Assembly: GCA_051294375.1 (NCBI GenBank)
Contig: CM119268.1
Span: 16,497,074 to 16,561,073, forward strand
From: Paraspadella gotoi
Lineage: Eukaryota > Animalia > Chaetognatha
Direction of reading: 5' to 3'
DNA length: 64,000 nt
In this document: piece by piece, positions 1 through 64,000 of the stretch
Layout of the letters: every line of letters starts with the position of its first letter
Numbering within the stretch: the stretch's first letter is position 1
The notes under the pieces: generated by a model
Databases searched by the model: none
What the model saw: only the letters and a program-made list of their open reading frames with translations
What the model was told of the DNA's origin: nothing
Program-made: the position numbers and the translations under genes

Positions 1-758
1 TAACAGAAATGAGGATCTTTTGCAAAAGAGAGCTCTAATTAAAAAACAATCAACAATTCCGCATAGAGAAGCCTCCTACCTTCTAAAAATAGAAATATGA
101 AGATCACACCTGAAAGATAAGGCTGTAATCTTATACATTCAGATCGTAAACAAGGGATTCCTTCCAAAAAAAAGAACTAAAGCCCGAAGAGAAAGTTCTC
201 ACAAATGCAGCTTAACGATATATTTCTGATGAAACATTTAACGAAAATTGGTTTCTTGGTTCACGCGAGATGTCGCAGCTGCGGAACTTTTCTCAGGATA
301 GATTTTGTCACCAGAGAACGAAGGGGCTCCTCTTTACTAAAAGGAAAAAAGGGGAAAAATAGGTCGGAAAAGAGGAGGAGAAAGCAGAGGCTAACAAGGA
401 GGAAAAAGAGAGAGAGCGAGAGCGAGAGCATTAAAGAATAGAAAGTTGTGTATTCCTTTCGCTCGTTTAATAAAAAAAAAAAAAAAAATAGCTGGTGGAA
501 TTATAAGTTTGTAAGAGGAAGTCGTTAATCGTAAAAGGCAAAAATGTGGGAAAAAAGGGGTGGATTTTTGATGGGCTTTCTACGATTACTCCACAACCTG
601 AGGTCCCATTAAAGCGAAACTTGAGATTCACAATATTGAAGTCATTTCACATCTTGCTATATAAAAATTGAATGAGAAAACCACTGGCCTCTTTCGATAT
701 AGCGACTTCCTACGAGTCATAAAATCGGCCGGGATTTCCTTAAATTTGTCTCTTTAAC

Positions 759-1371
759 TAGAGCCAAACTTCGTCAATGGGGTGGGTCAGAAGTTGGATT
801 TGGGAACCTTTCCAAATGAAACTTCATACATTTCTGAGAAAACTTTCAATGGAGCAAAATTTTCTAAAATGGCAAGAAGCATTAGTAATTAATTTTTTAA
901 TATTTATTTATAGATAGGAAATGTCAAAAAATTTTTTTTGAATTTTTTATTTTTAAAAGCAGATTCAAATAGCTTATGAAAAGTTATCTACACAAAGTAT
1001 AATTCTTTTTTCAATATTTTGATGATAAGTGGGTTTAAATTGAGAAAAACCTTAAAAAATCATCATCATCATCATCATCCGATGATTTTAGCAGTTTTTA
1101 CTAATTTTTAGTAATAAAACATCAAAATTTTAAAAAGTTGTAATTATATTTTTTGCTTAACTTTTTAAGCTCTATCAGAATCAATTAAAAAAACTTAAAA
1201 TATACAAAAAAAATTTTTGACATTATATAGCAATATAATAATATTAATTAGCGAATTACTCATGGTTTGGAACATTTTTGCAAAAAAATATTTTAACACA
1301 ATAATTAATACCAATAATGGATTAGTTTAATGCTGTTCCCATTAAAATTTGAATTTGGTCGGCTACCGCTA
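759..1371. mobile_element. Non-autonomous DNA transposon (MITE), TAG...CTA termini, 7-bp TSD; copy 1
   Basis: Flanked by a perfect 7-bp duplication CTTTAAC (752-758 / 1372-1378). A near-identical copy in opposite orientation lies at 15576-16192 with its own 7-bp TSD. The imperfect termini are TAGAGCC.. and ..GGCTACCGCTA. Confidence 0.85.
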
Positions 1372-1420
1372 CTTTAACTTCTCCCTCCGTCCGGCTTTCT
1401 CCAAATGACCAAACGATCAG

Positions 1421-4400
1421 ATCTCGTCGATGGTGGAGGCGATCCTCAACTGCCACGCCGCGGAACAGGCCTGCAACGTCGTGCCCTACGGCTTCACCCC
1501 CTCGGCCGCCCAACCCTTACCCGCCTTTATCCCCAGCTACCCGCTGCTGCTGCGGCTGCGGAACCAAGCCAGTCACGCCCGCTACGTCGTTTTCGATCAC
1601 GGAGGCCTCAAGGTTGGAAGAGGATTGAGGGGGTTGGTTAGGTGGTAGGGTGGTGGTAGTCGTAAATGTCGAGGGTAATTTAATGGAAAGTTCGACGATG
1701 ATGATTTTCTGGTCAGTGGAAATATTTTTTTGGCGTTTTCGGCTGCTGAGGAAGCGCCTCGTTTTCTGATATAGTTTTAGTTTCTTTTTTAAATTTTAAT
1801 CTGCTCTGGACTCCGGACTGGAGCTGTAAGTTATTACACTTCTTCCGTGCATAATGATCCCCGGTTCGACTCGAATCAGATTAAAGATTTTTTTTTATTA
1901 TCTTGATTTTTTTCCCGCCGAATTTTCGAGCTACCAATTGTTAAGAGTGTAGTTTAAGTACGAATGATTGTTAAAATTATTTTAGACTCAGTTCCTCTCT
2001 CGTTTTAATTGTAACTTGGTTATCTCTTATCGCGTGATTTTCCGGTTTGATTTTTGACGACTTAATCATGGTCAATTTGAGGGTCATGAATCGAGTGAGT
2101 CGAGTGTCGACTCGTTGGATCGTTGGATAGACGAGTATCCGGACTAAGTTCAAACGCTTCTCAGTGGGATCCCCCTCTCACCCGCTTAACTTAAGCGAAG
2201 GAGAGAAAAGGGCATCGAGATTTGCTTGAGAGCGAGAAAGAGCTCAAGCGGGAAGTGTTCGGTTCTCGGGATTTTTTTTTAACCAAAATAGATTTAAAAA
2301 ATTTTTTTGTTATTAATACCAAAAACAGTATTGGCAAAATCAGAAACAGATTAAACAGATTTAATATAGATAGATTTCATTTGAAGAATATCTAGGCTTG
2401 GAAGATTTATCAGAGATATCATCCAATTATGTAGAAGTAATTCTCGCCTTTTCGGAATCTCTTTCCTTTTCACTTAACCCCTTTTTTTCCCAGTAACTTG
2501 ATTTTTGCTTCTTCTGCTCACGCACCTTTCCCTTCTCCCGCAGGAGGCGTTAAAGGAATTGCAACGCGACAAGTCAGAATTGCAATCCACTCGACGTGAC
2601 CTTCTCCTCGAACATTTCTTCCCCGATTTTCCCGTCAAACGTGTCTTCGTCATCGGCGACCAGGGAGGAAGTTGTTGTTGTTGTTGTTGTTGTTGTTGAG
2701 TGGTTAGTTAGTTTTAGTTAGTTTCAGTTAGGCATTTTTTTTTGGTCTAGATAGTCTAATTACTCTAGTTAGTTAATCCGATTAAATTTAGTTATCGAGT
2801 TATTTTTATCTGGTTTATCAAGATTAAGATTCAGTTTTTTCTCTCGTTTAAGACTTGACAACACACACGGTCACAAATGCACACACCCACGCTCTCTCAG
2901 TCCCTCACACAAAAACATACACAAAGAGACTCACACACACACACGCACGGAAGAAGTGAAACAAAATCCCACACACACAAAAAAAGGATATAATTAGGTT
3001 AAAATATTCCGACGGCAGATTTTGGTTCGCGAAAAGCCGCCCGTTTTGCAGACGACCTACACTGATCACTACTGTCGAGAAACGCTGATCGCGTTGGCGA
3101 AAAAAGTCAACGGCGTCTATGTTGAGCTCGAGAAGAAGTACAACAGGTCGGCGCGCAATGAATAAACAGGCTGGGAAGGATTGTCGATATTCTATTCATT
3201 GGGAGAAATCAAAATATTTTTTCATCGATTAATTATTTTTCAAAACGTTAGTAACAGGATACTCCACTAGTCCACCCTGTAGCGATTTGAATTCTTAAAA
3301 AATAAAATTTAGATGGCGTGTCAACTGCGTATGAGAGAGAGAGAGAGAGAGAGAGAGATTAATTTTCCTCATTCACGTCTAGCCACTAAGGAATTTTCAC
3401 AAGTTTTTTCCTCTTCCTCTTCCTCTTCCCTTCGACTATCAGCAACGATTTTCACTGTCGGTTGTTTCCTTTAACAACTCGAGACATTCGGCATTTTATT
3501 GGCGGGCGGGGCAGTGGTTAAAAATACGGCCCCCTCCGCTGAAAATTCTCACCCACTCGGAGTGTCGCAGTGTCTTAAAACTCAATCGCACACTTACGTA
3601 ACCGACAATCCGGTCGTCACCTTTACAGTTTTGGCTACGTGACCTTTACATCGGACGCGGCGGACATGAAGAACCCTTTGAAGCCGTCGGAGGTGGCGAA
3701 GGCGGTGCCTTGCAAGGACGACGTGCTGCTGTTGACGGCCAAAGTCATCAGCAAACAAATGAACCATCTGAAGATCTTTCGTTTCGACGCCATCCCTAAT
3801 CCGGAAGGATTCGGGTCAGAGAGACGTGCGGTTTCGTACAATTCATGCCTGAAAGTCTGAGTTTTGGCTGCGAACTAACGGTTAACGAACACAGTTAATA
3901 ATTCTAGACAACTATTGAACTTGTATGGCAACGGAAGGATTGCCTGTGATAACTGGGACGCGTGGTATCTCACCAAACGTTTACTGTTCAACAGTTACTA
4001 CTTGATCAAATTCGTGATACTTCCCATAATGCTCTACGACGGCGTCCCTGACGCTGATGAACGCGTCTTCAATGTCATCCAATCCAGGTGTGTATAAGAG
4101 AGAGAGAGTGAGAGAGAGAGAGAGACCATTCGTTTTATGGTTCTCCGATAATCGGGCCCCCTTTTCCCCCCTTTCATGTTCGGAACGGTTCACCTAATTG
4201 TGATAAAAGAAATAAAACTGATTTCACTCAAAATTATGTTTTCTAAACAATTACGGTAAAAGCTAATCCTCAAGCCGAGCGAGCGAGTTGTTTGTAGATT
4301 TGGATGCTACAGAGAGAGCGAGAGAGAGAGAGAGAGAAAGCGAGAGAGAGATAAAATGTGACATGAATAAAATCTCAACGTCCTTGTACTAATTTCCCCT

Positions 4401-6442
4401 CTTACCATCTTCTTCCTCTAGATCCACCCGGCGTGCCTTCCGCAAGGACATGCGACGCCAGAATCCCCTTCAGATCATGGAGATGGCGCTGTGGACTGTT
4501 CCGGGTTGGAAGCAAGCTGGGCTCACTCTCGGCGATCTCAAGATGCAGAAGATCAATCCATGGAAGGCGCGTTTCCGAGTCGCGTTAAGCGGAGGGAAAA
4601 AGTTTATTCGTGAAGGTGAGGGGGGAATGAATTCGATTATTAAGTGATATTAAGTGATATTACTTAAATAATAGGTAAGGCAAGGTAAAGGCAGAAAAAT
4701 GAAACCAATTAAGTGAATGAACAAAAAAAAATTAAATCTCCGTATAAATGTATTTAAAATTTTAAATAAACGACCTGTACTGACAATATATGCATGTACC
4801 CGCTCACTAAGGCGTAGTGAAAGTTACATACGAAAATTTTAAAAGTCAATTATGAACAACATACCATCAGTGAACATTAATTTGTAAAAAAAAATTAATT
4901 TTATGTTTTTTTTTAATTTTCGCAGTAGGCCATATTTATAAAATCTAAAAATTTCAAAATTGGCTTTTCTTAATTTTGAATGCAGATTTGATTTCCTCGT
5001 CAAAAGTTGATAAAAGAAAATATAAATCATTTTTAAAAATTCTTTCATTAAGTGGGTTAAAAATTTAAAAAACTATATTTAATATATAAAAAAATAATTT
5101 TCAGCTTAAGATATAGCTTTTTCTAATTTTTGACCCACTTAATGAAGGAATTTTTCTTTTTATCAACTTTTTATGACAAATCCAAATCCAAAAAATCTTA
5201 GAAAAAACTGTTTTGAAATTTTAACATTTATTGATTTAGTACTAGTATAAATATGGCCTACTGCGTAAATTGTAAAATTTATTATTAATTTTTTATTACA
5301 TAAATGTTCATTAGTATAATGTTGTTCGTTCCTCACTATTAGAATTTTAATTAAAGTTAAATTAAAAAATTTTACTACGCCTTACCGCTCACCCAGCGGA
5401 CGAACCTGACGCGGACTTCTCCCACGTGCATCCCCGCGCCTGCCTCGTCCGCTTCTACCGCATCATCCCGCCGCGTCGTTGGCTCATGGACGAGGCCGCC
5501 TTCGCCAATATGGTCGACGACGTCCACCGCGTGGGACTCGGCCCCGCCTACGGAGACGTCATTGACGCTGTCTATTTTGGCGCGAAGAGGGTCGTGGCCA
5601 AGACCAGGTGGGCGAAGGGCGTTGTTGGCGTCGGTGGCAAAAATTGTCCGTCGGCTGATAAGTATTTAATTTTATACTACAGTTCAGAAGTCTAAAACTT
5701 CTAATTGTTTTAAACTTTAACTAAATCTCCCGAGAAAAATAAAATTCTATGTTACTGTTAGAACTAAAAATAGAGTTTGTCTTTGCCATAAAATCTCCTT
5801 ATAACTAAACTCATAATTTGTAATTTTTTTTTTTAGATTCAATTTCAAATCATAACTCGAGTAGCTTTACTTTCATTAATTTATTTGGTAAGATAAAAGT
5901 TCCGTTCAATTGAAGACAAAAGTAAGAGTAAAAGCTAACAAACACGGTTTTTTTTCTTCTTTAAAATCTCCCGCGTTTTTTGCCGAATGACTCTTTGTCC
6001 CCGGAGTTCGTTCCTCTTGATCGGGCCCTATCTTNNNNNNNNNNNNNNNNNNNNNNNNNNNNNNNNNNNNNNNNNNNNNNNNNNNNNNNNNNNNNNNNNN
6101 NNNNNNNNNNNNNNNNNNNNNNNNNNNNNNNNNNNNNNNNNNNNNNNNNNNNNNNNNNNNNNNNNNNNNNNNNNNNNNNNNNNNNNNNNNNNNNNNNNNN
6201 NNNNNNNNNNNNNNNNNNNNNNNNNNNNNNNNNNNNNNNNNNNNAAGCCTTCTTCTTTCTCTCTCAACTTCAGATCCTGGATCCACGGATGGAGTCTGAA
6301 GCAGCTGCTGACGGACGACCGAGTCTTGCCTCATCGACTGGAGAAAGTCTTTAGAAAAGTCGGGGATTCTTTGGCAAGGTCGATCAACTCTCTCTCTCTC
6401 TCTCTTCTCTTTTTCTTTCTTTCCCTCTCTCTCCTTTTTTTC

Positions 6443-6485
<43 letters not shown>

Positions 6486-8381
6486 CTCTCTTTCACTCTC
6501 CCCGTTAGATTTTGACATCTCGACTTTGAATAATGGTTCACAGTGCGTCTCTTTCTCTCTCCCTCCTTTCCCTCTTTGGTCCTCTCTCTTTTTCCTCCTT
6601 TTTTCCCTTCCCTTGCACCCCCCTTCTCTTTCCCTCCTTTTTCCCTCTCTTTCCCTTCCCCTCCAGATTCCACCTTCTAGTCGAGAAACCCTGTTTCCGC
6701 GAGCTCACATCTCCGAATCAGATTATTCTCTCCCGGAAGCGAAGACCTTTTATCTCTTCGAGGTTTGGCGTCGGGACGCGCTGATGGCCGTCTCTTGCCT
6801 CCACCACCAACAAGCGTTGGAGAAGACGAAGACGAAGGCCAAATTGAAGGTTGGGGGAATGAGAATAGGCCAAGATAAAGGAGGGGAGGAAGGAGAGGCC
6901 AAGTTAAGTTTAGGGAGGGGGGGGATAGGCCAAGAAGTAGGTGGGGTAGACAAAACTTATGTTTCGGAAGTTTTGGGTCGAACTTTATTTAGTTTATCCG
7001 AATCAGCTGACGATCGAGTAGAAACGAAAAAATGCTCGAGACAGAGACAGAGACAGACAGACAGTTCGAAGAAACTATAGCAGAAAGCCAGGGCGGCAGC
7101 AGTCGCCTCCTGGCGATGCGGAGCAGCGTCGGGAATTGCTTCGCTCATGTGGGATCAACGACCCGCGCGAAAGGCTGATGCGCTGGGAGTTGCGGGGGCG
7201 GAAAACGAAATATTAGAAATCCATTGAGTTTAGTTCCGTACAAATATACGGCAAATATACTACAATATACAGTTTAGGATCAGAAAACCGAGCTAAGCTT
7301 AGTTTAGCATTAACTAAGCCGCTTTCATCAATCTCGAAAACCCTTTGACTTTTGGCGAATAAATCCGCTCTCACTTTTTTTTGGGGGGGCGTCAACCAGC
7401 CTCATTTTAAAAGTAGGATATAATTGTAACATTATGTTTAATGTTTTATTTCGAATTCAACTGGAAAAAAAAATTGAAGTGGATGATGATGATGATGATG
7501 ATGATGATAAAGGATGATGATGATGATGATGACGACGACCCCCCCATATCATAGGAATGGGAGTGGCTTTTCGGCATTCTCTGGACTTCCGTGGCCGACA
7601 TAGAGTTCCTCAAGCGCATTTGCTGTCGGACGGTGAAGATGCACGAGAGTCGACGACTCGTTTGGGGATATCACGATCTCCACGCGGCCAACATCATCGT
7701 GGAAGAGGACGAACCCTGGGACATTGAGGAGGTCGAGAAGGTTAGCTCGTAGTACGTCTCTACCTCCACGGGGTGCAAGCGGGAACATCCTTTTGGAGAA
7801 AACAAGGAGAAGAAAAAGCCGAAAGGCGGAATCCTGATCTGTTTCTTGGGTAACGAAGTGGACCAGGCCAAGCCGACCTGGTCACCTCCCCCCTCTTCTT
7901 TCCCTTCCCAATCCCCTTCCCCCTCCCCCCTCTCTCCCTCTCTTCCTCTACCTTTCCCCACCCTTTTTAAACAACATTCTGGCAGCAGCCTCTCTAGGCA
8001 CTGTGGTCAAAACAGCTTTGAGATTGAGGTAGTGCCTTGTTGGACGAATGCCTTTCAAGTCAAATAAAGAAGGTTAGTNNNNNNNNNNNNNNNNNNNNNN
8101 NNNNNNNNNNNNNNNNNNNNNNNNNNNNNNNNNNNNNNNNNNNNNNNNNNNNNNNNNNNNNNNNNNNNNNNNNNNNNNNNNNNNNNNNNNNNNNNNNNNN
8201 NNNNNNNNNNNNNNNNNNNNCCGCCTCAAACGCCTCTTCGACAAAGGGCCCAAGTCCGTGCAGTTCGGACAGGCGGACTTCGCGGCGCCGGGATTCGCCG
8301 TCTTCGACATCGCGTCCATCATCGTCTCTCTGGAGGATATCAGACTGCGGCAGGAGGAGACGGGTCTGGAGATTTGTAGGA

Positions 8382-8413
<32 letters not shown>

Positions 8414-8841
8414 AAAGAAAAGAAAGAAAAAGAAAGAAAGAAAGAAAGAAAGAAAGAAATGAAAAGCAAGCAAGAAGCATAGCAAGCAAGCAACAAGCAA
8501 GCAAGCAAGCAAGCAAGCAAAGCAAAGCAGTTAAGCAAGCGAACGAAATAAAGCTGATTGGAATTCGAATTAGGCGCCCCCGCTTTCACCTTCGACGTTC
8601 TCCACGACGCCGTCCAATGGATGGTCGAGGCCTACGTCCGACGCACCCAGGTGACCGACGACGCCCGGCGCGCCGCTTGGGGCGATCCGGCAGGGGCCGC
8701 GGCGCCGGGGCGTCACCCGCCGGTGGACTACGTCGCCAGGAAGATGATAGTCGACGCTTGGGTCTTCGTTCCGCTGGCGGCGCTGATGAAGGCCTTCGAT
8801 TACTTTTACGACGTGAGGGGCGAGAGAGAGAGAGAGAGAGA

Positions 8842-8873
<32 letters not shown>

Positions 8874-9288
8874 TTACATTTTTTTCGAGCGGCTCTCGCT
8901 TTAAAACTCCCACCGTTGTGGGTTTTGACGGCCAAAACAATTAAATATATTTTCCCAACATTATTAGACAGGACTCTTAATCCTGGGGTGGTGAGTTCGG
9001 AGGAGGAATAAGATGATGAGGAGGAGGTGCTACAGATTAGGAATAGAGAAGAACCTTTAACAAGCTCCACCTGCACTCACGAAGGCCTGCAACGCGGACG
9101 ACGAGGTTGAGGACGACGAGGCAGATTCGGGCGACGTCTCGGGCGGCGTGGAGGGCATTCTCCAAGCAGCCAAGAACCACCTCATTATATTCGACCACTC
9201 ACTGCGGAAACTGACTCGAGCCCTCATCGCCTACAAGGAGAACATGCTCTCGGGACGTGGGGAGACCTCTATGAATATTCGTGTCTGA
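1421..9288 (+). CDS. Multi-exon choline/ethanolamine-kinase-like (APH/ChoK fold) protein with a long, possibly vWA-like N-terminal region; the 5' end may lie outside the window
   Basis: GC-rich exons with AG/GT boundaries: 1421-1612, 2544-~2670, ~3052-3146, 3629-3814, 3908-4087, 4422-4615, 5397-5607, 6274-6378, 6667-6849, 7555-7740, (gap)8221-~8375, 8574-8812, 9085-9288 (TGA). Most junction phases agree. The translation shows ChoK-like segments LVRFY..E...GLGPAYG, WIHGWSL..LARFH, Brenner-type YHDLHAANII and ADFAAPGFAVFDIA. Unresolved points: the exon 2/3 phase, an apparent frameshift near 6680-6720, and N gaps. Confidence 0.7.
4808..5384. mobile_element. hAT-like MITE with TIRs and 8-bp TSD in a kinase-gene intron
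   Basis: TIRs TAAGGCGTAGT(G/A)AAA ... TTTACTACGCCTTA, with a perfect 8-bp duplication CCGCTCAC at 4800-4807 and 5385-5392. An 8-bp TSD is typical of hAT elements. Confidence 0.85.
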
Positions 9289-9397
9289 CATTTAGATCGA
9301 TAGATGAATAGATGGAACTGTTGATGAAGATTTATTGGGAGGAAGACGTTGGCTCCGTGAAAATAATATAATAAAAAATTTTTAAAAAATATATAAT

Positions 9398-9436
9398 AAA
9401 CCACCAAAGCCTGTCCAAAGTCAGGGGCAAGATAGC
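9398..9436 (+). repeat. 3' half of the twister-ribozyme repeat, starting at the predicted cleavage site
   Basis: AAACCACCAAAGCCTGTCCAAAGTCAGGGGCAAGATAGC is identical to the reverse complement of 27556-27594. Confidence 0.85.
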
Positions 9437-9636
9437 GCGATGAAAACGCGATGAAAACATTTTTCTGATTTTTTTTTTTAATTGATACGATGGTCGCAAT
9501 GCGAGATAGCAACGAGTGAGACCAGGACGAAAAGACTCGACCGGCAAGATAATGCATTGATTAAATTAAAGATACAATTTTCGAGGAATAATAATGATAA
9601 TCTTTTAAATACGTTCGAGTTTTTCTTCTTCTTCCG

Positions 9637-9690
<54 letters not shown>

Positions 9691-12600
9691 CCGCTGTAAT
9701 TTATTTCCATTTAATTTTTTAGTATTTGGTTAGACGAGAATCCCGCTTAAAAAAAAATTCAACATTTTTCTAATAGAGAATTCGGTCCAAATTGACCTAC
9801 CAAATTGCGAAAACGCGTTTGCCAGAAATTCGGTTAAAAAACACTTGTAAAAACGGCACGATTCCGAGAGTGTTACATCTGAAGAGCTTGTCCTATTCGT
9901 TATTATGGCATTTGATAAAGGATTTAATATCAAACAAGCCAGGGGAAAATGCACTACAGAATTTTCAAACCTCATTTTACTATAGAAATGAAAGGGAAAG
10001 TTTACAAACTTAAAATTGCAAACGGGATTGCTTTATGTTCCTGTTACATGAGCGACTTCATTTCGCGATTCTGCTATGTTTGTGTCTGAAGAGCTTGTCC
10101 TATTTTTCTTTTTCATTTTATAATGATTTTGACATAAAATGATCAGGTTTAAATGAAATAGTCCGGTTTGAATCGTGAAATTTTTATTTAAAAAGAAATT
10201 AAAAGGAAGTTGAGAAAAAAACTGATTTTTCCCAATATCTTTTGAAGGAATAAAGATAAAGGGATGGTAAATAGTACCAAAATGAAGCCATAATCATAGG
10301 GCACATACAAGATACAATTTTAGAATTACTTATGCTGAAACCTCCTTACAGGGTGAGTGTCAAACTAAGTCAAAATGTTAATGAATTTTAAAACTAATGA
10401 CACCTATAAGAATAAATGAAAATTTAATTCTTATTAATGATTCTGAAAGAAAAAAGGCTAAATTGTACTCTAGTACAACTTTAAAGTTTTTTGGATAAAG
10501 AAAATGTGAATTTTTTGTCACTTTAATATTTGCTTGTCTGATTTTACAAGCATGCTTACAAAATACTACAAAATATTATTCACCCCATCACAGCCTAAGT
10601 ATTTATCTTTCTTTTCCACCAGCAAAAAGTAAACATTATTTTATGCTAGACGAATTTTTTCATAATATCCCAATGTAATGTAATTTATTTATATTTTTTA
10701 CCCAGAAATCACAATACGATTGTATTGTGGTTCCCTTCGCTGTTAAAAAAAAAATTACTAGCGGATTATAAGTTCGTAGAGGAAGTCAGAATCGGGCGAA
10801 AAATCGGCAGTCATTCGCCCTCCCAAACAGGTCCGGGGTTCTTCTTTTTCTTTCTTTTTCTTTTCTATAGCGGCTTCCCAATTGGTGACAAAGTTGTTTG
10901 ACGCACGAAAATGTAGAAAATGACTATAAAGCGACAGAGTATCGTGTTGCAGGTAAAGCGTTTGTAATTTATTGTTATATACCAAATGTAGAAGGATTTA
11001 GATACAAACGGCATTGAACGCATTGAAAGGCATTGAAGGCATTGAACGACATAGAAACGCATGGAACGCTGGACTATAAAGATAATATAAACGAATTAAT
11101 AAAACCTTAATAATTAAATCAAGTAAAGAAACATTAAACAAAACCTGCTTACGCTCGTAAAGCTTGAGAACTACTATTATATATTCTTACTTTCTCACAA
11201 AGGTAAGTTTTTCACTCAGATATATAGTAAACATTTTAGGCAAAAAGAGAACGATTTTTGGGAAACGTGAAACACGGAAATATTTAACAGACAACAAAAG
11301 TTTTTTTCTTAATTGAACCCAAAAAAATTCCGAAGCGACATATATAAAATGAATGTAAGAAAACATCGTCTTTTTTCCTCGTGGCTCGATTTCGATAAAT
11401 TTGGTACCGATCGACGTGGAATTACGTCTAGTATACTGAGATAAAATTTCATTAAAATCGGTCCACGCGTTCAACAAGTTATGGGCAAAAACGACGAAAA
11501 AATAGCGCCTTCCGAGGATCAACTTTCGCCGCTCAACGAGCGAAAAAGTGGTTAACATAAGATTTGACTACGTAGTACTAATCATCTAGTCCAACCGAAT
11601 CGACGGTAAAGCCGATCCCCGTTCCGGGCCCAATAGAAATAAATGTAAATTACGGAGCTGACTACGGAAAGAAAAATTGATATAGGAAACGAATTTATAA
11701 GAGAATAAAGGTGATATGATCACTGATATAACTTAAATAAGTGATTAAATGATAATTTAAAATCAATTGGGGGTTAATTTTACTTCCTCCGACGCGGTAA
11801 CACCCAATTGGTTTACAATTGGATGACGACGAACTTCCGTGGCAACCCCTTTGATCATTTGCCGCTTTCATCACCACATTGCAAACCGTTAGCTCTTTAG
11901 TCTAATTTAACAACAACGACCGCGACAAGAAGAACTGACTGTAGAAAATGTTTTGTATTTTCTATGCCCTGCGGTTCGCGGTTCGAAGCGTCGGCCGTCG
12001 GATGAACAGATTTTGACAAGGAGCAAGGATTTCGTAGTTTCTTACTAAATCTCGAAGCGTAAAGAAAACGTCGAAAATGTAGAATAAATTGTGAATTATT
12101 GTATTTTTTGTAGAGATAAATCCATGGCAAATCAATGAAAGTCGAAAAAATGTTTGTAATAACCCTTGGATCCGTAAAAACTACGGTTGCAGACGGCCGA
12201 TCTTTTCTTTAAAAATGATTCTGATCGAATAACAAGTGACGAGGTTTTCGGTCCGAAAGAAGCCAGAAGAAAGCAACTAGAACGGTGAAATGAAATGACT
12301 AAAAAAGAATGACCCGATGCGAGGTAAACAAAATATCTTACACTGACTTACAGGTCATAACTGACATGTAACCAAGGTAAGGTTACTGACCTTTAACTGC
12401 CTTACTTCTACTATTTTTTATCGTTTTCCATTTTTTTCTTACCATTTTGATCATACTTGTCAATATAAAAATAATTTTCTCCTCTCAAAACGAATTCAAC
12501 ATGGAGGGATTCATTCCCAGAACGACACTCTTCTGCCCGACCTCTCCGGTGTTGGCGCCGTCCAGGCTCTGCGGGCGCCGGCATCGCCAAGGTACGAATC

Positions 12601-13310
12601 CAGTTGCAATCAATCATTGTGTCAATTGATCCTATCATTCGACAGCAATCTGGGAGCTCAGAGAAGCGATCTCTCGCGCTTAAGCGCCAATCCTTCCACC
12701 GCCTAGCTCGGCCGCGCCCGCCCCGCGATTGATCCGGTGCCTGAGGACTCGGGAGTTTCTTGCGCTCAAGAGGAGGCGCCTGGAAGCCGGTCNNNNNNNN
12801 NNNNNNNNNNNNNNNNNNNNNNNNNNNNNNNNNNNNNNNNNNNNNNNNNNNNNNNNNNNNNNNNNNNNNNNNNNNNNNNNNNNNNNNNNNNNAAAAAATC
12901 AGTATTTTTACAATTTTTGTGCAATACCCTACCAGTATTGTTTGCTCAAACTTGTTATTAAGCAGATCCAGCATTGTTTACTCAAACTTGTTAATAAAGA
13001 TTCAGGTTTTTTATAAAAAGTTAGACCAAAAATATAGAATATATTATCATAAATGTTTACAGTGTCAAAATTCTACTTCTTTTACAACGTCACAATCTCT
13101 CAGAAATAATAAAAAAATTAAATGATAAAGTAAGAATTCATTTTGTTTACAGACAACAAATTTGTTTTATTTTCATGTAGTCTGTCGACAAAACAAAAAT
13201 TTTCATTGAATTCTAATTTCAAACGCAGCAAAAAGATATGCACGTAAAAAAATTAATGAAAAAAGAAAAAAAGAGAGAAAGAAAGAAAGAAAGAGAAGAA
13301 AGAAAAAAAA

Positions 13311-13354
<44 letters not shown>

Positions 13355-14535
13355 AGAAAAGAAAGAAAGAAGAAGAAAGAAAAGAGAAGAAAGAAAGAAA
13401 GAAAGAAAAAAAAAAGAAAGAAAGAAAGGAAAAAAAAACACAAAAAAAAACGAAATTAGGCAGAAATGAAAACTACTTAAATTAAAAAAAAGAAGCTAAG
13501 AATGTATATATATATATATAATAATGTTAATACAGAAAAAAACACGTATAAAAGAAAGAAAATAATAAGAATTTTGCACAGTAAAACCAACTTTCGATAA
13601 TTTTCGCTGGGATTCCCGATTTTCTAAAATGGCCGCGAGTTAAACTTAATTCTTGTGTCACGATTCAGGATTCTTCAGTTCTCTGCTTTTATTTTGACGA
13701 GTTGCTGAGCAAAGTTGATTCGATCTCGGGTCTGACGCTCAGCTCGGGGATTAAGTTTTAAGTTTTAAGTGTCTGGTTTTATTCTCTTAAAGTTTATATA
13801 TATATAATTCCTTGACACGGAAAGAAGGAGATGAGAAAATCTAATTTGATATTCTTAAGTCAAATTCTTATTTTGTTCTCAGAGAAAAAGTTTTTCAGTT
13901 GCTTTTGTTGTAATCGCATAATATAAAACTTAATCTCAACCACTTTTAACTATTATTAGCTTGGCTTAGCTACAAATTATGTCGATGGTTGCAGTCATTT
14001 ACAAGATCGAGTTTTTAAAAAAAATTTCGTCACTTGCGTAAAAAAAATGAGTCTGCTTATCTTGCAGACTATTTTATTATTCCCATTTTTTAAAATCTAT
14101 CTTAGAAAAAAAATCATTATAATTATTATATTATTGTAATTATTTAGTCATATTTTGCACAAAGTTAGCTTATTTAAACGAGACCTAGATTCCTCCATAA
14201 ATTTTTAAATTTGTTAGAACGTTTTACTATTTTTTTTCATATTTTTTGACACGCTAAACGTTTCTCTGATTACGCAAAATATCATATAAGAAATAAAAAA
14301 TTAATAGCACTAATAGTTAGTGTTGCTGTCTCGAATAGATGAAAAAAAACCTTGTTTAAAAATTCGATCGGGAAGTGGGGTAACAAAGGCTTATTACCAA
14401 GACATCCTCCACTCCTCTCAAATAATTTTTANNNNNNNNNNNNNNNNNNNNNNNNNNNNNNNNNNNNNNNNNNNNNNNNNNNNNNNNNNNNNNNNNNNNN
14501 NNNNNNNNNNNNNNNNNNNNNNNNNNNNNNNNNNN

Positions 14536-15476
14536 TGCAAAAAAAATGATGTCCGTCCGTCCGTCCGTCCATCCGCCCGTCTCACCTTAGCAAAAAGCTC
14601 CGATAACTCGTGATTGTGTGGTTGGATTGGAATGAAATTTTGTGTGCGGGTAGGAAAGTGTGTGATGAAACTGGATATAAAGTTTCCATGGAATCGTGCG
14701 AGTGGAAATGAGTTTAAATTGAAAAAACATAAGTCGCATTTACTATAATATTTTTACTTATTTTAACCAATATTACTCTAATTAATCATAATTGGATGGA
14801 TAGATTGAGTTGAAATTTTGTGTGTGGGTAGGAAAGTGTGTGACGAGGCTTGATATAAAGTTTCGGTGAAAACGTGCGAGTGGAAATGAGTTTAAATTAA
14901 AAAAAATATGAGTCACATTTTCTTGAATCTTTTTACTTATTTTAACCCATAATTACTCGAATTAATCATAATTGAATTAATAGATTAAGATGAAATTTTG
15001 TGTTCGGGTAGGAAAAAGTGTGAGGAAGCTAGATATTAAGTTTTGACGGAATTGTGCCAGTAAAAATGAGTTTAAATGGAAAAAACATAAGTCACCTTTA
15101 CTTGAATCTTTATTATTTATGATTACTAATAAATGTTTTAATTAATGAATTAATTAATTAATGTGAAAAAATGATGCAATTTAAAAAAATTATGCAAGTT
15201 GAAAAAATTATGCAAGTTGAAATAATTAAGCAATTTAAAAAAAGATGCAAGTTAAAAAAATTATGCAAGTTGAAAAAATGATGCGAATTGTAAAAATGAT
15301 GCAAATTGAAAAAATGATATGAGTTGAAAAAATGATGTGAGTGGAAAAAATGATGCGAGTTGAAAAAATGATGCGAGTTCAAAAAAATTTAAAAAAATAT
15401 TGTGATTTATCATCTGATTTGCTGATTACCGCTTAATTATCGGAGGCAGATCCGACATTATTTGCTCAAACTTGTT
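14536..15476 (+). mobile_element. DINE-1/Helentron-associated (HINE)-like non-autonomous element; 5' end in gap
   Basis: Contains a (GTCC)n microsatellite, about three ~180-bp internal tandem units, an 18-bp minisatellite (15165-15380), and the 3' subterminal repeat GCAGATCCGAC followed by ATTATTTGCTCAAACTTGTTTT. The same architecture recurs in several copies. Confidence 0.65.
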
Positions 15477-16450
15477 TTAGTCGGGTCTACTTACCAACAG
15501 ATCCCGAATCTATAATTCACTTTGTCGGTCCGTCGGTCCGCCCCCTCAATCTTGTCGGGTATTCACTTATATCATTAGCGGTAGCCGATCAAATTCAAAT
15601 TTTAATGGGAACAGCATTAAACAAATCCATTATTGGTATTAGTTATTGTGTTAAAATATTTTTTTTCAAAAATGTTCCGAACCATGAGTAATTCGCTAAT
15701 CAAAATTAATATATTGCTATATAATGTCAAAAATATTTTTTGATCTTTTACTCTTTTTTTTTAATTGATTCTGATAGAGCTCAAAAAGTTAAGCAAAAAA
15801 TATAATTACAACGTTTCAAAATTTTGATGTTTTGTTTCTGAAAATTAACAAAAACTGTTAAAATCATCGAAATAATGTAATGATGAGGATGATTTTTTCA
15901 GGTGTTTCCCAGTTTTAACCCACTTTCCATCAAAATATTGAAAAAGAATTATACTTTGTGTATACAACTTTTTATAAGCTATCTGAATCTGCTTTTCAAA
16001 ATAAAAATTAAAAAATTTTTTTTTACATTTTCTATTTATAAATAAATATTTAAAAAATAATTACTAGTGCTTCTAGCCATTTAAAAAAAAAATTTGGTCC
16101 ATTGAAAGTTTTCTCAGAAATGTATGAAGTTTCATTTGGGAAGGTTCCCAAATCAAACTTCTGACCCACCCCATTGACAAAGTTCGGCTCTAATATCATG
16201 TCAGAACATCGAATTATGATAAATTATGCAAAAAAAAAAAACGATGTCCGTCTGTCCGTCCGTCCCACGTTAGCAAAAAAGCCAATTACTCGTGATTGGA
16301 TAGATGGATTGAAATAAAATTTTGTGTAAGGTAGGAAGTGTGTGATTGAAGCTGGAAATCAAGTTTGGATGGAATCGTTTGAGTGGAAATGATTTTAATT
16401 GAAAAAATCTTAAAAGCATAAGGATCGTCGCAATCGCATAAGAAAATCTG
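15477..16450 (+). mobile_element. HINE-like element, 5' part, interrupted by a nested MITE
   Basis: Starts TTTAGTCGGGTCTACT..CAGATCCCGA.TCTATAAT like the other copies and resumes after the MITE at ATATCATGTCAGAACATCG. The 3' limit is approximate. Confidence 0.6.
15576..16192. mobile_element. MITE with 7-bp TSD; copy 2, nested in a HINE-like element
   Basis: Reverse-complement homologue of 759-1371, with TSD ATATCAT at 15569-15575 and 16193-16199. The equivalent empty site is visible in the copy at ~19765-19790. Confidence 0.85.
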
Positions 16451-16549
16451 GATTGACGACAAATTTTGATACTAAAAAAAATAAAATTTGAGAAAAGAAA
16501 ATTAATTTATAAACAGAAAGAAAAAATTATATTTGCGATTGTCAATTAA

Positions 16550-16774
16550 AAACAGGTTTGAGCAAACAATGTCGGATCTGCCTACGATAATTAATTTATT
16601 AATCGATTAATTAATTTATAATTAATTTTAATATGTAATAATTAATTTTAAATTTATATTCAACTAATCATCATCGATGTCCTTAAAATTGGGTTAGGAC
16701 AGTTATTAAATATGTTTTGTTTTACATTTTATCAAAAACAAACAAATATCCTCTATTTTATTTTATTTCTCCTT

Positions 16775-16811
<37 letters not shown>

Positions 16812-17815
16812 ATTTTATGCAATTGCGACGATCTTTAGCTTTTAGATTTTTTTAACTTGCATCATTTTCTTCACATTAATTAATTAATTAATTAATTAAT
16901 TAAAACATTTATTAGTAATCATTAATATTAAAGATTCAAGTAAATGTGACTTATGTTTTTTCCATCTAACTCATTTCCACACTCATAATTCCGTCAAAAC
17001 TTTATATAATTATTATATATTAATAAATATTTAAAAGCTTAAGTGCAACAACCCAATAGCTAAATCAAAAAGTTACATTGAAAATCGATTTAGTATAAAA
17101 AAGGAAAAAAAATTTTTAAAAAAACTAGAAGTTATAAAAAGTGTTCAATTTTGGCCCGCCTTACTAGTAATTAGGCCGAAACAGGTTGAAAACGAGAAAG
17201 TTCTCTCAAATAAATAATGGTTATAGCGACTATTAAATAATATGAAAATGAAAATAATTTTTAAAATTTTGCTTATCAGTTTTTTTATAGATTCTGATAG
17301 AGCTTTAAAAGTTAGATAAAGGTTTTAATACAACTTTTTTTTTGTTTTATTATGAAAAATTTAAAAAAATAAAATTCACCAATAATGATGATGATGAATA
17401 TTTTTAAGGTTTTTCTCTATTTTTACCAATTTATTGTCAAAATTTGAAAATTATAGTACTAACTTTCATTTAACTTTTTAAGGCTCTTCAAGAACCCGTT
17501 CTTAAAAAAAATCAATTTTTTAAATTTTTTTTGTCATTTGTTTATTATTAATAAATTATTTAAACAACCCAATGAACTAATTCAAAAAGTTACATTGAAA
17601 ATCGATAGTAATAGAAGGAAAAAAGAAATTTTTTTGAGAGAACGAGAAGTTATAAAAAGTGTTCAATTTTGGCCCCGCCTTACTAGATATATTGCATGTG
17701 ATTAAACAATGTTATCGGAATAATAATTTTATAAATTTTATGTATTTTGTAAGTATTTTAAGTATTTTTATTCAGTGATAAAATAACTTTTTTATTCGCT
17801 AATTTTTATCTCGGA

Positions 17816-17880
<65 letters not shown>

Positions 17881-17991
17881 ATCTTTGCAATTGCAACGAT
17901 CCTCATGCTCATTTTTTCTGCTCTCTCTCTCTCTCTCTCTCTCTCTTTGCAATTGCGACGATCCTTATGCTCATTTTTCTGCTTTTCTCTC

Positions 17992-18025
<34 letters not shown>

Positions 18026-19872
18026 ATAAATAATAAAGCTCAAGTAAAGTTGACTCATATTTTTTTCATTTAAACTCATTTCCACTCGTACGTTTCCACG
18101 AAACTTTATATCAAGCATCGTTAACCATTTTTCTACCCACACAAAAAAATTTGAACTCAATCTATCCATCCAATTATGATTAATTAGAGTACTTATTGGT
18201 TAAATAAGTAAAAATATTTTAGTAAATGCGACTTATGTTTTTCCTCTTAAACTCACACGATTCCGTCGAAACTTTATATCCAGCATTATCACACACTCTC
18301 CACCCACACAAAATTTCATTCCAATCCAACCAGCCAATCACGAGTTATTGAGCTTTTTGCTAAGGTGGGACGGATGGACGATTGATTGACTGATTAATTA
18401 ATTATTGATTAAATAATTGACTAATTGATTAATTAACGGATTAATTTATTTGATTTATTAATACATCCTGCTAATACAATTTATATAAAAGAAAAAAGAA
18501 TCATAATCAATTAGTGAAAACAGGTTTTTTTTTCCATTTAAACTCATTTCCACTCAAAAGATTCCATCGAAACTTGGTTTCCTGTTCATCACACACTTTT
18601 CTACTCACATACAAAATTCCAGGTCAATCGATAATTAAGTGGTAATAAGCTAACTTGGTCAACTTGCATAATTTATCAACTTGCATAATTTGGTCAACTG
18701 ACATAATTTGGTTTAACTGACATAATTTGGTCTACTGACATAATTTGGTCAACTGACATAATTTGGTCAACTGATATAATTTGTCAATTAAGATAATTTG
18801 GTCAACCGGCATAATTTGGTCAACTGGCATAATTTGGTCAACTGGCATAATTTGGTCAACAGGCATCAATTTGGTCAACAGGCATAATTTGGTCAACTTG
18901 CAGAACTTGATCAACTTGCAGAATTTGTCAACTGGCATAATTTGGTCAACTTTAAGAATTTGGTCAACTGGCATTTTTTGTCAATTGGCATAATTTGGTC
19001 AATCAATCAATCAATCAATCAATTAATCAATAAGAGAGAGATAGAGAGAGAGAAACTTTAAAAAATTCAAATAAATGGTGTCTTTTGATTTTCTAATTTG
19101 AACTATATCCACTCTACGATTCCATCAAAAAATTTATATCCAGCTTTATCACATACTTTCCTACCCACACACAAAATTCAATTTCGATTTATCTATCCAA
19201 TTTTTAATAAACATAATAATTATGAGTAAATTTAAGTAAAAATACTTCAAGTAAATATGACTTTTGTTTTTTCATTTTAACTCATTTCCACTCGCACGAT
19301 TCCATCGAAACTTTATATCCAGCTCAATCACACAGTTTTCTACCAATCATACAAAATTTCAAGTCAATTGCCCTATCCACTCATGAGCAATTGGCGTTCA
19401 AATAGTGAAATATATTTTTTTGTTTTTTCCATTTAAACCAATTTCACATCGCACGATTCCCTCGAAACTTCATATCCATCCCAATCACACAGTTTCCTAC
19501 CCACACACAAATTTCATACCAATCCATCCATCCAATCACGAGTAATTGGAGTTTTTTGCTAAGGTGGGACGGACGGACGGACGGACGGACGGACGACGGA
19601 CGGACGGACAGTCGGACGGACGACGGACGGACGGACGGACGGACGGACGGACGGACGGACGGACGGACGGACAGAACAGACAGACAGACAGAAGACAGAC
19701 AGACAGACAGACAGACGGACGACGGACGGACATGTTTTTTTTTCATAATTTATCATAATTCGATGTTCTGACATGATTATAGTGTGTGCCCGACAATATT
19801 GAGGGGGCGGACCGACGGATCGACAAAGTGAATTATAGAGTCGGGATCTGCTGATAAGCAGATCCGACTAAA
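16550..19872 (-). mobile_element. Nested or adjacent minus-strand HINE-like copies with other MITE fragments inserted
   Basis: The 3'-end motif (reverse) AACAGGTTTGAGCAAACAATGTCGGATCTGC is at ~16552 and the 5' hairpin AGTCGGGATCTGCT-GATA-AGCAGATCCGACTAAAA at ~19839-19873. Also present: (GGAC/AGAC)n at 19567-19730, an 18-bp minisatellite at 18650-19000, and repeated ends TTGGCC(C)CGCCTTACTA at ~17150 and ~17670. Confidence 0.6.
18650..19000. repeat. 18-bp minisatellite (ATAATTTGGTCAACTGGC)n
   Basis: Roughly 19 visible units; reverse complement of the array at 24765-25470. Confidence 0.9.
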
Positions 19873-21639
19873 AATAATAAGTAAAATAAAATAAAATAAA
19901 GGAAAATTAAAGTTACAGTTTCTGAAAAAGGGGAAAAAAACACAATGAAATTTTTTTTTTTGTTATTGTCTTTTTCATTTTCAAAAAATAAACTGATCTG
20001 TAGACGCAGCCCCTGAGAAAAAAAAATGAAATAAAAACCCGATGTTGCGATAGAGAAAGAGAGAAAAAGGCAGCAGCAGAAGCAGTAGGAGAAAGAGAGA
20101 AAAAGAGAGAGCACCTGCAGAGCCAGATGCAGACTCAAAAGTCAGCAGCAGAAGCAGCAGGAGAAAAGAGAGAGGGAGAAAGACATATAATTAAAAGATA
20201 AAAGAGAGAGAAAAAGAAATATAAAAATAAAAGAGAGAATTTGTTGTTTTGGATAAAACGTAAACAAAATATATTCATTAACTGTCCTGACTCAATTTTA
20301 AGGACATTGATGATGAGAAGCTGTATATAAATTTTCAGCTTCATCCACCCAAATTTAATCATAAAAAAGGCGATCTATAATTTGGAACGCCGACGCGCGA
20401 CGACGACGACGCCGACGCGACGACGACGCCGACGACGACGACGCCGACGACGACGACAGCACAGCAATTTCGATTTCAATTTCGATTGCGACGATAAAAA
20501 CAAAAAAAATATATTTCACTATTTTAACACCAATTACTCATGAGTGGATGGGGCGATTGACTTGAAATTTGTATTTGGGTAGAAAAGTGTGTGATTAAAC
20601 TGGAAATCAAGTTTCGATGGAATCGTTTGAGTGGAAAGGAGTTTAAATGGAAAAAACAAAGACCCTGTTTCACTAGTTGATTATGCTTCTAAATATAAAT
20701 GCAAGATGTATTAATTAATCAATTAATTAATCAGTTAATTAATCAATATAGTAATTAATTAATTCAATAATTCTAAGCTCTCTTTAAAATTATCATTTGT
20801 ACTCGAGTTACAGAGCTTGCAGTCTCAGAAATTCTAGACGAATGCTACTGTAATTTTTATGATACACAAACTCAATACTCATGCATCTTACATTTTTTTC
20901 TGGCAGGAGCTTCCTCCATCGATATTCGATGTACCCTTCTTCATTGTCAGCAAGGACACTAGAAAGCTTGGGACGGATCTCAATTAACTATTGGTGCCTG
21001 AATTACCCTTAACACAAGACAAGATCAAGAGTCTTTACTCACGAAGGTAAGAATCTAAGTCTACATACGTCTTCCAGAGATTGAGAGTCGCGCCCACTTC
21101 CGACTGTTTGAACTAGAAAGCGGTTGCCACTCTAGACATAAAAAGCGCTTCAGGAGGACCTCGCCTGTCTTTTTTTTGAAGCTCTTTGATGACGGTCTCT
21201 CTTTCTTTAGTCAAGAGTAGCTCGTTTTCAATAATTATTGCGAGCATCCCTCATTCTTTAACTTTTTTAGGCTGTTCCTGTACAATACGGGTTTTACTCA
21301 ACACCTACTGATCATGGCTGTGAAATTTAATGTAAGTAAAAAACTTGTGAGGAATTTCCAACATTTTTAATTTTAATTGAAACAAATTCAAAGAAGCCCC
21401 CTTGCTGCGGCTCCTGAAAACTCAAACACACACAAAAATCGTATCTTTTGCTACTTTCATCGTCTTTTTATTCGTCACTCCTTTTGTCGTTGCTCTCACC
21501 GTCGCAACTGCTTTCCTCCATCGTTCAAATTATCGTCGTCATTTCTGTCGATCCCGATCCGACGGAAGCTTAATTCTTCTTCTCCCTGAGTCACTCAGCA
21601 TGCAGAATTTATTGTTACAAAAGTAGCGTCGGGAAAAAT

Positions 21640-21745
21640 GGCCCTAATCTCTTACCCTAATCCCAACCCTAATCCCTAGCCCCTAACCCCAACCCCTAAT
21701 ATCTATCCTCTAAATTAACCTTATCCCTAACAGAAACCCTAAACA
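21640..21745 (+). repeat. Degenerate (CCCTAA)n telomere-like tract, interstitial
   Basis: Multiple CCCTAA/CCCCTAA variants, flanked by a duplicated TCATCGTTCAAATTATCGTCGTC motif (21518, 21752). Confidence 0.6.
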
Positions 21746-22848
21746 ATTAATTCATCGTTCAAATTATCGTTCAAATTATCGTCGTCGTATTTGTTGATCC
21801 AGCCAGAAAGAGCGAAAGAGATTCGCTGCTCCGTCATACGGCAAGGGGGCATCGATGTTTGAAAAGGCCCAACTTTAACTTAAGTTTAAGCTTAACCATA
21901 AAATTATAAAATATCATTTTAAATGCTTACCGACTGTCACGAATCATTGGTAACTTATCCTCTTAGTTTTAGGTAAGCACGTCTCTTTTATATCTTTGGA
22001 TAAGGTACAATCATAAGGACTAACCAATCAGAGAGCGACGTTTAAAATACTTGATCAATCAGATACTTCGTAAGCAACAAAAAATACGAATTCAATAATA
22101 AAAAGGGCATCAAACAACAGAGACTATCTCGTAACAAATAAAAATTTAACAATAGGGATCCTCTATCCTGCAAACTTTTATGTTGAACATTTAACAAAGA
22201 ACAACCGTGACCCATAAATATTACGTATTATCAATATTTGATCCACTAACAGACTTTATACGACCTCTTCATGGTTTACTCCCTCGACATATTGAACTAC
22301 GAATCGTCAATCAAGGTAAAAACTTCAATTATTTATGACGATATCGTTTAATACCATTGGTAAAAACATTATTTTAAGACGTACATGGAAGCTATGGAAT
22401 GCCGCATCATATTTGCTCAGCTTTTGGATGTGAAAGTCATAATCTCATTTAGGGAAGATTCACTGTTCTACGATTTTTTCTAATTCACTGATTGAAATTC
22501 TTATCAAATAAACAAGTGAGTTTTATAATTTTAATTTTTCTCTCGATTGATTCAAATCGCATCAATTTTTTTTATTCAGATGCCATCCGACCTTCACGAG
22601 TCTCCATCTTCTCTTTATCAGTTTGAGATTATGTCGATGAGGAGTCAGAATCTCGCTAAAAACTGCGGGGTTTTCCTTTCATTCACAATGGCGGTATTAG
22701 TGGCTCCATCCATAGGTCGATTTTCGGCCCTAGTGCTTCTTCTTCACAAGGATTTTCTTCAATATATATTTTTACTTTGGAACCAACATCATGCGTTTTC
22801 ATATTTACGAGAGTTTCTCGTGGTTGGCAAAAAAAGGTGAATCAAATT

Positions 22849-23998
22849 TTTAGCAGATCCCGACTCTATAATCCACTTGGTCGGTCCGTCTGTCCGACCC
22901 CTCAATCTTTTCGGTCATTCATTTAAATAAAGTCAGAACATCGAATTATGCCCCCCAAAAAAATGATGTCCGTCCGTTCGTCCGTCCGTCTGTATGTCCG
23001 TCCGTTCCACCTTAGCAAAAAACTCCAATTACTGGTGATTGGATTGATGAATTTGAATGAAATTTTGTGTGTGGTTAGGAAAGTTTGGTTGAGCTCGATA
23101 TAAAGTTTCGATGGAATCTCGCAAGTAGAAATGAGTTTAAATGGAAAAAACATACGTCACATTTACTTGAATCTTTTTACTAATTTTAAGCCATAATTAC
23201 TCAAATTATTTGTAATTGCATAGATAGATTGAGATAAAATTTTGTACGTTGGTAGGAAAATGTGTGATTGAGCAGGATATAAAGCTTAGAAGGAATGAAG
23301 GAGTGGAAATGAGTTTGCGTGGAAAAAACCAAAGTCAAATTGACTTGAATTTGTATTATTTATTCTTATTCATAAATGTTTTAATTAATTAATTAAATAA
23401 TTAAAGTAAAAAATGGAGCAATTTAAAAAAATGATGCGAGCTAAAAAAAATGAAGCAAGTTGAATTAATGATGCGAATTTAAAAAATTATGCAGGTTAAA
23501 AATATGATGTAGTTTAAAAAATTATGTAAGTGGAAAAAATGATGCAAGTTTAAAAAATGATGCAAGTTTAAAAAATGATGCAAGTTAAAAAATTATACAA
23601 GTTAAAAAAATAATAATAGTTAAAAAAACATTTTTGTACCATAGTAACAGTTCATTTTTGGGCATGATAAAATGAGAATTTCGATCGCGCTCTACCTCCG
23701 TTGGCTTCCCAAGACGCCAAGCTTTCGAAATCTGCCCATATTGATATAATTTGTATGGGCCTTGACTATGCAGTTTTGAATAGAAGTGAAATATAAAAGA
23801 ATCTTGATCAGAACTTCGATTCGAACGATGCGCAGCCCTAGTTTAATCCCTTGCAAGCGATTTACATGTATTGGCGCAGCCACTGTTTTGGTATGTCAGA
23901 TCACAATTTAAAACAATTATCATGATTTATCATCTGATTAGCTGATTACCGCTTAATTATCGTAGGAAGATCCGACATTGTTGGCTCAAACTTGTTTT
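22849..23998 (+). mobile_element. HINE-like element
   Basis: 5' AGCAGATCCCGACTCTATAAT, (GTCC)n, ~180-bp units, 18-bp minisatellite (23410-23610), and 3' AGATCCGACATTGTTGGCTCAAACTTGTTTT. Confidence 0.65.
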
Positions 23999-24012
23999 AC
24001 AAGTACTGGCAG

Positions 24013-25650
24013 TTTTTTAGTCGGATCTGCTTGTCAGCAGATTCCGACTCTATAATGCAATTTGTCGGTCTGTCGGTCCCAACCCAAAATCGTGTCGGTA
24101 AATAATTTTTATCAAATCAGAACATCAAATTGTGATAAAATTATGATTAGAGAATTGACAAAGTTTTTTGTTTGCAACAAATTTTATTTCAATTGAACAG
24201 AAATGTTTCGACTTGCTTTACAAGTCTTCATCAGCGTTTTGACAGTAGAAGGGAGGAGAGAGAGAGAGAGAGAGATACAACAGGGATAAATAAATAATAA
24301 ATGATACATTGTGTAATGTACAACTACAGGTAATTAATTTTTATCAAATCAGAACATCAAATTATGATAGAATTATGCAAAAAAAATAATTTCCTTCCGT
24401 CTGTCCGTCCCCCCTTAGCATTAAACTCCAATTATTCGTGATTGGATGGATGGATTGCAATGAAATTTTGTGTGGGTAGGAAAGTGTGGGATTGAGCTCG
24501 ATTTAAAGTTTCGATAGAATCGTGCAAGTGGAAATGCGTTTAAATGGAAAAAGCAAAAGTCATATTTAACTAAAGTATTTTTACTTATATTTACTCATAA
24601 TTATTATATTTATTAAAAATTGGATAGATAAATTGATATGAAATTGTGTGTGTGGGTAGGAAAGTATGTGATTAAGCTGGATAAACAGTTTAAATTAGAA
24701 AACCGAAAGACGCATTTATTTGAATTTTTAAGTGTTTCTTTCTTTATCTCTCTCTGATTGATTGATTGACCAAATTATGCCAGGTGACCAAATTATGCCA
24801 GTTGACCAAATTATTCAAGTGACCAAATTCTGCTAGTTGACCAAATTATACCTATGGATAAAATTATGCCAGTTGACCATATTATCCATGTTGACCAAGA
24901 TTTATGTGGTTGACCAAATTATTGCCAATTGGACAAAATTATGCCAGTGACCAAATAATGCCAGTTAACCAAATAATGCCAGCATTTGAGCAAATTAAGT
25001 CAGTTGACCAAAATTATGTCTGAGTTGACCAAAATTATCCAGTTGACAAATTAAGCAGTTGACCAAATTATGCCAGTTGGACAAATGTTTGCCATTTGAC
25101 CAAATTATTGCCTAGTGATCAAATTATGCCAGTTGACCACACTTTTGCAAGTATGAACAAATTATGCAAGTGTAAAAATTATATCAAGTTGACCAAATTA
25201 TCCAGTGACCACAAATATGCATTTGACCAAATTATGCACAGTAGACCATATTATCGCAGTTAACCAAATTATAGCTGATGACAAAATTATGACCAGCTCA
25301 CCAAAATTATATCAGTTGACCAAATTATGCCAGTTGACCAAATTATGCAAGTGATTAAATTATTGCAAGATGATCAAATAGAGCAAGTTGACCAAAATTC
25401 ATTGCAAATTACCCAATTATGCAAGTTGACCAAATTATACAAATTGACCAAATTTATGCGCAAGTTGGTAATTGGCGCAGCTACTGGTAAATGTATTGAT
25501 TAGATAACTCTCTGATTTATAGATTTTTTCATAATGTATTAAGAATTCTGTTATGATTTGTTATGAATCTGTTAAGATCCATGATTAGATTATTACCCGC
25601 TTATTTATCGTAGGGAAATCACACATTGGTTTGATCAAACTTATTTTTTT
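24013..25650 (+). mobile_element. HINE-like element with a hammerhead-bearing insert and a long 18-bp minisatellite
   Basis: 5' hairpin AGTCGGATCTGCT-TGTC-AGCAGATTCCGACT after a T-run, minisatellite (TTGACCAAATTATGCCAG)n at 24765-25470, and a degenerate 3' end ...GATCAAACTTATTTT. Confidence 0.6.
24196..24238 (-). ncRNA. Minimal type-I hammerhead ribozyme (Penelope-type), stem III mutated
   Basis: Minus strand reads AACG CTGATGA A GACTTG taaag CAAGTC GAAAC ATTTC TGTT. Stem II is 6 bp. The palindromic ACATGT has changed to ACATTT. Confidence 0.7.
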
Positions 25651-25699
25651 CAATATTGCGAATAACTTTCCATCTTTATCCCCCCATTTCGTATATAAA

Positions 25700-26270
25700 A
25701 TACCTTCGACTGGCAAACTAGGACTCCACAACCCCAGCCATTTGCCTATTACCCTCTAGCGATCCAGTATTCATGCCTCTCAACAAAAACTTGAAAGGCC
25801 GGCTTGGAACAAAATAGTCACGCTTTCTTGACGATCTTTCTTCGCAGCTGCCTCAAAGCGATTGGTCGAGAAAGATGCTCAAATCGTCACTCTAACTTTT
25901 TCCAATAAACTTTTCAAGGAGCTAACGAGTTTTTTTTCTTCCGATCGTACCCCAAAAAAGATGCCTTCCATACTTCAGACACGCGACAAAGTTGCTTGGG
26001 GTCCTCGTTTCAAAAAACGTTTACGCTTACCTTCAGTCTGTGAATTGACTCGTTCCAGCTCCCAAAAAGACGCTCCGAACCGCGACCAAACTATTTGGTG
26101 CCGGCGACGAATCTCGCGACTGTCAGACGGTCAGAATCTCGGACCGTTTCGGAATCTCAAAAAAAAGCCTCCACTTATATCTATGGCGAAGGCATTCCGA
26201 TTCAAAATTTCATCATCACCAACTATCTACGGCATGTTCTCCAACCCTTTTTGCTTTCGCAAGCGCTAGT
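25700..26270 (-). pseudogene. Possible degraded non-LTR (RTE-like) reverse-transcriptase C-terminal fragment
   Basis: Broken minus-strand frames give DSREIRRRHQIVWSRFG and LKYG, reminiscent of the EIRRRI..AW..F...YG segment of RTE/LINE ORF2. There are many stops and frameshifts. Confidence 0.3.
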
Positions 26271-27203
26271 CAAAGGCCAAAATCTGATGTACGCCACATG
26301 CATTGTCATTAATGTGATCAAAGGACAGATTCTTTTCATATTTCGGGCTTCTGTTTTGAGAATAGGTACTTTTTCCGATCTCTGGTGCCAACTTATACAA
26401 ACTAGTATATTGAGTCATTTTTTTGGAGGGGAGAATAATTATTAGCATTATTATTTGTATTTATGTATGTAATGATGATGACGTCGTAAAACAAGTCGCG
26501 CTTCGTTCGATCCCGTATCGACGAAAACCTGCGATTTTTAGGTTTTTTTCTCGTTTTGTCAAAATTAAAGTAAAATGACCATGGCCAGTCATCTTCCGGA
26601 CAAGTTTACCCATCAAGGTATTGAAAAAATTTAAAAAGAATTGAAATCCCACATAATAATAAGGGTTAAAATCTTCTCTGGTCCGTTTAATGGTCAAAAT
26701 GCTTATAATATTAATGTTAAACACAAAATAGAAAATATGACGCGAAAGAATGTGAGAAGCTTAATTGGACAAATTCGGCTTCTCCCACATAATCAATATC
26801 ATGTTGTGGCGCGTACATTCACAATGAATATTGAAATTTTTTTTTCATTAGAATAAATAAAATTTAAGATCCGTAACGATAAGAAAATTTCGAAATAATG
26901 ATTTTTACCAAATTTAAGAAACGTACAAACGTTTTATTCGAATGCGATACTCTCTTCTTGTTGATTTTCAGTGCATCTCTCCAGATCTCACGATTACTCT
27001 AATTTTAAAATTTCTCATTCAAAAAAAAATCTGCCCCTCCCCACCTCCTTGTACAAACTATTTAGCTCCAAATTCTTCGGTTTTTTCTGTTTTAGTTCTC
27101 TTTCTCTTCTGCTTTGTTGTTGAGTAGAAAGTAATTAGGTCTTAAAATGTTAGCGAAATTTGTTTTTGTTGCAACAACGATTTTATTTGTATTAAAAGAA
27201 AAA

Positions 27204-27243
27204 ACAGACATGTTTCGACTCGTTATGGAGTCTTCATCAGCGC
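27204..27243 (-). ncRNA. Minimal type-I hammerhead ribozyme (Penelope-type), core intact
   Basis: Minus strand reads GCG CTGATGA A GACTC cataac GAGTC GAAAC AT GTC TGT. It has the conserved CUGAUGA and GAAA boxes, a 5-bp stem II, palindromic stem III ACAUGU and a GUC cleavage triplet. Confidence 0.8.
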
Positions 27244-27479
27244 AATTGACATTTTTTGAAAATTTGAGACAAAAAAGAACCATTAAGCTTAATATTTATC
27301 TATGTTGTACATTGTACATTTTAAATAGGGAAACTGGCAACGCGAACAATAAAAAATGTTTATCATTATCAATATCAAATCAAAAGAGCACCTCTTTGAT
27401 TTCAAACGTCGTCGTCATGATGGCAGCAGTGATTGATAAGTAAAAAGAAGAGCAACGGTGTATTCAATTTCGTTATAAG

Positions 27480-27805
27480 ATTGGTACAACTAATATAAAC
27501 TATTTATGAAATTGGTACAACCAATATAAAAATTATCCATTCATTTAATAAATAGGCTATCTTGCCCCTGACTTTGGACAGGCTTTGGTGGTTTAAGGCC
27601 TCCATCACTCTTACAAGATAATGACATAACAGGTCCCTGCAAGCTTTCAATCAAGACTCTTTCACAGTCTCGTTTATTCACTCCCAGAGTACCTGGCTTC
27701 CCTATCAATGAAGTGGTATAATATAAAATAGAAAATAGTGAAAAAAGTAATTTAGCAAATTTTCATAACAATGATCCTGTCATTTAATAAATATCTTTCC
27801 CCTGA
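27480..27805 (-). mobile_element. Twister-ribozyme-containing short repeat (retrozyme-like), ~234-nt monomer plus terminal redundancy
   Basis: The direct repeat TCAGGGG(C/A)AAGATA..TATTTATTAAATGA recurs at 27805 and 27571 on the minus strand. The body is shared with 33925-34222. Confidence 0.75.
27558..27620 (-). ncRNA. Circularly permuted (P5-type) twister ribozyme
   Basis: Minus strand reads TATCTTGT AAGA GT GA TGG AGGCCT TAA AC C AC C AAA G CCTG T CCA AA GT CAGG G GCAAGATA. This maps onto the twister layout (UAA, GA, P4 loop U-NNN-AA-GN) with P4 CCUG/CAGG, T1 CCA/UGG, T2 C-AC/GU-G and P5 UAUCUUGU/GCAAGAUA. Confidence 0.75.
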
Positions 27806-28195
27806 TTAAGACGGGCTATAATAATAACAAGTGGCCACTCTACTTGCATTCCAAATCGTAACTTCTGGATTCTTATACAGACAAAATAAAATTTCCTCAT
27901 CTAAAACCCTTTCAAAGGCTATTATCATATTGCTGCAGCTGCTATATTTTCGTAGAATGATGGAAGAGAGATATTTTCGAGGCATTTTCGAACTCACTGT
28001 ACCAAGTTTAAATATGTTGCCCGACTTTATTCGGATCCGCCTGTTGTTACTAGTATTATATACATAAGAAATGTCCGTCTTCCTGTGATTGGTGATGGGT
28101 CCACTTACTATTACAGTTTTCAATGATTTAAATAAAACAATTTTGCTTCATGTAATATTATCCAAGTTATTTTAAAAATTATACAATTCCGTTAG

Positions 28196-42588
<14,393 letters not shown>

Positions 42589-43366
42589 CGTGGGGGGCGG
42601 GGGTAGGAAAAGGGGGATAGTGGGAAGTGGGAGTGGAGGCGGTGCGTAGGGGTGTTATCGCGGGGGTTCGATTAACTCTGGATGAAATCGCTAACTGAAG
42701 TTAAAAGGGAAACGTCGATACGTTAGCGACAGTTTCGTTGAAATCTTCGAATTTGACGAAGAAGGAAGGATCGAGCAGCGACAACGAAATGTTATATGTT
42801 TTGACTTTTCACTTTTCACAATCCGGAGATTCGGGTGAATCACGCGAAAAATGAAACAACGAAAAAGGATGGAAAAGATGACGACGAAGGAGACGAAGAG
42901 ACGAAAAGTCTTTAAACGTCAAGTGTCTACTGAACAGTTCGTCTGATGAACGATGAACGATCCCTCAACGAGTGATCGCTAAAATCCGAAAACATTGATA
43001 ATATTTAAAGAAAAGGAAATTATTCGCGGAATTTATTTAATTTACCGTTGTATTACAACTTGTAACGCGTTTGTCAGGTGCGTCGTAATTTGAGAAAAAA
43101 ATTAATTAAAACTATAGTGATCATTTAATTCTGTCTACAAATATCAATTTTTTTTTATCTAAAACGTATAAAAATTTAATATTTAACGTAAATTAGTCAT
43201 TGAAAAAAGGTTGTCGCACGTAGCCTCTACTCTCCGTGTTTACCTGTTGTCAAGGTAGATTCTTTACGTCCGGGTCAATATTTGTCAAAAGATCTTTTGT
43301 TTTGATTGTGTTCAAATCCGATTCGAGCGGCCATCTAGCCGGGGTTGCAACAAAAGCGAGATTGTT

Positions 43367-43418
<52 letters not shown>

Positions 43419-44577
43419 AATTTTTTTTATTTTAATGTTTGGATTTTATTACATACATCATAATATTTTTTAAATTCGACTTATGGCTATTAATGAAAAA
43501 GTTCAAACATTTTTTATGTTTTATGCAGAAGAAGACGACTTATCAAATTTTAAATATGTATTAAATAAGTAAATAAAGAAAATAAATTGAAAAAAAATTA
43601 AAGTTNNNNNNNNNNNNNNNNNNNNNNNNNNNNNNNNNNNNNNNNNNNNNNNNNNNNNNNNNNNNNNNNNNNNNNNNNNNNNNNNNNNNNNNNNNNNNNN
43701 NNNNNNNNNNNNNNNNNNNNNNNNNNNNNNNNNNNNNNNNNNNNNNNNNNNNNNNNNNNNNNNNNNNNNNNNNNNNNNNNNNNNNNNNNNNNNNNNNNNN
43801 NNNNNNNNNNNNNNNNNNNNNNNNNNNNNNNNNNNNNNNNNNNNNNNNNNNNNNNNNNNNNNNNNNNNNNNNNNNNNNNNNNNNNNNNNNNNNNNNNNNN
43901 NNNNNNNNNNNNNNNNNNNNNNNNNNNNNNNNNNNNNNNNNNNNNNNNNNNNNNNNNNNNNNNNNNNNNNNNNNNNNNNNNNNNNNNNNNNNNNNNNNNN
44001 NNNNNNNNNNNNNNNNNNNNNNNNNNNNNNNNNNNNNNNNNNNNNNNNNNNNNNNNNNNNNNNNNNNNNNNNNNNNNNNNNNNNNNNNNNNNNNNNNNNN
44101 NNNNNNNNNNNNNNNNNNNNNNNNNNNNNNNNNNNNNNNNNNNNNNNNNNNNNNNNNNNNNNNNNNNNNNNNNNNNNNNNNNNNNNNNNNNNNNNNNNNN
44201 NNNNNNNNNNNNNNNNNNNNNNNNNNNNNNNNNNNNNNNNNNNNNNNNNNNNNNNNNNNNNNNNNNNNNNNNNNNNTAAAGTTCATTACTTCTAAAAAAT
44301 TGTTCACTATCTAATTGGGTCAATACAGGAGCTACTTTGTTTGTACAAAATTGTTTAAAGAAACAAGAAAAAACAGTTTTTAAGTACAAATGATCATTAC
44401 ATCATAGTAAATTACAATGTTTACATTACAACTTTTTAAATCTTATTATATCAAGAGCAATAAAGACTCTCGAACTGCCGACTGAGAAAGAGCACCAACT
44501 TACTTACTATTTTGTTTAGTTACACCCGACTCAATCTAAATTTTTATAGACTGATTCTATTGTATCTGTTATGGTTC

Positions 44578-47500
44578 TCAAGACCAATAACGCCAAAGTT
44601 TAATGTCACTCAGCATAATCATAATGACACCAGGAGATCTATATTTTTCTTTGGTAAAGTAAAAACCATAGCATCTGTAGTCTTTCTCGGGCGAACAGGG
44701 ATGGATTTTAAAACCTGAAGAAGTAAATGATCAATTCATAATTTTATCTTAGCATTTACTTTCTTTTCTGTTCTGATGAAAGATCAAACCCTAACTTTTA
44801 TTTCCGGAATTTTTTAAAGGTTGCGTAAAACTATACTTATAATAATTAATATAAGGAATATGATGTATCACCTTGTATAAGTCATGAGAACCACCAATTG
44901 TACCCCTATGAAGAACATCCCAGTAGGAATTATCGCCACAATTGACGTCGTTGCTCGCGACGAATTGGTAATTAAACTTGTAATGGGATTCGTAGCGTAA
45001 CGAAACCGCAAAACTTTCTGCGGCTGTAAATATAATCGAAAGAGAAAAACAGCAATGGTTGTAAATGACCGCTAGAATTTGGATGACTCAAGTTCTCACT
45101 TACTACCTTATTGCTATGAAATATTTAAATTTTAAGGTACACTGCTCTACTTCGTCCTCATGGCAGAATTTTTTAAAAATTGATTCGGCTTTAGTAGAAT
45201 TAGCCAAAAAGTATGATTATGGTATCAAACAGCGCCTTAAACATGCCGCCTTACCGAATAAACATGCCGCTACCCACCTTCGGAAGCTTAATCCAAATTC
45301 GCTGTGGAACGAAGCTGTCTTCATCGAAATAAGCCGTTCTCCATTCGGCGTCTCTTTCGCCAAGAAACGCTTTGCTTGGTCCCAACGTTGGAATAAAACT
45401 GGTCGTGGCTCCGTAGCTCGCCCCATCGTAAGACAATCGTTTCATGCGAGCCTCTGCCGCCGTAACGTATTGGTTAAATTTATTCATTATTAAAAATAAT
45501 AATTAGTTCAAATAAAGACTTAATTGCCCGCCTGTTTCCATGATTNNNNNNNNNNATAGACTGATTCTATTGTATCTGTTATGGTTCTCAAGACCAATAA
45601 CGCCAAAGTTTAATGTCACTCAGCATAATCATAATGACACCAGGAGATCTATATTTTTCTTTGGTAAAGTAAAAACCATAGCATCTGTAGTCTTTTCTCG
45701 GGCGAACAGGGATGGATTTTAAAACCTGAAGAAGTAAATGATCAATTCATAAATTTTATCTTAGCATTTACTTTCTTTTCTGTTCTGATGAAAGATCAAA
45801 CCCTAACTTTTATTTCCGGAATTTTTTAAAGGTTGCGTAAAACTATACTTATAGATGATTTCTATTGTATCTGTTATGGTTCTCAAGACCAATAACGCCA
45901 AAGTTTAATGTGTCACTCAGCATAATCATAATGACACCCAGGAGATCTATATTTTTCTTTGGTAAAGTAAAAACCAATAGCATCTGTAGTCTTTTTCTCG
46001 GGCGAACAGGAGAGGGATTTTAAAACCTGAAGAAGTAAATGATCAATTCATAATTTTATCTTAGCATTTACTTTCTTTTCTGTTCTGATGAAAGATCAAA
46101 CCCTAACTTTTATTTCCGGAATTTTTTAAAGGTTGCGTAAAACTATACTTATAATAATTAATATAAGGAATATGATGTATCACCTTGTATAAGTCATGAG
46201 AACCACCCAATTGTACCCCTATGAAGAACATCCCAGTAGGAATTATCGCCACAATTGACGTCGTTGCTCGCGACGAATTGGTAATTAAACTTGTAATGGG
46301 ATTCGTAGCGTAACGAAAACCGCAAAACTTTCTGCGGCTGTAATATATATCGACAAGAGAAAAACAGCAATGGTTGTAAATGACCGCTAGAATTTGGATG
46401 ACTCAAGTTCTCACTTACTACCTTATTGACATTGAAATATTTAAATTTTAAGGTACACTGCTCTACTTCGGTCCTCATGCAGAATTTTTTAAAATTGATT
46501 CGGCTTAAGTAGAATTAGCCCCATAAAAAGCAAAATATGATGTATGGTATCAAACAGCGCTTAAACATGCCGCTACCCACCTTCGGAAGCTTAATCCAAA
46601 TTCGCTGTGGAACGAAGCTGTCTTCATCGAAATAAGCCGTTCTCCATTCGGCGTCTCTTTCGCCAAGAAACGCTTTGCTTGGTCCCAACGTTGGAATAAA
46701 ACTGGTCGTGGCTCCGTAGCTCGCTCCCATCGTACAAGACAATCTTTCATGCGAGCTCTTGTGCCGCCGTAACGTATTGGTTAAATTTATATTCATTAAA
46801 AAAATAATATATAGTTCAAATAAAGACTTAATTTCCCCGCTGTTTCCAATGATTCCCACGTCGTCCTTCAACCTCGAAACCTTGTGGTCCAAATTTTTCT
46901 GTTGTTTCTTCAGTTCATTCAGTTCGTCCCGAAGTTTTTTCATTTTTCATTTCCAAGTTTCTCTTCATTTCTTTGTCAGCTGCCGCTTTTTTTCAAAGCT
47001 TCATCGATCTTCGTCTTTAATTGATCGTTCTCGTTTTCCAAGGAAATCTTTGCCTCTGTAATTATAATTTGCCATTGTAACTTTAGTTTAAAGATAGAAA
47101 CAACGCAATCTTTTGAGTTTAAAGTTTATACTCGCATAGTGCATACCTGTTGTTTGTTTTAGTTGCTTCTCCGCCGTTTGTAAGTCCGTTTCTAAATCAT
47201 TTAATAGATTTTTGTAAATGTTCCGTTTTTTCGTAGAGTTTCTTGTTCCTTTTCGCGGATTTTTAATTCGTTTTCACTTTTGACATTTTTCCTTCGAGGA
47301 TCTCATTAGCTATTCGTACGATCTTAAAAATAAAGACGATAATTTGAACATAATTAACTACCAAAATATTTGAATACCTTTTTAAAATTTTATAAACAAG
47401 ATTAACTTGGAAAGAATCTAATTAATATTAAAATTCATGTTTCCACAAAAAGCCTCTAAAATATTTGTTGCATTATAATAACTAAAAAAATAAGTTACTT

Positions 47501-50500
47501 ACTTCATTTCATTTTTCACGTTGGTGATTTCTTGAACCGCCTCGTTCAGCTTCTTCTTGGCATCTTCAGACTCTTGCTGCAGTTGACGGACCTCAGTTTG
47601 GCCTCGTCTATGCTCTTTTTCAATTCAATCTTTTCTGTGTCATTTGCGNNNNNNNNNNNNNNNNNNNNNNNNNCTTATAATAATTAATATAGAGGAATAT
47701 GTGTATCACCCTTGTATAAGTCATGAGAAACCACCAATTGTACCCCTATGAAGAACATCCCAGTAGGAATTAGCGACAATTGACGTCGTTGCTCGCGACG
47801 AATTGGTAATTAAACTTGTAATGGGATTCGTAGCGTAACGAAAACCGCAAAACTTTCTGCGGCTGTAATATAATCGAAAGAGAAAAAACAGCAATGGTTG
47901 TAAATGACCGCTAGAATTTGGATGACTCAATTCTCACTTACTACCTTATTGCTATGAAATATTTAAATTTTAAGGTACAACTGCTCTACTTCGGTCCTCA
48001 TGGCAGAATTTTTTAAAAATTGATTCGGCTTTATTAGAATTAGCCAAAAAGTATGATTGTACAAACAAAAAGCGCCTTAAACATGCCGCTACCCACCTTC
48101 GGAAGCTTAATCCAAATTCGCTGTGGAACGAAGCTGTCTTCATCGAAATAAGCCGTTCTCCATTCGGCGTCTCTTTCGCCAAGAAACGCTTTGCTTGGTC
48201 CCAACGTTGGAATAAACTGGTCGTGGCTCCGTAGCTCGCCCCATCGTAAGAACAATCGTTTCATGCGAGCCTCTGCCGCCGGTAACGTATTGGTTCAATT
48301 TATTCATATATTAAAAAATAATAATTAGTTCAAATAAAGACTTAATTCCCCGCTGTTTCCATGATTCCCACGTCGTCCTTCAACCTCGAAACCTTGTGGT
48401 CCAATTTTTCTGTTGTTTCTTCAGTTCATTTCAGTTCGTCCCGAAGTTTTTCATTTTCATTTCCAAGTTTCTCTTCATTTCTTTGTCAGCTGCCGCTTTT
48501 TTCAAAGCTTCATCGATCTTCGTCTTTAATTGATCGTTCTCGGTTTTCCAAGGAAATCTTTGCCTCTGTAATTATAATTTGCCATTGTAACTTTAGTTTA
48601 AAGATAGAACAAACGCAATCTTTTGAGTTTAAAGTTTATAACTGCATAGTGCATACCTGTTGTTTGTTTTAGTTGCTTCTCTCCGCCGTTTGTAAGTCCG
48701 TTTCTAATCATTTAATAGATTTTTGTAAATGTTCCGTTTGTTTCGTAGAGTTTCTTGTTCCTTTTCGCGGATTTTTAATTCGTTTTTCACTTTTGACATT
48801 TTTCCTTCGAGGATCTCATTAGCTATTCGTACGATCTTAAAAATAAAGACGATAATTTGAACATAATTAACTACCAAAATATTTGAATACCTTTTTAAAA
48901 TTTTATAAACAAGATTAACTTGGAAAGAATCTAATTAATATTAAAATTCATGTTTCCACAAAAGCCTCTAAAATATTTGTTGCATTATATAAACTAAAAA
49001 AATAAGATTACTTACTTCATTTCATTTTTCACGTTGGTGATTTCTTGAACCGCCTCGTTCAGCTTTCTTCTTGGCATCTTCGACCCTGCGTTGACGGACT
49101 CCACGTTTGGCCTCGTCTATGCTCTTTTTCACTTCTGTGCATTGCTGCGATTCTCTTGTCAACTTTCATTTTCATTTTCCAGAGTCTCCTTCTCTGGACA
49201 CCTCTTCTATTCTTGAGTATTATAATTTCTCCTTAATTTGATATAGTAATCGTTACACATTCTTCGAGTTGCGCAAGCTCCCTGGTCAAATTTTGATTGG
49301 CTTGATCAATGCTTGCCAAACTGCTTGGTCGCATCCGTGATTTTTCTTGCCCCGTTGTCTTGTTCTCGTCAGAGCTTCGCGGACTGTGATCGATTCGTTG
49401 AGTCGCTTTCTCGAGATCGACTGAAAATAACAGTTTTATTAAATATCTTATCGGCCGCTTTGTACAATGTGTATCAACACTCTGGACAATTGTACATCTT
49501 TCGGTAACGATTAAATCCCCATACGATTCCTCCGAGCGGGGCCGCTCACTTTGCATCTGGAAGGTAACTAACACAGCACAACATGCTTTGGCAACGTAGA
49601 GGGAATCCGACCTGGAACTTTGGGGGGGTTTAAGACCCTCCAAGGAAGGATGTCCCAGAGATCGAACCCAGCATCGGAACAACTAATTGAAGGGCTTTGT
49701 TTCTATTACCCTTTATTTATCTTCTTTTTCATATATTTTTAATCATTTCTTTCTTCAAATTGGCTTTTACCTATTTTCTCTTTATCTTCTGTTGACCCAA
49801 TGGGTAAATCCGATATACCTTCAAGACTTCGTCCAACTTTTTCGAATTAGTTTCGCTTTCTCCAAATTTTCTTCGTATCCGTCGCTACGGCATCATGAAC
49901 TTTCTTTTTCGAAGGATCTGAAAGTAAGTTTCATGAAAAAAAATAAAAATTTTCGCCTTTGAATTTTCAAGGCGACAGCATTTTCCCGTTTTTTCGCTAA
50001 CTTGATCGATGCCAGAATGGCAGCTTTTCGATCTCTTTCGACAGACAGACCCGAGTAGCATCCCCTCGCCGGGACCTTCGGGCGATACCAGCCTTGACGC
50101 GGGACGCTGTGGCAGAGATGCCAAAGACCCAGAAAGGACACAAAGAATTGAGCCGCGTGCATCGCCATTTCGTTGAGAGAAATTTTCTGTTTTTTCCTCT
50201 GAAATCTTTTCCATTCCTTCGACCCCTCAGCTGACTGATTCTCACGTCTTTGTAATTTTTTTTTAAAAAAAAATGCCAGAACCGGATGATAAGATACAAG
50301 TTTGTTAAATTGTCAAATTGTTTGATTAATAGTCCTCAAAAAGCTCAATCTAATTTAATCTATTTCTACGTATTACAGTTAGTAATTATATTTAATTTTT
50401 CTTTCAGAATTATTATTCTTAGCTTTTTGTTTTAGCCACAAGCGGAAGGGGGGCGACGATATCTGGCGACTAGAGTTTCGTCTATACAGCCCTCCATAAA

Positions 50501-50518
50501 TCCGGACGCGAAAAGAGG

Positions 50519-50577
<59 letters not shown>

Positions 50578-52312
50578 TTTTCTCCTGCAACTTTTCATTT
50601 TCCTTTTCCAGAGTCTCTTTCTTTTCCGTGACTATCTCTGTCTTATTCTTGAGTATTTTAATATTCTCCTTATACTTTGATATAGTATCGTTACACATTC
50701 TTTCGAGTTGCGCAAGCTCCCTGGTCAAATTTTGATTGGCTTGATCCAAGCTTGCCAACTGCTTGGTCGCATCCGTGATTTCTTGCCCGAGTTCTTTGTT
50801 TTCTCGTTGCAGAGCTTCGCGGACTGTGATCGATTCGTTGAGTCGCTTCTCGAGATCGACTGAAAATAACAGTTTTATAAATATCTTACGGCCGCTTGTA
50901 CAATGTGTATCAACATCTGGACAATTTGTACATCTTTCGGTAACGATTAAATCCCCATACGATTTCCGAGCCGGGGCCGCTCACTTTTGCATCTGGATCG
51001 GTAACTAACACTAGCACAATCATGCTTTGGCAACGTAGAGGGAATCCGACTGGAACTTTGGGGGGGGGGTTTAAGACCCTCCAAGGAAGGATTCCCAGAG
51101 ATCGAACCCCAGCTCGGAACAACTAATTGAAGGGCTTTTGTTTTTTTGCTATTACCCTTTATTTATCTTTTTTTTCATATATTTTTTATCATTTCTTTCT
51201 TCAAATTGGCTTTTACCTATTTTCTCTTTATCTTCTGTTGACCCAATGGGTAAATCCGATATAACCTTCAAGACTTCGTCCAACTTTTTCGAATTAGTTT
51301 TCGCTTTCTCCAAAATTTTCTTCGTATCGTCGCTACGGCATCCATGACTTTCTTTTCGAAGGATCNNNNNNNNNNNNNNNNNNNNNNNNNNNNNNNNNNN
51401 NNNNNNNNNNNNNNNNNNNNNNNNNNNNNNNNNNNNNNNNNNNNNNNNNNNNNNNNNNNNNNNNNNNNNNNNNNNNNNNNNNNNNNNNNNNNNNNNNNNN
51501 NNNNNNNNNNNNNNNNNNNNNNNNNNNNNNNNNNNNNNNNNNNNNNNNNNNNNNNNNNNNNNNNNNNNNNNNNNNNNNNNNNNNNNNNNNNNNNNNNNNN
51601 NNNNNNNNNNNNNNNNNNNNNNNNNNNNNNNNNNNNNNNNNNNNNNNNNNNNNNNNNNNNNNNNNNNNNNNNNNNNNNNNNNNNNNNNNNNNNNNNNNNN
51701 NNNNNNNNNNNNNNNNNNNNNNNNNNNNNNNNNNNNNNNNNNNNNNNNNNNNNNNNNNNNNNNNNNNNNNNNNNNNNNNNNNNNNNNNNNNNNNNNNNNN
51801 NNNNNNNNNNNNNNNNNNNNNNNNNNNNNNNNNNNNNNNNNNNNNNNNNNNNNNNNNNNNNNNNNNNNNNNNNNNNNNNNNNNNNNNNNNNNNNNNNNNN
51901 NNNNNNNNNNNNNNNNNNNNNNNNNNNNNNNNNNNNNNNNNNNNNNNNNNNNNNNNNNNNNNNNNNNNNNNNNNNNNNNNNNNNNNNNNNNNNNNNNNNN
52001 NNNNNNNNNNNNNNNNNNNNNNNNNNNNNNNNNNNNNNNNNNNNNNNNNNNNNNNNNNNNNNNNNNTGAAAGTAAGTTTCATGAAAAAAAATAAAAATTT
52101 TCGCCTTGAAATTTTCAAGGCGACAGCATTTTCCGTTTTTTCGCTAACTTGATCGATGCCAGAATGCAGCTTTTCGATCTCCTTCGACAGACAGACCGAG
52201 TAGCATCCCTCGCGGGACCTTCGGGCGAATACCAGCCTTGACGCGGGACGCTGTGGCAGAGATGCCAAAGACCCAGAAAGGACACAAAGAATTGAGCCGC
52301 GTGCATCGCCAT
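44578..52312 (-). CDS. Putative secreted coiled-coil protein with a C-terminal F5/8C (discoidin)-like domain; 2-3 overlapping, indel-ridden copies
   Basis: Signal-peptide-like start MAMHAAQFFVSFLGLWHLCHS (ATG at 50168 and 52312). Heptad-rich exons include LTRELAQLE.., EKLRDELNELKKQQKNLDHKVSRLKDD. C-terminal exons read AFLGERDAEWRT..PQRIWIKLPK/PQKVLRFSLRY..QFVASND..WDVL/..YRCYGF..LSDIKLWRYWS* (stop 44578). Copies differ mainly by homopolymer indels. Confidence 0.55.
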
Positions 52313-52654
52313 TTCGTTGAGAGAAATTTCTGTTTTTTCCTCTGAAACTTTTCCATTCCTTCGACCCTCAGCTGACTGATTCTCAGTCTTTGTAATTTTT
52401 TTTTTAAAAAAATTGCCAGAACCGGATGATAAGATACAAGTTTGTTAAATTGTCAAATGTTTGATTAATAGTCCTCAAAAAGCTCAATCTAATTCTATCT
52501 ATTTCTACGTATTAACAGTTAGTAATATATTAATTTTTTCTTTCAGAATTATTATTCTTAGCTTTGTTTTAGCCACAGCGGGAAGGGGGGCGACGATATC
52601 TGGCGACTAGAGTTTCGTCGTATCAGCCTCCATAAATCCCGGACGGAAAAGAGG

Positions 52655-52715
<61 letters not shown>

Positions 52716-53307
52716 AGAGAAGAGAGAGAGAGAGAGGAATAGAAATTTCATTGTATAAACAAGGAAAAAGAAAATCAAATAAAAGATTAAGGAGGAAAAG
52801 GAACAAAAAGTCGGAAACGATTTCCTTGGTTCCGACGAGAACGGAGAGAAAGTCGCCGCGATTATAATGGAAAATAGAATTTTTTAAAGAAATGTATTAA
52901 TAAAAAAAAAGATAATTTAGGCAAATACGGAGTAAAAAAAAAATTAGGAGGGGGGGAATGAGCTGGGGGTTGCTAAGCAAGTGGTTGCGACGGTCTTCTT
53001 TGGGCTAATTTAAAATTATTTTCATTTTTATATTCTCTAACAGTCAGTTGAGAGAACTTCTAGTTTTCAACCTTTTCCGGCCTAGTATAGTATAGTATAG
53101 GAATTGAAGAGATAATTAGGAAGATTACTACGTGTTATATAGAAAAAAGGAAATAGATTGTAATAATTAACGACACGAGGACTCCTTTGGCGAGAGTCGA
53201 TAATTGTTCCTTTGTTTATTTTTCGGGGTTTTTTTTTTTTTGGTTTAAATTTGCTATAATTGAGCTCATTAGTCCATAAATANNNNNNNNNNNNNNNNNN
53301 NNNNNNN

Positions 53308-53410
53308 GCGTGTCGGCGCGTCGCCAATCGACTTCTTCGCATCCATCCGACCAATCAAAAAGCCTCCGCCGGCCACGCCCCTTTCTTGGCTCGAGACTCG
53401 CTCCCTCTTC
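53308..53410. promoter_or_regulatory. GC-rich promoter-like patch (two CCAAT boxes and a CCACGCCC box)
   Basis: CCAATC at ~53324 and ~53352 and GGCCACGCCCC at 53371 sit in an AT-rich background. The associated gene is not identified. Confidence 0.3.
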
Positions 53411-53931
53411 CGCCGATACATTTGGAGGGATCCAGGAAGATTCTATCGATTAAAAAGATAGTTGGGTGGAGGGCGATTGGAAAGGAAGGGCGGTGGATAG
53501 GGAGAATAGGGGAAGGATAGATATAATAAGGATAGAAGGATAGCTTGGTGTATAGGTTATTAAGTCTTGGACGGAGAATGGTGTGCCGTATTTTCCAAAA
53601 GCGCCGTATTTCAGCTTGAATATAAGATTTAGTTAATTTCTTGGTTTAAAGAATAAGTTAAATTTTAATAATCCTATTGGGAAGGAATCCTATTTTAAGA
53701 ATTTAAGTAATAACAAACAGTGAAAGAAGGAAAAAGGGATGAATGAATAACAAAGGCTACGCACCAAAATTACCTTTTTTATTGGCGGTTGTTATGGGGA
53801 CTGTAGTAAATATATTCTAATTTTGCGTTGTAAAAGTCCCATGATATTCGATTGACCTTTAAGCGGGAGGGCGATGATTGGATGAAGAAAGTCTTGTCAT
53901 CAGTGCCAGATATAAGGAAAGAAAGAGAGAA

Positions 53932-53981
<50 letters not shown>

Positions 53982-55083
53982 GATGAGAGAGAGAAGAGAG
54001 AGAGGAGAGAAGGACCAGGAGGGAGGGAGTGAGATGATATTTTGGTGGGTAGTTGTTTCGTCGGAAGGCGCGATGTTGTTTTGGGCGGTGAGGGACTCAG
54101 CGTCGATGGCAAAAAGTCTCTCTTACCTGATTATTGTGGCCAACCGGGCAGACGACGGCGGAACAATTTGATTGGATGGTTATGATAATTTTAAATAAAT
54201 TCATTTTATTATGTCTGCTTTTGATTAATATCATGAATCAATTTTTAATATGTCTTTGATAAGAAATTGGTAAAAATTGTTTCTAATAAAGCAATTTTGT
54301 TATGCAGTATGGAAACATTAACTCTTCGTAAATTCAAAGTTCAACTAATGCTTTTTTATTTAGCTCTGTCCTATTTATAATTTAAGAGAGATAGAGTCAA
54401 TCACACAAACCAATCGGCCAATCGGTAAGAAGAAGAAGAAAAAAAAAACAATCTCTCCCTCCATCGTCTGCCGTCGATAAATCGTAAAGGAAAATCTTCT
54501 CCTTTTTTTCTTTTGAAGATCAAAAGGAGAAACTTGTACCCAAAAGGGGAACGAGAAAAATTGGAAGGGATGGGAAGGAGAGGGAGGAAAGGAGGAAGGA
54601 GGAAGGGAATGAGATGGAGAAGAGGAGGAAGAAGGAGGAAGGGAAAGAGAGGGAGAAGAGGAGGAAGAAGGAGGACGGGAAGGAGAGGGGGAAAGGAGGA
54701 AGGAGGAGGAAGGGAAGGAGAGGGAGGAAGGGAAGGAGGAAGATGGAGGAAGGGAAGGAGAGGGAGGAAAAGAGGAAGAAGGAGAAAGGGAGGGAGGAAA
54801 TAGTATTGGTGAAAATCTGATGAAATAAAAGAAAGAAAATTATGGAAAGAAAAAATAAAAGTGAACATTAAAAAAATCGATGTAAAATTAGTTATGAAAT
54901 AAAAAAAAAACGGAGAAACAGACAAAAAACAATAACAGAAAACAAAGGGAAAAAAACGATGTAAAAAGCGGAAGAGCTTAACATTAACTGACTAAGAGAC
55001 GCCGCTTCGCCCCTTGTTTCAAGTATGTAAAGTTTTCCTGGGCGTCAATGAAGAGACTTACTTTCTTGTCGATTTGTGAGGGG

Positions 55084-55162
<79 letters not shown>

Positions 55163-58100
55163 TAGAGAGGAAGTGACATTATAAGCTGAAGGCGGCGACA
55201 GGGTAAGTAAACAACCGAGGAAAGTCAAAGCCGAAAGTACAAATCCGATTTGTGGGGGAAACGGCAGAGAACGAGAGAGGGAACTGGATCACTCTTCAAC
55301 TACCTTCAAGAAACAAAATCAAACTCCTTATGGACTATTTGTTTATTGTTATTGCCTGCCTTTTCTCTGCATAATCTACATATTTGATATGTTAATTATT
55401 ATCATCCAACGTGTATCTTATGTCAATAAAACTCTCCTATTTCTCACTTAATAAACCACGCCTGCTTCCTTCGTTGATTGGATGGCCAACCATTTTTCCC
55501 CAGTAGAGGTTAAATATTATTGCGATGCACATATTTTATCTTGTTTTTAATTTGTTTTTATTCTGTTTTAACTTGTTTTTAAATTATTTTTAATTAGTTT
55601 TTAATACATTTATTTTCGTGCTGTTCTTAATTGATACAAATAACCTCACTTACCTTCGAATTCGTGGCCGAGGGAAAATGAGTACAAACCAGAATAATTT
55701 ATTATATACTTATTTTCTATTATATTATATATGCCTATTATATTATATTTTTTTAAATCATATTTTTTTTAAATATACTCAGGTGATGCAGGGTTTTGGT
55801 CTGTTCTAAGATAAACATTCAAAATATACCTTTAAAAATATAAGATAAGCAGACAAACGCGAGGATCACCATTTCGGTGATGGCTCTGCCTATACCTGGA
55901 TATTGGGATTAAAGAGCGAAATCCATGAGAGGGTATAGGTTCCCAACTGATGACCTTCCCATTGTAAAACATAAAGAAAAAAATATTTAAAAAAGAAATA
56001 ATTAAAAAATAGGATAAAGAAAAAATACAATTTTCATTAAAGTATTTTAAAAATAGACCTTTCCCGATATGTATCCCTATCAGAACATACAATTCTACAT
56101 GTAGTCTTATCCCTATTGGAAAAAAAATTGGTCCCCCTCAAAAAATTATCCGCATTCCCACCCCTTTCTGCTTCAGCTCTTGATATTATGATTTTTCATT
56201 AATGACTTTCTAGGACAGATAGTAATCTAACCTTGTGTTGTAAAGATGCTCCTCTATTTCCAGAAGACAACACTGACTTCCCTTCCCAAATTGAATTATT
56301 ATATAAATAAAACATTTTTTAAAAAGAAAGCAATATATGTTTGAGTTAAATAATATAGATTAAATACTAATCCTTCATAAAAATATTAAAATATTAATTA
56401 GAAAAATAGAAAATAGTGAAACAAGTAATTTGCAAAAATTTTCATACATAACCTTTTTAAGACTGAATAAACAGTATATATTAAATTATTTTAATGCAAG
56501 TGACAAATACTTCCAAAAAAGGCTATCTTTAACTGTTATTAACTGTTTATCTTTAAAAAAATTTTCGATAAAAAATTTTATTTTTCGATTTTTAAATTAA
56601 AAATGCCGAAAAATACTGGAAAGTAACCTCGACAAAGTTTTTTTTCCATCATGTAGTGATCTCGCAAATGTTACTTTCAAAGAAATTAATTGGAAAATGA
56701 TGTAATAGTAATTGATTGATTGAGTGTAATAGTAATTGATTGATATAATAGTAACGATTGATGTAATAGTAATTGATATAATAATAATTGATAATTAATG
56801 GCGATGATAACCAATTATTGATGCGATGATAACCAAATGATCTGATGCATGATACCAAATGTGGATGCGATAACAAATGATTATGCGATGAAAAAACCAA
56901 ATGATTGATGCGATGATAACCAAATATTGATGCGAATGATAACCAAATAGATGGATGGGATGATAACGCAAAATAATGGATGCGAATGATAGTCATTTCA
57001 TTGATGCATAATCAGTAATAAAAGGAGATAGACCCCGACGCGGGTCTATTAACCCTGCGTATTTCACCTTCTCTCATCTCCTCCGCAGGGTTACGGGGCC
57101 GCGTTCACGAGGTTCAGTTCACCTTTCTCTCTTGCTCCAAGTTTCCTCCCTTTTTTTACCCTCATGTAAATTCTTGTTGGTATAGATTTTCCTGCCGTCA
57201 ATATATTATTTTTCCCGCTTCGCCGTGCTACTTCTGGTTAGGATACCTTTTTCAGAAGTGACGCCGCAATTGTGTTACTTGAACCCACAGAATAAACCAA
57301 ATAAGTGCTCCACGGCGACTGTATTTAAAAACCGGAAGAAAACAAAGTAAAACAAAAACGAAAAAATGAAAGGAAAAAACCACTGAAAAACTTTCCAATT
57401 TGTTTTTAAATTAAAAAATTAGATAATGATAATCATTCATTGATGCGATGATAGTCCATTCATTTTATGCGATGATAGTCATTCATTGATACGATGATAA
57501 GTCCCATTCATCGCTGACTCACGATATGTTATTATGACACTCCGGAATCATCTGATCGAGATGATAAGCTCTGATAGGAATATGATGGCGAAGATAATTA
57601 GTTGCAGTTCATGTTGAATGGCGAGAGATAGTCAGTTTATAGACGCGATGAATGGTCATATGTCATTCAATCGTAAATAAATGACTATAAACTCATATAT
57701 GCGTAGAGGAAGAGAGAGAGAGAGAGATGTATGGAAGAGAAAAGAGAGAATATATTCTCTCAAAAAGAATAGTGTTCTGCGAAGAAAGTGTTACTATTAC
57801 TAAGAAGGAAAAATTAATGAAAAAACTCTGTAAAAAAAAAAGATGCAAAGATGAAACAAGGAGAAAGTGACGAGTGAGGGTAATGAGGAGTAGAAGAAGA
57901 GAGAGAAAGGAGAGGAGACGCACGAAAGAAAAGGGTAGGATGTCATCGGAGTTGAGAAGAGTTGAGAGACAAAGAGAGAGGAAAAGAAAAAGAGAAAGAA
58001 GGAAGAAGAAGAGAGGAATAGAGATTAGAATAAGAGACAAGAATATGAGTATAGGAAACCAATAATGTGAGATGAAGATGATAACCGAGTGAATTGGATA

Positions 58101-61100
58101 AGAGTAATGAACCTATAATTAGTATATTAAAAACTATTATTAAATAATGATTGATAAGATAGGATAGTACCGATATGATATGATTGTTGAATCGATATCA
58201 CTCATTGACAGCGAATGAAATCATTCATATGATAAACCACAATGAGAAAGCAAACAAATGACGTTTTATGAGTGAGAGTAAGAAAAAAAAAAAAGGAGAA
58301 GTAAAAAAAAAATTCCCAACTAAGTATGGAAGAGTTGAGTAGCCCTACCTCAACGTGAGACAAAAATTAGAAATGATAACATGCTCAAAACAAATAATTT
58401 ATACATTTTTGAAAAGTAAGAGTCGCACTTATCAATGGACAAACAAATCTTTTCTCTCTATGATTTGGAGAGAGCTCTATACACCCTAATAATTATTGTA
58501 ATATTATTAATAAATAAGAAAGCCAATTTTGTTAATAATTTTTTAGCATTTTGTAAGACCAGATTGTGGAAGACGATCCGACGGAGACTTTAAATTCCCG
58601 ATCGCCGTTGCCCAAGCAAACAAAGACACGACGGAACTGTCGGCACTATCGGGCTGTAGCCCGACACCTAACAGGTGAGTGAGACGTAACACTCCCGTGC
58701 TCCACACCTATTTAACACACTTGTTGGCAGAACATCCTAGCACAAAGGCGCACGAACCCGAGTCCTTTGGTTGGGAGAAGCTCGTGCCTAACGCTCCGGC
58801 GACCATAATCGGGTGCTGCTGATTGCGTCGACGAGTACACTTTTTGGGTGTATTTGAGAATGGATCGCTAACAAGGGCTGACGACATCCCCCCCCTCCTG
58901 AGGTCACTGGCTAACAACACCCGCGCAAGTGCTGATGGACTGATGAAAGATCGCAGCAGCGCTATATGTCGCCCGGAAGCACTGCTAGCGTAGGGGCTGA
59001 CGCAACTGATTCCTGGCTCACTCGTATCTGTCACGACACAACGATGGATCGAGTCGAGGGAGACAGGGAGGGTAATTATTATAACTATGCCGCGGGGCAA
59101 AGGGGTGTATTAATGTGCCAGCGAGTGCTTTGCTCGTATGCGAGCTCACCAGTGAGATAAGACGATGCGTCGCCGGCAGCGAGTGACAGCTGAGTACCGT
59201 TGATCAACCACTCAGAGTGATCCCGACACTTCCGCGATCGGGCCTCTAACGTATCTCGGACTCACGTACTAGGTGGTGCTTCACGATCGCCCCCGTCGCG
59301 CTTTTACTTGTGAATCATGCAGGGCGCCGACCAGAGTCTATCTCTTGGGTTGGAGTAGCAGCTCGTGCACCTCCGGCGCAATAGGTGCTTATGCTGATCT
59401 CTCGGCGAAGTAGTGAGGGTATTCGAATACTACCAGCTACAAGATCAGATAACTCATATGCATAAAAAGTGTTCTAGCATGAAACATAAAAATTTTTCTT
59501 TCTTAAATATTTTCTCCACTCCTATAATCTAGAATCAAAAATAAGAAAAACTCTCTTGTACAAAAATCAATCATCATCTTTCGATGATGTATAAAATTTT
59601 CTTTTATATTTTCGCCATAAGAATACACGTTCACAGAATTCTTTAAAAAGCTAATAAATTATATTTCTTGTCTAACTTCTTTTAATGGCTCTATCAGAAT
59701 CCATCAAAAAAGTTTTAAGATTTCAAAAAATAAAAAATTTTCTATAATGTAAAAAAAGAATAAGTAATCTTTAATGTATTAATCAGAGACGTCATATGTA
59801 AATATTTGTTTCTTGGAAAGAAAGAGATTGAGCTTAAAGTATTTGTCCAAACTCGACGAACTCAAAAATACTTTGTCCTAATAGTTCAACCACATTGTAC
59901 CTATTATCATTTGGTGTTGCGTTCTATGGTTAGAGATGATTATTTAATATGTCGATCTTAATACGGAGATCTGAATTTCTCTCTAACACATCTCATTTTT
60001 TACACTCACTTACCAGGATTAAAACTCTATATATTCCACTACTATTTTTTTATTCTCTCATGTTTATTTTTATGCATTAAAATTTCTTATAAAGGTAAAA
60101 ATACTCTCTTAATTTTTTTTTTTTTCGATAAAGGAGATGAATCTTTTTTGTCTTATACGGCTCTTCCAGTAGCTCTCAAGAATATATCCCCGGCTATGTA
60201 TAGCAAAATGTTAGATCGATTAAAACCGAGTTAAATAAGAGATAATGGCGCTAATTACAATATAGAGCCTCAAATTAAATTAACTTAATACATAATACTT
60301 TGACATTTGTTATTTACTTAAAGATGAGTGATTAAACTTTTCTCGCCTCAGGAAGAGTAGAGTTAAGGGAATTGCATGATTGTAAAGCATGTAGATAGTA
60401 TGAAGAGAGAAAGGATGTGGAGAGCGGAAGTAAGTAAGAGCAAGCATGATGATGTTATATGTGTGAACAGGATACTTTGTTAAGAGGGTTGTGCCAGTAT
60501 TCATCGCTTAAATACAGAAAGCGTCAGTAACATCGCTAGAAGCTGACTAATGACTCATTAATAAATAAAATCTATATCATTAGAATTGAGTTGGAGTGTA
60601 ATAGATAAGTGGAGATGTGATAGACAGGCATTATTTTGCGGGAGAGAGACGGAGAGTGCTAGAGAGGAAAAGAGAGTAGTAAGTGTGTGAAAGTATAAGT
60701 ATAGGCGTTAACCGCGAGTGTATGCGACAATTCTATTACAGAGAAACAGAGATATATGGAAACTATTAGGCAATATAATTAATAAAGAACACTTTGTATC
60801 AGAACGACAGAAAGACAGACACGGAGCATTATCTTTACTCAATCACAGGTCACAAAAATTCCTATCAATGTACACACATAGTTGAACGAGTAGAGCGCTC
60901 TATTCACACATACGATTGTAGAACATAGATTTCGAAGCTATCTCTAGTAATCCACTAGAGTCTTATATATATATAACTGTAAATACTGACTCATGCTTAG
61001 CGATGAGAGCTAATACCCCTTCTTATACTCAATCACTAAACCGACTACAGAAGCATGAACTATTCAGTTTTTAGCTTTAATATATCTCTAAATTATCTAG

Positions 61101-63169
61101 TAAGAAGCGGAGCTTAGAAAAGAACTATTATTTATATCACATGATTATAGGATTAGAATAGGTTTGAGTGAAATCTCTTCATATAGAGTTGGTAGAGGAA
61201 AATTAATTTATGATTTAGTTTCGACGAAAAACTGATTTTTTATTGTGGGTATACAGATTATGTCATCTGACAATATGTTTATTACGAACGTATACTATTT
61301 CGTTCATCATCAGTGCTTTTAACTCTTCTTGTTACAGCACTTGTCATATTATTCGTGAGTTCTTAAAGAGTATGGGTATATCCTAATAATTTAGGGACAA
61401 GCACGAGGAGGACGAAAGAGAGAGTAAAGTAGCTCACCAAAACAATACACTCTCCTCCTGTACTCTCGCTCTACTCTCCACTCATCCGGGGTCTCATGCA
61501 CGCGCGAGACCTTGTTCTCTTGGACGTCAGTTGGCCCCAGTCAGCTACCTCCTCTCAAGCATCTCCTTCAACTGTAGCTAACCCGGGACGACTCCTATGC
61601 CCGTGTCTCGCCTCAACCTCCACAAGTCACGTGCTCTCGCACTGAAGATGGCGGGGTCCCTTGAGCTCCAGCTGCACAAGCAAGCAGAAAGGGACTCATC
61701 TCACAGGCCACCTCCTTCAGCATGCTACGTGAGCATGACGCGCACTAGTCTGGCTAAGCTTGCACTCGACAGGCTTCCTCGGTCTGTCGATGTTAAGCAG
61801 TTATGCAATGAGGCTGGTACTCCAGACACTAACCGACGGAGATCACGGACCGTCAATTCCGATCGCACCTCCACTATTCTCCATTTAGACCCTCTAGGCC
61901 GAACCACGACGAGAGCATGACACAGATAGAGACCTCGATCTGACACGGCCTGATAAAGGGGGAGGGGAGAGGAGAGCTCGATTTGTGGAGAGAGGATTGA
62001 CGTATTTCGTATGTAGAATATGTTTCTATTTGTCACCACGAGATACAGTCAATTTGTATGCAGAACGTAGTATCCAAGATAGTTCAGAAGCAGCCAAGAG
62101 ATGAAAAACTGAGTATATAGTACTATGAGATGGTTATCATTGGTTATAATCTTCTAGTGTTCTCAGTTGGATTTTATAAATTTGAGCTTATAGACGATAT
62201 ACGAGCTACGATATTCAATTTATGGTCTAGTAATCTTCCGAGCTATTGAGACTTATTTTTAAGTTCGTTACATGTCTCGTTCACGAGTTCACTCGTCTGT
62301 CACACGTGTCGATACGTACTGAGTTCTCACCTGCTCTGTATTATGATCTTCTCCGAGGATAGCCAGATCGCTGGTTGCCACATGCACACGGACGGGAGCA
62401 TGATAAAAAAGGTTAGTACGAGCCTCTGCGTAACAGATAACTCATGAAAGTTGTGTTGAGAGCTTAGCGCCAATGTGTGAGTCACTGTTGTACTTTCTTT
62501 TCTCTCTTAGACTTCTCTCCGTATCTCCGCGCGCTCCTTCTATCTAATCACGTTGGAGCGTCATCCCAACATCTCTCTTTGCTATTTCCATCGTTTCAAA
62601 TATTACGTTCGAATCATCGTCTCTGCTCTACCTATAACAAATAAAAATTCTGTTGCTAGAACACAACTTATTCTAAATATATTGTTATTCTTCGTCTAAA
62701 TATATATATACTTTATCACAAAAAACAAAATATAACAAGCCGTTTACAATTGGTACACTAATTCTATTTTCTTTTTGTAATTGAAGTTGTAATACAGTGT
62801 ATTCTCCAATTTTTTATTTTATATTAAAATTTAGATAAAGCTTCTTCTGGTTATAAAATTGTCCAAAAGTATTTTTTTGTATGAATATGTCTGTTTCAAT
62901 ATGGATTTACTGCAATTAATTCAAATTGGATTATAGTACTCTATAACTAATTTTCATATTAACAGAATGTAATTTGCATATCTGCAGTAAATCAATCAAT
63001 GAAGAAAAATTTCAAACAAAATAATTGAGTTATATATGAAAGCATGACAATTGCAAAGATCTTAAAAGATAAGAAACCATGTGTAATATTTTTGAACCTA
63101 CTATGATCGCACTCTTTATATCCATTCTTATTAATTGAAGGGGATTTTTTTATATTAGGAGACCTCTCC

Positions 63170-63229
<60 letters not shown>

Positions 63230-63642
63230 CGGAAAAGGCTTTCCGGTGAAATCCTCGTCTCATCCTTCTCATCCCGGGTAAGGTCGTTTTGTGGCCTACC
63301 TCATCCGCTGCCGTGGCGGCGGGGGGGATAAAAGGAAGTTGGGTGAAATGCCAATACGGGATTTGACCGCGCGAATTTTCTTTCCGTCCTTGATGGGCGT
63401 CGCGGTCGTCGTTCGTCGTCGTCGTCGTTTGTGGTGTCGTCGTTCTTTAAATTCGACGGCGATATTTTATAACAAGTCAGTGAAAGAAATAGGATTCGAA
63501 TGTAGCAATGCAGTTTGACATCATAAGAATAAATTTATGTAAACGTTGATATGATTCACGAATTTGTTATGATAACTTGTTTTGACATAAGTTAAAAAAT
63601 GAGAAGTCAAATATTCCNNNNNNNNNNNNNNNNNNNNNNNNN

Positions 63643-63677
<35 letters not shown>

Positions 63678-64000
63678 TTTTAAAAATTACTGCGTTGTTT
63701 TAAATTATTAGTCTATCTTTAAAAGATATGACAAGTGGAAGAAGTATACATAATTAGAAAATATGCCACAATATCCAAAAAAATTAATTTCCATCCTGAG
63801 CTAACTAAATCCAATCATGTAAAGTTATATCCTCATATATATAAAAAAGTATATAATTATATATGTAAAAGGGTTTGCCAGTGATCGTTTCAAATGTCTG
63901 GAGAATAAATACTCGTCATTCCAGTTGAAATTCGCCGAGGGTTTTGCGTCGTCGTCGTTGTCGTCGTCGTCGTCGTCTTCTTATTCCAATTCCACTTCAT

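Follow-up and report, generated by a model that had tools for sequence, protein, structure and literature searches.

The minus strand at one locus of the chaetognath Paraspadella gotoi raises the question of whether a self-cleaving RNA of the twister class is carried there by a mobile repeat and, if so, how such a repeat would spread. A first-pass annotation of a stretch of 64,000 nucleotides (hereafter the window) had read this place as a circularly permuted twister within a non-autonomous retroelement. The minus-strand sequence that it gave for 27620-27558 agrees exactly with the letters of the window. The coordinates of all features of the motif and of its repeat are collected in Table 1.

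The twister motif and its unusual P1

The best Rfam match in the window is Twister-P5 (RF02684) at 27567-27609 on the minus strand, which by E-value ranks first of the ten Rfam matches. The model is spanned over its entire length (1-58 of 58), in the strand order that has its ends in P5. At 25.8 bits the match lies 11.8 bits below the gathering score of 37.6; no match anywhere in the window attains the gathering score of its family. Searching a 701-nt stretch gives E=0.0036; searching the whole window with 4227 families gives E=0.32. The conserved GA (G27606-A27605) and UAA (U27595-A27594-A27593), which together with the loop AA had been described as kept, and the letters of L4 align in place to the model. 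We take G27606 to be the predicted general base and A27594 the predicted general acid, following established twister chemistry. Compared with the Rfam consensus, P4, T1 and T2 each have one pair in which both bases are exchanged, and all pairs are Watson-Crick, which bears out the coupled changes noted in the first-pass annotation. The closing stem P5 was likewise seen there, at 8 bp; with the closing U.G it has 9 bp. The circularly permuted reading thus stands by its best model, its pseudoknots, P4 and P5 and by both catalytic bases, G and A, while the score remains below the cut-off of a model that scores neither T1, T2 nor P5.

A descriptor that holds only the topology and the catalytic letters finds the motif and one other match in the window, which is AU-rich and has a P5 of 3 bp. 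In 51.0 Mb of simulated sequence the same descriptor gave 117 matches, two of them with a P5 of at least 8 bp, or about 0.005 per window; this rate is somewhat favourable because the descriptor was loosened after a stricter first version, which required P2 to abut T2, had missed the motif.

The first-pass annotation had seen the main structural weakness in P2. This helix has indeed only 2 bp, but the larger departure is the loopless, palindromic P1. Its two arms (27601-27599 and 27598-27596) abut, and 0 of the 14 loop-side model positions are filled. Therefore, a hairpin can have at most one base pair and a loop of four nucleotides, at +5.6 kcal/mol. As a duplex of two molecules the AGGCCU palindrome reaches -9.1 kcal/mol, and -11.7 kcal/mol with the flanking G.U pairs. 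The P1 linker measures 14-16 nt in three type-P5 examples from phages, compared to 6 nt in copy A. In the nested fold of lowest energy T1 is kept, but the P1 remnant takes the 5' strand of P4 as its partner. With pseudoknots left unscored, this fold is calculated at -14.1 kcal/mol, and the active fold, counting its nested part, at -9.9 kcal/mol.

How severe is this departure? In the available part of a study on a mini-twister, P1 is dispensable for cleavage (PMC5408937). Hence the monomer may cut, and the missing P1 lowers the standing of the motif as a canonical member and not the expectation that it works like a twister. McKinley et al. (PMC11662667), in the portion available, describe defects of P1, P2 and P4 as tolerated and those of the pseudoknots or catalytic bases as harmful, in type-P1 forms only; the departures of the copy A motif are solely of the kinds tolerated in these type-P1 forms. 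On sequence and structure, the reading as a type-P5 twister is well supported. The motif is a non-canonical type-P5 twister by sequence, one that lacks a regular P1 and stays under the gathering cut-off. We are confident that it is a twister by descent, and it is predicted, with good though lesser probability, to be able to cut itself.

The palindrome would allow for a second mode of action. Parts of two studies (PMC7229834, PMC4209133) describe how the axolotl hammerhead HHR_Amex1, with a one-pair helix and a palindromic tetraloop, cuts efficiently only as a dimer, and gating by dimerization is therefore a testable alternative for the copy A twister. We regard it as rather doubtful, and still worth formulating, that the repeat is a circRNA-forming animal retrozyme with a copy-number-gated twister in place of the hammerhead. 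In the monomer the P1 palindrome would then lie on P4 and keep the circle uncut, while tandem palindromes would pair with each other and give a strand-swapped "double twister", the counterpart of the double hammerhead of newt and axolotl. A natural twister with a loopless, palindromic P1 makes a direct comparison of monomer and dimer possible. It also bears on the question, raised in the available text of PMC7229834, of how metazoan ribozyme circles avoid cutting themselves.

Natural type-P5 twisters from phages share some of these peculiarities. A looser pattern matched at least 116 loci in viral contigs, 3 of which passed the P4 filter, and an Rfam run on 23 of these at least 116 loci identified type-P5 twisters in 6 (L026 at 283-333(+), L051, L094, L005, L014 and L033). 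The T2 swap of copy A recurs in L026 and L094, and its one-base-short P2 in L051 and L094; the latter scores 37.4 bits with two non-standard P2 pairs. L026 carries a second, partial Twister-P5 match at 1-41(+), about 290 nt upstream and in the same orientation. These are phage ribozymes and not relatives of the repeat. A search for relatives by an exact 20-mer gave no match in metagenomes, and one by a gapped pattern gave none in prokaryote genomes and none in viral contigs. The three metagenome matches of the gapped pattern were judged to be chance on inspection and were rejected as relatives.

Table 1. Position, strand and basis of the motif elements in copy A and of the repeat copies in the window
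Feature	Position	Strand	Basis
Type-P5 twister-like ribozyme, copy A	27557..27621	-	Rfam, topology descriptor, fold
P5, 9 bp including closing U.G	27621-27613/27565-27557	-	pair probability 0.84 in fold
P2, 2 bp and A.C mismatch	27608-27607/27591-27592	-	model alignment
Conserved GA of L1	27605..27606	-	aligned to model GA
Pseudoknot T1, 3 Watson-Crick pairs	27604-27602/27577-27575	-	sequence, model alignment, descriptor
P1 remnant, palindrome AGGCCU without loop	27596..27601	-	model alignment, energies, no variant at or above 3%
Predicted cut between U27595 and A27594	27594..27595	-	aligned to model UAA
Pseudoknot T2, 2 Watson-Crick pairs	27589-27588/27572-27571	-	model alignment, descriptor
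P4, 4 bp, and loop L4	27582-27579/27570-27567	-	model alignment, descriptor
Copy A main body	27503..27722	-	fold, contig depth, loose ends
Copy A basal stem	27722-27701/27556-27532	-	fold
Copy A long hairpin	27695-27630	-	fold
Copy A 3' hairpin	27525-27511	-	fold
Family 3' end	27503-27506	-	contig depth and loose ends
Diverged upstream piece and degenerate spacer	27723..27817	-	27817-27765 is 76-78% identical to main copy
Second copy of 3'-terminal 30 nt, 82%	27470..27502	-	directly after copy A 3' end
Copy B, partial tandem in intron, decayed ribozyme	33925..34253	+	period 278 nt
Copy B, 3' piece (5'-truncated)	33925-34000	+	
Copy B, spacer, about 66 nt	34001-34065	+	
Copy B, main copy	34066-34253	+	
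Copy C, 40-nt fragment, 100% identical to copy A	9397..9436	+	predicted cut (within 1 nt) to just past P5
Copy D, old 3'-end fragment	39825..39866	+	83% over 42 nt, E=2e-5

A repeat family with a conserved ribozyme core

The motif is embedded in a non-coding repeat unit that measures roughly 220-280 nt and has a GC content of 0.37-0.38. The first-pass annotation had placed the repeat at three or more places of the window, in agreement with the 32-nt core, which occurs at three places versus 0 expected. It had also described monomers of 234-280 nt with terminal redundancy. Of this, the head-to-tail period of 278 nt in copy B (33925 to 34203) holds and is the only clean one in the window, whereas the 234-nt unit of copy A is not clean and copy C shows no redundancy. 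The upstream piece of copy A is diverged and family contigs hardly follow it; the 234-nt monomer can therefore be no more than an older or decayed partner. In the ribozyme of copy B the catalytic G is gone, as is one of the T2 pairs. A stretch of 45 nt at 56403-56446(-) is 91% identical to the degenerate spacer of copy A, with no twister nearby; it is possibly an older subfamily or another repeat that was used as a target.

The twister strand of copy A folds better than shuffles (z -2.61, 3/200), with 8 G.U among 59 pairs, and the opposite strand gives z -0.94. Folded as DNA, copy A reaches z -1.73 and -0.39, and the decayed unit of copy B, folded as a circle, z -0.71.

The window around these copies has small introns and many microsatellites, and exons with Pfam matches to ferritin, DUF2452 and Pecanex_C. 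The named relatives of the ferritin come from a rotifer, a mollusc and an arthropod at about 60% identity, and closer ones exist. A pecanex-like gene lies at 28196-29125(-), with Pecanex_C at 28453-28671, and copy A follows in sense about 470 nt past 28196-28270, its apparent last exon by our reading. Copy A contains an AATAAA at 27675-27680(-), about 80 nt upstream of the predicted cut. Copy B sits in an intron of a gene at 33244-34460(+), whose exons we take to belong to the Mpv17/PMP22 family by their look; a Pfam search with one of these exons gave no match. Elsewhere in the window, 14550-25470 is dense in repeats of about 180 nt in both orientations and in 18-nt tandem arrays, possibly MITE- or Helentron-like. 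The segments 759-1371 and 15576-16192 form an inverted pair of about 600 nt, 77-94% alike and 14 kb apart. At 49233-52450(-) two or three near-duplicate pieces of a coiled-coil gene lie with an assembly gap between them, possibly a tandem duplication or a mis-assembly.

Beyond the window, the family was followed in sequencing contigs, which show it to be much larger than the first-pass annotation could have known from the window. Nine of 17 sequencing runs, all from one organism and three studies, contain at least half of the sampled window words; contigs from 4 of the 17 runs were aligned, with copy A as the sole reference. In the DNA run X1, 19,209 contigs align to copy A, and 1,338 in run X8. 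Summed depth in X1 is 3.1-3.3 million over the core versus 58-102 in the flanks; summed depth does not measure copy number, and the sample behind X1 may be that of the window itself. As a rough inference, the genome would hold thousands to tens of thousands of copies. Run X8 has a flank depth of 74 on the pecanex side, up to the element, versus 3 beyond it, and the pecanex-like gene may therefore end inside copy A. This unevenness looks like RNA, and our guess is that X8 is an RNA run. Nothing points to excess expression in X8: when its element depth is divided by the lower flank depth, the quotient is close to that of X1. Runs X12 and X13, from other organisms, contain one near-identical contig each. 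Horizontal transfer to these organisms was set aside, co-sampling or contamination being the simple reading.

The contigs also outline the ends of the element. Depth drops to flank level above 27766, and almost no contig follows the upstream piece (80% likeness). Loose ends pile up at 27503-27506, where the flanks are unlike each other and AT-rich, and also at 27722-27724, where the letters resemble the copy B spacer (both among the best 14 of 671 rows). Joints from the 3' end to an internal position have at least 6 different starts within 27554-27722 among the best 15 of 182 joints, of which one joins opposite strands. The twister strand thus has a 3' end that is fixed, some 90 nt beyond the predicted cut, and 5' starts that are ragged. 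A head-to-tail joint of 27722 to 27503 is seen in one contig each of X1 and X8 among the joints listed; the X1 contig may be copy B itself. A stretch of 13 nt is common to the X8 majority letters that follow the 3' end and to those that precede the 5' side (probability by chance 0.002 per pair and about 0.02 for the 8 rows listed together), an overlap that would give a unit near 265 nt.

Common variants among these contigs spare the ribozyme core. The variant table has 21 rows at 20 sites with a threshold of 3%. Sites 27555 and 27629, at which copy A itself is odd, were dropped, and the 18 sites kept include one at or above 3% only in X8 and X12 and one at which copy A carries an 11% minority. 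Not one of the 43 core sites carries such a variant, compared with 18 of the 163 others (one-sided Fisher p=0.012), in a test whose sites are non-independent and in which mapping may favour conserved stretches. When only G/C sites are counted, 0 of 23 core sites and 11 of 59 others are variable (p=0.02). The twister core is apparently under selection. The single common variant of P5 (27565, 19% of depth) turns the U.G into U-A, and the other variant inside the motif sits at the mismatched edge of P2. Of 13 variants at paired sites beyond the core, 9 leave the pairing intact, about as many as transitions would by themselves, and G-to-A variants affect 4 of 8 wobble versus 3 of 19 G-C sites, a difference that is not significant (p=0.09). 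Covariation among the copies, to which the first-pass annotation had looked for support, was not seen in the aligned contigs: the core is conserved and not covarying, with no two-sided change among variants that are not linkable within copies.

These data bear on the view that the twister likeness is due to chance, or that the motif is a dead relic and the repeat now spreads with no help from it. The whole-window E-value over all families, the score below cut-off and the missing covariation speak for this view, and the high copy number is not independent evidence for a twister because all copies descend from one sequence. Against it, the pseudoknots and P5 all hold even though the model does not score them, the descriptor rate is low, the core is conserved, and the strand of the motif is both the folded strand and the one that gives the truncation its polarity. 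We therefore consider chance or a relic to be highly improbable.

Probable retroposition and its alternatives

The repeat is a retroelement with high probability. A non-autonomous retroelement had been proposed in the first-pass annotation, and this proposal gains support from the fixed 3' end, the variable 5' starts and the lack of coding capacity. Its further step, to a retrozyme that may form circRNA, is plausible. Of the two strands it is the twister strand whose 3' end is fixed, and only this strand folds better than shuffles. The fixed 3' end, the 5' truncation, the partial tandems, the AT-rich targets and the lack of a clear target duplication all agree with insertion of the Penelope type. 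Penelope-like elements typically form partial tandems and reach very high copy numbers (PLEs; available part of PMC8557442). According to the portion available of PMC11167929, a PLE protein nicks AT-rich DNA, starts copying internally and takes uncut RNA in vitro, and animal retrozymes have been traced to PLEs in what is available of a 2026 survey (10.64898/2026.07.22.740005). We slightly favour, at a little better than even, a high-copy, non-coding, retrozyme-like element with a minimal type-P5 twister and a full Penelope-dependent cycle. In such a cycle tandem transcripts would be cut once per unit by the predicted twister, and an RtcB-type ligase would close the cut units, by analogy with the animal retrozymes in the accessible text of PMC7229834. 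The reverse transcriptase of a Penelope-like element would copy the repeat RNA into AT-rich targets.

Three fragments of Penelope-type minimal type I hammerheads lie at 27204-27243(-), 24197-24237(-) and 30102-30140(-), the first of them about 270 nt downstream of copy A. They have the core and a stem II of 4-5 bp, in two of them a short palindrome-like helix III, and then a word like a poly(A) signal and a related short tail; Rfam flags none of the three. Such elements have therefore been active in the window. Among the 149 of 313 non-simple reading frames of the window that were scanned, none has a reverse transcriptase or GIY-YIG domain. The 3' end of the repeat shows no likeness beyond shuffles to the 3' ends of the three fragments (p 0.82-0.88). 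No inverted 5' piece was found at copies A-D and no clear target-site duplication at copies A-C. Li et al. call a retrozyme active when a locus has two intact ribozymes (10.64898/2026.07.22.740005, in its available part), and no locus within the window has two. The repeat contains neither a tRNA-like part, which ruled out a tRNA-derived head, nor an exact match to the A or B box of Pol III. The idea that it includes a decayed hammerhead was dropped for want of a core match.

The part played by the cut is where a linear retroelement has to be weighed. Here an active twister would trim read-through RNA or set the 5' end, as in the twister variants of Schistosoma Perere-3/RTE, and a LINE or PLE would copy linear RNA with no circle involved. 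Copy C, which starts within 1 nt of the predicted cut, fits such an element and is a single case. The fixed 3' end and 5' truncation would also result from plain target-primed copying, a link between twisters and RTE elements is published (PMC8501958, PMC7761336), and a lizard PLE uses mainly uncut RNA as its template in vitro (PMC11167929), as far as the available portions of these papers go. However, the summed depth in X1 passes the predicted cut without a step (3.10, 3.12 and 2.97 million), and the cut position is absent from the best 14 of 671 rows of loose ends. Most copies thus appear to read through the site and would stem from uncut or re-sealed RNA. In addition, head-to-tail joins exist, and copies that start at the cut could not rebuild the ribozyme because the cut splits the type-P5 form. 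3' of the predicted cut the ratio of X8 to X1 depth amounts to 0.045-0.047, and 5' of it to 0.024-0.032; we do not count this as evidence because contigs show neither ends nor levels. Overall, the linear course is rather unlikely.

The position of the ribozyme near a fixed 3' end, the partial tandems and copy numbers in the tens of thousands are also known from autonomous PLEs such as Naiad, and the Naiad clade lacks canonical hammerheads (both in the available part of PMC8557442). The repeat could then be the pseudo-LTR or the 3' UTR of such an element, its copies truncated 3' ends, and the twister a replacement of the parent's hammerhead. In copy B, however, the sequence is back at the 3' end only 66 nt upstream and there is no ORF, and the loose ends in X8 suggest a similarly short join. 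Two twister motifs of 9-11 nt are absent from the supplementary file of PMC8557442, a weak test by exact match. We consider a PLE parent of this kind to be unlikely.

DNA elements of the DINE-1 type have imperfect subterminal inverted repeats, a 3' hairpin and AT-rich targets without duplication. Copy A shows inverted repeats of this imperfect kind (27722-27701/27556-27532), a hairpin lies immediately within its fixed end, and a target-site duplication was not found. It could thus be a non-autonomous, Helentron/DINE-1-like element in which the twister-like stretch is captured or inactive. The strand-specific fold with its G.U pairs and the poor DNA folds argue against this, as does the fact that the ribozyme core, and not the ends, is the best-conserved part, and we hold a DNA element to be very unlikely. 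We therefore keep to the non-coding, Penelope-dependent, retrozyme-like element as the preferred reading.

Comparison with known systems

Plant and animal retrozymes alike are described as elements with a hammerhead, and this ribozyme is the main argument for the descent of animal retrozymes from Penelope-like elements. If the preferred reading is true, an unrelated ribozyme occupies the same position, and the niche would need self-cleavage rather than a hammerhead. Pipelines that search for hammerheads only would miss such families, and the type-P5 twister would have a biological role in an animal genome. In mostly non-subscription literature we found neither a twister-based genomic retrozyme nor a dimeric natural twister. 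The available portions of PMC6765202, PMC10085705, PMC8782182 and PMC5680766 contain nothing on twister-based retrozymes, and the 2026 retrozyme survey, in its accessible part, covers hammerheads only and does not use the word twister (10.64898/2026.07.22.740005).

The closest likeness is to the animal non-LTR retrozymes (PMC7229834, 10.64898/2026.07.22.740005). In the portions of these sources at hand they are likewise non-coding, 150-450 nt long, with a GC content below 50% and a structured RNA, and they likewise have thousands of copies, monomers and head-to-tail forms and co-occurring Penelope-type hammerheads. The animal retrozymes described there carry a type I hammerhead, while the copy A repeat carries a type-P5 twister; copies A and B show no hammerhead core pattern, and the window has no Rfam hammerhead match. 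For animal retrozymes circles and cleavage are demonstrated, whereas for the present repeat both are predicted. With the Rfam family RF02684 copy A has in common the strand order, the catalytic G and A, T1, T2, P4 and L4. It differs in its P1, a loopless palindrome of 6 nt, in its sub-cut-off score and in its location in a eukaryotic repeat.

The published links between twisters and transposons concern the 5' end of autonomous Perere-3/RTE elements, as described in the available parts of PMC8501958 and PMC7761336. The T-variants of Perere-3/RTE (Liu et al. 2021, PMC8501958) likewise have a weak or missing P1, are linked to retroposition and occur in an invertebrate, to judge from the available text. 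Their ribozyme occupies the 5' terminus of an autonomous APE/RT element, and the target duplication lies beside the cut. In contrast, the copy A twister is circularly permuted and lies inside a non-coding unit, some 90 nt away from the 3' end; no ORF follows copy A and no duplication lies beside its cut. PLEs and their pseudo-LTRs (PMC4209133, PMC8557442, PMC11167929) resemble the repeat in that their ribozyme lies close to a 3' end that is fixed, and they share with it the partial tandems, the AT-rich targets and the unclear target duplications. As far as the available portions of these papers show, PLE ribozymes are hammerheads or absent, whereas the repeat has a twister, and neither an ORF nor a 5' inversion was found in it.

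Twisters also occur in viroid-like circles and in RNA viruses (10.1101/2022.07.19.500677, PMC13725137, in their accessible parts). The viroid-like circular RNAs of Lee et al. (10.1101/2022.07.19.500677) likewise carry twisters in small circles, among them one type-P5 case. In the portion of that study at hand these circles are RNA contigs for which no family of genomic repeats is shown, while copy A belongs to a dispersed repeat that is encoded in an animal genome.
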